A stretch of 64,000 bases of DNA from Deltaproteobacteria bacterium (GCA_020632995.1 JACKEN010000008.1:114064-178063), one strand, 5' to 3'; counted from the first letter of the stretch, positions 1 through 64,000 are shown. Notes: generated by a model not told the origin, from the sequence alone. Numbers and translations: made by a program.

Positions 1-1216
<1,216 letters not shown>

Positions 1217-1217
1217 G

Positions 1218-1559
1218 ATGGAACCTGGGCTGGACCGCGTGGAGGTGACGCCGGCGGCGGCGGAGATGATCCGCCGCCTCAAGGCGCAGCACGGTGACCT
1301 GGTGTTCCACCAGTCCGGTGGGTGCTGCGACGGCAGCGCCCCCATGTGCTACCCGGCGGGCGAGCTCCGGATCGGGGCGCATGACGTGAAGCTGGGCGAG
1401 GTGGAGGGCTGTGAGGTCTACATCGGCGGCCAGCAGTGGGAGCGGTGGCAACACACCCGGCTGGTCATCGACGTGGTGCCCGGCCGGGGCGCCGGCTTCT
1501 CGCTCGAGGCGCCCGAAGGCGTCCGGTTCCTGACCCGCTCCTGCGTCGTCGACCCTTGA
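1218..1559 (+). CDS. DUF779-family protein
   Basis: FHQSGGCCDGSAPMCYP and GRGAGFSLE motifs; usual position directly after this aldehyde dehydrogenase. Confidence 0.88.
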   Translation: MEPGLDRVEVTPAAAEMIRRLKAQHGDLVFHQSGGCCDGSAPMCYPAGELRIGAHDVKLGEVEGCEVYIGGQQWERWQHTRLVIDVVPGRGAGFSLEAPEGVRFLTRSCVVDP

Positions 1560-1647
1560 TGCCGCGCTGCGTCGGCGCATCGCGTCAATCCTTCCTGCCG
1601 GGCGCCCGCCTGGATCCGGGTTCCCATCCCGGCACCAACCCGCTACG

Positions 1648-3555
<1,908 letters not shown>

Positions 3556-3749
3556 CCGTATGCCAGATGGTGGATGTCGTCCTACATCCAGAATACACCC
3601 GCAAGGCCAGGTGATCCTGGCCACTCGGGCGGGAACCCGCTGGCTCTTTCACGACTTGTAGGACTCGGTGGGCACCCGAAGCGGCCACCTGATTGTCACA
3701 TTGCTGCATTATCCGTCACCTGTGCGTCCCGTGGTATACGCTCCCTTTG

Positions 3750-5639
3750 GTGTCTTCCGATGACGGCTCAGGGACCCTCAGGTCTCCCTCACAGTCCAGC
3801 AGCTCCCTGAGCGAGGGCGTGCGCTCCTCCGCGGGCGGGAGCGGGGCTGCGCAGCCGCAGCAACGCCGCTTCCGCTACCACGAGACCCTCGCGGGTAAGT
3901 ACCGGCTCGAGAAGAGCCTCGCTCGTGGCGGCATGGGTTGGGTGTTCCTTGCAACCCAGCTTCCACTCGGGCGCCAGGTCGCGGTCAAGGTGCTGACTCC
4001 GGGGCAGCACGACGCGCAGTTCCGGCAGCGCTTCCTGCTCGAGGCGTCGACCTGCGCCAAGCTGCAGCACCCCAACATCGTCACCATCCATGACTACGGC
4101 GAGTCGGAGCGTGGCGACCTGTTCATGGCGATGGAGTACCTGAACGGGTCCTCGCTGTCGTACCTGCTTGCACGCACCGGCAGCCTGCCGGTGGATCGGG
4201 TGCTCCGCATCGCGCTGCAGGTCACCCGGGCGCTGCGGGTCGCGCACAAGGCGGGGGTCGTGCACCGCGACCTCAAGCCCGCCAACATCATGCTCCTCAA
4301 CCACGACGACGACACGCGCGACTTCGTCAAGGTGGTGGACTTCGGGCTCGCCAAGCTCTTCCAGGACAAGTCCGACGGCGGGATAGATCTCACCAAGGCG
4401 GGCACCATGCTGGGCTCGCCGCGCTACATGGCGCCGGAGCAGATCCGGAACGACGAGGTGGATCCGCGGACGGACATCTACTCGCTCGGCGTCATCATCT
4501 TCTTCATGCTGACGGGGCGGCCGCCCTTCATGGGCAACAACGCCACCGAGATCCTGGCTCAGCACCTGCGCGACCCGGTGCCGAACATGGCCGCGGTGGC
4601 GGGCGAGCTCGAGGTGCCGCACGAGCTGGAGCAGGTGGTGCGCCGGTGCCTCGCCAAGGATCCGGCGGGGCGCTACCCGACGGTGGATGAGCTGGTGGCG
4701 GACCTGAAGGCGGTGCAGCGCTCGACCTCGGATCGGACCCTCGCCAGCGACTCCTTCATGGAGGTGGTGCGACCGACCTCCCGCCTGACCGAGGATCTCG
4801 TGGTCCCGTTCCCCGACGCCGACGTGGATGTCGAGGTCGAGCCTGCGCAGGGGCAGGAGCTTCCCAGCAACACCGCGCCGGTGCAGCACGACGTCTCCGG
4901 GTCGCAGGTGGTGATGATGCAGCCGCCGCCCGGCTCGAGAGCCGGAGTGCTCGTGGTGGTGGTCGCCCTCCTCGCGCTCGCCGCTGGCGGCGTCTGGATG
5001 TGGCAGCGCCAGCAGCAGCCGGAGGCGCGCACACCCGTGGCGGTGACGACGACGGCGCCGGAGTACAAGACGCTCGTGATCCGCACCGATCCCGCCGGCC
5101 TGATCCTGGTGGACGAGGCCGGCGCCGAGCTGGGCACCAGCCCGCTCACCCTCCCGCGGCCCTCCGTGGAGCACGCCCTCCGGGTCCGGGCGGTGTCGGG
5201 GCAGCGCACGTCGCACTTGATCCGCGTGATCCCGTCGCCCGACTCCGAGGACGTCACCCTCGATCTGAAGGCGTGGCTCGCCTCGCCTCCCGAGGATGAC
5301 GCAAAGGCGGTGGCCGACGAGCCCGCGGTGACAGAGCGCCCCCGCCGTCGCGTGGCGTCTCGCCGCAGCGCGGCGCGGCCGCAGGTCGAGCCGGAGCCGG
5401 AGGTGCTCGACGAGTCAGCGCCGGCGCCCGCGCCGGTGTCCGAGGCGACGGCGCGCCCCAAGATCGAGGCGCTGGACGAGCGGCCCGTCGCCCCGGTGGT
5501 GGAGTCGGGCGCGCCCAAGGTGGGCATCATCGAGGACGCAAAGCCCAAGGTCGACCTCGTGGACGAGCGCAAGAGCGGGCCATCCGTCGGCCTGGTGGAC
5601 GAAGGCGAGGCGCCCAAGGTGGGCCTCATCGAGGAATGA
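3750..5639 (+). CDS. Membrane Ser/Thr protein kinase with a PEGA-like domain and acidic C-terminal tail
   Basis: GGMGWV, VAVK, HRDLKPANI, DFGLAK, GSPRYMAPEQ; one TM helix; PEGA-like RTDPAG...LGTSPLTL. GTG start at 3750 preferred over 3693. Confidence 0.92.
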   Translation: MSSDDGSGTLRSPSQSSSSLSEGVRSSAGGSGAAQPQQRRFRYHETLAGKYRLEKSLARGGMGWVFLATQLPLGRQVAVKVLTPGQHDAQFRQRFLLEASTCAKLQHPNIVTIHDYGESERGDLFMAMEYLNGSSLSYLLARTGSLPVDRVLRIALQVTRALRVAHKAGVVHRDLKPANIMLLNHDDDTRDFVKVVDFGLAKLFQDKSDGGIDLTKAGTMLGSPRYMAPEQIRNDEVDPRTDIYSLGVIIFFMLTGRPPFMGNNATEILAQHLRDPVPNMAAVAGELEVPHELEQVVRRCLAKDPAGRYPTVDELVADLKAVQRSTSDRTLASDSFMEVVRPTSRLTEDLVVPFPDADVDVEVEPAQGQELPSNTAPVQHDVSGSQVVMMQPPPGSRAGVLVVVVALLALAAGGVWMWQRQQQPEARTPVAVTTTAPEYKTLVIRTDPAGLILVDEAGAELGTSPLTLPRPSVEHALRVRAVSGQRTSHLIRVIPSPDSEDVTLDLKAWLASPPEDDAKAVADEPAVTERPRRRVASRRSAARPQVEPEPEVLDESAPAPAPVSEATARPKIEALDERPVAPVVESGAPKVGIIEDAKPKVDLVDERKSGPSVGLVDEGEAPKVGLIEE

Positions 5640-5646
5640 CGCACTC

Positions 5647-6429
5647 ATGACGAAGCACAAATGGCTGGCGCCCCTGCTGGCCCTGTTCATGTTGGCCGTG
5701 GGCGTGCGCCCGGCGGCGGCCCAGACCGACGCCGAGAAGGTCGAGCGCCTCTTCGCGGAGGGCGCCGCCCTCTACCGCGCCGGGAAGTATCGGCCCGCGA
5801 TCGAGAAGTTCGACGAGGCGTACGCGATCTATCCGGAGCCCAACCTCCTGTACAACAAGGCGCGGGCGCACGAGGCGCTGGGAGAGATCGAGCAGGCGAT
5901 GGCCGCCTATCAGGCGTGCGCCGCCGCGCCCGACGCGGACCCCGCGGTGAAGGCCAAGGCCAAGGCCAAGGCGGAGATGTTGGCCCAGGCCAAGCGGACC
6001 TCCAAGCTGACGCCCGCGGGCGCGCCGAGCGGGGCAGGAGCGGTCGCTGGCGTGACCGCGCCGGCGCCGAAGGAGCGGGGCTCTGGCTTGACGGTGACCA
6101 AGTGGGCGGTGACCGGCCTCGCAGGCGCCCTTGCGGTGGGCGGCGCGGTGTTCTACGCCCTTGGTGCCTCGGACCACAGCAAGGTGAACAGCGCGTCGAG
6201 CGATGCCGCAGGTGGGGTTGCATCACTCACCCTGGTGGAGGCGCAGGACCTCTCCGACAGCGGGGCGACCAAGAAGACGCTGGGCGTCGGCCTCCTGGGC
6301 GGCGCGGCGGCGGCGGCGGCGGGCGCCGCGCTCCTGTTCGTGATGGACGGCCCCGACGACGAGGGCACCAAGGTGAGCGTGGGCATCACCCCCGACGGGG
6401 TGGGCGTGGCCTGGATGGGGAGCTTCTGA
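5647..6429 (+). CDS. Secreted TPR protein with a Gly/Ala-rich hydrophobic C-terminus
   Basis: Signal peptide; TPR-like LFAEGAALYRAGKYRPAIEKFDEAY...LLYNKARAHEALG; 7 bp after the kinase stop. Confidence 0.75.
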   Translation: MTKHKWLAPLLALFMLAVGVRPAAAQTDAEKVERLFAEGAALYRAGKYRPAIEKFDEAYAIYPEPNLLYNKARAHEALGEIEQAMAAYQACAAAPDADPAVKAKAKAKAEMLAQAKRTSKLTPAGAPSGAGAVAGVTAPAPKERGSGLTVTKWAVTGLAGALAVGGAVFYALGASDHSKVNSASSDAAGGVASLTLVEAQDLSDSGATKKTLGVGLLGGAAAAAAGAALLFVMDGPDDEGTKVSVGITPDGVGVAWMGSF

Positions 6430-9161
6430 TGAACGCGCGACGTTGGATGATGGTGACCGCGGTGGCCCTCACGGGCTGCAGCAAGCCCAGCCTGGAGGGC
6501 ACCCTGTGGCGGTGCGAGAGCCAGGCGGACTGCACCGAGGGCTACGTGTGCAGCACGGGCCTGGGCGCGTGCGTGGTGCCCGACAACAGCGCGGACGGCG
6601 TGTACGCGGACCGCATCGTGGTCGGGATGAGCGCCCCGCTCGCCAACGGCGACACCACCGCAGGCCGCGCGGTGCGCGAGGGCATGGAGGCCTACTTCGG
6701 CTACGTCAACGCGAACGGCGGGCTGGACGGGCGGCAGGTCGAGGTGCGCGCGCTGGACGACGGCGGCAACCCGAACATGGCTCTCAGCAACGTGCAGACG
6801 ATGTCGGGCTCGGGCGAGGTCTTCGCCTTCCTCGGCAACGTGGGCACCGACACCGCGCAGGTGGTGGCGCCCTATCTGGTCGAGAACAAGCGCCTGCTCC
6901 TCGGGGCGGTGTCGGGCTCGTCTGCCCTCCGCAAGGACCCCCCGGACCGCTACGTGTTCAACTTCCGCCCCAGCTTCGAGCAGGAGGCGGCTCAAGGCGT
7001 GGGCTACCTGGTGTCGGTGCGCGACTTCCCCGTCCCGGTCGACAACGTGGCGGTGTTCGCCGAGGGCGAAGGCACCTCCGGCGTCCCCGACGCCTACGGT
7101 CAGGAGGGCGTGACCGCAGTGAAGGACGCCTTGCGCGCGCAGGGCGGGAACCCGGCCAACCTCGTGGTGGCGACCCACACCCGCAACACCAGCGACGTGA
7201 CCCCGGCGGTGGGCGCGATGCTGAAGTGGCTCTCGTCGGGCCGCAGCCCCAACGACAACGGGAGCATCAGCGCCTCGATCGTTCTGGTGTCGACCGCGCG
7301 CCCGGCGGCGGCCTTCGTGAAGGCCCTGTTGGAGGAGCTGGCCAAGATCCAGGCCGGTGACTCGGGCGGTCAGGCGTTCCAGCTCACCACCGACGAGGCC
7401 ACCCGCCTGTTCTCGGTGACCGACCTGACCTTCTTCGCGATCTCCAGCGTCGGCGTGGATCAGATGAGCCGCGAGCTGGCCTCGTTCGGCAACTACCAGA
7501 CCGTTGCGGGGATGAAGTCCTTCTGCGAGTCGGTGCTGGCGAGCCAGGTGGTGCCTTCGCTCGACTCCAACGCGTCCGGCCTCATCACCTACCGCGAGCA
7601 CCTGCACGCGATGGATCCCAACCTCGTGCCCAGCGCGCTGTCGCTCGAGGGCTATCTGGTGGCGCGGATCTTCTCGGCCGCGGTGATCAAGCACGGGCCC
7701 GCCCTGAGCACCGAGGGCGTCGTGGACGCGCTCGAGCAGCTCAGCGCGCTGGACTTCGGGGTGGGCACCACGCTCGGCTTCTCGCCCAGCGCCCACCAGG
7801 CGAGCGACAAGGTGTTCGGGACGACGGTGAGCCCGCTCTGCGCGCTCGAGCCCCTCGACCTCGGCGAGCCGACCGGCAACCCGCCGCCCACCGGCGACGG
7901 CTGTGAGAACGGGGTCTGTACCCTCACCGGCGTAATCACCCAGGACAAGACGCTCACCGCCGACAAGCGGTGGCTCCTGAAGGGCACGGTGTTCGTGGGC
8001 GACGGCGCCAGCCGCACCGTGCTCACGGTCGAGCCGGGCACCACCGTGCTGGGCGACAAGGCCACCACCGGGGTGCTCGTGATCCGCCGGGGCTCCCAGA
8101 TCCAGGCGGTGGGCTCGCGCGAGATGCCCATCGTCTTCACCTCGGCCCAGCCGGTGGGCATGCGGCGCTCCGGTGACTGGGGTGGCCTGATCATCAACGG
8201 CCGCGCCCCGATCAACCAGTGCGGCCTCGAGGCCAGCCAGTGTACTCAGTATAACCAGGCCTTCGGCGAGGGCGGCACCGGCTTCTTTGGCGGCAACGAC
8301 CCGAACGACGACAGCGGCGAGCTGCGCTACGTGCGCATCGAGTTCGCGGGCAAGCTCCTGTCGCCCGAGAACGAGCTCAACGGCTTGGCGATGCAGGGCG
8401 TGGGTCGGGGCACGACGCTGGACTACGTCCAGGTGCACCGGGGCAAGGATGACGCCATCGAGTTCTTCGGGGGCACGGTGGACGCGAAGCACCTGCTCCT
8501 CACCGGGGCCGAGGACGACTCGCTCGACTGGACCTGGGGCTGGCAGGGTCGTGGTCAGTTCATCATCACCCAGCACTGGCGGGGGGATGCGGACAACGGC
8601 ATCGAGGCCGACAACAACGCCGAGGATCGGAACGCCGAGCCGCGCGCGCACCCGGTGCTGAGCAACCTCACCCTGGTGGGCGTGCCCACCTCCACCACGA
8701 GCGACTACGGCATGCTGCTGCGCGAGGGGACGGGGGCGGACATCCTCAACTCGGTGGTGCTGGGCTTCGAGGACGCGTGCATCAACATCGACCACGCCGA
8801 GACGTGGGCCAACGCGATGATGAACAGCGGCAGCTCCACCGTGGCCTCCGGGGGGCTGGTCATCCGGAACACCGTCATCTCCTGCGCGACGAACTTCGAG
8901 GAGAGCGCGGACGACCCGGTGACGGTGCAGGCCTTCGTGATGATGATGAACCAGGGCAACCAGGTGGTGCAGGACGTGAACTCGATCCTCGAGGGCGCGC
9001 TCGACACGGTGTCGCCCGACATGCGGCCGAAGGCAGGTGGGCCTGCGATCTCGGGGGCCGAGGTCCCGACCGACCCCTTCTTCGAGCAGGTGACCTACAA
9101 GGGCGCGGTGGACCCGGCCGGCTCCTGGACCCTCGGCTGGACCACCAACGTCCAGAACTGA
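6429..9161 (+). CDS. Lipoprotein fusing a type-1 periplasmic binding domain (Peripla_BP_6-like) to a beta-helix domain
   Basis: ATG overlaps the upstream TGA; lipobox ALTGC; IVVGMSAPL, NANGGLDGRQV, LDDGGNP, FNFRPS, SLEGYLVA; C-terminal GDWGGLII, DDSGELRYVRIEFAG, DDAIEFFGGTV. Confidence 0.8.
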   Translation: MNARRWMMVTAVALTGCSKPSLEGTLWRCESQADCTEGYVCSTGLGACVVPDNSADGVYADRIVVGMSAPLANGDTTAGRAVREGMEAYFGYVNANGGLDGRQVEVRALDDGGNPNMALSNVQTMSGSGEVFAFLGNVGTDTAQVVAPYLVENKRLLLGAVSGSSALRKDPPDRYVFNFRPSFEQEAAQGVGYLVSVRDFPVPVDNVAVFAEGEGTSGVPDAYGQEGVTAVKDALRAQGGNPANLVVATHTRNTSDVTPAVGAMLKWLSSGRSPNDNGSISASIVLVSTARPAAAFVKALLEELAKIQAGDSGGQAFQLTTDEATRLFSVTDLTFFAISSVGVDQMSRELASFGNYQTVAGMKSFCESVLASQVVPSLDSNASGLITYREHLHAMDPNLVPSALSLEGYLVARIFSAAVIKHGPALSTEGVVDALEQLSALDFGVGTTLGFSPSAHQASDKVFGTTVSPLCALEPLDLGEPTGNPPPTGDGCENGVCTLTGVITQDKTLTADKRWLLKGTVFVGDGASRTVLTVEPGTTVLGDKATTGVLVIRRGSQIQAVGSREMPIVFTSAQPVGMRRSGDWGGLIINGRAPINQCGLEASQCTQYNQAFGEGGTGFFGGNDPNDDSGELRYVRIEFAGKLLSPENELNGLAMQGVGRGTTLDYVQVHRGKDDAIEFFGGTVDAKHLLLTGAEDDSLDWTWGWQGRGQFIITQHWRGDADNGIEADNNAEDRNAEPRAHPVLSNLTLVGVPTSTTSDYGMLLREGTGADILNSVVLGFEDACINIDHAETWANAMMNSGSSTVASGGLVIRNTVISCATNFEESADDPVTVQAFVMMMNQGNQVVQDVNSILEGALDTVSPDMRPKAGGPAISGAEVPTDPFFEQVTYKGAVDPAGSWTLGWTTNVQN

Positions 9162-9168
9162 GCGCGTC

Positions 9169-10359
9169 GTGCGTCGGCTCTCCCTCCTGCTCGTGGCCTT
9201 GATGGGCTGCACCCCCGAGCTCCTCGTGCTCGACACCGGGCCCTCCCTCGACGATGGCGGGGGCTCGGACGTCGGCGTGGACGCCGGGCCGGGGGACGTC
9301 GGCGCGGCGGACGTTGGCTTCGTCGACGCGGCGCCGACGGACGCGGACGTGGAGGACGCGGCCGAGCCCGATGCAGGCGAGGTTGACGCGGGGGCGTCGG
9401 ACGGCGGGGTCACGCCCGACGCGGGGCCGACCACGTGTGAGGTGGTGGGGGTGGACTTCACCTGCGTCGAGGTGAGCGCCTGCGCGGGTACGCCGCTCTT
9501 GGGGCGCTGCGGAGATCTGCCGGAGGTCTGCTGTCAGGACACCCCGCCGTGCAGCGTCGACGGCGCGCCCGGGGTCTGCATGGACACCGCGCAGTGCCCT
9601 GGGGTGTCCACGCCGGGGCGCTGCCCGGGGGCGGTGAACATCCAGTGCTGCACGTTCCCAACGGAGGCCTGCGACGAGAACACGACGCCCACGCCGAACC
9701 CGAGCCGGGCGGAGGTCTCGCTCGATCCGCGCTGCCCCGACGGGATGGTGCACGCGGGGACGTTCTGCGTGGACGCGTTCGAGGCGTCGCTGGTGCGCGT
9801 CGCCGACGGCAGCCCGTGGTCGCCCTACGCCAACCCCGGCGGCACCGCGGTGCGGGCGGTGTCGGTGGCCTACGCGGTGCCCCAGGGCTACATCTCGGGC
9901 CAGCAGGCGGGGGCGGCGTGCACCGCGGCCGGTAAGCGGCTCTGCACCGACGTGGAGTGGCTGGCCGCCTGCCAGGGGCCCGGGCAGCTCACGTACCCCT
10001 ACGGCAACACGCGGGAGGACGGCCGGTGCAACGACGCGCGGGATCGACACCCCGCCTACGAGTATTTCGGCACCACGGATCCGTCGGTGTTCAACATGCT
10101 CGACCACCCGTGCATCAACCAGCTCCCAGCCGGCCTCGGCCTCACCGGGCAGTACGCGGGCTGCGAGAGCTCGGTGGGCGCGTTCGACATGATGGGCAAC
10201 CTGCACGAGTGGACGTCGGACCCCGCCGGGACCTTCCGCGGGGGCTACTACGTCGACACGCGGATCAACGGGAACGGCTGCCTCTACCGGACCACCGCGC
10301 ACGGGGCGTCGTACTGGGACTACTCGACCGGGTTCCGGTGCTGCGCGGATCCGAACTAG
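9169..10359 (+). CDS. FGE-sulfatase (SUMF1/EgtB/PvdO-like) domain lipoprotein
   Basis: Lipobox ALMGC; acidic linker; Cys-rich module; GKRLCTDVEW, YPYGN, DMMGNLHEW, TGFRCC. Confidence 0.85.
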   Translation: MRRLSLLLVALMGCTPELLVLDTGPSLDDGGGSDVGVDAGPGDVGAADVGFVDAAPTDADVEDAAEPDAGEVDAGASDGGVTPDAGPTTCEVVGVDFTCVEVSACAGTPLLGRCGDLPEVCCQDTPPCSVDGAPGVCMDTAQCPGVSTPGRCPGAVNIQCCTFPTEACDENTTPTPNPSRAEVSLDPRCPDGMVHAGTFCVDAFEASLVRVADGSPWSPYANPGGTAVRAVSVAYAVPQGYISGQQAGAACTAAGKRLCTDVEWLAACQGPGQLTYPYGNTREDGRCNDARDRHPAYEYFGTTDPSVFNMLDHPCINQLPAGLGLTGQYAGCESSVGAFDMMGNLHEWTSDPAGTFRGGYYVDTRINGNGCLYRTTAHGASYWDYSTGFRCCADPN

Positions 10360-10853
10360 ACGGGCTCGACGAAGCAGGCCTTGCCCCGGCCCTCGGGGTC
10401 CGCCACGCAGGCGAAGCCGTTGAGGCAGTCCGCGTCCGTCGCGCAGACGTACAGGCAGCCCTTGTTGGTGCCGGAGATCGTCACGCACGCCGCGCCCGTG
10501 CCGCAGTCGGCGTCCTCCTCGCACCGCATCGAGCAGATGCCGGTCTTGCTCTGCACGTTGTCGCGCAGGCCCACGCAGGTGAGGCCGGCGCAGTCGGCGG
10601 ATCCGCCCGCGGCGCACTCCTCCTGGAACGCGGCCTCGGTGAGGGCCCCGGTACACACGTCGCCGGCCCGGCACTTGGCGTCCATCTCCTTGCAGTCGGA
10701 GTCCTGGGTGCAGGCGCCACCCTTCTCCACCGTGCCGAGGGCGGAGGTGCCGGCGTCGACGTTGGTGTTGTTGTTGTCGGTGTTGCCGGGATCGCTCCCG
10801 CAGGCCGCGAGGGCAAGAGCGCAGGTGAGGAGGGACAGTCGGAGCAGCGTCAT
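10356..10853 (-). CDS. Small Cys-rich lipoprotein
   Basis: Lipobox ALAAC; repeated C-x4-DC motifs. Confidence 0.7.
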   Translation of the reverse strand: MTLLRLSLLTCALALAACGSDPGNTDNNNTNVDAGTSALGTVEKGGACTQDSDCKEMDAKCRAGDVCTGALTEAAFQEECAAGGSADCAGLTCVGLRDNVQSKTGICSMRCEEDADCGTGAACVTISGTNKGCLYVCATDADCLNGFACVADPEGRGKACFVEPV

Positions 10854-10922
10854 GGGCGGCAGAAGCTAGCAGATGACCCACTCCATGTTCGAGGTGAGCG
10901 CCGCCACACGCGCGCGTCGCGG

Positions 10923-11360
10923 CTACTCGAACAGCGCGTCGTAGCGGGCCTGCATCTGCTCCGGCGTCAGCTTCTCGAGCTCGTGGCCGACGTTCCACTC
11001 GTGACCCCACGGGTCCCGGAAGGTGCCGGAGCGCTCCCCGTAGAAGTGATCCTGGGCCGGCCGGAGCAGGGTCGCGCCCGCCGCCACCGCGGCGTCGATC
11101 AGGGCGTCGGCGTCGTCGACGTGCAGGTGGATCGCGAAGGTGGTGCCGCCGAGGGTCTCGGGGCCCGCGATGTTCATCTCGGGGTACTCATCCGAGAACA
11201 TGAGGGTGGTGCCGCCCATGCGGAGCTCGATGTGCCCGACGCGTCCGCTCGGCTCGACCAGGCGGAAGAGCTCCTCTGCTCCGAAGATGCGCTTGTACCA
11301 CTCGACCGCCTCGCCGGTGTTCCGGAGGCGCAGGTAGGGGAAGACTTCGTGGATGGCCAT
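10923..11360 (-). CDS. VOC/glyoxalase (PhnB-like) protein
   Basis: PYLRLR, AVEWYKRIFGA, HIELRMGG, FYGERSGTFRDPWGHEW. Confidence 0.9.
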   Translation of the reverse strand: MAIHEVFPYLRLRNTGEAVEWYKRIFGAEELFRLVEPSGRVGHIELRMGGTTLMFSDEYPEMNIAGPETLGGTTFAIHLHVDDADALIDAAVAAGATLLRPAQDHFYGERSGTFRDPWGHEWNVGHELEKLTPEQMQARYDALFE

Positions 11361-11399
11361 GGCGTCATCATGCCTTGGGGGGCTCAGCGCCGTCTTGAA

Positions 11400-11490
11400 G
11401 GAATCTGACGGAGCCCCCTTCGGGGCCTCCTATAGCCCTCGCTGCGAATCGGCCCGGCTGGCCGGGCCGCTCTCGCTCACGGAATCTGAC
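11400..11490. repeat. Short palindromic element bounded by a 10-bp direct repeat GGAATCTGAC
   Basis: GGAATCTGAC at 11400-11409 and 11481-11490; perfect inverted repeat CGGCCCGGC-TG-GCCGGGCCG at 11450-11469; CCCC-TTC-GGGG hairpin at 11415-11425. Confidence 0.7.
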
Positions 11491-11491
11491 C

Positions 11492-12295
11492 TCAGAGCTC
11501 GAAGACAGGGACGTGGTGGGGCGAGCGGGGGGCGGCCCGGCGGTACGCCCCGGGGCTGAGGCCGGTGAGCGCCCGGAGCTCGCGGGTCAGGTGGGCCTGA
11601 TCTGCGTAGCCGGCGTGCGCCGCGATGTCGACCAAGGTCTGCCCGGGGTCGCGGGCGAACCGCAAGGCAGATTGCATGCGCTGCACCCGGGCCCAGACCT
11701 TGGGGGGGGCGCCCACCTGGGCCTGGAAGAGCTGGCCGAAGTGCCGGTGGCTGAAGCCGCTGGCCGCCACGACCTCGGCCACCGAGGCGCCGCGCCGCAG
11801 GGCAGCCACGCCGTGGGCCACCGCGGGGTGGAGGCGCCGCTCGGGCTCGAGGCGCGACAGGAGGAGCGCCTCGAACACCCGGAGCCGGGCCTCGGGCTCG
11901 GGGGCTTCGCAGAGGCGCTGGTGGGCCTCCTCCGCGAAGGCGCCCCAGAGATCTCCGACCGGGGTGTGGGCATCGGCGAGGGCGGCCGCGGTGAGCCCGA
12001 AGAGGGCCGCGGCCGCGCCCGGCCGGAGCTGCGCGCCCACCGACGGGCCGGCAGGGTCGAGGGCACGAATGTAAGCTGTCTTGCGGACGCCGCCCACCAC
12101 CGCCCGGGCCACCGGCTCGAAGCCCGCGCCCGGTCGCCACAGGCGCAGCGGCGGGCCCCCCAGCCGGAACACCAGGTGCATCTCGCCGGTGGGGAGCACC
12201 CGCTCCGCCGGGGCCTCGGGGGCCGCGCCGCCCTCGGCGGTCCAGAGGCGCCGCACCACGTGGGCGAGGCGCGGATGGGGGGCGCGGACGAGCAT
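11492..12295 (-). CDS. AraC-family transcriptional regulator
   Basis: ERVLPTGEMHLVF N-terminal domain; HTH SHRHFGQLF..VGAPPK and GYADQAHLTRELRALTG. ATG at 12295 preferred; sits upstream of the VOC gene on the same strand. Confidence 0.88.
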   Translation of the reverse strand: MLVRAPHPRLAHVVRRLWTAEGGAAPEAPAERVLPTGEMHLVFRLGGPPLRLWRPGAGFEPVARAVVGGVRKTAYIRALDPAGPSVGAQLRPGAAAALFGLTAAALADAHTPVGDLWGAFAEEAHQRLCEAPEPEARLRVFEALLLSRLEPERRLHPAVAHGVAALRRGASVAEVVAASGFSHRHFGQLFQAQVGAPPKVWARVQRMQSALRFARDPGQTLVDIAAHAGYADQAHLTRELRALTGLSPGAYRRAAPRSPHHVPVFEL

Positions 12296-12445
12296 GGGCC
12301 CGCCGACTATACGGGTGCGCGCGGGACCTCGCCATGGGACTTCCCGCAGGCAGGCCGCTTGCCTATGGCCTCGGCCCGCGCTCGTGGGCCGCAACCTGGC
12401 AGTTCACGGTTGACCGCGCTCGCGGTGCGCCCTCGAATCCTCGGG

Positions 12446-13363
12446 GTGAGCAACCGCGTCCTGGGCCTTGGCGCCGTCCTCCTCCTCGCTGCCTCGTGCC
12501 GGACCGCGCCCAGCGGTGCGCCTGACGCGGGAGCGCCCCGCCGGATCCCGATCGTGGTGTGGGACGAGGGCTACGTGCCGGCCGAGGTGGGTGCGCAGCC
12601 GGGCGAGCGGGTGCAGCTGGCGGTGACGCGGGAGACCGAGGTGGCCTGCGCGGAGCGGATCCAGGTGGCGGGTCAGGACGTGGCGCTGCCCCTGTACGGC
12701 CTGGCGCTGGTGGACGTCGAGGTCCCGAAGGAAGGTCGGCTTGCATTCCAGTGCCCGACCGGCGCGCTGAAGGGGGCCGTCGTCGTCGCGGATCACGCGC
12801 CCGACCCCGGCCTCGAGCACCCGCTCCTGAGCCGGCCCCCCGCCCTCGACTACGCGGCGTCCCTCGTCGGCACCGAGGCCTCCGAGTGGTCGGTGACGCG
12901 CTGGGACGGGACCGAGCCGCTCACCCTCACCGCGCTGCGGGGCCGGGTGGTGGTGGTGCGCATGTTCATGGACGAGTGCCCCTTCTGCCGCGCAACCCTG
13001 CCTGCGTTGGCGAAGATGCGGGCGGAGCTGGGCGATGTGCCGGTGACCTTCGTGGGGCTCTTCCATTCGAAGCCGCGGGGCACCGAGAGCGACTGGGGCA
13101 CCGCGGTCACCACCGCCCGAAGGTGGGGCGCGGACTTCGCGCTCGGCTACGACACCAACTGGAACACCCTGGCGGGGTGGTACGGGTCGCTCCTCGAGCG
13201 CGCCCCGACGTCCGTGACCTTCGTCATCGATCGGAACGGCAAGTTCGCTTTCGTTCATCCCGGGCCGGTCTTCCACCCCGCCACGCATCCGGATCATGCC
13301 CGCTGCGACGCGGACTACCGGGCGGTGAAGGCCGCGATCGAGCAGGCGCTCGCGGCGCCGTAG
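12446..13363 (+). CDS. Lipoprotein with a cupredoxin-like domain fused to a TlpA/redoxin domain
   Basis: GTG start, lipobox LAASC; GYVPAEV..PGERVQL...CAERI...FQCPTG; then LRGRVVVVRMFMDECPFC (CxxC). Confidence 0.72.
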   Translation: MSNRVLGLGAVLLLAASCRTAPSGAPDAGAPRRIPIVVWDEGYVPAEVGAQPGERVQLAVTRETEVACAERIQVAGQDVALPLYGLALVDVEVPKEGRLAFQCPTGALKGAVVVADHAPDPGLEHPLLSRPPALDYAASLVGTEASEWSVTRWDGTEPLTLTALRGRVVVVRMFMDECPFCRATLPALAKMRAELGDVPVTFVGLFHSKPRGTESDWGTAVTTARRWGADFALGYDTNWNTLAGWYGSLLERAPTSVTFVIDRNGKFAFVHPGPVFHPATHPDHARCDADYRAVKAAIEQALAAP

Positions 13364-13453
13364 GTCCGGGCGCGTCACCCATTTGGGGGTCGGTGATCGA
13401 TCGCCGACAACGCCGTTTCCCGATCGTGCGGGACGTGGCAGCGTCGGGCCCGC

Positions 13454-16400
13454 ATGGCTCGACGGGAACACGGAAGACTCGGCCTGATCCTCGGGATCCT
13501 GGCCACCACCGGGTGCATCCGCTCGGCGCCCGAGCTCCCGAGCCGCCCCGAGGGCGCGGTGATCTCCGGCCAGGTCGTGCAGCGCGGCGGCCCCTCCGGC
13601 GACTGGGTCCCGGCCACCGGGGTCTCGGTCACGGTGGCGGGCCTGGGCGTCACCGCGAGCACCAACGCCGACGGCGCGTTCCGCCTCGAGCGCCTGCCGG
13701 TGAACCACATCATGACGGTGCGCCTCACCGCGGTGCGGACCTCCACCGACGCGCCGATCCAGCGTCGGGTGCTGGATCCCGTGCGCCCGATCCTCGATCG
13801 CGCGGCGCTCGACCTCGGCACCCTCCGGCTCGGGCCCGGCGGTGACCTCACCGGCCGCGCCCTCGTCCGCGAGACGCGCGAGGGGGCGGCGGTGGGCGTC
13901 GGGGGCACGCTGGCGGTCCTCACCCAGACCGCGTTCAAGGCGGTCACCGACGAGGCCGGGCACTTCCAGCTCCCCGACCTCCCCGAGGGCAACTTCGATC
14001 TCGTCGCGTTCCGCCCCGGCTATCTGCCCGCCCGTCAGGGCGGCGTGGCGGTGCTGCCGGGCGGCACCGTCACCGCGAAGGACCTGATCCTCCAGCGGGG
14101 TGACGCCCCCGACGTCGTTGTCTCGGGCTCCGCCCGCATCCTCGGCGACGACTCAGACACCGGGCATTCCGGGATCACCGTCCGCTTCGCGGTGGACGGC
14201 GCCGAGACGCCCAGCGCCGAGGTCACCACCGGCCCCGATGGCCGGTATGCAGTCTCACTTGCGCCGGGCGTGTACTACGTCACCGCTACCCGGGATGGCT
14301 TCGGCAAGGTCCTCCTCGAGGGCGTGGCGGTGCTCCCCGAGGGCGTGCTCGGCCTCGTCGACATCTACCTGTCCGCGCCCACCGACGGGGACTTCGACGG
14401 TGATGGGGTGCCCGACGGCGTCGACGAGGACGATGACAACGACGGTTGCATCGACGCCTTCGACGCCTTCGACCTGGACCCCGCCTTCTGCCTGGACACC
14501 GACGAGGACGGCATTGCCAACGAGATCGACGACGACGACGACGGCGACGGGCTCCTCGACTCGGAGGAGGTGTCCGAGGGCGCGGACGGCTGGGTCACCA
14601 GCCCCCTCGTCGCGGACACCGACGACGATGGCTACAGAGACGCGGTGGACGTCTGCCCAACCGTGCCCGACGACCAGACCGACAGCGACGGCGACGGGAT
14701 CGGCGACGCCTGTGATGACGACGAGCTCCCCCCCACCGGCTACCCCGACCCGGTGATCGACCGCTTCAGCCCGACCGAGGCGGGGGTGGGGACGGTGCTG
14801 ACCATCCACGGGAGCTTCCTCGACGATCCCGTCAACGTACCCCCGCTGATCCAGCTGCGGTTCCTCGGCCAGACGGGCGGCAGCGGGGTGCTCAGCGGGC
14901 CGCCCCTCGCGGTGAGCCCGGGTCAGCTCCAGTTCGAGGTGCCGCCGGGCGCCACCACCGGCCTCCTGCAGCTGTTTACCCACGGGAGGAGCACCACGAG
15001 CACGTCCGCGCTCATCATCCTGCCCAGCCCCGACGTGGTGACGATGTCCCCCGCGAGCGGGCGGCGGGGGTCGCGGGTGGTGGTGCTCGGGCACTCGTTC
15101 CTCGAGGAGGGGCTCGCCGCCTACGTGAACGGCGTGCAGGCCACCTTGCTCCCCTTCGCCAGCGGCGCGCTGGTGGAGACGCGGGTCCAGGCGGGGCAGC
15201 TCTACGACGCGCTCCAGCTCGAGGTGCCCGACACCGTCACCGGGCCGCTCGAGATCCGGAACCGCTTCGGCTTCGACCAGGCCCCTGCGCCGTTCGAGAT
15301 CACCGACGCGGGCATCGTCATCGACCTCGTCAACCCCAACCCGGCGGCGGCGGGCGGGCAGATCAGCCTCCTCGGCCACGGCTTCTCCACCCGGGATCTG
15401 GTGGCCCCGCCGGTGCCCGAGGTGATCTTCAACTACGGCGGCGCGGAGCTCCGCCAGCCGCTCAACCCGGATTGGAGCGACACCCAGGCGACGGTGATGG
15501 TGCCGTCTGGGGTGACGACCGGCCCGATCGCGCTGGCCCACCCCGGCGCGGCCAGCCCGGTGGTGTACCGCGACACGCTGCAGGTGGTGCCTGACCTGCC
15601 GTACGTCATCGACGCGGATCCGCTGCTGGTGTCGCCGGGTGACAGCCTGACATTGATCGGCGGCAACCTGGCTGGCGTTACAACTGTTACCTTGGGCGGT
15701 GGGGTGACGGTGGGCGGGGCTGGGCTCATCACGAGCGCGGGTTCGGTTCAGCTCACGGTGCCGGCGGGGGTGCAGCCGGGGCCGGTGACGGTGCAGGGGC
15801 CGAGCGGGGCGGGTACTTCGCCGTTCAGGTTGGGGGTGGTGGTGGTGTCCGCGACGGTGCCGTTGAGCGGACTGGGAACGGTCAAGGCGGGCGGAGGCTT
15901 CGGGCCCGGGGCATCGGAGTTCTATTTGGTCATCCGACCGCTGACCGGCTCGGACTTCATCCAGGTGGTCACCGCGACCTCCGCGACGCCGGGGCTGGCC
16001 AGGCAACTTCCTCCTCCGGCCGGAGCGGAGGGTGAGCGCTTCCTCTCTCTCTCGATCGCGCCTTCGGGTACGGTAGGGATCCTGCAGACCCTGCAAGACC
16101 GTACCTTTGTCGTGACCATCCCCGGTTTCCAGACCATCGGTGTGTGCCCGTACGGCCGTTCCGCCAACCTTCTGGAGCCCAAGTTCGGGTACGATCCAAC
16201 CAACACCGTCGCGTTCGGGTTGTTGCCCTATCAGGGCTCCGAGGGCGTGCTCCGGATAGACCTTGGCACAGGAGGGTGCGAGAGGCTCGTCACCCTGCCC
16301 CAGGCGGCGCCCACCACCAACAGCCTCTACGGAGTGCTGCCGCTCTCCGCGGGGTCGCTGCTCGTGACCCACTCGATCCTCGGCGCCGCCATCCTCGATG

Positions 16401-16810
16401 TCGACCTGCAGAGCCCCCTATATGGCACACTCACCACGCCGTGGACCGCACCGGCCATCCCTCCTTCCCGGCTGCTTCGTGGGCCGGGTACGGCGGTGTT
16501 CCTCGAGGGCGCGCAGGCGGGCCTCGGCTACTTCGAGCCTCTTGCGGGAACGCCGCCGCAGTTCTTCACCGGGCTTGGATCGAACGCTCGAGGCCTCGCA
16601 GATGGGGCGCAGCGCTACTTGCTGACCTCGACGGGTCATGTCATCGACATGACCTCCCCTCCGCGGCTTCTACGCGGCGGGCTGGACGTGGGTTTGGACC
16701 TACCTGGGTCAGGTAACGCTGTGGTTGGCGCGTCCATCCCTGGAACCCACACGTTCTTCACCCTGAACACCGCAGGCGACGGCCTCGTCCGCGTGGACAT
16801 CTACCCCTGA
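13454..16810 (+). CDS. Large surface lipoprotein: carboxypeptidase-regulatory-like Ig domains, thrombospondin type-3 Ca-binding repeats, IPT/TIG domains, probable C-terminal propeller
   Basis: Lipobox ATTGC; TDEAGHFQL; DFDGDGVPD, DTDEDGIAN, DSDGDGIGDACD; PVIDRFSPTEAGVGTVLTIHG. Confidence 0.8.
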   Translation: MARREHGRLGLILGILATTGCIRSAPELPSRPEGAVISGQVVQRGGPSGDWVPATGVSVTVAGLGVTASTNADGAFRLERLPVNHIMTVRLTAVRTSTDAPIQRRVLDPVRPILDRAALDLGTLRLGPGGDLTGRALVRETREGAAVGVGGTLAVLTQTAFKAVTDEAGHFQLPDLPEGNFDLVAFRPGYLPARQGGVAVLPGGTVTAKDLILQRGDAPDVVVSGSARILGDDSDTGHSGITVRFAVDGAETPSAEVTTGPDGRYAVSLAPGVYYVTATRDGFGKVLLEGVAVLPEGVLGLVDIYLSAPTDGDFDGDGVPDGVDEDDDNDGCIDAFDAFDLDPAFCLDTDEDGIANEIDDDDDGDGLLDSEEVSEGADGWVTSPLVADTDDDGYRDAVDVCPTVPDDQTDSDGDGIGDACDDDELPPTGYPDPVIDRFSPTEAGVGTVLTIHGSFLDDPVNVPPLIQLRFLGQTGGSGVLSGPPLAVSPGQLQFEVPPGATTGLLQLFTHGRSTTSTSALIILPSPDVVTMSPASGRRGSRVVVLGHSFLEEGLAAYVNGVQATLLPFASGALVETRVQAGQLYDALQLEVPDTVTGPLEIRNRFGFDQAPAPFEITDAGIVIDLVNPNPAAAGGQISLLGHGFSTRDLVAPPVPEVIFNYGGAELRQPLNPDWSDTQATVMVPSGVTTGPIALAHPGAASPVVYRDTLQVVPDLPYVIDADPLLVSPGDSLTLIGGNLAGVTTVTLGGGVTVGGAGLITSAGSVQLTVPAGVQPGPVTVQGPSGAGTSPFRLGVVVVSATVPLSGLGTVKAGGGFGPGASEFYLVIRPLTGSDFIQVVTATSATPGLARQLPPPAGAEGERFLSLSIAPSGTVGILQTLQDRTFVVTIPGFQTIGVCPYGRSANLLEPKFGYDPTNTVAFGLLPYQGSEGVLRIDLGTGGCERLVTLPQAAPTTNSLYGVLPLSAGSLLVTHSILGAAILDVDLQSPLYGTLTTPWTAPAIPPSRLLRGPGTAVFLEGAQAGLGYFEPLAGTPPQFFTGLGSNARGLADGAQRYLLTSTGHVIDMTSPPRLLRGGLDVGLDLPGSGNAVVGASIPGTHTFFTLNTAGDGLVRVDIYP

Positions 16811-16814
16811 GGCC

Positions 16815-19601
16815 TCACCACCCGCACTCCACGCCCACGTTCGGCGTCTGGTAGTGCATGTAGCTGCCCTCGTCGCACGTCGGGTCGGCGTTGGTGTGGT
16901 GGTACTTCACGCCGTACCAGTCCCCCACCGACGGCGAGGTGTCGTTTCCGTCGCCGTTGGTGTCGCCGCCGTGGTCGTCCCGGATCGTGGTGAGCCACGC
17001 GCCCGCGCCCACCGTGAAGGCTGCGTTGACGTAGACGTTGATGTTGCCCTCGGCGAAGAACTTCAGGGTGAGGTCCGGGCCCAGGGTCAAGTGACCGCCG
17101 CCGTCCACCGCGAGGTAGTTGCACGCGGTGACGGGATCGCCCACCACCATCGGGACCTGCGTCACCGCCCACTGGGTGCTGGCGTTGATGTGACCGCAGC
17201 CCTCTACGAAGACCGCGTCGTAGCGGCTCGGGAGGGGCGCGGCGGCCACCCCTGAGTCGAACAGGTTGCTGTCGTCGAGGGACTGGTGGGCGTTGATGAG
17301 GAGCGGCCGGTTGGCGTCGAAGATCCGGTTCTCGGTGAACACCAGCCCCGCGGTGCCGCCCTCGGAGATGTCGACCGCGGCCGGGCCCTGGATCGACGCG
17401 TCCACCCCTTGGATGTGGGCGAAGGTGCAGCGGGTGATCGACGCGGTGGCGCCGTCGAAGAGGCGCAGCGCGGAGGCATCGTCACCGCTCTGGGCGCCGC
17501 CCGCGTAGGTGATCAGCGCGCGGTCGAGGTTCGAGCCGCTCCGGTGGAGCCGGATGCCGGACCAGTCCCCGGCCGCGGGGGCGCTGCTCGCCCCGTCGGC
17601 GTTGGAGTCACCGCCCAGGCTGTCGTCGGCGAACGCGGTGAACGCGATCTGCTGGCTGGCTTGCGCGGTGAGGATGCCGTAGACGTCGAGGGTACCGGAG
17701 TTGAAGAACTTCACGATCACGCCGTTGGCCAGGGTCAGGTGGCCGGCCGCCTCCACCGTCACGTAGTTGCAGGCGGAGTTCGGGTCGCCGATGACGATGG
17801 GGACCCTGGTCAGCGCCCACTGTATGTCGGTGGTGACCCGGCCGCAGCCGCCCATCACCACCGCCTGGAAGTGGTTGGCCACGGTGCCCGCCTCGTCCGT
17901 GAACGTGTTCGAGTCGTCCAGCGTGAACTTGGCGCTCACCGAGAGCGGCACCACGTTCCCGTAGAAGCGGTTGCCCTGGATGATGGTGGCCGCGGCGGCC
18001 TCCGACGCCTCCAGCGCGGGCGGTGTGGTGATGGTCTGGGTGCTCGGGACACCGTACGCGAACACGCTGTCCACCACCCGGGCCGACCGGTCGCCGAAGA
18101 TCTCGAGCATGGGGCTGTCGTTGCCGCCGCCGTAGAGGAGCCGGGCGCCTTCGAGCACGGAGCCGTTGGTGTGCAGGCGGATACCGGACCAGTCGCCGCC
18201 CGCAGGTACGCTCGAGGTACCATCACCGTTGGTGTCGCCCAGCTCGTCGTCTCGGATCGAGGTGAAGGTGGCGTGGGCGAGGAGCACCCCGAAGATGTCG
18301 AGGTTGCCCTCCGAGAAGAGCTTCACCACCGCCGGGGCCGTCGCACTCCCAACCTCGAGCTGACCTGTGGCGTCCACCGTCACGTAGTTGCACGCGCTGT
18401 TGGAGTCGCCGATGACGTAGGGCACCGCCTGGGCCGGCCAGAGGATGTTGCCGGTGAGGTGCTTGCAGCCGGCCACGAACACGCCGTTGTACTTGTTGAG
18501 GCGCGGGTTGGCGGCCGGACCGCTGAACGTGTTGGCCAGGATCGAGAACGTGGTGTTCACCCGCAGCGGGACCCGGTTGCCATAGAAGGTGTTGTCCTCG
18601 ATGACCGTGCCCGCGGTGGCGTCTGCCGCCTCGAGCGCGGCCGGCCCGTCGATGGAGTCCGTCGGCGTCAGATGGTCAGTGAACAGACAGTTCGTCACCG
18701 AAGCGGAGACTTCATCGAGCCAGAGCGCGGGCCGATCGTCGGCGCCCGCATACTGGATTGCGCAGTACTTGAAGGTCGAGCCCGCGCCCGTCAGCCAGAT
18801 CCCACCCCAGTCGCCGCCCGCGGGCGAGGGCTCGGACGACGTGAAGACCACCGGCGTGTCGGCCGTGCCGCCGTCCACGTCGAGGCTGCCGGTGACGCGC
18901 AGTGAGACCCCCGGATCCAGCTTCACCACCACGCCCGCCTCGATGGTGAGGGGCGCGCTGATGTTGATGGAGTTGGTCACCTGGTAGACGCCGCCCGCCG
19001 GCCAGGTGGTGGCCACCGTGATGTCCTCGGAGATGATGATGGCGCTGACCGCCTCGAAGGTGGCGGTCACCGTCCGGTTCGCGGTCACCGTTACGGTGCA
19101 GGATCGCGCCGCGGTGGTGTCGCAACCGGTCCAGGCGCCGAAGCTCGAACCCGCCGCCGGGGTTGCCTCTAGCGTGAGCGTCGTCCCGATCGCGACGGCC
19201 TCCTGGCAGTCGGTTCCGCAGTCGATTCCGGTGCCCGCAATCGAGCCTGCGCCGGAGCCGTCCTTCGCCACCGTCAGGGTGGCCTCACCGCCCACCAGGA
19301 AGGTCACCGACACCGTCCGGTCCTCGGTCATGGTGACCGTGCAGGTGGTCCCGGAGGTGCTGTCGCAGCCGGTCCAGGCGCCGAAAGCCGAGCCCGTACC
19401 TGGCTCTGCAACCAGGCTTACCACCGCGCCGTCGGCGTAGCTCTCCTCGCAGTCCGTCCCGCAGCTGATGCCGGTGGCGGTGACGGTGCCCTCCCCGGCG
19501 CCACCCCGCGCCACGGTCAGGCTCCACTTGGACTCACCGCATCCGCCCACGGCGGCGGTGACGACGACCAAAATCGGCAGTAGGTTTCGAGCTCTCTTCA
19601 T
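16815..19601 (-). CDS. Surface lipoprotein: two InlB-B-like repeats plus right-handed beta-helix repeats
   Basis: ATG at 19601, lipobox AVGGC; duplicated GISCGTDC...FGAWTGCD units; repeated GDTNGDG...P..GDW.GI units. Confidence 0.78.
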   Translation of the reverse strand: MKRARNLLPILVVVTAAVGGCGESKWSLTVARGGAGEGTVTATGISCGTDCEESYADGAVVSLVAEPGTGSAFGAWTGCDSTSGTTCTVTMTEDRTVSVTFLVGGEATLTVAKDGSGAGSIAGTGIDCGTDCQEAVAIGTTLTLEATPAAGSSFGAWTGCDTTAARSCTVTVTANRTVTATFEAVSAIIISEDITVATTWPAGGVYQVTNSINISAPLTIEAGVVVKLDPGVSLRVTGSLDVDGGTADTPVVFTSSEPSPAGGDWGGIWLTGAGSTFKYCAIQYAGADDRPALWLDEVSASVTNCLFTDHLTPTDSIDGPAALEAADATAGTVIEDNTFYGNRVPLRVNTTFSILANTFSGPAANPRLNKYNGVFVAGCKHLTGNILWPAQAVPYVIGDSNSACNYVTVDATGQLEVGSATAPAVVKLFSEGNLDIFGVLLAHATFTSIRDDELGDTNGDGTSSVPAGGDWSGIRLHTNGSVLEGARLLYGGGNDSPMLEIFGDRSARVVDSVFAYGVPSTQTITTPPALEASEAAAATIIQGNRFYGNVVPLSVSAKFTLDDSNTFTDEAGTVANHFQAVVMGGCGRVTTDIQWALTRVPIVIGDPNSACNYVTVEAAGHLTLANGVIVKFFNSGTLDVYGILTAQASQQIAFTAFADDSLGGDSNADGASSAPAAGDWSGIRLHRSGSNLDRALITYAGGAQSGDDASALRLFDGATASITRCTFAHIQGVDASIQGPAAVDISEGGTAGLVFTENRIFDANRPLLINAHQSLDDSNLFDSGVAAAPLPSRYDAVFVEGCGHINASTQWAVTQVPMVVGDPVTACNYLAVDGGGHLTLGPDLTLKFFAEGNINVYVNAAFTVGAGAWLTTIRDDHGGDTNGDGNDTSPSVGDWYGVKYHHTNADPTCDEGSYMHYQTPNVGVECGW

Positions 19602-19752
19602 ATGTGACCTCCCTGGCCGCCCCAGCGCCCATGCATCCCGCGCACCGAGGGGCACGGGCCGAGGATTTCGCAAGGTGGCCGTCTTCGGCGTGACGCAGGC
19701 TGGGCTGCACACGGGGGTAGACGCGCGGCGCGGCGCGTGATGCCATCCCTTC

Positions 19753-20439
19753 GTGAGCGATGGATCAGACCACGGCCGCAAGGCCTTCGCCGAGGCCATC
19801 TACGCCCACCAGGCTCGGGGCGATCACTACCTGTATGGGAACCAGTGGGGCGACCCCAACCACGGCACCCTGCGCTACCTCTTCGAGCGCTACGTGCGCC
19901 GTCGCAAGGTGCCCGGGAACCTCCGGCAGGTGGTGCGGCGCTACATCCAGCCGTACGTGCGGCCGGGGATGACGGTGCTCGAGATCGGCGCGGGGGGCGG
20001 GCGGTGGACGCAATTCCTCTTGCCGGCGGCGCGCATCATCATCGTCGAGACCACCCCGGAGTTCTTCCCGTACCTCGAGGCGCGCTTCGGGCCGCGCTTC
20101 GAGTTCTACCAGAGCAGCGGGGCGGAGCTCACCGGCGTGGGCACCGGCCAGGTGGACTACGCGTTCAGCTTCGGGACCTTCGTCCACACCCCGCCCGAGG
20201 TCCTCGACGGCTACCTCGCGCACCTCCTGCGGGTGCTGCGGCCGGGCGGGCTGGCGGTGATCCAGTACGCCGACAAGAACAAGCGCGCGGCGCGCCTCCC
20301 CGGGCCGAAGGACAGCGGCTTCGCGGATCTGAACCCCCAGCGCTTCGAGGCCATGGCCACCGCGCGGGGCTTCTGGCTCCGCACCCACGACACCCGGATC
20401 CTGAACCACAGCAACGTGGCGGTGTTGGTGCGACCCTGA
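19753..20439 (+). CDS. Class I SAM-dependent methyltransferase
   Basis: VLEIGAGGGRWT motif I; VDYAFSFGTFVH; RVLRPGG. Confidence 0.85.
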   Translation: MSDGSDHGRKAFAEAIYAHQARGDHYLYGNQWGDPNHGTLRYLFERYVRRRKVPGNLRQVVRRYIQPYVRPGMTVLEIGAGGGRWTQFLLPAARIIIVETTPEFFPYLEARFGPRFEFYQSSGAELTGVGTGQVDYAFSFGTFVHTPPEVLDGYLAHLLRVLRPGGLAVIQYADKNKRAARLPGPKDSGFADLNPQRFEAMATARGFWLRTHDTRILNHSNVAVLVRP

Positions 20440-20476
20440 CCTCATCTTCTGCCTCGGACCGCCGACCCGGGAGAGG

Positions 20477-21499
20477 GTGAAGCGGGTCTTGATCGCGGAC
20501 GGCTCGGTGGCCTTCCGCAAGCTCCTGGCCGACCACCTGCACGGGCGGCCAGATGTCGAGCTGGCCGGGCGGGCCTCTACCGGTCGCCTGGCGCTCGCCC
20601 AGCTCCGCTTCAAGCGCCCCGAGATCCTCATGCTCGCGCTCGACCTCGCCGAGCTCGACCTGAAGGAGGTCGGCGCCGCCCTCGCCGAGGGGGGCACGCC
20701 GGTGAAGGTGGTCGCGGTGGCGGCGCAGGATGGCCTGACGCCGGCCCAGTCCGCCGCGGCCCGCAGCCTCGGCGCGGCGGAGGTGCTGGCCCGCCCCAAG
20801 ACCGCGCCGGAGGAGGCTCGCTTCCTCGAGCGCTTGGACCGCATCCTCGGCACCGTCGCTGGGCCCACCCGGGCGCCCGGCCCGGCGAGCACGCCCGCCG
20901 GCGCTCGGCCCGCACCCGGGCCGGTCTCGGTGGTGGCGATCGGGCTGTCCACCGGCGGGCCCCACGCCCTGATGGCGCTGATCCCGAAGCTCCCCAAGGA
21001 CCTTGGCGTGCCGGTGCTCATCGTCCAGCACATGCCGAGCGGCTTCACCACCAACCTCGCGGCCTCCCTCGACCGGGCGAGCGCCCTGCAGGTCACGGAG
21101 GCCAAGGACGGCGACCCGCTGGAGGGGAACCGGGTCTACCTCGCCCCCGGCGGGCTCCAGATGAAGGTGGTGCGCGCGGGTGGCGCGGTGCGCGTCGCGT
21201 TGGTGGACGACCCGCCCGAGAACCACTGCCGGCCGGCCGCCGACTACATGTTCCGCTCGGTGGCCGACGTCTACGGCCAGCGCGGCCTGGGGGTCATCAT
21301 GACCGGCATGGGCGAGGACGGGGCCAAGGGCCTCGGCGCGATGCACCGCTCGGGCGCGTGGGTCCTCGGCCAGGATCAGGCCAGCTGCACGGTCTACGGC
21401 ATGCCGATGCGGGCGGCCGAGGCGGGGGTGGTGGACCAGGTGGTGAGCCTGAACGACATGGCCGAGCAGATCGTGCGCCGGGTGCGCCGCAGGGCGTGA
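20477..21499 (+). CDS. cheB: CheB protein-glutamate methylesterase with a degenerate receiver domain
   Basis: IGLSTGGP (Ser), IVQHMP (His), GMGEDG (Asp), VYGMP. Confidence 0.88.
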   Translation: MKRVLIADGSVAFRKLLADHLHGRPDVELAGRASTGRLALAQLRFKRPEILMLALDLAELDLKEVGAALAEGGTPVKVVAVAAQDGLTPAQSAAARSLGAAEVLARPKTAPEEARFLERLDRILGTVAGPTRAPGPASTPAGARPAPGPVSVVAIGLSTGGPHALMALIPKLPKDLGVPVLIVQHMPSGFTTNLAASLDRASALQVTEAKDGDPLEGNRVYLAPGGLQMKVVRAGGAVRVALVDDPPENHCRPAADYMFRSVADVYGQRGLGVIMTGMGEDGAKGLGAMHRSGAWVLGQDQASCTVYGMPMRAAEAGVVDQVVSLNDMAEQIVRRVRRRA

Positions 21500-21544
21500 C
21501 TGTCCCACACGGTACATAAGTGAAAGCCTGATAACCGGCCCGAA

Positions 21545-21620
21545 TTCGCAAGCGGAGCGCGCAGCCGGGCGAAGCCCGGCGGAGAGGGGTGGGACGGCTC
21601 CGCCGGCCCGGGACCACATG
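21545..21620. repeat. Dispersed repeat, copy 1 (copy 2 at 47413-47482)
   Basis: Shares TTCGCAAGCGGAGCGCG (17/17) and GGGGTGGGACGGCTCCGCCGGCCCG (25/25) with copy 2. Confidence 0.85.
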
Positions 21621-23063
21621 TATTCGAACCGCACGACACCCGGTTGCGTTCGTGTTAGCGCCTCCGGTGTGCAAGCTCCCCGTCGTCCCCTGACACTCCT
21701 TGCGCTGACCGCCGCGGCGTTCGTCGCGGGCGGATGTGTGAGCCTGAAGCCTCCGGAGATCACCGGCCTCCGTCTCACGAAGATGACGCCGGGGAGCTCG
21801 AACGAGGCCACCGTGAAGGTGCCGATCGAGCTGAAGATCAAGAACCCGAACGAGAAGGAGCTCGAGATCCAGGCCGATCGCATCCGCATCGTGACCCGCG
21901 AGGGTGACAGCGAGCGCGTGCTCGGCGTGGGCGCGTTCGCGAGCCCGGTGGTGGTGGGCCCTGGCGGCGAGACCAGCAACCCGCAGCTGGTCGAGACCAC
22001 CCTCGCGGTCGATCGCGACTCGTGGGACCGCGGGATCTTCACCAAGATCCGCTCCGGCGAGGCGTTCGTCACCGGCCCGGTGAAGGTGCTCTACGGGGGC
22101 AAGACCTACGAGACCACCCTCGACCTGCGGCTCCCGGGGCGCGACGCCGACCCGACGGGCGAGAGCGCCAAGGTCCTCGCGCTCGACACGAAGCTCGAGA
22201 AGCTGCGCTTCGCGTTCACCTCCCTGTCAGAGTTCAACGTGAAGGCGGAGCTCGCGGCGAAGAGCGAGATCGGCCAGCCGATCACCTTGAAGGACGTGGT
22301 GATGACGATCGGCGCGAAGAACAGCAAGAAGCCGCTCAAGCTCACCATGCGCAAGGAGATCGAGCTCCCCGCCGACAAGGAGGCGATCGTCGAGCTCGAC
22401 GGTGACGCGGACCTCGAGACCTGCGACCCGACCCTGCTCGACGACATCGAGGCGGCCGGCCGCGTGGCGGACGTGCGCATCGTGGGCGTCGCGTCCTCGC
22501 CCGGCTTCCCCGACACCGACTTCGACGAGCAGGTCGACGTGACCTTCCCCGGCGCGGACAGCGGCGAGAAGGGCCCCGAGGTCGAGCTGGTGCGGCCGGA
22601 GCTGGCCCTGTTCACCGACGTGGTGGGCGGCTCGCAGCAGAGCTCCTCGCTCGTCGACGGGCTCGGCACGATCTCGAAGCTGACCTCGTTCCAGGAGACC
22701 CCGGTGAACTTCTCGCTCCAGAACCCGATCCCCGGGACGATGAAGATCACCGTCAGCGACGTCATCCTGCTTGGCCCGTACAACCCGGACAAGAAGCGGC
22801 GGCTCGAGGTGGTCTCTATGGTCATGAAGGACCAGTCGCTCGCGCCGCGCGCGAAGTCCGACGTGCAGGCCACCCTGCAGCTCCTCAAGGACGGCGGGAA
22901 GGTCTGGAAGGCGGTCGCGGTCGACGCCTCGAACCACCTGCTCACCGACTACTGCCTGTCGACGAGCTGGCAGATCACCCTGCCGGTGTTCGGGGAGATC
23001 AAGAGCGACAAGAGCTTTGGCCCCGTCTACTCGGATAGCAACGAAGACTGCAGTCGTCGCTGA
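21618..23063 (+). CDS. Lipoprotein with LEA_2/WHy-like domains
   Basis: Lipobox-like VAGGC; IELKIKNPNEKEL motif; a further NP-type strand FSLQNPIPG. True start may be downstream. Confidence 0.62.
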   Translation: MYSNRTTPGCVRVSASGVQAPRRPLTLLALTAAAFVAGGCVSLKPPEITGLRLTKMTPGSSNEATVKVPIELKIKNPNEKELEIQADRIRIVTREGDSERVLGVGAFASPVVVGPGGETSNPQLVETTLAVDRDSWDRGIFTKIRSGEAFVTGPVKVLYGGKTYETTLDLRLPGRDADPTGESAKVLALDTKLEKLRFAFTSLSEFNVKAELAAKSEIGQPITLKDVVMTIGAKNSKKPLKLTMRKEIELPADKEAIVELDGDADLETCDPTLLDDIEAAGRVADVRIVGVASSPGFPDTDFDEQVDVTFPGADSGEKGPEVELVRPELALFTDVVGGSQQSSSLVDGLGTISKLTSFQETPVNFSLQNPIPGTMKITVSDVILLGPYNPDKKRRLEVVSMVMKDQSLAPRAKSDVQATLQLLKDGGKVWKAVAVDASNHLLTDYCLSTSWQITLPVFGEIKSDKSFGPVYSDSNEDCSRR

Positions 23064-23081
23064 CGGCCTCGGTACATCGAC

Positions 23082-25766
23082 GTGAATCAGCTGCTGCTCG
23101 TCCAGGACGAGGCGCCCAAAGAGATCAAGGTCGCGAGCGGGCTCATCGCGGTGATCGGGAACTCGGGCTCCGGCAAGTCGACCTTGTTTCGGCTGCTGGA
23201 GTCCGCGCTCCTGTCGGAGCGCACCATCTCGTCGCGCGAGGGCGAGAAGAACCCGCCCAAGCGGCCGACCTGGTACGTGGCGGACAACCTCGTCCAGGAG
23301 GGTGGGCAGCCGCTCCTGTCCACGCCGCAGGACAACGCGCGCGTGCACCCGACCCTCACCACGATCGGGAACGTCCTGCACTTCCTCGCGACGCTCCCGT
23401 GGTGCACGGCGCATCGACCGTCGGTGCTCGCCGCGGTCGAGGCGGGTGACCTCGCGGACCCCGAGACCCGCGCGCGGGCCGCGCTGCGCGTCGTGGGGCT
23501 CGAGGATCGCGCGGACCTGCGGGCGGGGAGCCTCTCGGGCGGTGAGAAGCGCCGGCTGCTCCTCGCGATGGACCTCGCGCTCGGGCCCAAGGTGCTCGTG
23601 GCGGACGAGCCGCTGAGTCAGCTCGACTCCGGCTCGGCCACGCGCGTCTTCGAGGCGCTCCTGCGGCAGTCGAAGGACGGGCCGGTGCTGTTCACCGTGC
23701 ACCAGCCGATCGACGAGTGGCTCGAGCGCTGTGATCAGGTCTGGGTGGTCGAGCGGCCGTCGACGGTCGCGGTCGCGGTCGCGGGCAAGGACTTCGTCCG
23801 CGTCGCGGACGAGCTCCACCTCGAGCAGGACAGCACGCTCGAGAACACGTTGATGGACATCCCCAACCCGAACAAGATGACCCTGGTCGAGGTCGTCGAG
23901 GCGGTCCGCAACGTGAAGGGCGGGGAGGGCGGGCAGCCCGCCGCCTATCGGGTCCTGGCCCGGATGAAGGACCCGGCGAAGCGGGGCCCCACCGTCAACG
24001 CGCTCAGGACGCAGATGATCTTGCGGCCGCCCCCCGAGGTGCCCGCCACGGAGCGGCCGCCGGTGCAGGAGCGCCCGGCTTCGGGGCGCTGGCTGCACTC
24101 GATCTCCCACGAGATCTCGGATCAGTTCGTCGGGAACCTCCGCAGCGGCCTCTACTGGGTGATGCTCGGGCTCTTCATCGGGGTCACGTTCTTCACCAAC
24201 TTCTTCGGGGGCGCGGACTCGCTGCCCTTCGCGCTCCCGCTCGCGACCAACGCGCTGTTGGTGTCGATCCTCTTCGTCAGCACGGTGAGCGGGGTCAGGG
24301 TGTGGGCGGGGCCGGTGGCGAGCCGGATCCGCGAGCTCTACATCCGCGGGGCGAACCTCCCCGCGCTCCTCGCCGGCAAGGCCGCGCCGGCCATCCTCGA
24401 GGCGCTGCTGATCGCGGCGCTCGCGCTCATCGGCACCTGGACCCTCGAGCTCAGGGGCGCGGCGCCCGGGTGGCCGGACGCGTTCGCGAGCATCCCCTGG
24501 CTCGACTCGGTGCCGGCGGTGGTCATCCTGATGGTCTTCGTCGGCCTCACCGGCTGGGCCCAGGGGGCGACGATCTCGCTGTTGATGGCGGTGTTCGCGC
24601 AGGGCGGCGCGCTCAAGCACTTCTCGGACCCGCGGGCCGAGAAGGACAAGGAGCGCAAGCAGGAGAAGGCGCCGGCGATGGGCATGGACCCGGTGCAGCA
24701 GGCGTACTCGCTCGCGGTCCTCCTCGTGGTCGGGCAGATCGGCCTCGGCGGCGCGTTCGGGCAGATCACCTCGGACTACGACGACATCGTGAGCGACGGC
24801 GCGACGCTGGTGGTCGACACCCTCGGGAGCCTGTCGCCGCTGAGGTGGGGCTACAACGCGGCCCTCATCTCGGAGTGGCGGCAGACGCGCTGTCGGGTGC
24901 GGCAGTTCGTGGACCAGGAGTGCGACTCGCTGATCCCGAAGCCGAAGATCTCGAACGAGTGCATCCCGGGCGGGATCGCGGACGATACGTTCACGCCGTC
25001 CACCGCGCACTGGATCGACATCAACGACCCCGCGTGCGGCCGCTCCGCCACGGAGGCGCCGACGGACGGCACGCTCGAGCCGGAGCGCCGCAACACCGTC
25101 GCGCTCTACTTCCAGGCGGGCGACGAAGAGGCGGACCGCCTCGATCGGCTGCTCGAGCGGCAGAGCCTGCTCGCGGAGCGCAAGGTGCTCCTGCCCCCGC
25201 AGGCGGCGTCCGAGGCGTTCTCGGCCCAGAGCTTCGCGAAGCTCAACGAGGTCAGAAAGGACCCCGCGGCCAAGGACCTGGCGTGCTTCCAGCGCGAGGC
25301 GAACGTCGACTACCTGTACTCGCTGACCGAGACCCTCGTCGCCAAGGGGATGATCCGGCCCGAGCTGGTCGACGTGCAGTGGTGCTGGCGCAACTGCCCC
25401 GACGTCCGCGAGGTGAAGGGGCGGTGGGAGGGCGGCCGCGTCACGCCGAGCTCGGGCGAGTTCATGCTGAAGGACTGCCCGGCGCCGGGGAGCGCGGGCG
25501 CGGACGAGGCGATGAAGAACTTCTATCGGCCGGCGGTGAGCCTGCTCGACGGGAGCACCGACTATCCCTGTCAGACGTCGGCCCACGACCTGTTCGTGGA
25601 CCAGGCGCGGTTCCAGGAGGAGCTGAACGGGCTGTGCGACGCCCGCAAGCTCCTCCCGGCCGAAGAGAATCTGTTGTTCTGGATGCTCGTCGTGGCCTTC
25701 GGCTGGGGGGGCGCTGCGCTCCTGTTGGCCCTGATGTGGTCTCGCCGGGTGGCCCGGGGTGCGTGA
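23082..25766 (+). CDS. ABCG-like half transporter (N-terminal NBD fused to ABC-2 membrane domain) with a large Cys-rich extracytoplasmic insert
   Basis: Walker A GNSGSGKST, LSGGEKRR, Walker B VLVADEP, H-loop TVHQP; several TM helices; SPLRWGYNA motif. Confidence 0.8.
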   Translation: MNQLLLVQDEAPKEIKVASGLIAVIGNSGSGKSTLFRLLESALLSERTISSREGEKNPPKRPTWYVADNLVQEGGQPLLSTPQDNARVHPTLTTIGNVLHFLATLPWCTAHRPSVLAAVEAGDLADPETRARAALRVVGLEDRADLRAGSLSGGEKRRLLLAMDLALGPKVLVADEPLSQLDSGSATRVFEALLRQSKDGPVLFTVHQPIDEWLERCDQVWVVERPSTVAVAVAGKDFVRVADELHLEQDSTLENTLMDIPNPNKMTLVEVVEAVRNVKGGEGGQPAAYRVLARMKDPAKRGPTVNALRTQMILRPPPEVPATERPPVQERPASGRWLHSISHEISDQFVGNLRSGLYWVMLGLFIGVTFFTNFFGGADSLPFALPLATNALLVSILFVSTVSGVRVWAGPVASRIRELYIRGANLPALLAGKAAPAILEALLIAALALIGTWTLELRGAAPGWPDAFASIPWLDSVPAVVILMVFVGLTGWAQGATISLLMAVFAQGGALKHFSDPRAEKDKERKQEKAPAMGMDPVQQAYSLAVLLVVGQIGLGGAFGQITSDYDDIVSDGATLVVDTLGSLSPLRWGYNAALISEWRQTRCRVRQFVDQECDSLIPKPKISNECIPGGIADDTFTPSTAHWIDINDPACGRSATEAPTDGTLEPERRNTVALYFQAGDEEADRLDRLLERQSLLAERKVLLPPQAASEAFSAQSFAKLNEVRKDPAAKDLACFQREANVDYLYSLTETLVAKGMIRPELVDVQWCWRNCPDVREVKGRWEGGRVTPSSGEFMLKDCPAPGSAGADEAMKNFYRPAVSLLDGSTDYPCQTSAHDLFVDQARFQEELNGLCDARKLLPAEENLLFWMLVVAFGWGGAALLLALMWSRRVARGA

Positions 25767-25781
25767 GTATTGGAGGAGACG

Positions 25782-27410
25782 ATGAGACGAGCATGGATTT
25801 TCACGGCGCTGTTCCTGGGGCTCGCTGGCCCGGCGTTCGCGCAGGGTGACGACGGCGGGTCGGTGTACGGCGGCGAGCGCTTCACCCACCCGACGCGACC
25901 GCAGTCTGTCTTGCGGGTCGCGGTGGACTGCGACGCGGCCCAGAACCAGGCCGACGCGGCCAAGCGGCCCGACGCGTGGTCGCTCCTGGTGGCGGGCAAG
26001 AAGACCGGGCGCATCGGGCGCGTGGGCCCCTCGGCGCCCGACGACATCCCGCTCGACCTGTTCCTGGTCGTGCCGCGCGACATGACGATGCTCGACGCGC
26101 ACGCCGACCTGATGGAGCAGATCTCCGAGCTGCCGTACTGGCTCAGCGCGATGGGGCACCGCCGCCACCGGGTGCACCTGATCACCTACTCGGGCTGCGC
26201 GAACACGCTCGAGAAGGGCGAGGGCACGACGAACCTGGTCGCGCACACCGGGAGCAGCCTCGATCGCGGGGTGCTCACGAACGACCCCAAGGCGATGGCG
26301 GCGGTGGTCGACACCGTGAAGCACGACACCAACGAGGACGACAGCAAGGTCTGCGGGAAGTTCGAGGGCGCGGACGCCGGCGCGGTGGTGAAGGACCTCG
26401 TCGGGATGTTCACCGGACCCTTCAACCTCCCCGAGCGGCAGCGCGGTCGGATCCTGGTGCTGATGCACGACGCCCGCAACGTGACGGACGAGCCGAAGTT
26501 CCGCGGGGCCGAGGTCCAGAAGCTCCTCGAGATGTTCGACCAGCTCCTGATCCTGCAGCCCGACATCGCGCCGATGATCTGGGCGCAGGAGGTCTACCGG
26601 GGCGGTGGGCCGGCGGGTCGATTGGCGAAGAACTTCTTCGCCCAGCGGATCCGCGAGGACCTCTACCGCGACTGCGTCGAGCTGCGCGGAGCCACCGCCT
26701 GCAAGACCGAGGGCCAGACTGCGTCCCGCGCGGCGGCGGCGACCCAGATCATGGCGACGATCAGCCCGCGCACCCTGACCGGCAGCATCAACCACCGCCA
26801 GTTCATCACCCGCTCGAACCTCATCACGCTCTTGAGCGGCAGCGCCAAGGTCGGCACGCGCGGGTACACGGTGAAGCGCGACGAGGTCGACAAGGCCTTC
26901 AAGCGCCCCACCGGGCTCGATCAGCTCGGGTGCCTCCTCGCCGAGGACGGCAAGGGCGGCCTCGAGCTCATGGGCGGCTACGCCGGCCAGAAGCTGACGT
27001 GTGAGAAGGAGGCGTCCCCCGAGGACGACGCGAGCACGATGGCCGAGATCATCCACGCGCACTCGCCCTTCGCGAAGTCCTATACGGTCGAGGTGTGCCT
27101 CGACGAGTCCAAGGACAAGATCGAGGGGCCGGTGAGCTACCGCATCGAGACGGCGGGGCAGCTCTGCGTCTCGGGCAAGCGCGACTTCCGCCAGTCGGCG
27201 GGCGCCCCGAGCGAGCGCATGTCCCCCGCGTCGCTCGTGGACTCGGTCTGCGGCCTCGCCGAGGGCAAGACCGCGGGCGCGGGTGACGCGTGCCCGGCCG
27301 GCCAGGTGTGTGGTGCGCCCGGCGGTGGTGGCGGCCTCGACTTCAAGTGGGTCGGGCTGATCGCCGCCATCGCGCTGATCATCGGGCTCCTCGTCGCCCG
27401 CCGCCGCTGA
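25782..27410 (+). CDS. Exported protein with a possible vWA-like fold and a C-terminal membrane anchor
   Basis: GGAGGA SD before ATG 25782; signal peptide; strands DLFLVVP and ILVLMHD; ends GGGGGLDFKWVGLIAAIALIIGLLVARRR. Confidence 0.6.
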   Translation: MRRAWIFTALFLGLAGPAFAQGDDGGSVYGGERFTHPTRPQSVLRVAVDCDAAQNQADAAKRPDAWSLLVAGKKTGRIGRVGPSAPDDIPLDLFLVVPRDMTMLDAHADLMEQISELPYWLSAMGHRRHRVHLITYSGCANTLEKGEGTTNLVAHTGSSLDRGVLTNDPKAMAAVVDTVKHDTNEDDSKVCGKFEGADAGAVVKDLVGMFTGPFNLPERQRGRILVLMHDARNVTDEPKFRGAEVQKLLEMFDQLLILQPDIAPMIWAQEVYRGGGPAGRLAKNFFAQRIREDLYRDCVELRGATACKTEGQTASRAAAATQIMATISPRTLTGSINHRQFITRSNLITLLSGSAKVGTRGYTVKRDEVDKAFKRPTGLDQLGCLLAEDGKGGLELMGGYAGQKLTCEKEASPEDDASTMAEIIHAHSPFAKSYTVEVCLDESKDKIEGPVSYRIETAGQLCVSGKRDFRQSAGAPSERMSPASLVDSVCGLAEGKTAGAGDACPAGQVCGAPGGGGGLDFKWVGLIAAIALIIGLLVARRR

Positions 27411-27430
27411 GGCCCCGGCGGCCCCGCGCC

Positions 27431-30112
27431 TCAGGCCCGGGGCCGCTGCGACAGCGAGTCGTCCCCCACCAGGAAGATGAGCCCGCCGCCCGCGCGGGTG
27501 CTCACCTCGACGTGCTCGTCCGCGTGCAAGCGGCCTTCCAGGATGCGGGCCGCGATCGGCGCCTCGACCAGGCGTGAGAGCACGTGCCGCATCGGCCGCG
27601 CGCCGAGGCGGGCGTCGTAGCCCCCCTGCTCGAGCACGAACTCCAGCGCGCGCTCGTCGAGGTCGTAGCTGATGCCGCGGCTCCGGGTGAGCCGGCGGCT
27701 GGAGTCCTGGGCCAGGAGGAGGCAGATCCGCCGGGCCTCGGCCCGGGACAGGGGCCCGAACACCAGGCGGTCCTCGATGCGCCCCCACAGCTCGGGCGCG
27801 AGGCCCTCCCGGGCGCGCTCCAGGATCTGGTTGTGCAAGGCTTCCTGCTGCTCGGCCTCGCCTCCGAACCCGATGCGGGGGCGGTTCTTGGCGAGGTCCG
27901 AGCCGAGGTTCGAGGTCATGATGATGATCGTCTCGGCGAAGCTCACCGTGCGCCCGCGGGCGTCGGTGAGGCGGCCCTCGTCCATGATCTGCAACAGGAC
28001 CTGCAGGACATCGGGGTGGGCCTTCTCGAGCTCGTCGAAGAGGACCACCCGTCCGGGCTTCCTGCGCACCGCCTCGGTAAGCTGCCCGCCCGCGTCGTGC
28101 CCCACGTAGCCGGGGGGCGAGCCCACCAGCCGGGCAACCGTGTGGCCCTCGGAGAACTCCGAGAGGTCGAGCCGGATGAGGTCGTCGGCGCTCCCGTGCA
28201 ACAGCTTCGCCAGCGCCTTCGCGGTCTCGGTCTTCCCCACCCCGGTGGGCCCGAGGAAGAGGAAGACACCTTGCGGTCGGTGGCTCCGGAAGCCCGCCGC
28301 GTTCCGCCGGATCACCTCCGCGATGCGGGTGAGCGCCGCCTCGTGGCCCACGATCTCCCGCCGCAGGTGGGACTCGAGGTGGAGCAGGCGCTCCGAGTCC
28401 GAGGCCAGCACCCGCTCGAGCGGCAGGTCGGCCCGCTGGGCGACGAGGCGCGCGATGTCCTCGCGCCGGACCTGCTCCTGGGCGGCCCGGGCGGCCCGGG
28501 AGCCGGCGAGATCCAAGAGCGCGATGGCCTTGTCGGGGAGGTGCCCCTCGGTGAGGTAGCGGGTGCTCAGCTCCACCGAGGCCACGATCGCGTCGTCCCC
28601 GTACGCCACGCCGTGGTGGTCGGCGTAGGCGGGCACGATCTGCCGGAGCATGTGGGCCGCGTCGTCGGGCCCCGGCTCCTTCACCAGCACCGGCACGAAG
28701 CGCCGGGCGAGCGCGGCGTCCTTCTCGACGTGCTCCGCGTACTCGTCGCAGGTGGTGGCGCCGATGCACGGGAAGTCACCCCGGGCGAGGGCGCCCTTGA
28801 GCTCGTTCGCGGCGTCCTGGGGCCCGTCGCCGGTGGAGCCCGCGCCGACCAGGGTGTGGAGCTCGTCGAAGAACACCACCACCCGCCCCTCGGACTGCTT
28901 CACCTCGTCCCGCAGGCCCTGGAGCTTCTCGCTGAAGGAGCCTCGCAGGTGCGTGCCCACCAACAGCGCGCCTACGTCGAGGCTCACGATGATCTTGTCG
29001 CCCATGGCGCCCCGCGCGCTCACCAGGCGGCGGGCCAGGCCCTCCACCACCGCTGTCTTGCCCACCCCGGGCTCGCCCACCAGGCAGGGGTTGTTGGCGC
29101 GGCGCTTCCCGAGGATGTCGAGGAGCGCCTCGACCTCCTTCTCGCGCCCCACCAGGCGGTCCAGCGCGCCCCGGGCCGCCTCGACCGAGAGGTTCCGGCC
29201 CAGGCTGGTGAGCCAGGGGTACTCCTCGGGGGCCAGGAGCCACGCCTCGGCCGGGTCGCCGGCGGGCGCCGCAGGTTGAATTGCCGCAGGCTGCCTTGCC
29301 GCAGGCTGTCTTGCCGCCGGGTCGACCAGGGCCACCGCCGGCTTGGGCTCGGGGGGCTTGGCCGGCTTCACCGGGGGCTTCACCACCGGCCCGGGGGTCT
29401 TAGCCACCGGCTCCGGCGCCTTCGCCACCGGCGCCTCGGGGGGCTTGCTCTCGGCCTCGGGGCGCTTCTTCACCGGGTCCAGCGCGGGGTGAGCGCCCTT
29501 GGGCGGCGCGGCGGGAGGCCGCTTGGCCCCGGGCTTCTGGCCCCCCATGACGATCGGCGGCACCCAGGTCAGGTGGGGCGGCCGGTCGGCCTCCAGGCCC
29601 ACCCGGTGCCCGATCTTGCTCCGGTGGGGGCGCGCGGTGACCCGCGCCTCGGCCACCCCGGGCCGGGCCCGCTTGCCGGTCTCGAGCCAGCGCGGCACCG
29701 CCCCGGTGAGGATGGTGAGGGCCCGGGTGCGGAGGAGGCTCAGCTTCTCACCCGTGGCCTCCAACAGCGCGTAGGCCACCGAGTCCCGCGCCCGGGTCAT
29801 CGCCACGAGCACGTGCAGGGTGTCGACCTCGCGCGCTCCGCAGCCCGCCGCGACCTGGGCCGAGCGCTCCAGGATCTCGATCAGCGCGTCCGGCGGCTCC
29901 TTCACGTCGGCCTCGACCAGGGCGAGGAGGCGGTCCTCGTCGATCTGACGGTCCCGGAGGAGGCGCTCCGCCTGGTTCCGCGTGGTGAAGAAGGCCAGGA
30001 GCACGTGGTAGCTCCCCACCCGCCGCCCCGTAGCCTGGGCGATGTCGTTCGCCTCGTGGAGCACGTGGTCCAGGGCGGGGGCGTAGGACAGGGCGTAGCG
30101 GGAGGAGGCCAT
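27431..30112 (-). CDS. ClpA/ClpC-type double AAA+ chaperone subunit
   Basis: Clp N-domain; GEPGVGKT and FFDELH; GPTGVGKT and LFDELEKAH; IGF loop (PRIGFGG); no ClpB M-domain. Confidence 0.92.
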   Translation of the reverse strand: MASSRYALSYAPALDHVLHEANDIAQATGRRVGSYHVLLAFFTTRNQAERLLRDRQIDEDRLLALVEADVKEPPDALIEILERSAQVAAGCGAREVDTLHVLVAMTRARDSVAYALLEATGEKLSLLRTRALTILTGAVPRWLETGKRARPGVAEARVTARPHRSKIGHRVGLEADRPPHLTWVPPIVMGGQKPGAKRPPAAPPKGAHPALDPVKKRPEAESKPPEAPVAKAPEPVAKTPGPVVKPPVKPAKPPEPKPAVALVDPAARQPAARQPAAIQPAAPAGDPAEAWLLAPEEYPWLTSLGRNLSVEAARGALDRLVGREKEVEALLDILGKRRANNPCLVGEPGVGKTAVVEGLARRLVSARGAMGDKIIVSLDVGALLVGTHLRGSFSEKLQGLRDEVKQSEGRVVVFFDELHTLVGAGSTGDGPQDAANELKGALARGDFPCIGATTCDEYAEHVEKDAALARRFVPVLVKEPGPDDAAHMLRQIVPAYADHHGVAYGDDAIVASVELSTRYLTEGHLPDKAIALLDLAGSRAARAAQEQVRREDIARLVAQRADLPLERVLASDSERLLHLESHLRREIVGHEAALTRIAEVIRRNAAGFRSHRPQGVFLFLGPTGVGKTETAKALAKLLHGSADDLIRLDLSEFSEGHTVARLVGSPPGYVGHDAGGQLTEAVRRKPGRVVLFDELEKAHPDVLQVLLQIMDEGRLTDARGRTVSFAETIIIMTSNLGSDLAKNRPRIGFGGEAEQQEALHNQILERAREGLAPELWGRIEDRLVFGPLSRAEARRICLLLAQDSSRRLTRSRGISYDLDERALEFVLEQGGYDARLGARPMRHVLSRLVEAPIAARILEGRLHADEHVEVSTRAGGGLIFLVGDDSLSQRPRA
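29268..29320. repeat. 15-bp tandem repeat (three copies plus partial) encoding PAARQ/PAAIQ
   Basis: gccgcaggttgaatt, gccgcaggctgcctt, gccgcaggctgtctt, gccgccgg. Confidence 0.85.
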
Positions 30113-30190
30113 CCTGCCCTCCCGTCTAGCGCGGATCGATCACCACGTCACGCGGTCAAGGGCGCTTGCCGGCGGGAACGGGCGCGTCGC

Positions 30191-31423
30191 TTGACGGTCG
30201 GGCGGGGCGGGACCTACCGTCGAAGCATCTCGCCTCTCCCTCACAGAGCGCAGCTCCTGGTCCTGCTCTCGTGGGTGTGGTCGTGCTCCGGGACTCCACT
30301 CGAGCCCGGGGCGCCGGACGCGCTCCGTGTCACGGTGCCAGACCTGAGGGCGTTGCTCGTCTGCGGTGGGCGAGACCAGCTCGAGGTCGACATCGTCGAA
30401 CGCCTGACCGAGCCCGCGACGTTCCGGTGGACGCGCTTCTTGGGAACGCCTGCGGGGTTCGAGGCCACCGAGCGCACGGACCTGCCTGTGCCCAGTGAGC
30501 GGGCGTCGGTGCGCTGGGCGCGAGGATGTGCGGATGGACCGCTGGTGCAAGTGGTCGCGCGGACCGCCTCCACGACCGCCAACCGCGTCGCGGTAGACAG
30601 CCCGGCGGAGGGCGTCCTTCGCGTGAGCACCGTGTGTGTCGGCGAGATCGCCTCGGCCTGGACCTGGCTCCCCGAGGCCTCGCGGCTGCTCCTCTACCAG
30701 CAGGGTTGCGCTTGGTCTGCGTGTGGCGACCTGGGGGGCAAGACCTGGGCGCCGATCACGGTCGCGCCCGCTCCGACCGCCGGCGAACGCGTCTGCCTCG
30801 AGAGGTCGGCCATCCCGGGGGTCGACCCGAGCTCACGATGTGCCTTTCAGCTGGTCAGCCACCCGCGTGAGCCGCTCCTCGTCGACCGTTGCAGTCAGCC
30901 GGGCGAGGCCTCGTCTCGCCTCGAGGTCTATCGCCTCGACGGCGCTCGGCCAAAGGCCCTGGTGGTGCCCAAGGTGCAGCCCGAGAGCTGGGTGTTCCAC
31001 CCCGATCGTCCGGCCCTCATCATGAACCTGGGCGAGAGCTGGACGGGTCCATGGATCCCCGGCGCGGATCAGCGGTTCGTGTCAGACATCCAGGTGCTCG
31101 AGCTGGCCCCGGAGGGCCGAGTCACCCCGCTCCCCGAGCTGTCGCGGTGGATGCTCGGGCTCGAGGGTGCCGACCGGCTGGGACCGGAGTCGATCGTAGT
31201 CACGGCGAAGCTCCACCCAGAGGACTTCGCGCGCTTCCAGGACCGCCTGGTCGTCGGCTTCCTGCTCGACGCGGACCTGCACATCAGGGGCTGGCTCGCG
31301 GCGAGCGAGCACCACGTCACGTGGGTTGCGTCCGGTGGCCAGCTGTTCGAGGTGCTCCGGGAGCCAGATGGTGACGGTGAGGTGATCTCAGTGATGCCGG
31401 CCGAGCTTCGGGCCCTGCCTTGA
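30191..31423 (+). CDS. Hypothetical exported protein or lipoprotein (start uncertain)
   Basis: Only plausible frame between clp and the next gene; hydrophobic LLVLLSWVWSC segment; no family recognised. Confidence 0.45.
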   Translation: MTVGRGGTYRRSISPLPHRAQLLVLLSWVWSCSGTPLEPGAPDALRVTVPDLRALLVCGGRDQLEVDIVERLTEPATFRWTRFLGTPAGFEATERTDLPVPSERASVRWARGCADGPLVQVVARTASTTANRVAVDSPAEGVLRVSTVCVGEIASAWTWLPEASRLLLYQQGCAWSACGDLGGKTWAPITVAPAPTAGERVCLERSAIPGVDPSSRCAFQLVSHPREPLLVDRCSQPGEASSRLEVYRLDGARPKALVVPKVQPESWVFHPDRPALIMNLGESWTGPWIPGADQRFVSDIQVLELAPEGRVTPLPELSRWMLGLEGADRLGPESIVVTAKLHPEDFARFQDRLVVGFLLDADLHIRGWLAASEHHVTWVASGGQLFEVLREPDGDGEVISVMPAELRALP

Positions 31424-31470
31424 ACGGCCGCGTTGAGCAAGGCGTGTTGCGCAAGAATCGTCGGTAGTCG

Positions 31471-32577
31471 TCAACGTCGCTTGCGAGCCATCGCGGCCTC
31501 GAACTGCTGCCGCAGGATCTCGCCCTTCTCGGGCGCCTCGGTGAGCACCACCGCGCGGTCGTTCTCGAACCCGATGCCCCACGGCGCCAGGGTCGGGGCG
31601 CAGGCCACGGTGAGCTCGCTGATCGGGCGATCATGCAGGGCCACGTGCTCCGCGATGTACTGGTTCACGATGCGGGCGATCGCCTGGGGGACATCGGCGG
31701 ACGCGGTGACCCCGCCGAAGAACACGGTGGCGTCGGTCCACTTGCCGGACTCCAGGGTGCCGTCGAGGAAGTTGGTGAGGGTGTCGCTCGAGAGCTGGTA
31801 GATCAGCTCGGGTGGGAGCTTGGCCCGGGCGGCGAGGTAGCGCGCGCGCCACTCGGCCCAGGAGGGGCCGTCGGGGATCTGGCCCACGATGAAGTAGTTG
31901 GACCACGCGGGGCTGTATTCCGCGCAGATGTCGTAGAAGACCTGGGCGTCCTGTTGCTCCTGCTCGGTGTAGCCGGCCCGGGCGTAGAGCTCGGCGCAGG
32001 CGATGGTGAGCCCGGAGGCCCGGGCGAGCACGAACGAGGAGCTCGGCAGGTGCTGGGACTGCACCGCCATCTTCGCCACCTGCCGCTCCACCCCCGCCTC
32101 GTTGAGGTGCGGGTGGGTGACCCGCACCAGCGCCGCCGCGCTCTCCCACATCTCGCGGTCGCCGTAGGCCACCATGGTGTGGGTCACGAGCATCTTGTCT
32201 CCGGGTGAGAGGTGCTCGAAGTCGCCGACCTTCCGGTACCAGCGGCTGCCGTCCAGCTTGCGCATGGGCGGCTCGAGCGGCGCCCCGTCGTCCATCGGCA
32301 CCACCTTCACCGAGTCGGCCAGGGCCTGGGCGTAGGCGCGGATCGGATCCCGGGTGTCTTCGAGGGTGTGGCAGAAGAGGTCCTCGATGTTCCCGGTGTT
32401 GGCGGGGTTGCGGTTGCGCTCCCCCAGCCGCACCAGGTGCTCGCCCACGATCTCCGCCTGCTCCGCGCTGAGCAGGCCGGTGCGTACGAAGCCCTCCAGG
32501 CGCCCCATGAAGCGGGCGACGCCGCGCCGGTGATCGTCGGACAGGGCGTTCATCCGCGCGACGAGGGCGGCGGGCAT
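31471..32577 (-). CDS. Hypothetical cytoplasmic protein
   Basis: Globular-looking composition with GC-rich third codon positions from MPAALVARMNAL (alternative start 32598). Confidence 0.6.
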   Translation of the reverse strand: MPAALVARMNALSDDHRRGVARFMGRLEGFVRTGLLSAEQAEIVGEHLVRLGERNRNPANTGNIEDLFCHTLEDTRDPIRAYAQALADSVKVVPMDDGAPLEPPMRKLDGSRWYRKVGDFEHLSPGDKMLVTHTMVAYGDREMWESAAALVRVTHPHLNEAGVERQVAKMAVQSQHLPSSSFVLARASGLTIACAELYARAGYTEQEQQDAQVFYDICAEYSPAWSNYFIVGQIPDGPSWAEWRARYLAARAKLPPELIYQLSSDTLTNFLDGTLESGKWTDATVFFGGVTASADVPQAIARIVNQYIAEHVALHDRPISELTVACAPTLAPWGIGFENDRAVVLTEAPEKGEILRQQFEAAMARKRR

Positions 32578-32766
32578 GCTGTAGCCGGGTCGAGTCATTC
32601 TCTTCGGGCGCGGATGCCTCCGGCCATAACTAGCCTCGTTCGGGACCCCTGTCGACATGGCGGCCCCCGTGCTCCACCCCATCGCGTCAGGGTACGCCAC
32701 CCTGGCCCCGGGCGCCGTGACTCGGGTCACTCGCAACTCGCGCCGTCCGGGACTACTCTGCGCCCG

Positions 32767-34014
32767 ATGTCGGAGCGTATGCCGTCGGTGTTGTTGGGCG
32801 TGTCGGGCAGCATCGCCGCCTACAAGGCGGTGGAGGTGGCGCGCCTGCTCGGCAAGGCCGGCGTGCGGGTGCAAGTGGCCATGACGCGCGGCGGCACCGA
32901 GTTCGTGCGCCCGCTCACGTTCGCGGCGATCACCGGGCGCGAAGTTCTCACCGACGTCTTCCAGGTCGCGAGCCCCGGCGGGGGCGCGGAGATCGGGCAC
33001 GTGGAGCGCGCGCACCAGGTCGATCTGGTGTTGGTGGCGCCCGCGTCCGCCAACGTGATGGCGCGGATGGTGGCCGGGATGGCCGACGATCCGCTGACCG
33101 CGACGATCCTCTCGACCCGGGCGCCGGTGATGATCGCGCCGGCGATGGAGTCCGGGATGTGGATGCACCCCGCGACCCAAGACAACCTGGCTTGCCTCGA
33201 GGAGCGCGGGGTGAAGGTCGTCGGCCCGGTCACCGGCGAGCTCGCCTCGGGGCGCGCGGGCATGGGCCGCATGGCGGAGCCCGACGTGATCGTGCGGGCC
33301 GCGCTGGCCATCTTGCGCCCGGGCGACCTCACCGGGCTGGGGATCACCATCACCGCCGGCCCCACCTGGGAGCCGCTGGATCCGGTCCGGATCCTCACCA
33401 ACCGCTCGACCGGGGCGATGGGCATCGCGATCGCCCAGGCGGCCCAGCGCCGCGGCGCCCAGGTGCGGCTCATCCTGGGCCCCACCCACCTGACCCCGCC
33501 CCCCGGGGTGGACGTGCGCCGGGTCGAGACCGCGGCCGAGATGCTCGCCGCCGCCCAGGCGGTCCTCCCGGGCACCGACGTGTTCGTGGCCACCGCGGCG
33601 GTGAGCGACTTCCGCCCCCAGCAGGCGCGGGACCAGAAGCTGAAGCGGAGCGCCCCCGAGGCCCAGACCCTGGCCCTCGCCGAGAACCCTGACGTCCTCG
33701 CGACGATCTCCAGCGCCCTGCGGGCCCGCGGCGCGGCCCGGCCGGCCACCGTGGTGGGCTTCGCGGCCGAGACCGAGGCGGTGGAGGACAACGCCCGCGA
33801 CAAGCTGGTGCGGAAGGGCTGCGACCTCGTGATCGGCAACCTCGTGGGCCCCGAGGCCGGCTTCGGCGCCGGCCAGACCCGGGTGCTCGCGGTGGCCCGG
33901 GACCGGCCCGCGGTGGCCTTCGGGCCCGCCCTCAAGGGCGACGTGGCGGAGTTCGTCCTTGATCAGGTGCTCCGGGTCAGGGATGGCAGTACCCCCGAGG
34001 AGCGAGGCGCATGA
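32767..34014 (+). CDS. coaBC: Bifunctional phosphopantothenoylcysteine decarboxylase/synthase
   Basis: LLGVSGSIAAYK, APASAN, APAMES, ITAGPTWEPLDPVRILTNRSTGAMG, AAVSDF, VGFAAET. Confidence 0.95.
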   Translation: MSERMPSVLLGVSGSIAAYKAVEVARLLGKAGVRVQVAMTRGGTEFVRPLTFAAITGREVLTDVFQVASPGGGAEIGHVERAHQVDLVLVAPASANVMARMVAGMADDPLTATILSTRAPVMIAPAMESGMWMHPATQDNLACLEERGVKVVGPVTGELASGRAGMGRMAEPDVIVRAALAILRPGDLTGLGITITAGPTWEPLDPVRILTNRSTGAMGIAIAQAAQRRGAQVRLILGPTHLTPPPGVDVRRVETAAEMLAAAQAVLPGTDVFVATAAVSDFRPQQARDQKLKRSAPEAQTLALAENPDVLATISSALRARGAARPATVVGFAAETEAVEDNARDKLVRKGCDLVIGNLVGPEAGFGAGQTRVLAVARDRPAVAFGPALKGDVAEFVLDQVLRVRDGSTPEERGA

Positions 34015-35369
34015 GTCAGAACCTGGACGAGCTCCACACCCTGGTCCGTCAGCTCCGCGCCGAGCTGAGCTGGGCGGCCCGCACCGGCATCCAGGTGGCG
34101 CCGGTGCCGGTGCCGCCGGAGGAGGGCCCGCCGCCCCCCGAGCTCCCGCCCCCGCCCGGCTGGAACGACCCGCCCCCCGCCCCCGCGGTGCAGGCCGAGG
34201 CGCCCCGGCCCAAGCCCCCGGTGAAGCGCAGCGCGGATCCGCGCAAGCCGTGGGAGGCCTACATGCCCGAGCCGGGGTCGGAGCCCGAGGCGGAGGCCGA
34301 GGCGCCGGCGCCGTCCGGGCCGCTGATGCCGCCGAACTGGGCCGGGGACGCGGCGCAGGCCCCCGCGACGCACGAGACCCCCGCGCCTCGATCCGAGGCC
34401 CCCACGAGTGCGCAGGGAGACGCGCCGCAGGTCCATGCGGCAGCGCCCGCACCCACGTCGAGTGCGCCGCGGCAAGTCTCTGGTGACGCCGCGCCGAGCT
34501 CTGCTCCGCCGGTTCCCGTGGCCGCGGCCTCGACGCCCGTCGCGGCGTCGCATGCCCCAACTACGCTCACTGCGGCGTCCGCCCTGCAGGAACACGCGCC
34601 GTCAACACAACCTGCATATCGGGACGACGCGCCGCCGCCGCACTCCGCGCCAGTGAATGCCCCGGCAGCGCACCTTGCGCCGCCCGCGGCCCACGGCACC
34701 CCGCCGGCCCCCACCGACACCCCCGACTGGGCCACCCCGAGCGCCCCCGGCACCTCGCGCCTCCCGGTCCTCTCGGCCGAGCTCGCGGCCTGCGCCACCC
34801 TGGAGCACGTCCAGGACGTGCTGGGCCCCTGCACGCGCTGCAAGCTCCACCGCCTGGGCCGCCAGAAGATCGTGTTCGGGGTCGGCAACCCGCACGCCGA
34901 CGTGATGTTCGTGGGCGAGGGCCCCGGCGCCGACGAGGACCGCATCGGCGAGCCCTTCGTCGGCAAGGCCGGGCAGCTCCTCACCCGCATCATCGAGAAC
35001 GGGATGGGGCTGCCGCGCTCCGCCGTCTACATCGCCAACGTGGTGAAGTGCCGCCCGCCCCAGAACCGCGATCCGGAGCCGGACGAGATGGAGGCGTGTG
35101 AGCCGTTCCTGCTCGCCCAGATCCGGCTGGTGCAGCCCCGCGTCCTGGTGACCCTGGGCCGCCCCGCCACCCAGACCCTGCTCCGGAACACCATCCCGAT
35201 CACCAAGCAGCGCGGCAAGTGGACCCACTTCAACGGCATCCCCCTGATGCCCACCTTCCACCCCGCCTACGTGCTCAGGAACCCGGCGGAGAAGCGGCCG
35301 GTGTGGGAAGATATCCAGGAGGTCATGCGCTTCCTGCGATTGCCCATCCCCTCGAGGAGGGGCCAGTGA
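34011..35369 (+). CDS. Family-4 uracil-DNA glycosylase with a long Pro/Ala-rich N-terminal extension
   Basis: CTRCKL, VGEGPGADED, GEPFVGKAG, NVVKCRPP, PTFHPAY. Confidence 0.92.
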   Translation: MSQNLDELHTLVRQLRAELSWAARTGIQVAPVPVPPEEGPPPPELPPPPGWNDPPPAPAVQAEAPRPKPPVKRSADPRKPWEAYMPEPGSEPEAEAEAPAPSGPLMPPNWAGDAAQAPATHETPAPRSEAPTSAQGDAPQVHAAAPAPTSSAPRQVSGDAAPSSAPPVPVAAASTPVAASHAPTTLTAASALQEHAPSTQPAYRDDAPPPHSAPVNAPAAHLAPPAAHGTPPAPTDTPDWATPSAPGTSRLPVLSAELAACATLEHVQDVLGPCTRCKLHRLGRQKIVFGVGNPHADVMFVGEGPGADEDRIGEPFVGKAGQLLTRIIENGMGLPRSAVYIANVVKCRPPQNRDPEPDEMEACEPFLLAQIRLVQPRVLVTLGRPATQTLLRNTIPITKQRGKWTHFNGIPLMPTFHPAYVLRNPAEKRPVWEDIQEVMRFLRLPIPSRRGQ

Positions 35370-36835
35370 TGTCCGCCCGCGCCGCGTTCCTCGTCGCGTT
35401 CCTCGCCTCCGGCGCCGCCTACGCGCAACTCCCCTTGCCGTTCGGCGCCCCCGCCCCGGCCGAGAAGAAGGAGACGAAGAAGAGCGAGGTCGAGGCCGAC
35501 GAGCCGGCGGTGACCAACGACAAGGTCTACACCCGGCCCGCCCCGGTGCCCCTGCCCGAGGGCCCGGCCCGCGTGCTCACCGGGTCGGTGGCGGTGGTGA
35601 AGTTCGACGCCATCGTGAGCCCCGGGATGGGCGAGTACGTGGTCGAGGCGATCGAGCGCGCCACCCGCGAGCAGGCCCAGCTGGTCCTCATCGAGATGGA
35701 CACCCCGGGCGGGCTCGTCTCCACCACCGAGAAGATGGTGCAAGCCATCTTGACGTCCAAGGTGCCGGTGGTGGTGCACGTGACCCCGAGCGGCGCCCAC
35801 GCGGCCAGCGCGGGCACCTTCATCACCCTGGCCGCCCACGTGGCCGCGATGTCGCCCGCCACCCGCATCGGCGCCGCCCACCCGGTCACCGGGGGCGGGA
35901 AGGACCCGGAGGCCGAGGGCGGCAAGCACATGGCGGCCAAGGTCGAGAACGACCTGTTGGCCCTGGTGGAGGGCATCGCCAAGCACCGAAACCGCAACGT
36001 GGAGTGGGCCAAGGACGCGGTCCAGCACTCCATCTCGGCTCCCGCCGACCGGGCCCTCGAGATCGGGGTCATCGACCTCATCGCCACCGACCGGCAAGAT
36101 CTGTTGCAGAAGCTGGACGGCTACGAGCTCGACCTGAACGGAAAGAAGGTCGCCTTGCAGACCCGCGGGGCCCGGGTGGTGGAGTACCAGCCCTCCCTCC
36201 GCGACCGGCTCCTGGCCCTGCTGGCCGACCCCGGGGTGGCGATGCTCCTCGGGGTGCTCGGCCTCATCGGGATCATGGTCGAGATCTACCACCCCGGCAT
36301 GATCGCCCCCGGCGTGATGGGGGTGCTCTGCATCCTGTGCTCCCTCATCGCGATGGAGCAGCTCCCGATCGACGTGGGCGCGGCGCTGTTGGCCCTGGCC
36401 GGGGTGGGCTTGCTCATCGCCGAGACCTTCACCCCCACCCACGGGGTGCTCGGGGTGCTGGGCGGCATCGGCCTCACGATCGGGCTCCTCCTCCTCATGG
36501 ATCCTTCGAACCCCGACTTCGCGGTCGACCCCAGCCTCTCCCTCAGCCTGTGGGACGTGTTGCCCCTGGTGGCGCTCCTCGCGCTGTTCGTGGCCTACCT
36601 CTCGGTGTTCGTGGTGCGCCGGCGTCGGACCCGCCCGACCACCGGGAGCGAGGGCCTCATCGGGCAGGTGGGTCAGGTGCTCCAGGCGGTCGGGCCCGAG
36701 GGCGGGCAGGTGTTCGTGGCGGGTGAGTACTGGAAGGCCCGCGCGACCGAGACCATCCCCGAGCAGGAGTCGGTCGAGGTGGTGAAGGTCGAGGGCCTGG
36801 TGCTGGAGGTCCGCAGGCGCCATGGCCGCGCGTAG
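35369..36835 (+). CDS. nfeD: NfeD-family membrane serine protease (long form)
   Basis: EMDTPGG, AASAG (Ser), TRIGAAHPV; TM bundle; C-terminal OB fold GQVFVAGEYWKA. Confidence 0.9.
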   Translation: MSARAAFLVAFLASGAAYAQLPLPFGAPAPAEKKETKKSEVEADEPAVTNDKVYTRPAPVPLPEGPARVLTGSVAVVKFDAIVSPGMGEYVVEAIERATREQAQLVLIEMDTPGGLVSTTEKMVQAILTSKVPVVVHVTPSGAHAASAGTFITLAAHVAAMSPATRIGAAHPVTGGGKDPEAEGGKHMAAKVENDLLALVEGIAKHRNRNVEWAKDAVQHSISAPADRALEIGVIDLIATDRQDLLQKLDGYELDLNGKKVALQTRGARVVEYQPSLRDRLLALLADPGVAMLLGVLGLIGIMVEIYHPGMIAPGVMGVLCILCSLIAMEQLPIDVGAALLALAGVGLLIAETFTPTHGVLGVLGGIGLTIGLLLLMDPSNPDFAVDPSLSLSLWDVLPLVALLALFVAYLSVFVVRRRRTRPTTGSEGLIGQVGQVLQAVGPEGGQVFVAGEYWKARATETIPEQESVEVVKVEGLVLEVRRRHGRA

Positions 36836-37928
36836 GCTCGGGGCGCTGGCCGTCCTAGCGCTGGCCGCCTGCGGCGGGGGCGCAGAGGGGCCGCCGGACG
36901 ATCCGAACATCCCCCTCGACACGCTCTGCCAGGAGCTCGCGGCGGCGGACTGCGCGCGGCTGTCGACCTGCGACGCGCTCTATCCGCCCATGGACGCCGC
37001 GGGCTGCAACGCGCGGCAGGCGATCGTGGTCTGCGCGCCGATGCAGGTCGCCTTTCAAGCCGCCCAGGCGGCCCAGACCCTGGACTACTTCGAGCTCGCG
37101 GCCCGGGACTGCCGGGACGCGGTGGGCAAGCTGTCCTGCGACATCGGGCCCGACCACGACCCGCTCGACCTCCCGGAGTGCCGGGCGATGGTGGCGGGCA
37201 CCGGCACCGACGGCGACCCCTGCCACCTGGGCCTGGCCTGCGCGGACGGCTTCGTGTGCGACGTGGGGGCGGCGTGCCCCGGGCGCTGCCTCCCCCTGAT
37301 CGGGAACAACCAGCCGTGCACCGCGGCCGACCACTGCGCGGCCGAGCTGTACTGCGACCTGATGGCGATGCGCTGCCTCCCCCGGGCGCCGCTCGGCGCG
37401 GCCTGCGCGCTGTCGCTGTCGGGGAGCTCGTGCGCGGACGGCGCGTTCTGCGACCGCATCAACCCCGGCAACCCGACCTGCACTGCGGCCCGAGGTCGCA
37501 ATCAAGGTTGCACTCAGGACGCGGAGTGCGCGGGCGGGGCGAGCTGCGTCCGGAACCGCTGCTCCGCCGGCCTCGACGGTGACGCCTGCCTGAGCTCGGT
37601 GGACTGCGCGCCAGGCCTCGCCTGCGGCAACAATGGCTGCCGGGCGCCCCAGGGCCCGGACGAGGCCTGCGCCCCGGGGGGCACCCCCTGCCTCCCCGGC
37701 CTCACCTGCACCACCACCACCGCGGGCGATCGCTGCGTGGCCCAGCTGGCGCCCGGCGTGCCCTGCCGCCCCGATGGGCCGGAGTGCTTCCTCGGGGCAT
37801 GCCATGACGGGGTATGCCGGCGGGGCCAGGCGGACGGGGGCGCGTGCGGGGTCGCAGAGGAGTGCCTGCCGGGCCGCACCTGCGAGGGCGGCCGGTGCAC
37901 GGTGATCCCCGCGGACTGTCGGCCATAG
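36822..37928 (+). CDS. Cys-rich lipoprotein (Dickkopf-like repeats)
   Basis: Lipobox ALAAC; many C-x5-C..GL.C units. Confidence 0.75.
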   Translation: MAARRLGALAVLALAACGGGAEGPPDDPNIPLDTLCQELAAADCARLSTCDALYPPMDAAGCNARQAIVVCAPMQVAFQAAQAAQTLDYFELAARDCRDAVGKLSCDIGPDHDPLDLPECRAMVAGTGTDGDPCHLGLACADGFVCDVGAACPGRCLPLIGNNQPCTAADHCAAELYCDLMAMRCLPRAPLGAACALSLSGSSCADGAFCDRINPGNPTCTAARGRNQGCTQDAECAGGASCVRNRCSAGLDGDACLSSVDCAPGLACGNNGCRAPQGPDEACAPGGTPCLPGLTCTTTTAGDRCVAQLAPGVPCRPDGPECFLGACHDGVCRRGQADGGACGVAEECLPGRTCEGGRCTVIPADCRP

Positions 37929-37990
37929 GGTCCCGGGCCGCCCTGGTCCCGCGGGTCCTTTCGCGCTTGAAGCCATATGTGTCTGCGTTG

Positions 37991-38941
37991 ATGACCGATG
38001 CGACGCGGGGTGCTAGCGTCCGCGCACCGATGGACCGGCCGTCCTATCATCTCAGCAACCTGGACAGCCTCGAGGCGGAGTCGATCCACATCATCCGGGA
38101 GGTGGCGGCGCAGTTCGAGCGCCCGGCCATCCTCTTCTCCGGAGGCAAGGACTCGGTGGCGGTGGTGCACCTGGCCCGAAAGGCGTTCTGGCCGGCTCGC
38201 ATCCCGTTCCCGCTCATGCACGTGGACACCGGTCACAACTTTCCCGAGACCATTCAGTATCGAGACGACCTGGTGGCCAAGCTCGGGGTGGAGCTGGTGG
38301 TCGCGAGCGTCCAGGAGTCGATCGACCAGGGCCGGGTGGTGGAGGAGACGGGGCCCAACGCCTCCCGTAACGCCCTTCAGACCGTGACGCTGTTGGACGC
38401 GATCGAGGCCAACGGCTTCGACGCGTGCCTGGGCGGGGCCCGGCGCGACGAAGAGAAGGCCCGGGCCAAGGAGCGGGTGTTCAGCCACCGCAACGGGTTC
38501 GGGCAGTGGGACCCGCGGAACCAGCGCCCCGAGCTGTGGACCCTCTACAACGGCAAGAAGGCCTTCGGTGAGCACTTTCGGGTCTTCCCGCTCTCCAACT
38601 GGACCGAGCTGGACGTGTGGCAGTACATCGCCCGCGAGCAGATCGAGCTCCCCAGCCTCTACTTCGCCCACCAACGCGAGGTGGTCGACCGCCGCGGCGT
38701 CCTGATGGCGGTGACCGACTGCACCCCGGTGCGGGACGGCGAGCAGGCCGAGTTGCGCACCGTGCGCTTTCGTACCGTGGGTGACGCGACGTGCACCGGC
38801 GCCACCGCCTCCACCGCGGCCAACCTGCAGGACATCATCATGGAGGTGGCCGCCGCGCGTCAGACCGAGCGCGGCGGGCGCACCGACGATCAGCGCTCCG
38901 AGGCGGCGATGGAAGACCGCAAGCGCGAGGGGTACTTCTAG
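37991..38941 (+). CDS. cysD: Sulfate adenylyltransferase subunit 2
   Basis: LEAESIHIIREV, LFSGGKDS, GGARRDEEKARAKER, RFRTVGD. Alternative start 38030. Confidence 0.95.
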   Translation: MTDATRGASVRAPMDRPSYHLSNLDSLEAESIHIIREVAAQFERPAILFSGGKDSVAVVHLARKAFWPARIPFPLMHVDTGHNFPETIQYRDDLVAKLGVELVVASVQESIDQGRVVEETGPNASRNALQTVTLLDAIEANGFDACLGGARRDEEKARAKERVFSHRNGFGQWDPRNQRPELWTLYNGKKAFGEHFRVFPLSNWTELDVWQYIAREQIELPSLYFAHQREVVDRRGVLMAVTDCTPVRDGEQAELRTVRFRTVGDATCTGATASTAANLQDIIMEVAAARQTERGGRTDDQRSEAAMEDRKREGYF

Positions 38942-38943
38942 AG

Positions 38944-40215
38944 ATGGCGATCTCCAGCCACATGGACCTGTTGCGTCTGTCCACCGCGGGCAGCGTAGAT
39001 GACGGCAAGAGCACCCTGATCGGGCGGCTCCTCTACGACACCAAGTCCATCTTCGAGGACCAGCTCGCCCAGGTCGAGGCGAGCACCAAGCGCCGCGGCC
39101 AGGACGGCATCGACCTGTCGCTGTTGACGGACGGCCTGCGCGCGGAGCGCGAGCAGGGCATCACCATCGACGTGGCGTACCGCTACTTCGCCACCCCGAA
39201 GCGCAAGTTCATCATCGCCGACACCCCCGGGCACGTGCAGTACACCCGGAACATGGTCACCGGGGCTTCGCACTGTGATCTCGCCATCGTGCTCGTGGAC
39301 GCGCGCAAGGGCGTGGTCGAGCAGACCTGCCGCCACGCCTTCCTCGCCTCGCTGCTGAGGATCCGCCACATCGTGCTGGCGGTGAACAAGATGGACCTCG
39401 TCGACTACTCGGAGGCGGTGTTCGACGAGATCGTGGCCGAGTTCAAGGGCTTCGCGGCGCGCCTCTCGCTCGACGACCTCACCTGCATCCCGATCTCGGC
39501 CCTCAACGGCGACAACATCGTCACCCGCTCCAAGGAGACGCCCTGGTACGACGGGCCCACCCTCCTGTACACGCTCGAGAACAGCTACGTGGCCGGCCAG
39601 GGCAACTACGTGGATCCGCGCTTCCCGGTGCAGTACGTGATCCGCCCCAAGACCCCCGAGTACCACGACTTCCGTGGGTATGCAGGCTCGGTTGCGGGCG
39701 GCGTGTTCCGGCCGGGCGAGGAGGTGGTGGTGATGCCGAGCGGCTTCACCACCCGCATCAAGAGCATCCACGCGGCCGAGAAGAGCCTGGACGAGGCGTT
39801 CTTCCCCCAGTCGGTGGTGATGACCCTCGAGGACGAGATCGACGCGAGCCGCGGCGACATGATCGCCAAGCCGCGCAACCACCCCGAGGTGGCCCAGGAC
39901 CTCGACGTGATGCTGTGCTGGTTCTCGGAGCGCGCCCCGCTCCGGCCGCGGGGCAAGTACCTGCTGCGCCACACGAGCATGGAGACGCTCGCGATGGTCA
40001 CCGACGTCATCTACAAGGTCGACGTCAACACCCTGCACCGCATGGAGCAGAAGGACGTGGGCCTCAACGACATCGCCCGCGTCACCATCCGCACCTCGGC
40101 CCCGGTGATGTTCGACGCCTACGCGAAGAACCGGAACACCGGCGGGGTGATCCTGGTGGACGAGCGCACCCACGAGACGGTGGCGGCGGGGATGATCCGC
40201 GGCAAGGCGGGTTGA
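38944..40215 (+). CDS. cysN: Sulfate adenylyltransferase subunit 1 (GTPase), no fused APS kinase
   Basis: TAGSVDDGKSTLIGRLL, EREQGITIDVAYRYF, DTPGH, NKMD. Confidence 0.95.
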   Translation: MAISSHMDLLRLSTAGSVDDGKSTLIGRLLYDTKSIFEDQLAQVEASTKRRGQDGIDLSLLTDGLRAEREQGITIDVAYRYFATPKRKFIIADTPGHVQYTRNMVTGASHCDLAIVLVDARKGVVEQTCRHAFLASLLRIRHIVLAVNKMDLVDYSEAVFDEIVAEFKGFAARLSLDDLTCIPISALNGDNIVTRSKETPWYDGPTLLYTLENSYVAGQGNYVDPRFPVQYVIRPKTPEYHDFRGYAGSVAGGVFRPGEEVVVMPSGFTTRIKSIHAAEKSLDEAFFPQSVVMTLEDEIDASRGDMIAKPRNHPEVAQDLDVMLCWFSERAPLRPRGKYLLRHTSMETLAMVTDVIYKVDVNTLHRMEQKDVGLNDIARVTIRTSAPVMFDAYAKNRNTGGVILVDERTHETVAAGMIRGKAG

Positions 40216-40329
40216 CGGTCCGGTGCAAGGTGGCCGTGAGGCGGAAGGGCGGCTCGAGGGCGCGCACCTTGAGCCCTGACGCAGGCCCGGAGCTGGACAG
40301 GACGCCTCCCTTCATGGGAACACCGGAGC

Positions 40330-41658
40330 GTGGACGAGGCCAAGCTCCGGTACTACTACAACCGCTGCGACCCGGCCGAGCCGCTCGACCCGGACGACGA
40401 GCGCCGGGTGCCGCTGAACCGCTTCGGGGCCGGGAATGTCTATATCCGAGGTGCAGACTGGACGGCCCGCCTGAGCAGGAAGTTCCTCCTCCCCGAGCGG
40501 CCTACGTGTATCCTCTTCACCGGTCTCAGGGGTTCAGGCAAGACGACCGAGCTCCGGGCACTTGCCCAGGCTCTCGATAGCCACGATGGCGGCGCCATCC
40601 TCCCCGTGCTCCTGTCCGCCGAAGATGGCGTCGAGTTGACTGCCCCGATCGACATCCCCGAGATCATGTTCACCATCATCGAGGGCCTGGAGCGCAAGGT
40701 CCTGGAGCTGGAGGGCAAGGCTTCAGATGAAGCGCTCGACAGGAGCGTGGTCGGGCGCCTGTGGGACTGGCTCGGGCAGACCGACGTGAGCATGCCTCGG
40801 CTCGAGATGGGCGCGGGCGGCCCCAAGGTGGGGATCGAACTGAAGACCCGCCCCACGCTTCGGCAGCAGGTCCGGGTGGCGGTGGAGCAGAGGCTGAGCA
40901 CCTTCCTCCAGGAGGTGCGGTACCACATCAAGGCCTTGGAGGAGCGGGTGAAGGCGGCTCAGCCCAGGTATCGGCGGGTGGTGGTCATCCTGGACTCGCT
41001 GGAGAAGCTCCAGGGCACGAGCTCGAACTGGCGAGAAGTGATGGAGAGCGCAGAGAAGCTCTTCGCGGGGGGAGCGCCCTACCTCCAGCTGGGCGTGCAC
41101 GTCCTCTACACCGTCCCGCCCGCGCTCCTGTTCCGGCTCGGCGGAACGGTGGAATTTCTCCCCATGATCAAGGTCCGGGATCGAGGCGGTGCACCTTTCG
41201 AGCCTGGAGTGGGTGCCGCCAGGTCGTTGGTCCAACACCGGATCGACGTGACGGACCTGGCTGCAATCCTCGGCGACGACTGGGGTGACCGGCTGGACCG
41301 GATCATCGCGTGGTCCGGTGGCTATCCAAGGGATCTGGTTCGAGTGCTCCACGCGCTCCTGGAGTCAGAGCAGTTCCCCGTCCCAGACGCTGAGCTCGAC
41401 CGGGCGCTCTTTCAGCTGGGTGACGAGTACCGACGCATCGTATTTCGGGAGGAGGCGGAGTGGCTGCGACGGCTAGGTGACGAGAAGCAGCTCCGCATCC
41501 TGGACGGGAACCATCGTGAAGCGGTGGACTTCATGCTCCAGAACAACGTCATCCTGCGCTACGTAAACAGCGAGGAGTGGTACGATCTCCACCCCGCGCT
41601 GGGCGACCTCAGCACTCACCTCACGAAGGAGGCGATCGATCAGGATGTCCGGCCGTGA
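40330..41658 (+). CDS. P-loop (AAA/KAP/STAND-like) ATPase
   Basis: Walker A GLRGSGKTT; Walker B VVILDSLEK; SGGYPRD helix motif; ends WYDLHP. Confidence 0.8.
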   Translation: MDEAKLRYYYNRCDPAEPLDPDDERRVPLNRFGAGNVYIRGADWTARLSRKFLLPERPTCILFTGLRGSGKTTELRALAQALDSHDGGAILPVLLSAEDGVELTAPIDIPEIMFTIIEGLERKVLELEGKASDEALDRSVVGRLWDWLGQTDVSMPRLEMGAGGPKVGIELKTRPTLRQQVRVAVEQRLSTFLQEVRYHIKALEERVKAAQPRYRRVVVILDSLEKLQGTSSNWREVMESAEKLFAGGAPYLQLGVHVLYTVPPALLFRLGGTVEFLPMIKVRDRGGAPFEPGVGAARSLVQHRIDVTDLAAILGDDWGDRLDRIIAWSGGYPRDLVRVLHALLESEQFPVPDAELDRALFQLGDEYRRIVFREEAEWLRRLGDEKQLRILDGNHREAVDFMLQNNVILRYVNSEEWYDLHPALGDLSTHLTKEAIDQDVRP

Positions 41659-43993
41659 TCCCCGCTTGGGTCCGGTGTCGCTGGACCCGACGTTGGCCCG
41701 TTTCCGTCGGGCTCTGCGCCGCTCTGATCGACGTCACCTCTACCTCCTCGTCTTGGAGCGGCCCGCTGATGCTCCAAACACCATCGACTTGATCCAAGCG
41801 GAGCGTCCCGCCGCGCCCCTCCGTCTCCTGAGCGCTGCCGATGGCATCGATGCGCTGGCCGCGCCACAAGAGGGGGCGGCGGTCACGGTGCTGGATCTTA
41901 CCCTAGACGGTGGCCGCCCGGAGTTGGTGCGCGAGCTGCTGCAGCGCTTCAACGAGCGCCGTAACCTGGTGATGGAGCGCCTCGGGGGTGAGCTGGTCAT
42001 CCTCCTGACGCCTTCGCAGGAGCGTGCTGTGGCGCGGTTCGCGCCCGATGTCTGGGCCATCCGGAGCGGTGCGTATCTCATTGGCGGAGGGGACGACGGT
42101 CTGGAGACCGTCACCGGGCGGGATTCATCGCCCGTTTCAGAAACCCCACTGGAGCCGCTGATCGAGGAGGTCGCACAGGCGCGACGTGCCCTCGAACGAC
42201 AAGCCGACCCGGGCACCGTGCTTCAGGTCGCCGCCGCCCTGATCCGTATTGCGGAAGAGGGCTTGCACCGGGACTCGCGGGTTGCGGACTGGGCGAGGGA
42301 GAGCCTGGCGCTCCTACGGTCGTTGGCAACGGAGCCGGAGCACGATCCGGGCGAGATCGAAGGGCTCAAGGCACGGGCACTTCTTGCGTTGGGTGGCGCA
42401 CTGGAGAAAGAGGGAGAAGCTGAGGAGTCGGTGCAATGCACCGCGGAGGCTGTCGATGTCCTCCGCGGGCTGTCGAAGGCCCAGCCGCGGGCGCATCTAC
42501 GCGAGCTCGCACGGGCACTCCGCCGACTCGGCGAGCGCCTCGCCAAGATCGGCAACCTGCAAGATGGCCTTGAGGCAACTCAGGAGGCCGTGCAGATCGC
42601 ACGGGGTTTGGCCAGGGAGCACTCCGCGTTTCTCCCCGACCTGGCCAATGGCCTCAGCAACCTGAGCAACATCTTTCGAGGGCTGGGCCGAAGGGAGGAG
42701 GCCCTGGCTGCTGCCCAGGAGGCCGTCGACTGGTATCGGCAGCTGGTGCAGGTACGCCCCGCCTTCTTTCTCTCGCACTTGGCGAGCAGCCTCAACAACC
42801 TGGGTATTGCATTCAGTGAGTTGGGACGACGCGAGGAAGCGCTTGGGGCAGCCGAGGAATCAGTGGCGGCCTGCAGGACGCTGGCGAAGAACGCCCCGAA
42901 CCCCTTCCTCGACATGCTTGCTGCTAGCCTGACCAACCTCGGCGCGAGGTTTGATGCTCTCGGTCGGCGGGAGGAGGCCTTGGTGGCCACGGAGGAAGCA
43001 GTCGATCTCTACAGGACTCTGGCACAGACACGGCCCGAGTCTTCCCGTGCAGACCTTGCTGCCAGCCTCAACAACCTGAGCGTGATGCTGGGCGCCATGG
43101 GGCAACCGGGGCAGGCGCTGGAGCCAATCCTCGAGGCGGTGGAGATCCGACGGACGCTCGCGCAGACCCGACCCGACCTGTTTCTCCCAGGGTTGTACAA
43201 GGGCCTTGGCAACCTGGGCCTGCAACTCAACGCTTTGGGTCGGCACGATGAGGCGATTGAGGCCACGAGGGAGGCTGCAGAGGGCTTCCGGGCACTGACG
43301 CAGAGCCAGCCGGCCGTGTTCCTGCCCGACCTTGCGACCAACCTGAATAACCTCGGCATGATGCTCAACGCGGTGGGCCGGAGTGAGGAAGCGCTCGAGG
43401 TTACGCGGGAGTCCGTGGAGAGCCTGCACGAACTCGTACGTTATTGGCCCGATGCGTTTCTCCCGACGCTGGCAGGGAGTCTCAACACCCTTGGTATCCA
43501 ACTCGAGGCTCAAGGTCGCCATGAAGAGGCACTCGAGGCTCTGATCGAGTCGCGGCGACTCCACCTCGTACTTGTGGCGTCCCACTCCGACGCTTTCAGT
43601 TCCAGTTTCGCCATGACCCTCAAGAACCTGGGGGCTGTTCTCGGGGCTCTCGGCCGGCATCAGGAGGCGTTGGAGGCTACGCGCGAGGCCGTGGAGCGCT
43701 ACCGCGCCCTGGCCGAGTCGCACTCAGCAGCGTTCGTCGCCGATCTGGCAGGTGCCCTGAACAACCTGGCTGCGATCCTCAGCGCTCTCGAGCGCCATGG
43801 GGAAGCCTTGGACGCCGCTCGAGAGGCGGTCCAGCTCTATGCGGGTCTGTACCCAACGCGCCCCGCTGCGATTGCGCATGACCTTGGCCGGTCCGCGCAG
43901 ACGTATCACGGAGCCCTGGTAGCCAATGGTCAGGATCCGGAGTCCGATCCCCTCCTGCGCGAGGTACGGGCTGGTGGCATTCGAGCAGGTTGA
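41645..43993 (+). CDS. Degenerate NTPase-like N-terminal domain plus about 11-12 TPR-like repeats of 46 aa
   Basis: FNERRNL...APDVWAIRSG segment; repeats such as PAFFLSHLASSLNNLGIAFSELGRREEALGAAEESVAACRTLAKNA; overlaps the ATPase stop. Confidence 0.85.
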   Translation: MSGRDPRLGPVSLDPTLARFRRALRRSDRRHLYLLVLERPADAPNTIDLIQAERPAAPLRLLSAADGIDALAAPQEGAAVTVLDLTLDGGRPELVRELLQRFNERRNLVMERLGGELVILLTPSQERAVARFAPDVWAIRSGAYLIGGGDDGLETVTGRDSSPVSETPLEPLIEEVAQARRALERQADPGTVLQVAAALIRIAEEGLHRDSRVADWARESLALLRSLATEPEHDPGEIEGLKARALLALGGALEKEGEAEESVQCTAEAVDVLRGLSKAQPRAHLRELARALRRLGERLAKIGNLQDGLEATQEAVQIARGLAREHSAFLPDLANGLSNLSNIFRGLGRREEALAAAQEAVDWYRQLVQVRPAFFLSHLASSLNNLGIAFSELGRREEALGAAEESVAACRTLAKNAPNPFLDMLAASLTNLGARFDALGRREEALVATEEAVDLYRTLAQTRPESSRADLAASLNNLSVMLGAMGQPGQALEPILEAVEIRRTLAQTRPDLFLPGLYKGLGNLGLQLNALGRHDEAIEATREAAEGFRALTQSQPAVFLPDLATNLNNLGMMLNAVGRSEEALEVTRESVESLHELVRYWPDAFLPTLAGSLNTLGIQLEAQGRHEEALEALIESRRLHLVLVASHSDAFSSSFAMTLKNLGAVLGALGRHQEALEATREAVERYRALAESHSAAFVADLAGALNNLAAILSALERHGEALDAAREAVQLYAGLYPTRPAAIAHDLGRSAQTYHGALVANGQDPESDPLLREVRAGGIRAG

Positions 43994-44163
43994 GTTGACG
44001 AACAGCGGCCTCCAGGGGCCGAGCTTCACGCGGGAGCGGAGCGACCTCACCAAGGGCACAGCGACACCGGCGCATTACTCCCGTCGGTGCTCATGGTTGA
44101 GGAGTCGGCATGGCGAGGACGGGCCGATTCGCTGGCCGCGCCCCCAATGAAATTCACTCGCGC

Positions 44164-45831
44164 TCAGCGGCAGGGCGGGTTCGGGCCGTTCGGGGTCCCG
44201 AGGTCCGTGGCGTACTCGAGCGTGGCCAGGCACCACGTCGCGGGGTCATCGTTGCTGTTGGCGTCGCCCTGGTTCGGGTCGAGGCTCATGCTCGCTCCCG
44301 CCCTGAGCGGGAAGCCGCTCTTCCACGCCACGCGGTCGATGACCTGGCCGTCGCAGACCAGCTCGAGCTCGTCCTCGCTGTTGGCGAGGGTGAGGCCGCT
44401 GCCGTAGACCACGGTGGGGGTGAAGCCGGGGTCGGCGGAGCGGGCGAAGGTGATGGCGGCGCCCGCGGGCACGAGGACGCCGTCGGCGAGGGTGATGGCG
44501 TCCCGGCCGTCGTCCCGGATCCAGCAGCCGGTGAGGTCGTAGGCCTGGGCGGGGTCCACCGCGGCCAGCTCGAACCACTCGCCCTGGCTGTCGGAGAGGG
44601 CGTCCGGGTTCGTCATGATCTCAGTGAAATTCAGATCTCCGGGCCCCGGGGCGAGGGGCGAGGGGCCGCCGTCGCAGCCGCCTGCCACGGTGCAGGTGAA
44701 GTTGACGAGCTGGGTGGGCCGGTCGGTGGCGCTCGAGGCGTCGCCCAGGCTGGCCACCTCGTAGCGGCCGCCGGTGGCGAAGATCCCGATCGTGCCGTCG
44801 GCCACCAGGGGCTGCACCAGGGCCTCCGCCGGGCACACCGTGGCGCCGGCCTGGGTCTGGACCACCCGCTGGATGGGGAGGTCGGCCAGGGACTGGTAGG
44901 TGTCGCAGCCGGGGTGCCCGTAGGTGTTCTGGGCGCTCACCGAGATGACGCCCACCTCGGGTCGCAGGGCGGCGAGGAACTCGGGGCTGCTGGCGTTGTC
45001 GCCGCCGTGATGGCCGAGGTGCAGCACCTCGAGGTCGACCCCCCGGGCGGCAAGGGCCGCGCCGAGCACCGGCTCCACCCGGGCGTTCTCGCTCCCGTGG
45101 GGGCGGCCGGTCAGGTCGCCGGTGACGAGGAAGTCGAAGCCGCCAGGGCCGCTGATCAGCACTGCGATGGAGCGCTCATTGGCGGTGTTCACGTAGGGGA
45201 CGCGGTCCGGGGTGTCGATGACGTAGCCGTCGCCTGCAACCACGGTTGCAGAGTAGCCCCCGCCGAGCTCGAAGGACCGCCCGAGGTTGTCGCCGTCGCG
45301 CACCACCACGTGCTCCACCCCGCGGGCCTCGTCCCTCGCCACGCAGGTGAGGTAGAAGTCCAGGGTGCTGCTGGTGGCGGGGAGCACGCCGAGGTCGATG
45401 ATGGCCTTTTGGGCCGCGTGCGGGCCGGGCGTGCACGCGTCGTCGGCCCACAGCACGGAGTCGCCGCCGAGCACCCGCGCGAAGCCCCCGATGTGGTCGG
45501 AGTCGTAGTGGGTGGCCACCACGAACTCGATCTCGTCGATTCCCGCGCCCTCGAGCACCTCGGTGACGATGCGCCCGCCGTCGGGCCGGAGCTTGCCGGA
45601 GTCGATGAGCATCGCGACCCGATGGCCGCCGCGCGCGGGGGGCCCGAGCACCAGGGTGGCGTCGCCGTTGCCGACGTCGATCGCGTAGATCGACAGGTCG
45701 CCCCGCGGCGTGAAGTCCGGGTAGGCGCCCACGCCCTCGCTGGTCTCGGTGCCGGTCGGCGCCGGGCCACAGCTGGCCATCGCGGTCATTCCGACCACGA
45801 AGGCGGTGCTCCAGGCGGGCCCGAATCGCAC
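44164..45831 (-). CDS. ComEC/Rec2-like metallo-beta-lactamase-fold hydrolase with a C-terminal lamin-tail domain, probable lipoprotein
   Basis: IDVGNGDA, THYDSDHIGG, TGDL, GHHG, YGHP; LTD motif FTEIMTNP...GEWFEL. Start uncertain. Confidence 0.8.
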   Translation of the reverse strand: MRFGPAWSTAFVVGMTAMASCGPAPTGTETSEGVGAYPDFTPRGDLSIYAIDVGNGDATLVLGPPARGGHRVAMLIDSGKLRPDGGRIVTEVLEGAGIDEIEFVVATHYDSDHIGGFARVLGGDSVLWADDACTPGPHAAQKAIIDLGVLPATSSTLDFYLTCVARDEARGVEHVVVRDGDNLGRSFELGGGYSATVVAGDGYVIDTPDRVPYVNTANERSIAVLISGPGGFDFLVTGDLTGRPHGSENARVEPVLGAALAARGVDLEVLHLGHHGGDNASSPEFLAALRPEVGVISVSAQNTYGHPGCDTYQSLADLPIQRVVQTQAGATVCPAEALVQPLVADGTIGIFATGGRYEVASLGDASSATDRPTQLVNFTCTVAGGCDGGPSPLAPGPGDLNFTEIMTNPDALSDSQGEWFELAAVDPAQAYDLTGCWIRDDGRDAITLADGVLVPAGAAITFARSADPGFTPTVVYGSGLTLANSEDELELVCDGQVIDRVAWKSGFPLRAGASMSLDPNQGDANSNDDPATWCLATLEYATDLGTPNGPNPPCR

Positions 45832-46083
45832 GGCGCCTACTATAGCCGCGAATGTGACGCGGAGGTGGCCGCCAGACGGCCGATGCGCAACAACGCTGGC
45901 GCACATCGACACGTGCGCCAGGTCACTTGCATGGGTTGTCGAGCAGGTCAGCTTGCGAGATCGCGCCCGCGCCGCACTTCGGTTCATCCCCGCCAGCATC
46001 GCTCGGGCCGACCTCTCTGGCGTGCGAGGGGCCGCGAACCGCCCCAAGCCGACCGAGCACCGGGGGGTGTGGCCTCGGGGCCA

Positions 46084-47481
46084 CTATGGCGTGATGGCGA
46101 TGGCCTCGGGGATCTGCTCGAAGCCCATCCCCAGGTCGAGCTGGCCCAGGTCCCGGACGGTGCCGGGGGCGTCCACCGCGAGGCGGGCGACGTTGGACAT
46201 GCCGTTGGTGTCCACCGAGGGGACTAGGGTGAGGCCGCTGAGGCTGCCGCGGGTGACCATCGCCATCTGGGTGGCGAGGCCGATGCCCGCGATCTCGCCC
46301 ACCACGGTCCAGCCCAGGGCGCCCGGGGTGAGCACCGCTACGCGGTTCGACTCCGCGCGCGACGCAAGCAGGGTTGCGCCGTCGGGCGCGAAGAGGACCT
46401 GGGTGAGGTTGGTGAGGCCGGTGAGGCGCGCCGCGCTCACAAGCGTCTCGCCCGAGACGGTGAGCACCGCCAGCTCGTCCGCCTCGTTCGAGAAGTCCAG
46501 GCCGTTCGGGACCATGAAGGTGGTGCCGTCGGGGGAGAGGGCCACGTTCTCGGCCGACAGGTAGTCGGTGAAGATGTCGAAGGCGCCGCGCTCCACGAAG
46601 CCGCCCCCCGGCTGCAGCGCGAGCACCCGCACGTCGCGCAGATCCTGGGGATCGAACAGGGCCTGGCCGCCCGCCACCCACAGGGTGACGCCGTCGGGGG
46701 CCAGCGCGGCGCCGTTGGCCAGGCGCAGGGGGAAGAAGAGGGCGGTGTCGACCGTGAGGTGGCCGTCGCAGGCGAGGCGCACCGTCGACAGGCCCCCGCC
46801 AGAGGTGGAGTTCGTGCCGGTCACCACCACCGTCTGGCCGTCCGGGAGCAGCGTGAGGTCGCCGTAGCCGGCGGGGGGGAGGGTGACCTGGTCGATGATC
46901 GCGAGGTCCTGCGGGCCGCTCACCCGCACGCTGACCAGGGTGCCGTCTTCGCCGAGCACCAGCGCGACGTCGCCCCGGGGCACGAAGGCGATGCGGGCCA
47001 CCCGCGTGCCCACGTCGAGGCGCTGCCCCACGTCGGTGAGGGTCGCGTCGGGGGCGAGGGAGAGGCTCCGGATGGTGGTGCCGGGGACCTGCGGGTCGCT
47101 GGTGAAGGGGTGGGAGGTCAGCACGACCCGCGGGCCGTCGGCGGGTCCGAGCTGATCGAACCCGCAAGCGGGGTTGCTCCCCGCGTCCGCCTGCCCCGCG
47201 TCGACGTCGCCGGCATCGACCTCACCCGCGTCCGGTGCGCCGGAGTCGGCGACGCTCGCGTCCTCGCCCGCGTCGGACGCCACCCCGGCGTCGTCCGGCG
47301 AGCCGGAGTCCGGGAGCTGGGCGTCGGAGATGGACCCGGCGTCCTGGCCCACCGGGAGCACTGTCTCGCCCGCGCACGCCAGGAGCGCCACCAGCGGGAG
47401 CGCCAGGAGGACTTCGCAAGCGGAGCGCGAAGCCGGGCGCCGCTCGGGGGGTGGGACGGCTCCGCCGGCCCGTGACCCCAT
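46084..47481 (-). CDS. Beta-propeller (lactonase/YncE-like) lipoprotein
   Basis: Lipobox ALLAC; DAG acidic linker; repeated ..PDG.T blade motifs. Confidence 0.65.
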   Translation of the reverse strand: MGSRAGGAVPPPERRPASRSACEVLLALPLVALLACAGETVLPVGQDAGSISDAQLPDSGSPDDAGVASDAGEDASVADSGAPDAGEVDAGDVDAGQADAGSNPACGFDQLGPADGPRVVLTSHPFTSDPQVPGTTIRSLSLAPDATLTDVGQRLDVGTRVARIAFVPRGDVALVLGEDGTLVSVRVSGPQDLAIIDQVTLPPAGYGDLTLLPDGQTVVVTGTNSTSGGGLSTVRLACDGHLTVDTALFFPLRLANGAALAPDGVTLWVAGGQALFDPQDLRDVRVLALQPGGGFVERGAFDIFTDYLSAENVALSPDGTTFMVPNGLDFSNEADELAVLTVSGETLVSAARLTGLTNLTQVLFAPDGATLLASRAESNRVAVLTPGALGWTVVGEIAGIGLATQMAMVTRGSLSGLTLVPSVDTNGMSNVARLAVDAPGTVRDLGQLDLGMGFEQIPEAIAITP

Positions 47482-47482
47482 G
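47413..47482. repeat. Dispersed repeat, copy 2
   Basis: Matches 21545-21620 at both ends, with a variable middle. Confidence 0.85.
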
Positions 47483-47504
47483 ATGTGTCGAAGCAATGGG
47501 CGTC

Positions 47505-49514
47505 TCACGCGATGAAGAGGTCGTCGGCGCGGGGGGCCTTCACCGCGGCGTCCACCACCCCTCGCCGGGCCAGATCGGCCATGATCTCGGCCAGCTCGGG
47601 CTGGTAGGCGCCCCGGGCCGCGTTCTCGGCCAGCTTCTCACCCAGGAGGCCGGCGTTCACCCCCGCGTCGCCGCGGCAGAACGGCTTGGCGGCGAGGGCC
47701 GCGGTGTCCTCCAAGAGGCGCACCAGCTCCTGGGCGAGGGAGTCGGAGCCGGGGTCGCCGATCCCGGCGAGGAGCGCCGCGGTGCCGGGCCCGCCCAGGT
47801 TCAGGCGCTCGAAGAGCGCGGCGGCCCGCTCGCCCCGCGGGGCGATGTGCTCCGCCCGCTCCTCCGCGCTCAGGCGCCGGGGAGCGGCGAGGATCGACAC
47901 CGGGGCCTCCAGGTCGCCGAGGCTGAGCCACGGCGCGGCCGCGCTCACCTGGTTCACCAGCTTGGGGCCGTAGGCCCTGGCGCGCTGCAAGACCTCCTGC
48001 ACACCTCGATCGCCGAAGAACGCGTCGGTCAGCCGCCCCACGTTCGCGCTGTGCCCGGCCTTGCCGTGCATCGCGTCGGCCCGGGCCAGCAGGCTCGAGA
48101 CCGCCTTCGGCGCCGGCTCGGCTCCCAGCGCCTCGAGGCCCTCCAGCTTGAAGGCCTGCAGCGCTGCCGCCTGCCGGGTGAAGGCGGCGGGGGCCGCGTC
48201 CACACCCTTCGGCCACGCGGCCCGGAGGGCGGCCACCGCGTCCCCGAAGGTGGCCTCGGTGACCTTCGCCGCGACCACCGCGGGGGCGGGCCGCGCGGGG
48301 CTGGTCAAGCGGGGCTGCGGCTCCGGGGCGGGGAGGGCGGATGGCCGCGCGGGGCTCTGCAGGCGGGGCTGCAGCTCCGGGGCGGGGAGGGCGGAGGGCC
48401 GCGCCGGGCTCGGCAGGCGGGGCTGCGGCTCAGGGGCGGGGAGGGCGGCCTGGGCCTCGCGGCCGGTGAGCCGAGGCTGCACCGGCGGGGCGGGGAGCGC
48501 GGCGGCCTCCTCGGGGGCGGTCAACCTGGCCTGCGCCTCGGGCGCGGGGAGGGCGGCGAGCCGATCGGGCCCGGTCAAGCGGGGTTGCACCGGCGGGGCG
48601 GGGAGCGCCGCCCGCTCCTCGGGCCCGGTCAACCGGGGTTGCACGGGCGGGGCGGGGAGCGCCGCCCGCTCCTCGGGACCCGTCAACCGAGGCTGCACTG
48701 CCAGGGCCTGTGGCGTCAGCGGCGCGCCGGGGCGGGCCCCCGAGGGCGGGTTGGCGCCGTACATGCTCGCGTGGGCGGGGCCGAAGCCGAAGCCCGCGAA
48801 CCAGGAGAGCACCGGCGCCACCAGGGGGTGGGTCTTGAGCTTCTGCCAAGTGTCCTTGGCGCGCCCCATCAGGGTGCGGCCGAACTCCTTCACCGAGGCC
48901 CACCAGCCGCCCTGGGCCTTCGCGGGCCCGGCGGTGTCTTCGGCCTGACGGGCCTCATCGGCCGCCGGAGTGTAGGTCAGCCGGAGCGGGGCCTCGGCCG
49001 CGGTCAGGCGCAGCGGCTCGGCCTGGGCGGGCGCCGCGGCGGGCTCTGGTCGCGCGGGCGGGGGTGAGACCGGCACCAGGGGCTGCGGGCGCCAGACCAC
49101 CAGCGCGCCGCCGGTGCCGAGGCGCGGCGTGGTGCCGAGGAGCATGGCCTCCTGCGGGCCGAGGCGCTGGCCGGCCAGCATGCCGAGGAGCGGGGCTCGC
49201 GACGCCGCGGTGCCGTAGCGCTTGGTGAGCTGGGTGACGGATGGGACCTGGGCCAGGTCCAGCAGCCGCCCCACCGTCATGTCCCCCGCCGCCGCGGTGA
49301 CGTCCTTCATGCGGCGGAGGGTGGCGTTGTCCTTGACCAGCTGATCCGGGCTCACCCGCGTGAAGAGGCCGCCCTCGTCCCGCGGGCGCTCGAGCGCCTC
49401 GCGCCGGGACTGATCTGCGAGCCGATCCCGCAGCGCCTCGAGCTGCTGCCGGGTGTCGTCGTCCACCAGCTGGGAGATGGGCGTGCCGCGGGGCGGGAGG
49501 ACGGACTTGGTCAC
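47505..49514 (-). CDS. Hypothetical Pro/Ala-rich protein with 18-aa tandem repeats
   Basis: Long ORF with no competing gene; about 8 copies of VQPRLTGPEERAALPAPP. Confidence 0.6.
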   Translation of the reverse strand: MTKSVLPPRGTPISQLVDDDTRQQLEALRDRLADQSRREALERPRDEGGLFTRVSPDQLVKDNATLRRMKDVTAAAGDMTVGRLLDLAQVPSVTQLTKRYGTAASRAPLLGMLAGQRLGPQEAMLLGTTPRLGTGGALVVWRPQPLVPVSPPPARPEPAAAPAQAEPLRLTAAEAPLRLTYTPAADEARQAEDTAGPAKAQGGWWASVKEFGRTLMGRAKDTWQKLKTHPLVAPVLSWFAGFGFGPAHASMYGANPPSGARPGAPLTPQALAVQPRLTGPEERAALPAPPVQPRLTGPEERAALPAPPVQPRLTGPDRLAALPAPEAQARLTAPEEAAALPAPPVQPRLTGREAQAALPAPEPQPRLPSPARPSALPAPELQPRLQSPARPSALPAPEPQPRLTSPARPAPAVVAAKVTEATFGDAVAALRAAWPKGVDAAPAAFTRQAAALQAFKLEGLEALGAEPAPKAVSSLLARADAMHGKAGHSANVGRLTDAFFGDRGVQEVLQRARAYGPKLVNQVSAAAPWLSLGDLEAPVSILAAPRRLSAEERAEHIAPRGERAAALFERLNLGGPGTAALLAGIGDPGSDSLAQELVRLLEDTAALAAKPFCRGDAGVNAGLLGEKLAENAARGAYQPELAEIMADLARRGVVDAAVKAPRADDLFIA
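48282..48698. repeat. 54-bp coding tandem repeat, about 7.7 units
   Basis: Recurring ggggcggggagcgc / cggggctgc blocks with 18-aa periodicity. Confidence 0.85.
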
Positions 49515-49595
49515 GGCGCCCCCAGCCTAGCCTCATCCGGTACAGGTAGGCAACCAGCGCACTTTTCGCGGGTGTTCTGCCCGCGCCGGTCCAGC

Positions 49596-50084
49596 TCAGC
49601 CGAGCGCGGCGTCGATCGCGGCCCGGAGCTCCGGGGCCTCGGGCGGGGTGCGGGGCGAGAAGCGGGCGAGCACGCGGCCGTCCTTGCCCACCAGGAACTT
49701 AGCGAAGTTCCAGGAGATATCGCCCGGTCCATCCGGCGCGGTGGGCGCCTGGGTGAGGTGCGTGTACAGGGGCGAGCGGCCCGCGCCGTTGACCTCGAGC
49801 TTCTCGAACATCGGGAAGGTCACCCCGTAGCGGGTGCTGCAGAAGGTCTTGATCTCCTCCGCGGTCCCCGGCTCCTGGGCCCCGAACTGGTTACAGGGAA
49901 ACCCGAGGACCGCGAACCCGCGGGGCGCGAGGGCCTCGTGCAGGGCCTCGAGGCCCGAGTACTGCGGGGTCAGGCCGCACTGGGAGGCGACGTTCACCAG
50001 CAGGAGGACCTGGCCGGAGTAGTCCGCCAGGGCCTTGGGCTGGCCATCGAGGGTGTTCAGGGTGAAGTCGTGCACGCTCGCCAT
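49596..50084 (-). CDS. gpx: Glutathione peroxidase (Cys type)
   Basis: NVASQCGLTPQY, GFPCNQFGAQEPG, WNFAKFLV. Confidence 0.93.
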   Translation of the reverse strand: MASVHDFTLNTLDGQPKALADYSGQVLLLVNVASQCGLTPQYSGLEALHEALAPRGFAVLGFPCNQFGAQEPGTAEEIKTFCSTRYGVTFPMFEKLEVNGAGRSPLYTHLTQAPTAPDGPGDISWNFAKFLVGKDGRVLARFSPRTPPEAPELRAAIDAALG

Positions 50085-50193
50085 GGCTCCCTCGTAGTGG
50101 GGCTCGGGCCGCGCGGCAAGGGCCTTCGCCGCGCAATACACCTTGCCACGTCCCCTCGCTGCCATAGGCAAGCGCCCCCGGGTGGCCCATATT

Positions 50194-51189
50194 GTGCGTG
50201 TCGTGCTCCGCCTCGCCCTCCTCGCCTCGGGCTGCCTGGCCCTCACCGCCTGCGCGTGCTCCAACAAGTCGCACCTCACCACCGCCGACGGGCGCGATCG
50301 CCTCTACCTCGTCCGCACCCCGTCGAGCTGGGACGGTCAATCCAGCTTGCCGGTGGTCCTGATGCTCCACGGCGGCGGCGGGGACATGGACGGCACCGAG
50401 GAGTCGAGCCGCATGACCGAGGCGGGCACGAAGGCGGGGTACATGGTCGTGTACCCGGAGGGGGTCGGCAAGAAGGTGCTGGGGCGGCGCTTCGGCACCT
50501 GGAACGCCGGGGTCTGCTGCGGCACCGCCATGGCCGAGCAGGTCGACGACGTGGCGTTCATCCGCACCCTCATCGACACCCTGGTAGCCGAGCGCCACGC
50601 CGACCCGAAGCGGATCTACGTCGCCGGGCTCTCCAACGGGGCGCTGATGTCCGGCAGGCTGGCTTGCGAGCTCTCGGATCGGATCGCCGCCGCGGGCCCG
50701 GTGGCCGGCGCCCACTTCGACGAGGGCTGCCAGCCGGGTCGTTCGGTGCCGATGTTCTTCATCCACGGCACCGCGGATCAGTGCGTCCCCTACGCGGGCG
50801 GGGAGACCTGCGGCGGCTGCTTCGATCGAGCGATCGAGGAGCTCCTGGATCGGCCCCCCGAGGTCCACGTGAGCTTCCCGTGCGAGGGGCCCACCGACGC
50901 CGCCGCGTTCTGGCGGGGGCGCGACCAGTGCACGGGGGAGGGCGTGACCACGCACCCCAACCCCGACACCACCTGCGTGACGTGGGGCGGCTGCGCGGGC
51001 GGCGCCGAGGTGGTGGCGTGCACGGTGGAGGGCGGCGGCCACACCTGGCCCGGCGGCAAGTTCACCTGCAATCCGCGCAAGGACTACTGCAAGACCTACA
51101 TGGAGACGGTCGGCAAGATCAGCGACTTCGACGCGAACCAGGCCCTGCTCGAGTTCTTCGGGCGCCACGCGCGCGCGGCTACTCCATGA
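50194..51189 (+). CDS. LpqC/PHB-depolymerase-family esterase lipoprotein
   Basis: LHGGGG, VVYPEG, WNAGVCCG, DDVAFI, GLSNG nucleophile, HGTAD, GGHTWPG. Confidence 0.88.
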   Translation: MRVVLRLALLASGCLALTACACSNKSHLTTADGRDRLYLVRTPSSWDGQSSLPVVLMLHGGGGDMDGTEESSRMTEAGTKAGYMVVYPEGVGKKVLGRRFGTWNAGVCCGTAMAEQVDDVAFIRTLIDTLVAERHADPKRIYVAGLSNGALMSGRLACELSDRIAAAGPVAGAHFDEGCQPGRSVPMFFIHGTADQCVPYAGGETCGGCFDRAIEELLDRPPEVHVSFPCEGPTDAAAFWRGRDQCTGEGVTTHPNPDTTCVTWGGCAGGAEVVACTVEGGGHTWPGGKFTCNPRKDYCKTYMETVGKISDFDANQALLEFFGRHARAATP

Positions 51190-52516
51190 TGCGCACCGTC
51201 ACCACCCGCGCCGAGTCGCTGTCCTCGCCGATGGCGTGACTGGTGAAGAGGTAGGCGACGTCCCCCGAGACCACGGCGGTCCAGGTGATGTTGTTCGTGT
51301 CCGGGTACGCCCCGGAGTCGGGGCCCACCATGGGGCAAGGTGACTTGCCGACCTGGTAGTGGGAGGCGAACGGGCCCCGGGTGGTGACGAGCAGCCCGCC
51401 CGCGAAGGTGGTGAGGCTGTCGGCGGCCGCCGCGTCGGGGATGGATGCGACGGCCTCGTAGTCGCGGGGATGGAAGGCCACGAGGAGCCCGTTGTCGGTG
51501 AGCCCGTACAGCTGTCCGTCCAGCTCCGCCAGCGCGGTCAGGTACCCGAAGACGATGTTCACCCGCACCGCGTCCGCGCGCACCCCGCCCTCGACGACCT
51601 CCACCGTGCCCCACAGGGGCGCCACCGCCGCCACCTTGTCGGGGCCGAGCCAGCGCAGCGCCCCGATCAGATCGCTCCCGTAGCTGAGGTCGAGCGGCGT
51701 CTCGCGCCACTCCCCCTCGCCCCGGCGCAGCAGGACCCCGTAGCGGGTCAGGGCGAAGAGCTCGGACGGGGCGTCGGCGCGCGTCGGCGTCGCCATCCAC
51801 CGGATCAACTGCTGGGTGGGGGGCGCGGGCGCGGGCTGAAAGCCACCCTCCAGAGTCCCTACCGCGAGCGGCGGCGCGCGCCCCGACAGCCAGATGGCGC
51901 CGGTCGCCGTTCGGGTCCCCGCGAAGACGTTGCTCAGCCCCACCGTCCCCGTCCGCACGATGGAGGTCTCGTCGATCCGAAACACCACCCCGAAGCGGTT
52001 GATGGCCAAGACCCCGCCGCCCGGCTCGGGGAACGCCACGAGGACCCGCCCGAGCTCCCCGAGGTTCCGCACCTTCATGTCCAGCATCTTGCAGTGCGCG
52101 GTGTCTTCGGGCGCCGGGAGGCGGAAGGCGAGGTCGGTGGGGAGGGTCGTGGTCTCGGCCCACGCTCCGGCCGCGCCCGCCGTCACCGTCCGGAGGAAGC
52201 GCCCACCTCCGGGGTCACGGGGCGGGACGCCCTCCGGATCCTGGTCGAGCACCCCGGGCCCTTGGCCCAGCTCGGCCAGGGTCTCCGGGTACAGGAGCGC
52301 GGCCAGCCGGACCTCCCCCCGCAGCTCGGGCAGGGCGGGGAGCTGCCAGGACGAGGGCTCGGCCTCGCGGTCCAGCGCGTACACCGTGAGGTCGTCGTCG
52401 TGACGCATCGCGACCAGCAGCGACCGGGTGCCGGGCGCGTCGGGGAGCGGCACCTCGAGGACCTGCTGCCCACACCCGGCCGTCAGCACGGCCAGGGCCC
52501 ACACCCACCTCCGCAT
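51179..52516 (-). CDS. Hypothetical lipoprotein, beta-rich (paralog A)
   Basis: MRRWVWALAVLTAGC lipobox; colinear with 52569-53891. Confidence 0.75.
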   Translation of the reverse strand: MRRWVWALAVLTAGCGQQVLEVPLPDAPGTRSLLVAMRHDDDLTVYALDREAEPSSWQLPALPELRGEVRLAALLYPETLAELGQGPGVLDQDPEGVPPRDPGGGRFLRTVTAGAAGAWAETTTLPTDLAFRLPAPEDTAHCKMLDMKVRNLGELGRVLVAFPEPGGGVLAINRFGVVFRIDETSIVRTGTVGLSNVFAGTRTATGAIWLSGRAPPLAVGTLEGGFQPAPAPPTQQLIRWMATPTRADAPSELFALTRYGVLLRRGEGEWRETPLDLSYGSDLIGALRWLGPDKVAAVAPLWGTVEVVEGGVRADAVRVNIVFGYLTALAELDGQLYGLTDNGLLVAFHPRDYEAVASIPDAAAADSLTTFAGGLLVTTRGPFASHYQVGKSPCPMVGPDSGAYPDTNNITWTAVVSGDVAYLFTSHAIGEDSDSARVVTVRIME

Positions 52517-52568
52517 GGGCCTACTCTACCAGCGGTGGCCTGCGGCTTCGACTTCGGGCCGGCGTCGG

Positions 52569-53891
52569 CTACTCGTCCAGGCGCACCGTGACCACCCACG
52601 CGGACGCTTCGTCCGCCATGGCGGCCTGGCCGGTGAAGAGGTAGGCCACGTCCCCCGAGACCACCGCGGTCCACACCTCGTGTTCGAGGCCAGGGACCTT
52701 GACGCCCGGGCAAGGCAGCTTGTCGAACTGGTAGTGCGTGATCCAGGGCCCGCGCGCGGTGGCGAGGAGGCCCCCCTGGAAGGGCGTGAGGGTGTCCGCC
52801 TTGGTCGCCTCGGGGACCTGCAACTGCGCCAGCGTCGAGTAGGTGTTCGGGTCGAGGCGCAGGAGCAGGCCGCTTACGGTGAGACCGTAGAGCTGGTCGT
52901 CCATCAAGGCGAGGTCCACCGTCGCGTCGACGACGTCCAGCACCACGTCGCTCCGCTCTCTGTTCACGTCCACCACGCTCACGATGCTCTGGAGGGGGGA
53001 GAGCGCGGCCACCCGACCAGGGCCCAGCCACTCCAGTGCCCCGAAGTGATCGCTCCCGGCGGAGATCGCCAGATCCTGGCTCTGCCACCCGCCTTCGAAC
53101 CACCGCAAGAGGGCGCCGTAGCGGGTCAGCGCGAAGACCTCGGCCGGCGCGTCCGCGCGGGTTGGCGCGGCCATCCACCGGACGGCGTCGCGGATCGCGG
53201 GTTGGGTCACCGGGCGGAAGTGCCCGGGGCCGTCGCCCGCGGACACCAGCGGATCGTAGCCGGCGAGCCAGTAGGTGCCGGTGGCGGTGCGGGTCCCCGC
53301 CGTGACGTGCTCGAGGCCCACCGAGCCCAGCGGCTCGATGGTGTCCTCGTGGATGCGGAACGCGAGGCCGAAGCGGTTGATGGCCAGGACGCCGCCCTCG
53401 GGCTGAGGGAACGCGGCGAGGACCCGCCCCGGCGTGCCCAGGTCTCGCGCGACGAACCGGGGCGTCTTGCAGTGTCCCCGCGGCAGCGGCACCAGCTGGA
53501 AGTCGAGGTCGGCGTCGAGGGCGCTCACCTCGGCCCAACCGCTCGGCGCGCCGCCCTCCACCGTGAGCTGAAAGCGTCCGCGCTTCGGGCTCGGGGGCGG
53601 CTCGCCCGCAGGATCCACGAGGAGCTCGCCCGCGTCCCGCCCCAGCTCGGCCAGGGTCTCGGGGTACAGGAGCGCGGCCAGCCGGACGTCCCCGCGCACC
53701 TCGGGCAGGCCCGGGAGCGCCCACGACGAGGGCTCGGCCTCCCGGTCCACCGCGTAGACCGTGAGGCGATCGTCGTAGCGCATCGCGACGAGGATCGAGC
53801 GGGTGCCGGGGACGTCGGGGAGCGCCACCTCCACCACCTGCTGGCTGCACCCCGCGCCGAGGGCGGCCAGGGCCCACGCCCACCTCCGCAT
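52569..53891 (-). CDS. Hypothetical lipoprotein, beta-rich (paralog B)
   Basis: MRRWAWALAALGAGC; shares RLAALLYPETLAELG, GGVLAINRFG and WTAVVSGDVAYLFT with paralog A. Confidence 0.75.
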   Translation of the reverse strand: MRRWAWALAALGAGCSQQVVEVALPDVPGTRSILVAMRYDDRLTVYAVDREAEPSSWALPGLPEVRGDVRLAALLYPETLAELGRDAGELLVDPAGEPPPSPKRGRFQLTVEGGAPSGWAEVSALDADLDFQLVPLPRGHCKTPRFVARDLGTPGRVLAAFPQPEGGVLAINRFGLAFRIHEDTIEPLGSVGLEHVTAGTRTATGTYWLAGYDPLVSAGDGPGHFRPVTQPAIRDAVRWMAAPTRADAPAEVFALTRYGALLRWFEGGWQSQDLAISAGSDHFGALEWLGPGRVAALSPLQSIVSVVDVNRERSDVVLDVVDATVDLALMDDQLYGLTVSGLLLRLDPNTYSTLAQLQVPEATKADTLTPFQGGLLATARGPWITHYQFDKLPCPGVKVPGLEHEVWTAVVSGDVAYLFTGQAAMADEASAWVVTVRLDE

Positions 53892-53917
53892 GCGCCCAGT
53901 CTATCAGCCCTCGCGCG

Positions 53918-54460
53918 CTACTTCGACTTGGGCCGGAACGCCTTCACCGTGGCCTCGTCCGTGGTCAGGTAGGGGCCGTCGATGAGGTCGATGCAGTACG
54001 GGATGGCCGGCATCACCGCGTCCAGGCACTCCCGGATCGACTTCGGCTTGCCGGGCAGGTTGACGATGAGCGCCTTGCCCCGGATCGCCGCGGTCTGACG
54101 GGAGAGGATCGCGGTGGGGACGTACTGCAGGCTGACCTGCCGCATGAGCTCACCGAAGCCGGGCATGGGCTTGTCGGCCACCGCGAGGGTGGCCTCGGGG
54201 GTCACGTCCCGCGGCGCGGGGCCGGTGCCGCCGGTGGTCACCACGAGGCAGCAGCCCTCGTCGTCGACCAGCGCCTTCAGCGTCGCCTCGATCACCGGCT
54301 GGTCATCGGAGATCACCCGGGCCACGGGTTCCCACTGTGAGGTCAACACCTCTTCGAAGTAGCCCCGGATGGCGGGCCCTCCGAGGTCCTCGTATTCGCC
54401 GCGGCTCGCGCGGTCGGAGACGGTCACGATGCCGATCCTGGCCACCTGCTGGTTGTTCAC
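53918..54460 (-). CDS. mog: Molybdopterin adenylyltransferase
   Basis: IGIVTVSDRASRGEYED, TTGGTGPAPRDVTPEAT, NLPGKPKSI. Confidence 0.95.
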   Translation of the reverse strand: MNNQQVARIGIVTVSDRASRGEYEDLGGPAIRGYFEEVLTSQWEPVARVISDDQPVIEATLKALVDDEGCCLVVTTGGTGPAPRDVTPEATLAVADKPMPGFGELMRQVSLQYVPTAILSRQTAAIRGKALIVNLPGKPKSIRECLDAVMPAIPYCIDLIDGPYLTTDEATVKAFRPKSK

Positions 54461-54539
54461 GAGCCGGGAGGTAGTCCATACCGACCCTCCCCGACAAGGT
54501 GCTTGGCGCCCTCGCGGCCATCGTCCATGCTCCCGCGCC

Positions 54540-56327
54540 ATGGAAGCTCCCGCGGGCCCGACACGGGCGCGGCGGCGCTGGCTCAGGCGCCTGGCCGTGG
54601 TGGTGGCCCTCGGGGCTGCGCTCCTGGCCCTGGTCTACGCCTTCCGGCACCGGGTGGTGGGGGAGGTCCTCGACTTCCCCGAGTTCACCCACGAGGAGGG
54701 CGAGCACCGCGCGTTCATGCTCCCGATGGCGGACGGGGTGGAGCTCTACACGCAAGTCTTCCTGCCACAGGGCGAGGGGCCGTGGCCGGTGGTGCTGGTG
54801 CGGAGCCCCTACGACGTGGCCGACAGCTTCGCCACGCTGTGTGGGCTCTTCGTGCGCTACGGCTACGGCTGCGTGTACCAGGACGTGCGGGGCCGCATGC
54901 GCTCACAGGGCGAGTGGGTGCCCATGTACAACGAGCGCGCGGACGGCATCACCACCCTCGACTGGCTGGTGAAGCAGGACTTCATGAACGGCAACATCGC
55001 GCTGTTCGGCATGAGCTACCTGGCGTCGGTCCAGTGGGCGGTGGCCGACGTGCTCCCGCCCGAGGTGAAGACCATGGTGCCGATGGTCTACGGCATGGAC
55101 GGCTATGGCGCGCAGTACGAGGGCGGTCTGTTCAAGCACGAGGTCATCACCGCGTGGGCGGCCCTGATGCCGGATCGCGACATGCACCTCGGGAACGGCG
55201 CCGCCTACCACGCGGCCACCCGCTACCGCCCGGCGAAGGACGTGGACGAGAAGCTCTTCGGGGTGCGCCTGCCCTGGTACGAGACCTGGATCGAGGCCGA
55301 CACCCGCGGCGCCGCGTTCTGGAACCGGGAGGACGTGCGCTTCATGCGCCTGCAGCCGGCCCGCACCAAGGTGCCGGTGCTGATCCTCGGGGGGTGGTTC
55401 GACGTCTTCCTCGGTCCCCAGCTGAAGGACGTGGCCCGCCTCGCCACCCGGGCCGAGAGCCGGGTCCTCATCGGCCCGTGGCATCACCTGCAGTTCAGCG
55501 ACAGCGCGCAGCCCAACGACATCGGCCTCGGGGGCGAGTGGCGCGAGGTGTTGGAGTGGCTGGATCACCACCTGAAGGGCCGCCCCTACGCCCGCGAGAC
55601 GGGCGTGATCGTGACCTACGCGATGGGCGCGGGGACCTGGCACACCCGGCCGGACTTCCCGCCCCCCACGCAGCCGGCGCGCTGGTCCCTGGACGCGCTG
55701 GAGGCGAGCCTCGGCTGCCCCGGCGGGCGCCTCGTCACGGGGCCGGTGCCCACCGCCACCGTGGCCTACCGCTACGATCCCGACGATCCGGTGCCGTCCC
55801 AGGGTGGTGGTGCGCTCCTCGCCTTCGCGTTCGGGACCTTCGACGGGGTGCGGCCGGGCGCGGTGGCCCAGGACGAGCGGTGCGATCGGCAAGACGTCTT
55901 GACGTTCCGGTCCGAGATCGTGCAACAGAGCCTGCACATCGCGGGGCCGGTGCAGGTGGAGTTGACGGTGAGCTCGAGCGCGCCCGACACCGCCTTCACC
56001 GCCAAGCTGATCCAGGAGGGGCCGGACGGGTCGCGCGTGAACATCCGCGATGGCGCGATCACCCTCGCCATGCGCGGGGGCGAGGATCGGCGCCGCCCCT
56101 ACACACCCGGCGACCGGGTCGAGGTGCGGATCGAGACCTGGCCGATCGAGTGGGTGGTGCCGCCCGGCGCCCGCCTGGTGCTCGAGGTCTCGAGCAGCAA
56201 CTTCCCCGCCCTGCACGCCCACCCCAACCGCTACGGGCCCTGGGCGGAGCAGGACGGCGCGGACGTGGCCACCAACCGTGTGCACGGAGGATCATTGATC
56301 CTTCCGATCTGGGAGGATCCGACCTGA
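54540..56327 (+). CDS. CocE/NonD (S15) family hydrolase with an N-terminal TM anchor
   Basis: RSPY, QDVRGR, GMSY nucleophile, GWFD, GPWHH, SSSNFP. Confidence 0.9.
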   Translation: MEAPAGPTRARRRWLRRLAVVVALGAALLALVYAFRHRVVGEVLDFPEFTHEEGEHRAFMLPMADGVELYTQVFLPQGEGPWPVVLVRSPYDVADSFATLCGLFVRYGYGCVYQDVRGRMRSQGEWVPMYNERADGITTLDWLVKQDFMNGNIALFGMSYLASVQWAVADVLPPEVKTMVPMVYGMDGYGAQYEGGLFKHEVITAWAALMPDRDMHLGNGAAYHAATRYRPAKDVDEKLFGVRLPWYETWIEADTRGAAFWNREDVRFMRLQPARTKVPVLILGGWFDVFLGPQLKDVARLATRAESRVLIGPWHHLQFSDSAQPNDIGLGGEWREVLEWLDHHLKGRPYARETGVIVTYAMGAGTWHTRPDFPPPTQPARWSLDALEASLGCPGGRLVTGPVPTATVAYRYDPDDPVPSQGGGALLAFAFGTFDGVRPGAVAQDERCDRQDVLTFRSEIVQQSLHIAGPVQVELTVSSSAPDTAFTAKLIQEGPDGSRVNIRDGAITLAMRGGEDRRRPYTPGDRVEVRIETWPIEWVVPPGARLVLEVSSSNFPALHAHPNRYGPWAEQDGADVATNRVHGGSLILPIWEDPT

Positions 56328-56490
56328 CCTGCGTACATTTACGCACATAGACCGGCGGCGTACCACTTGGTCTGAAGGCCGCGAACGGCAGTTCGGAAAG
56401 CCACCTTGCTTGACTGGAGCGCCGACGCGGCCTAGTCATCACCCGGTAAGGGCGCCCGTTCGAGGCGTTACGAGGGAGAGGACAGAAGCG

Positions 56491-56928
56491 ATGAAGCGAT
56501 TCTGGTTGGTTGGAGCCCTGTCGTTGGCCGCGTTGGCCTGTGATCCGAACACGAAGCCCACGGACACCGTGCGCAACAACACCTATTCCAGCGCCGATGA
56601 GCCTGGCTGGACCATCTCAGCCATCTCCGTGCGCGTTGCCGTCGATGACGCTGGCGAGCTGCTGGCGCCCGGCGCTGCGGGTGAGTACGGTGCGAACATC
56701 CTGAGCGGTGACCTGGCCCCCAACTCCGCCGCTGCGGGCGAGACGCCCAGCGCGGGCTCGGAGCAGACCATCAGCGCGCTCGACTGCAACAGCTACGACG
56801 TCAAGGTCACGGTCGGCGGCGTCGACTGCGAGCTGACCGACGAGCAGGGCACCGGGCCCCGGTACCTCTGCTTCTCCCAGCACCGCTGGGACATCAGCGC
56901 GGACGAGCTCGGCGACTGCGGCTTCTGA
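56491..56928 (+). CDS. Small hypothetical lipoprotein
   Basis: GGAGAGG SD-like sequence; MKRFWLVGALSLAALAC lipobox. Confidence 0.7.
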   Translation: MKRFWLVGALSLAALACDPNTKPTDTVRNNTYSSADEPGWTISAISVRVAVDDAGELLAPGAAGEYGANILSGDLAPNSAAAGETPSAGSEQTISALDCNSYDVKVTVGGVDCELTDEQGTGPRYLCFSQHRWDISADELGDCGF

Positions 56929-56940
56929 TGCCGCGTGGGG

Positions 56941-56960
56941 GGTGGGCCTTCGGGCCCACC
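56941..56960. terminator. GC-rich hairpin between convergent genes (likely bidirectional terminator)
   Basis: GGTGGGCC-TTCG-GGCCCACC: perfect 8-bp stem with a cUUCGg loop; no U-tract. Confidence 0.6.
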
Positions 56961-57571
56961 TACCCTTCCCGGGCCAGGCGGTCCCGCGCCCGCACCATCC
57001 GGTGGGCGGCGCCGTAGATCAGCCCCAGCGGGCCCAGGTGGAACACGAACAGGTGCACCGGGTCCGTCGCTCCGCAGCGCATGTGGAGCAGCGCGAGGCC
57101 CACCCCGGTCATCCCCAAGGCCATCACCAGCGCGGGGTTCGGGAAGCGGCGCCACAGGCGCCCGCTCAGGATCCCCAGCACCAGCATGGCCAGGCCCGAG
57201 GTGCCGGTGCCGAACAGGAAACACGGCATCCCGGCCCGGAGCTGATCCTCGGGGCTCGGGCCGCCGGGGACCACGGTCATGAGCAGCGCGGCCACGGTGC
57301 CGAGGGCGACCCCGCCCGCCGCCGCGTACACCCAGCGCTGGCTCACCAGGGGTAGCCCGAGGGTGATCGCCACGCCGACCAGGGTCCCGGTGAGGAGGAG
57401 GGCGAGCGCGAGGCCCCAGACCGCGTCGCGGCCATGGGCGGCGTCCGGTACGGGCTGGAGCCACGTCAGGCCCATCCAGGCGGCCAGGAGCGCGGCGTAG
57501 CCGGCCAGGGCGACGCCTCGGCGTTGCTTCAGGGTCCGGAGATCACTCCGGATTTGGCCGACTGCATCCAT
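56960..57571 (-). CDS. NrsF/DUF1109-like membrane protein (putative anti-sigma factor)
   Basis: About five TM helices; MPCFLFG and LHMRCGATDPVHLFVFH Cys/His motifs. Confidence 0.6.
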   Translation of the reverse strand: MDAVGQIRSDLRTLKQRRGVALAGYAALLAAWMGLTWLQPVPDAAHGRDAVWGLALALLLTGTLVGVAITLGLPLVSQRWVYAAAGGVALGTVAALLMTVVPGGPSPEDQLRAGMPCFLFGTGTSGLAMLVLGILSGRLWRRFPNPALVMALGMTGVGLALLHMRCGATDPVHLFVFHLGPLGLIYGAAHRMVRARDRLAREG

Positions 57572-57699
57572 CGTGGGGTTCAGGCTCTCGCTCCGGGGTA
57601 CGGCGGCGCGCCGCGGGCTGTTACCCTCGCGCCCGACCAAGCCTTCGCGGCGGGGCGCGATCTGCGGTAACCAGAACCGCCCCGACCGGGTAGAACAAC

Positions 57700-58371
57700 G
57701 TGGTGCGCCTCGTGAAGATCCCCGGCCTCACCGCCGCCCTCGCCCTGGTCGTGCTGGCCGCCGGGTGTGGCCAGAACATCGTGGGCGCGCTGCCGCTCGA
57801 GGACGCGGGTGTCCAGCCCGACGCGGGCGAGGGCGTAGACGGGGGCGTGGATCCGAACGCGTACCCGGACGGCCCCTACGGCGCGTTCGTGGGCGACACC
57901 CTCGTCAACATGGCTTTCAATGGCTACGTGAACGACCACCCCTCCGAGGGCGCGGTCGAGAACAGCGGCTACATCGAGGGCTACACGTTCCAGGACGTGC
58001 GCGAGCTCGGGCGCTACCGCTACATGCTCATCAACGTGGCGGCGGAGTGGTGCCAGGGGTGCCGCGTGGAGGCACAGCAGATCCCCGGGCTCTACGAGGC
58101 GTGGGCCAACCGGGGCGGCTACGTCATGAGCGTCATCACCGAGAACTCGTCGTCGCGGCCCGCCAGCAAGCGCAACCTGGACGCCTGGGTGGCCACGTAT
58201 CCTATCAACTACACCATGGTCCACGACCCGGAGTCGCTCATCAGTCGCAACCTGGGTTACGACACGCTGCCCCTGAACGTGATCGTGGACCTGGAGACCA
58301 TGACGATCACCCACCGGGTGTTCGGCGAGGACTTCGCCATCTTCCAGACCTTCGATGGGCTCCTGCCCTGA
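57700..58371 (+). CDS. TlpA/redoxin-family lipoprotein 1
   Basis: Lipobox LAAGC; PDGPYG; INVAAEWCQGC (CxxC); LPLNVIVD. Confidence 0.82.
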   Translation: MVRLVKIPGLTAALALVVLAAGCGQNIVGALPLEDAGVQPDAGEGVDGGVDPNAYPDGPYGAFVGDTLVNMAFNGYVNDHPSEGAVENSGYIEGYTFQDVRELGRYRYMLINVAAEWCQGCRVEAQQIPGLYEAWANRGGYVMSVITENSSSRPASKRNLDAWVATYPINYTMVHDPESLISRNLGYDTLPLNVIVDLETMTITHRVFGEDFAIFQTFDGLLP

Positions 58372-58390
58372 GGAACCGAGACCAACCCCC

Positions 58391-58957
58391 ATGCGAGCGC
58401 ACCTCACTTCCCTCTTCATCGCGGCCCTCGTCGGCTGCGCCAGCACCCAGCCCGCTCCCGCGGGCGACGGGGACGCGGCCAAGGCGCCGGTGACCGACGC
58501 GGCGAAGGCGGCCGGCAAGGCCGCCGCGGCCAAGATCCCCGACTTCACGCTGGAGACGGTGGACGGTGAGCGCTTCACCCTCTCCGAGCACGTGGGCCAG
58601 GAGGTCATCGTGATGAGCTTCTGGGCCACCTGGTGCCAGCCCTGCCTCGCCGAGCTGCCGCACCTGGACGCGCTCTACCAGCAGGAGAAGGACAACGGCC
58701 TCCTCGTGGTGGCGGTGTCCATGGACGAGCCCACCAGCCAGGCCGAGGTGGCCCCCACCGTGGCGCGGCTCGGGCTCACCATGCCGGTGGTGCTCGACAC
58801 CGAGCAGCGGGCGGTGGCGCTGTACAACCGCTCCCGGAACGCCCCGATGACCGTGGTCATCGACAAGGGCGGCCAGGTGGTGCGGGCCAGCGCGGGCTAC
58901 AACCCCGGTGACGAAGAGCACCTGGCGGAGGAGGTCCGAGGCCTCCTCGCCCAGTAG
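58391..58957 (+). CDS. TlpA/redoxin-family lipoprotein 2
   Basis: Lipobox ALVGC; PDFTLETVDG; SFWATWCQPCLAELP; atypical AP in place of the usual cis-Pro xP loop context. Confidence 0.9.
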   Translation: MRAHLTSLFIAALVGCASTQPAPAGDGDAAKAPVTDAAKAAGKAAAAKIPDFTLETVDGERFTLSEHVGQEVIVMSFWATWCQPCLAELPHLDALYQQEKDNGLLVVAVSMDEPTSQAEVAPTVARLGLTMPVVLDTEQRAVALYNRSRNAPMTVVIDKGGQVVRASAGYNPGDEEHLAEEVRGLLAQ

Positions 58958-58973
58958 CCCGGGCCACCGCGTC

Positions 58974-60929
58974 ATGAGCAAGCTGACTTGCGTGCGCCTC
59001 GCGGTGGCGGGGGTCGCGGTCTGCCTTTGCGCCCCTGCGCTCGCGCAGGTGGGCACGAGCAGCACCGCGCCGACCCAGAACCTGGCGGACCCGGTGGGGA
59101 TCCCGGTGGCGGAGCCCTGGTACAAGAAGCTGCGGTACGAGCTCCTCGTGCTGTCCACCGCGCGCTGGCAGCAGGACAACGGCGACCTCACCGAGGCGGG
59201 CCACAGCAAGTGGAACCCGTCGGGCGAGAACTTCGGCGACCTCGTCACCACCATCGGTGGCTCGGTGGGCTACGAGCGCTTCCTCTTCGCGGCGCGCTTC
59301 GACACCGCGTTCTACTTCCACAAGCCGGTGGCGGCGGAGAGCGCCAGCCCCCTGATCCAGCTGGATCTGCAGGACCGCTACGTGAACCAGGTGCGGCCGG
59401 AGTACATCGCGTTCAGCTACAACGGCCCGGACGCCTCCGTCGTGCTGGGCGACTACTACATGACCCTGGGCCGCGGGATGGTGCTCTCGGTGCGCAAGGT
59501 GGGTGACGTCGGGGTCGACAACAAGCTCACCGGCGCCCGGGTCACCAACCGCGTGAAGCTCCCGGTGGGCGACCTCAGCCTCACCGAGTTCGCGGGGTGG
59601 TCGAACATCAAGAACTACGAGACGGGCACCGGCTACTACTACCCGGAGCGGCCGAGCGACGCGGCGGATCCCGACAAGCGCTTCTATGATGCCTTGGACT
59701 TCGTCACCGGCGGTCGGGCCGAGTACAGCCTCGGCAAGTACATGAAGGTCGGCGCGCACGCCGCCCAGATCGCCTCGCCCGAGGACGAGCTGGGGGAGCG
59801 GGCCACGGTGCGGGGCTACGGCGCCAACGTGGAGCTGCCGCGGCCGGTGAAGTGGGCCTCGCTCTACGTCGAGGCGGCGCGCCTCACCCGGGACGACAGC
59901 CGCCTCGAGACCCCGAAGAACCGCCAGGTCGGCCAGGCCCTCACCGACGTGAACGAGGAGGGCTGGGGCCTGTACTCCAACGCCAACCTCTACTTCGGGC
60001 CCGCCACCGTCCTCATCGAAGGCAAGTACTACGACAACATGTTCAACGTGTTCCCGCGGGGCATCCGGCAGCCGCGGCGCCAGGTGCTGAACCGCCTGGT
60101 CGAGCCCCCGACCGCGGAGCGCCCGCTGACCCTGCTGCTCGCGAACAACACCGTGTACGGCGGCCGGATGCGGGTGGACTATCGGGTGGCGCCGGGGTGG
60201 GTGCCCTACCTCGCGGGTGGCCTGTACCGCGACAACTCGTTCGGGCGGCAGTCCGACGGCACCGCGATCGACACCGTGCCGCCCACCAACATCAGCGCGA
60301 TCTACGGCGGGGCGCGGGTGACGCAGAAGTGGGCCGAGATCAGCGTCGAGGGCGGGTACCGCACTCAACGCAACCACTACTCCGCGGAGCGCAAGCAGGC
60401 CTCCGATCCCGACGAGGCCCAGCGGGCCAAGGATCTCGACGGCTCCACCTTCCGCGACGACATGCACGTGATGCTCGACTACCGGATGCCGGTCTGGGGC
60501 CCGCTCTCCGTCGAGGTGGCGCTCAACTACCTGCTCGCGCGGCAGGAGAACGCCACCGTGGACTGCCGAGACGTCCCCGCCGTCGCGGAAACCGACGAGG
60601 AGGAGCGGGAGGTCGACGCCTGCAATACGCGGGGGGCCGACCAGGTGTTCGTCTCGCTCCCCGACCAGTGGCACGAAGGCCGCCTTGCACTCTCGGTGAT
60701 CTCGTCCCAGGGCTTCTCGATCACCGGGGCCTACGAGTTCTATACGCGCCAGCCCACCGTCTACAAGCAGCACTACTTCTCGATCGGCGGGCAGTGGAAG
60801 TTCATGGACGGCAGCATCGTGCGCGCGTTGTACGGTGGTGAGCGCGCGGGCCTGAAGTGCTCGGGCGGGGTGTGTCGCTTCTTCCCCGGCTTCGAGGGCG
60901 GCCGGATCGAGCTGGAGATGCGCCTGTAG
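58974..60929 (+). CDS. Outer-membrane beta-barrel, DUF6029-like
   Basis: Signal peptide; alternating aromatic strands; GDYYMTLGRGMVLSVR; C-terminal GGERAGLKCSGGVCRFFPGFEG. Confidence 0.62.
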   Translation: MSKLTCVRLAVAGVAVCLCAPALAQVGTSSTAPTQNLADPVGIPVAEPWYKKLRYELLVLSTARWQQDNGDLTEAGHSKWNPSGENFGDLVTTIGGSVGYERFLFAARFDTAFYFHKPVAAESASPLIQLDLQDRYVNQVRPEYIAFSYNGPDASVVLGDYYMTLGRGMVLSVRKVGDVGVDNKLTGARVTNRVKLPVGDLSLTEFAGWSNIKNYETGTGYYYPERPSDAADPDKRFYDALDFVTGGRAEYSLGKYMKVGAHAAQIASPEDELGERATVRGYGANVELPRPVKWASLYVEAARLTRDDSRLETPKNRQVGQALTDVNEEGWGLYSNANLYFGPATVLIEGKYYDNMFNVFPRGIRQPRRQVLNRLVEPPTAERPLTLLLANNTVYGGRMRVDYRVAPGWVPYLAGGLYRDNSFGRQSDGTAIDTVPPTNISAIYGGARVTQKWAEISVEGGYRTQRNHYSAERKQASDPDEAQRAKDLDGSTFRDDMHVMLDYRMPVWGPLSVEVALNYLLARQENATVDCRDVPAVAETDEEEREVDACNTRGADQVFVSLPDQWHEGRLALSVISSQGFSITGAYEFYTRQPTVYKQHYFSIGGQWKFMDGSIVRALYGGERAGLKCSGGVCRFFPGFEGGRIELEMRL

Positions 60930-60954
60930 CGCCACTCTGGTAGAGATCGGGGTC

Positions 60955-63285
60955 ATGCGCGCCCGGGGCCTCCTCGCTCTTCTGTTGGTCACGGGGTGCT
61001 CGGAGCGGGGGCCCGACGGCTACGGGAAGGTGGCGGAGGGCATCTTCGCGCCCCTGGGCGAGGTCCTCCCCAGCGCCACGCCGGAGCAGCGCGCCACCTT
61101 CCAGCGCGGCCTGGAGACCTCCCAGCGCCGCTTCAAGGTCTCCGAGGGCCTCGGGCCCGCCTTCAACGTGACCTTCTGCGGTGCCTGCCACGAGCGGCCG
61201 ACGCCGGGTGGCAGCGCCGGCATGTACCGGACCTTCTCGATCTCGGGCTACCGCTTGGCCGACGGCGCTTTCGTGATGGGCGAGTCGGCTGGGGCGGCGG
61301 GCGGGGTGGTGCGCATCTACCACGCGGCGGGCGGCCAGGCCCGGCCCGCGGTGCCCGAGACCACCACCATCTTCGGCCAGCGGAACCCGATCCCGTTCTT
61401 CGGGGTGGGCCTGCTCGCCGAGCTGAGCAACGAGGAGATCCTCTCCCGCGCCGATCCGGACGACGAGGACGGGGACGGGATCAGCGGGCGACCCAACTGG
61501 GAGCGGGGCTTCGTCGGTCGCTTCGGGCGGAAGTCCCAGACCGCGTCGATCGAGGGCTTCATCCGCGGGCCGCTCTTCAACCACCTGGGCCTGACCACCG
61601 ACCCCCTGAGCGACGCCCAGCGGGCCGCGCTCCCGGTCGACAGCTCCTCGCGCGAGACGAGCCAGGGCGAGTTCGGCCTGTCGCAGGCCGCCTTGCGCAC
61701 CGCCCAGGCCGCGGTGCTCGACGACCAGCTCCTCGACGACGACGCCGCGCCGGACCCCGAGCTGAGCACCGACGACCTCTTCGACCTCGTGAGCTTCTCG
61801 ATGCTCCTCGCGGTGCCGTCGCTCGAGCCGCTCACCCCCGAGGGCGAGGCGGGGCGGCAGGTGTTCGAGGACGCGGGCTGCGGGGGCTGCCACGCCCCCC
61901 GGCTCGAGGGCCCGCGCGGGCCGCTGCCGGTGTACTCGGACCTCTTGCTGCACGACATGGGCGACGCCCTCGCCGACGACATCGATCAGGGCGAGGCGAG
62001 CGGGCGCGAGTTCCGCACCCAGCCCCTGTGGGGGGTGAGCGCGGTGGGGCCGTATCTGCACGACGGGCGGGCCGAGACCATGCTGCAAGCCATCCTGCTC
62101 CACGGGGGCGAGGCCCAGGCGGCGCGGGACCGGGTGGCGGCGCGCCCCGGGGCCGAGCAGGCCCAGCTGGTGGCGTTCCTGATGTCCCTGGGGGGCCGGG
62201 ACCAGTACAGCCCGGGCCTGGTGCCGATGGACGAGCCGGCGCCGGACTTCGGGGCCTGGGGCGGGCCGGTGCGGGCGATGTCGGGGCGAGAGGCCGCGCG
62301 CTTCGAGGCGGGGCGCCGGCTCTTCGATCGGGAGCGCGGACTCGCGAGCGGCCTGGGGGCACCGCGCTTCAACGGGGACTCGTGCCGGGCCTGCCACTTC
62401 GAGCCGGTGCTCGGCGGCGCGGGGCCGCTGGGGGTCAACGTGATGCGCCACGGCATCGCGAACGCCGAGGGGCGCTTCGTCCCCCCCGCGGTGGGGACCA
62501 TCCTGCACCGTGAGACCGCGCTCATCGGGCACGCCCCGGTGGCCCAGGCGGCGGCCAACGTGTTCGAGCCGCGCCAGACCCCGCACCTGTTCGGGCTGGG
62601 CCTCATCGACGCCCTGCCCGAGGCGGTGATCATGGCCAACGCAGATCCCGACGACGCGGTGAGCGCGGATGGGATCACCGGCCGCGTCTCGTACACCGAC
62701 GACGGGCGGGTGGGGCGCTTCGGCTGGAAGGCCCAGGTGCCGTCCCTCGCCGAGTTCGTGCGCGACGCGTTCGGGGCGGAGCTCGGGATGACGGTGGCCT
62801 ACCAACCTGGGCTCACCTTCGGGCGCCTGCACGACGAGGATGCGGTGGCCGACCCCGAGGTCCCGGTGGAGGAGGCGGAGCTGATGCGTGACTTCCTCGC
62901 AGCCCTCGGGCCCCCGCCGCGGGCGGAGGGAGATGTGCAGGCTGGCCTGCAGGTCTTCGAGGCCACCGGGTGCGCCGCGTGCCACATCCCGGCACTGGAA
63001 GGCCCGGGCGGCGCGGTGCCGCTGTTCTCGGACCTGCTCCTGCACGAGATCCTGCCGACCGACGCGTGGGGCGTGGAGGACACCTCGGCCAACATGCGCG
63101 AGTTCCGGACCGCGCCGCTGTGGGGCCTGAGGGAGACCGCGCCCTACTGGCACACCGGCGAGGCCGAGACGGTGGAGGCCGCCATCCTGCTCCACGAGGG
63201 CGAGGGTCGGGCGGCGCAGGACGCCTTTCGGAGCCTGAGCACGGTCGAGAAGGAGGCGCTCCTCGCCTTCCTGGGGACGCTGTGA
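60955..63285 (+). CDS. Internally duplicated di-heme oxidoredictase (DHOR-like) lipoprotein with four CxxCH motifs
   Basis: GLGPAFNVTFCGACH, GCGGCH, GLGAPRFNGDSCRACH, GCAACH; GRFG(R/W)K; FRT.PLWG..YLHDGRA twice in variant form. Confidence 0.85.
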   Translation: MRARGLLALLLVTGCSERGPDGYGKVAEGIFAPLGEVLPSATPEQRATFQRGLETSQRRFKVSEGLGPAFNVTFCGACHERPTPGGSAGMYRTFSISGYRLADGAFVMGESAGAAGGVVRIYHAAGGQARPAVPETTTIFGQRNPIPFFGVGLLAELSNEEILSRADPDDEDGDGISGRPNWERGFVGRFGRKSQTASIEGFIRGPLFNHLGLTTDPLSDAQRAALPVDSSSRETSQGEFGLSQAALRTAQAAVLDDQLLDDDAAPDPELSTDDLFDLVSFSMLLAVPSLEPLTPEGEAGRQVFEDAGCGGCHAPRLEGPRGPLPVYSDLLLHDMGDALADDIDQGEASGREFRTQPLWGVSAVGPYLHDGRAETMLQAILLHGGEAQAARDRVAARPGAEQAQLVAFLMSLGGRDQYSPGLVPMDEPAPDFGAWGGPVRAMSGREAARFEAGRRLFDRERGLASGLGAPRFNGDSCRACHFEPVLGGAGPLGVNVMRHGIANAEGRFVPPAVGTILHRETALIGHAPVAQAAANVFEPRQTPHLFGLGLIDALPEAVIMANADPDDAVSADGITGRVSYTDDGRVGRFGWKAQVPSLAEFVRDAFGAELGMTVAYQPGLTFGRLHDEDAVADPEVPVEEAELMRDFLAALGPPPRAEGDVQAGLQVFEATGCAACHIPALEGPGGAVPLFSDLLLHEILPTDAWGVEDTSANMREFRTAPLWGLRETAPYWHTGEAETVEAAILLHEGEGRAAQDAFRSLSTVEKEALLAFLGTL

Positions 63286-64000
63286 TGGCGCGCTGGCAGG
63301 CAGGCTTGCTGTTCTTGGGGCTGCTCGGGGCGGGCTGCCCCGGGCCCGAGCCCGATCCGCCACCGCCAGCGCCGGTGGATCCGGTGCACGACGCCCTGTC
63401 GCGACCGGTGACCCCGACCCTGGACCCGGCCGCCTTCGCCGGCGCCGTGGCCTGCCAGACCTGCCACCCCCAGCACTACGCCGAGTGGCAGACCTCGCGG
63501 CACGCCTACGCGATGCGGGACGAGGTGTTCCGGCGCCTGGTGGCGATCCGGCAGGCCGACTACGCAGGCGCCCAGGACCAGTTCTGCACCCAGTGCCACA
63601 GCGCCATCTGCGCGCGGGGCGGGGCCTGCGTGGACGGCTTCTCCTTCGACGCGCTGCCGCCGGTGGCCCTGGAGGGGGTGACCTGCGAGGCCTGCCACCG
63701 GGTCTCGGGCCTCGAGCGGCGGTACAACAGCGGCCACGTCCTGGATCCGGGCGGGCCCATGCGGGGCACGATCGAGGATCCGGCGACGAGCCCGTTTCAC
63801 GCCACCGAGTACTCGCCGCTGCACGCCACGTCGGAGTTCTGCGCGGGCTGCCACGACGTGATCGAGCTGTCGGGCCTCAACCTCGAGCGCCCCTTCGCGG
63901 AGTGGTCCGAGTCCCCCGCCGCGGGCACCACCGAGACCTGCCAGAGCTGCCACATGCCGACCCGGGAGGGGGTGGCGGCGGAGGGCGGGCCGCCCCGCAC
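63285..64000 (+). CDS. Multiheme c-type cytochrome lipoprotein (c554-like N-terminus), 3' truncated; not in the ORF track
   Basis: Manual translation from ATG 63285: lipobox LGAGC; CQTCH, CTQCH, CEACH, CAGCH, CQSCH; WQTSRHA motif. Confidence 0.9.
   Translation, partial: MARWQAGLLFLGLLGAGCPGPEPDPPPPAPVDPVHDALSRPVTPTLDPAAFAGAVACQTCHPQHYAEWQTSRHAYAMRDEVFRRLVAIRQADYAGAQDQFCTQCHSAICARGGACVDGFSFDALPPVALEGVTCEACHRVSGLERRYNSGHVLDPGGPMRGTIEDPATSPFHATEYSPLHATSEFCAGCHDVIELSGLNLERPFAEWSESPAAGTTETCQSCHMPTREGVAAEGGPPR

Follow-up and report, generated by a model that had tools for sequence, protein, structure and literature searches.

The locus and its gene content

The window, meaning here the whole 64,000 nt stretch of DNA that was analysed (Deltaproteobacteria bacterium, GCA_020632995.1 JACKEN010000008.1:114064-178063), ends in a run of genes on the plus strand, preceded by a divergent gene and a short intergenic region:

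56960-57571, minus strand: divergent membrane protein with six transmembrane segments (203-aa ORF, two conserved Cys)
57572-57699, no strand: divergent intergenic region of 128 bp, with CTGTTACC at 57618 and GGTAACC at 57666; possible operator/promoter region
57700-58371, plus strand: g1, redoxin lipoprotein (223 aa, lipobox LAAGC, WCQGC)
58391-58957, plus strand: g2, TlpA/ResA-type thiol:disulfide oxidoreductase lipoprotein (188 aa, lipobox LVGC, WCQPC)
58974-60929, plus strand: g3, DUF6029 outer-membrane beta-barrel (651 aa, signal peptide ending ALA/QV, PF19494)
60858-60875, plus strand: codons of C629-S-G-G-V-C634, the C-x4-C of g3 (family-defining motif)
60955-63285, plus strand: g4, tandem-DHOR (DUF1111) tetrahaem lipoprotein (776 aa, lipobox VTGC, four CxxCH)
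63282-64643 (window numbering), plus strand: g5, pentahaem c554-like lipoprotein (453 aa, lipobox GAGC, five CxxCH)

The intergenic gaps are 19 bp (g1-g2), 16 bp (g2-g3) and 25 bp (g3-g4), and g4 and g5 overlap by 4 bp. Flanking sequence places the stop codon of g5 643 bp past the end of the window, and genes on the minus strand begin after it, so the same-strand run consists of exactly five genes. The first-pass annotation of this DNA had described five exported proteins with this spacing and final overlap, four of them with lipoboxes, comprising two CxxC redoxins, a barrel ending in C-x4-C, and two proteins with four and at least five haem sites. This gene-level description held throughout: with signal peptides and lipoboxes called by eye, all five products carry export signals, the Cys pair of g3 lies seventeen residues before its C-terminus, and g5, now complete, has exactly five CxxCH motifs.

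The five-gene layout is repeated in one metagenome relative (L007), where the g3-g4 gap is 24 nt. A scan that performed overall at chance level found no terminator-like or promoter-like site in the g3-g4 gap of our locus. Because this gap is just 25 bp, shows no terminator and belongs to the same layout in L007, g3 and g4 probably share a transcript here, and on these sequence features a single transcript spanning g1-g5 is plausible in this organism.

Upstream, CTGTTACC is conserved across related loci, and no sigma-70-like promoter was found in the 128-bp divergent region (again by a scan at chance level). The divergent six-transmembrane protein, whose start codon was set by alignment, carries its cysteines in the motifs GMPCF and H-x-RCG. 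It accompanies g1-g3 only in the clade with 40-80 % identity, with orthologues at five loci (L002, L004, L006, L007 and L008), and is a possible partner or regulator of these genes. An assignment as an NrsF/DUF1109 anti-sigma factor, considered for its two Cys approximately 50 residues apart, was rejected, as there were zero matches in Pfam (E up to 10) or NCBIfam (E up to 1).

The redoxins and the DUF6029 barrel

Both redoxins have the ResA/TlpA fold with a WCxxC motif. For g2 this is evident from Pfam (AhpC-TSA, 78 bits; Redoxin, 74 bits), with the motif FWATWCQPC...GYNPGDE. The Pfam match of g1 is lower (AhpC-TSA, 38 bits), and here the fold was assigned from an AF2 model (pLDDT 87) for which Foldseek returned ResA (1st9, 2f9s) and 4nmu with TMt values of 0.82-0.84. 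The g1 protein consists of a disordered linker of approximately 30 aa followed by the redoxin domain, and belongs to a distinct subfamily with the signature YPxGPYG...NxxFxGY...AAxWCxxC; WCxxC is retained in 93 of 94 homologues, and W117, C118 and C121 are invariant. Neither protein reached an NCBIfam cut-off: g2 scored 96 against 170 for the ResA subfamily, 60 against 230 for the TlpA equivalog and 36 against 123 for DsbE, and g1 scored 22 against 170. Judged by these scores, g1 and g2 are TlpA-like proteins, and not TlpA, ResA or CcmG themselves. The same genome encodes seven more TlpA-like matches spread over five contigs and, away from the trio, a DsbD_TM homologue (C33:25738-26364).

DUF6029 (PF19494) is a Pfam family without assigned function. 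The single-copy g3 matches it at 54.3 bits (gathering cut-off 27) and carries every invariant family residue, although only its last 85 residues align, as the Pfam model derives mostly from shorter proteins; precomputed annotation likewise gave DUF6029 for all 35 of the g3 homologues considered. Compared with other members of the family, g3 belongs to a long Myxococcota branch and has extra loops and a second, lineage-specific Cys pair (C531/C550). The AF2 model (pLDDT 81, pTM 0.78) has 24 long strands by DSSP and no plug domain. Foldseek searches of the PDB retrieved outer-membrane barrels exclusively, all of them generic large ones (TM ≤0.41), with no specific structural relative.

The C-terminal motif of the family, G-x-x-R-x-G-x-x-C-x4-C-R-x-x-P-x-F-x-G, lies before the last strand and is present in g3. 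In an alignment of 23 sequences ranging from Myxococcota to Bacteroidota, C629, G632, C634, R635, P638, F640 and G642 are invariant, and 136 of the 138 full-length DUF6029 representatives have C-x4-C among their final 45 residues. In the AF2 model, as read by DSSP, the pair sits on a beta-hairpin formed by the final long loop, ahead of the last strand; by the topology of this model, the predicted position of the Cys hairpin is in an extracellular or lumenal loop, and not in a periplasmic turn. The barrel has further conserved motifs, LGRGMxL, EGKxYDN and PPTAER.

Conservation of the redoxin-redoxin-barrel trio

Genes similar to g1 and to g2 both lie within 3.5 kb of the barrel at 64 of the 80 loci from other Myxococcota species, and at least one redoxin is found near the barrel at 75 of them, several of the remainder ending at contig edges. 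A redoxin was upstream of the barrel in every context checked, over barrel homologues with 23-80 % identity. The commonest order is g1-g2-barrel, and in most relatives the operon ends with the barrel. When neighbouring ORFs were clustered into families (a noisy procedure because of high-GC shadow ORFs), the barrel and the redoxins were the only universal members, and neither ccm/ccs nor cytochrome genes were conserved neighbours across relatives. Approximately one in four Myxococcota genomes has the trio, which we call module A; a simpler form occurs in Bacteroidota.

The association extends to gene fusion. In proteins from five different 50 %-identity clusters, which represent five independent lineages, DUF6029 is preceded in frame by a signal peptide and either one TlpA domain or two. 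They contain no internal signal peptide, and the fused TlpA domain is of the g2 type and sits at the periplasmic N-terminus of the barrel. Where the g2-type domain is joined to the barrel, the g1-type gene remains unfused; one such fusion recurs without sequence differences on three contigs, two of which come from two assemblies, and a free-standing g1-like gene lies ahead of it.

Redox enzymes are appended to the trio in three of approximately 85 contexts, which may be slightly above chance: at the present locus, at L009, where the trio runs directly into a SorA-like (sulfite-oxidase-type) Mo enzyme and a cytochrome c, and at L064, where a five-haem protein lies 1.2 kb downstream. Genes of 470 aa downstream of the barrel at L002 and L008, considered as relatives of g5, proved to be membrane proteins without CxxCH.

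The haem pair

The product of g4 is a bona fide DHOR protein (PF06537, 213 bits against a cut-off of 22, in two stretches), the halves of which are 35 % identical to each other (E=4e-54). Its CxxCH motifs, at residues 75, 309, 477 and 673, fall two per DHOR unit, and similarity to bacterial di-haem peroxidases (1zzh, 2e-7) is seen in the C-terminal halves. The g5 protein matches PF13435 (42 bits) and PDB entry 5ze8 (3e-7), and its C-terminal domain of approximately 200 aa has no Pfam match. It has five haems only, and its score of 29.9 bits against MtrC/MtrF domain II/IV (PF22113) lies just under the cut-off of 30; the corresponding NCBIfam scores were 22 against 209 for OmcA/MtrC and 36 against 250 for ExtKL. 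There were 298 homologues of g5 at E≤1e-5, and the best 120 of the 298 were 51-100 % identical.

Together, g4 and g5 (module B) are a tight pair that occurs without adjacent DUF6029 in many genomes (G034, G078, G068, L129, L130, L131, L136 and L137), often with a propeller-like lipoprotein as a third member, and no redoxin adjoined the pair in other genomes. A distant g5-like cytochrome lies near DsbD and TlpA genes at L138, L139 and L144. An apparent DHOR-cytochrome fusion (P0074, 688 aa, PF06537 plus PF13435) was dismissed: it arises by reading through a frameshift from one gene into its neighbour, and a signal peptide lies in its interior.

One system or two?

The first-pass annotation had proposed a joint thiol/haem system and had named gene-order comparison as one way to assess it. 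The redoxins and the Cys-bearing barrel emerged from that comparison as a conserved unit (64/80 loci); the haem genes did not, as none of the 80 barrel loci of other species had a g4 or g5 match, an outcome that the annotation itself had listed as counting against its proposal. Six other genomes hold both modules, unlinked in each: 2.6 Mb apart in G078, and on different contigs in G034, G043, G063, G083 and G098. The modules are adjacent only here and in L007, the proteins of which are 80-87 % identical. The accompanying statement that no such system had been described stands for the trio, on which we found no paper, but the five-part combination to which it referred resolves into two separate modules.

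Two ways of joining the modules had been put forward. In one, the five proteins form a single trans-envelope conduit, similar to a porin-cytochrome complex, wiring disulfide chemistry on the barrel to nine haems. Tight spacing, probable co-transcription and the layout kept in L007 fit such a conduit, as do the sub-threshold matches of g5 to MtrC/MtrF domain II/IV and to ExtKL-type cytochromes and the occasional redox or haem genes behind the trio (L009, L064). However, co-conservation stops at one close relative, g4-g5 has its own conserved partners elsewhere, g3 is not of the MtrB type, an MtrA-like periplasmic decahaem is absent, and the OmcA/MtrC and ExtKL scores fall far under their cut-offs; we consider a conduit very unlikely. 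In the other, g1 and g2 would take the role of ResA or CcmG as apocytochrome reductases for the nine CxxCH of g4 and g5, both of which the barrel would export to the surface. Redoxins of the ResA/CcmG fold reduce apocytochrome cysteines, ResA is the best NCBIfam match of g2, and the g5-like cytochromes near DsbD and TlpA genes would suit this role. Against it, the trio occurs without a nearby cytochrome gene in 64 of 80 species, g4-g5 pairs elsewhere lack an adjacent redoxin, the seven other TlpA-like proteins could serve cytochrome maturation, and the TlpA-barrel fusions make the barrel, and not a cytochrome, the constant partner. The lack of co-conservation between haem genes and trio likewise makes a unit devoted to maturing and exporting surface cytochromes very unlikely.

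Module A might instead be a channel, either for a sulfur or disulfide compound that the redoxins reduce, or for polysaccharide in the manner of a Wzi-like porin, with the redoxins tending a structural disulfide. The continuation of the L009 trio into a sulfite-oxidase-type enzyme and cytochrome c favours the former, but this SorAB link is one case. HHpred similarity between Wzi-barrel-like matches and DUF6029, from which a polysaccharide role was suggested (PMC9603273), and the channel-type barrels among the Foldseek matches (chitoporin, AlgE, OccD) agree with a channel; yet family clustering detected no polysaccharide export genes beside the 80 barrel loci, and the Foldseek matches are generic. 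Furthermore, because adjacent cysteines can form their disulfide without an isomerase, it is difficult to account for two dedicated reductases as aids to folding. Overall, a channel function is possible but doubtful. As for the arrangement itself, the two modules may have come together by neutral rearrangement, with no shared regulation and an internal promoter for g4-g5, a view that fits their lack of linkage everywhere else and is in keeping with the barrel normally ending its own operon. The short g3-g4 gap without a promoter- or terminator-like site, and a junction kept at 80 % protein identity in L007, argue the other way and make purely neutral adjacency unlikely.

We favour, as the probable reading, that the cluster joins, one behind the other, two envelope modules that are each conserved in their own right, the trio being a TlpA-fed thiol unit at the barrel. 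Some functional coupling of the haem genes to the trio may exist in this lineage, but the adjacency would amount at most to shared regulation, for example in envelope oxidant handling, and not to an obligatory five-part machine.

A model for the two modules

The conservation of the trio, the C-x4-C and WCxxC motifs and the TlpA-barrel fusions suggest that module A is an outer-membrane thiol-redox unit fed by a TlpA-type protein. In our model, g2 would be recharged by the CcdA/DsbD-type transporter of the cell and would dock where the barrel opens to the periplasm, next to strand 1, the neighbour of the last strand. From this site it could maintain two thiols in the reduced state, either at the outer membrane or across it; these would be the Cys hairpin of the barrel itself or would belong to g1, a protein that the barrel may hold or let pass. 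Module B pairs a double-DHOR, peroxidase-like tetrahaem enzyme with a pentahaem electron-transfer partner. The two form the central part of another haem-lipoprotein operon, which in other genomes also encodes a beta-propeller, and they were probably set behind module A in the ancestor of this genus-level lineage. A bolder proposal is an outer-membrane disulfide relay, a counterpart of DsbD, leading from CcdA/DsbD through g2, docked at the N-terminal rim of the barrel, and a C-x4-C hairpin in the 24-strand lumen to g1 or other surface thiols, with the nine-haem pair as an added sink or source in this lineage; we offer this relay tentatively and with considerable doubt, and the coupling of the haem pair to it would be most improbable.

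Comparison with known systems

The trio resembles the pathways from DsbD/CcdA to TlpA, ResA and CcmG (DsbE), as g1 and g2 share their fold and WCxxC motif and are exported and membrane-tethered, and the genome has a DsbD_TM homologue. The known clients of such reductases are periplasmic (apocytochromes, Sco/CoxB and Msr); unlike these, the constant partner here is an outer-membrane barrel that has an invariant Cys pair of its own and in some cases forms one polypeptide with the reductase. A second parallel is the CcdA-Etrx-MsrAB2 system of Streptococcus pneumoniae, in which two paralogous thioredoxin-fold lipoproteins, fed from the cytoplasm, repair oxidized proteins outside the cytoplasmic membrane. 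The trio likewise has two redoxin lipoproteins, but the pneumococcal system involves neither an outer membrane nor a barrel, and the trio has no linked Msr gene. To our knowledge, there is no known route for thiol-reducing power to or across the Gram-negative outer membrane. A reductase-barrel unit that spans phyla, is occasionally fused and has a near-universal barrel Cys pair represents a testable candidate for such a route and, at minimum, a new class of redox-dependent outer-membrane protein.

With MtrCAB and the Geobacter Pcc/Ext systems, the locus shares a barrel of approximately 24 strands encoded beside multihaem lipoproteins, and g5 faintly resembles MtrC domain II/IV and ExtKL. It differs in that g3 belongs to another barrel family, there is no MtrA-like decahaem, and barrel and cytochrome genes are inherited separately. 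DHOR/DUF1111 proteins are also encoded in iron-linked imelysin-DUF1111-imelysin-DUF1513 operons (PMC3143127; bioRxiv 10.1101/072470), and relatives of g4, a true PF06537 member, are often partnered with a beta-propeller lipoprotein, as in the DUF1111-DUF1513 cassettes. The g4 protein departs from those cassettes in having two DHOR units in tandem and a pentahaem partner, and neither an imelysin/EfeO gene nor a Fur box was seen at the g4-g5 locus. The haem module, a double DHOR with a pentahaem cytochrome, is thus separate, widespread and equally uncharacterized, and either module can be studied independently, in organisms that carry just one of the two.

Gene cluster and flanking genes

The window, with a G+C content of about 71%, sits in a 325-kb contig of a 9.35-Mb assembly of Myxococcota type. 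Near its end, five plus-strand genes occupy 57700-64643 (window numbering); the final 643 bp lie past the window and come from L001, a stretch of the same genome that reaches beyond it.

The five-gene run (window numbering)
57700-58371, +, g1: 223 aa, lipobox LAAGC, WCQGC; Pfam AhpC-TSA/Redoxin
58391-58957, +, g2: 188 aa, lipobox LVGC, WCQPC; Pfam AhpC-TSA/Redoxin
58974-60929, +, g3: 651 aa, cleavable signal peptide, mature Cys 531, 550, 629 and 634; Pfam DUF6029
60955-63285, +, g4: 776 aa, lipobox VTGC, four CxxCH; Pfam DHOR in two stretches
63282-64643, +, g5: 453 aa, lipobox GAGC, exactly five CxxCH; Pfam Cytochrome_C554

Successive genes from g1 to g4 are separated by 19, 16 and 25 bp, g4 and g5 overlap by 4 bp, and the strand switches to minus directly after g5. 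The open reading frames, the Pfam matches and the L001 sequence confirmed every detail that the first-pass annotation had recorded of gene content, spacing, export signals, CxxC and CxxCH sites and the C-x4-C of the barrel. Among NCBIfam models g2 is nearest to ResA and TlpA, yet it falls under every cut-off. Just past the window end, an ARPP-1 domain protein (PF20208; L001:8711-9754, minus strand) is convergent on g5, and is followed in L001 by a 456-aa protein without a family match.

On the other side, a 203-aa six-TM protein (56960-57571, minus strand) is transcribed divergently from the trio g1-g2-g3, and its position is kept in relatives at 40-80% barrel identity. Two of its cysteines, one in GMPCF and one in H-x-RCG, are conserved and stand some 50 residues from each other; the protein matched no family in Pfam or NCBIfam, and could serve as a regulator that senses thiols or as a redox partner in the membrane. 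Between the two divergent genes, 128 bp of intergenic DNA hold CTGTTACC at 57618, conserved in the related loci L007, L008 and L002 and partly in L004, and GGTAACC at 57666; these may mark an operator. Just upstream of the six-TM gene lies a small Cys-rich predicted lipoprotein of 146 aa without a family match (56488-56928, plus strand), at a position matched in L007 by a 152-aa gene.

Conservation of the redoxin-barrel trio

Genomic contexts of barrel homologues were examined in order of falling identity to g3. All five genes are present in L007 (80% barrel identity), with a 24-nt g3-g4 junction; a frameshift near 11340-11364 splits its g4 into two ORFs (11011-11364 and 11337-13319). Since coverage is about 4x, the assembly may be in error here and the gene need not be a pseudogene. 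A redoxin was found upstream of the barrel in every context, through L008 (67%), L002 (60%), L004 and L006 (41-42%), L010 (26%), L009 (23%) and the Bacteroidota contig L011, and the haem genes of the window were absent from these seven.

When genomes, one for each species, were scanned with a sequence pattern, 80 further barrel loci emerged, nearly all from Myxococcota and including Sorangium chromosomes; HMMs made from the window's proteins were then run on them. At 64 of the 80 loci the barrel has a g1-like as well as a g2-like gene within 3.5 kb, and at 75 it has at least one of the two; several of the loci without the full redoxin set are truncated by contig ends. No match to g4 or g5 was obtained at any of the 80. 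Cultivable bacteria with the trio but not the haem pair include Sorangium cellulosum So0157-2 and the So ce strains (L036, L050, L052, L056), and Myxococcus xanthus has no DUF6029. The commonest order is g1-g2-barrel, with the barrel last and a convergent gene after it, and an alternative layout combines g1-barrel with a convergent g1-g2 pair. DUF6029 is single-copy and occurs in 49 of 201 Myxococcota genomes (35 of 110 genera); it was not found in 14 control genomes.

A DUF6029 profile search of 1.84 billion representatives returned 2003 clusters. In-frame TlpA-DUF6029 fusions make up five separate clusters among the 145 best of the newly retrieved representatives. Their N-terminal signal peptide is the only one; after it come a single TlpA domain of g2 type or two such domains, a short linker and then the DUF6029 barrel. 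One fusion, the 860-aa representative P0242, has the same sequence on three contigs (the two listed are from two assemblies). Ahead of it, overlapping by 4 bp, lies a separate gene for a g1-like lipoprotein that has a Ser/Thr/Asp-rich linker of about 50 residues; g1 was a separate protein in every case and never part of a fusion. Because the N-termini of outer-membrane barrels are periplasmic, the fusions place the g2-type reductase at the periplasmic barrel mouth, beside strand 1. Strand 1 of a barrel pairs with the last strand, which here carries the Cys hairpin loop.

Barrel and redoxin features

Across 23 aligned barrels, from Myxococcota to Bacteroidota, 21 columns are invariant, seven of them inside the C-terminal motif C-x-G-G-x-C-R-x-x-P-x-F-x-G, and C-x4-C falls within the final 45 residues in 136 of the 138 full-length members among those best 145 hits. 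The AlphaFold model of g3 (pLDDT 81, pTM 0.78) has 24 long strands and sets the cysteine pair on a short hairpin (626-630 / 633-637), part of the long loop that comes just before the terminal strand; from usual barrel topology, this loop would be extracellular or folded into the lumen. Foldseek retrieved for g3 only generic large barrels, among them chitoporin, ushers, TonB-dependent receptors and AlgE, none above TM 0.41. The closest barrel clade has an additional acidic loop, some 40 residues long, with a second Cys pair, C531/C550 (window 60564-60623), that is missing from other DUF6029 proteins.

The g1 redoxin forms a subfamily of its own (YPxGPYG...WCxxC), retains its active site in 93 of 94 homologues and is modelled (pLDDT 87) as a ResA/TlpA fold, not an Omp28-like one, after a disordered linker of about 30 residues.

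The haem gene pair

Full-length double-DHOR orthologues of g4 occur in about 18 of the 201 sampled Myxococcota genomes, and in the three nearest to g4 (61-63% identity) g5 follows directly and there is no barrel. A search for the g5 family gave 298 proteins at E <= 1e-5, with 51-100% identity to g5 among the 120 listed, and a double DHOR of 786-823 aa directly precedes a g5 homologue in six further contexts, one of them from Phycisphaerae. Full-length g4 and DUF6029 co-occur, unlinked, in six other genomes, with 2.6 Mb between them in G078 and separate contigs in the other five (G034, G043, G063, G083 and G098). Beside g4-g5 pairs, a propeller-like lipoprotein of some 340 aa turns up repeatedly as a third partner (L129:8413-9429, L122:11203-12276, L130:1336-4413), such lipoproteins being 35-55% identical to one another; in L131 a metzincin-like gene comes next, and both genes are missing beside the window's pair. 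The occurrence of pairs without a barrel, the lack of linkage where both are present and the separate propeller-like partner together indicate that g4-g5 forms the core of a module distinct from the trio.

The window's own genome encodes a second full-length double DHOR of 787 aa, 56% identical to g4, on contig C88 (region 332297-340798). It adjoins a propeller-like 281-aa gene; genes for a 422-aa di-haem protein and a Fur-like regulator are close by, and neither g5 nor a barrel is present at the locus. This neighbourhood hints at iron or peroxide control of the double-DHOR enzyme family; DHOR proteins are otherwise tied to iron-regulated imelysin cassettes (PMC3143127; bioRxiv 10.1101/072470). 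Within g4, a tandem duplication whose halves are 35% identical (E 4e-54), the C-terminal sub-domains are similar to bacterial di-haem peroxidases. The haem part of g5 is similar to pentahaem c552 and c554, and its C-terminal domain matches no family. Our best guess for g4-g5 is an oxidase or a peroxidase-like enzyme that brings its own electron wire.

On a Bacteroidota-like contig (L138:2478-11403), DsbD, a TlpA-like redoxin, an M1 peptidase, a distant g5-like pentahaem cytochrome and a T9SS-tailed FG-GAP protein follow one another on one strand, and its TlpA-cytochrome spacing is repeated in L139 and L144.

Discussion

The first-pass annotation had read the five genes as one candidate thiol/haem trans-envelope system, or as a cytochrome maturation and export unit, and had taken co-conservation as its own yardstick. 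With g4 or g5 at 0 of 80 barrel loci and the two modules unlinked in six genomes, the five-part system is left unsupported. What survives of that interpretation is the thiol-redox barrel unit, upheld by the trio at 64 of 80 loci and by the fusions; the haem genes drop out of it, and are a lineage-specific neighbour of the trio. Of about 85 contexts, only 3 (window/L007, L009 and L064) have redox or haem genes behind the barrel, a weak enrichment at best, and a di-haem CCP/MauG gene lies near the trio in L002. Co-transcription across g3-g4 is nevertheless likely, since the 25-bp junction lacks a terminator and is preserved in L007, and perhaps reflects a shared envelope-oxidant response of both modules.

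The most economical reading of the trio would be a TlpA-fed thiol-redox unit on an outer-membrane barrel. CcdA/DsbD would reduce g2 (the window's genome has, away from this locus, a gene for a DsbD_TM-type electron transporter), and reduced g2 would act on the barrel Cys hairpin and/or on g1, whose copy number, varying from one to three per locus, suggests a terminal or client-facing component. A serious rival is that the barrel channels a sulfur or disulfide substrate, as favoured by the distant DUF6029 operon L009 (L009:617-7025), which encodes three g1-type redoxins and one TlpA and passes directly from the barrel, through a stop/start overlap, into a sulfite-oxidase-type molybdoenzyme and a di-haem cytochrome c. 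The sole paper found to name DUF6029 likened it, via HHpred, to a Wzi-like polysaccharide porin (PMC9603273); no polysaccharide genes were seen beside the barrel in the neighbourhoods examined.

The first-pass annotation knew of no described system with its five-gene combination, and the thiol-redox barrel unit is likewise undescribed in the literature searched. Its nearest class is that of the extracytoplasmic TlpA-type reducing pathways, with which it is best grouped.
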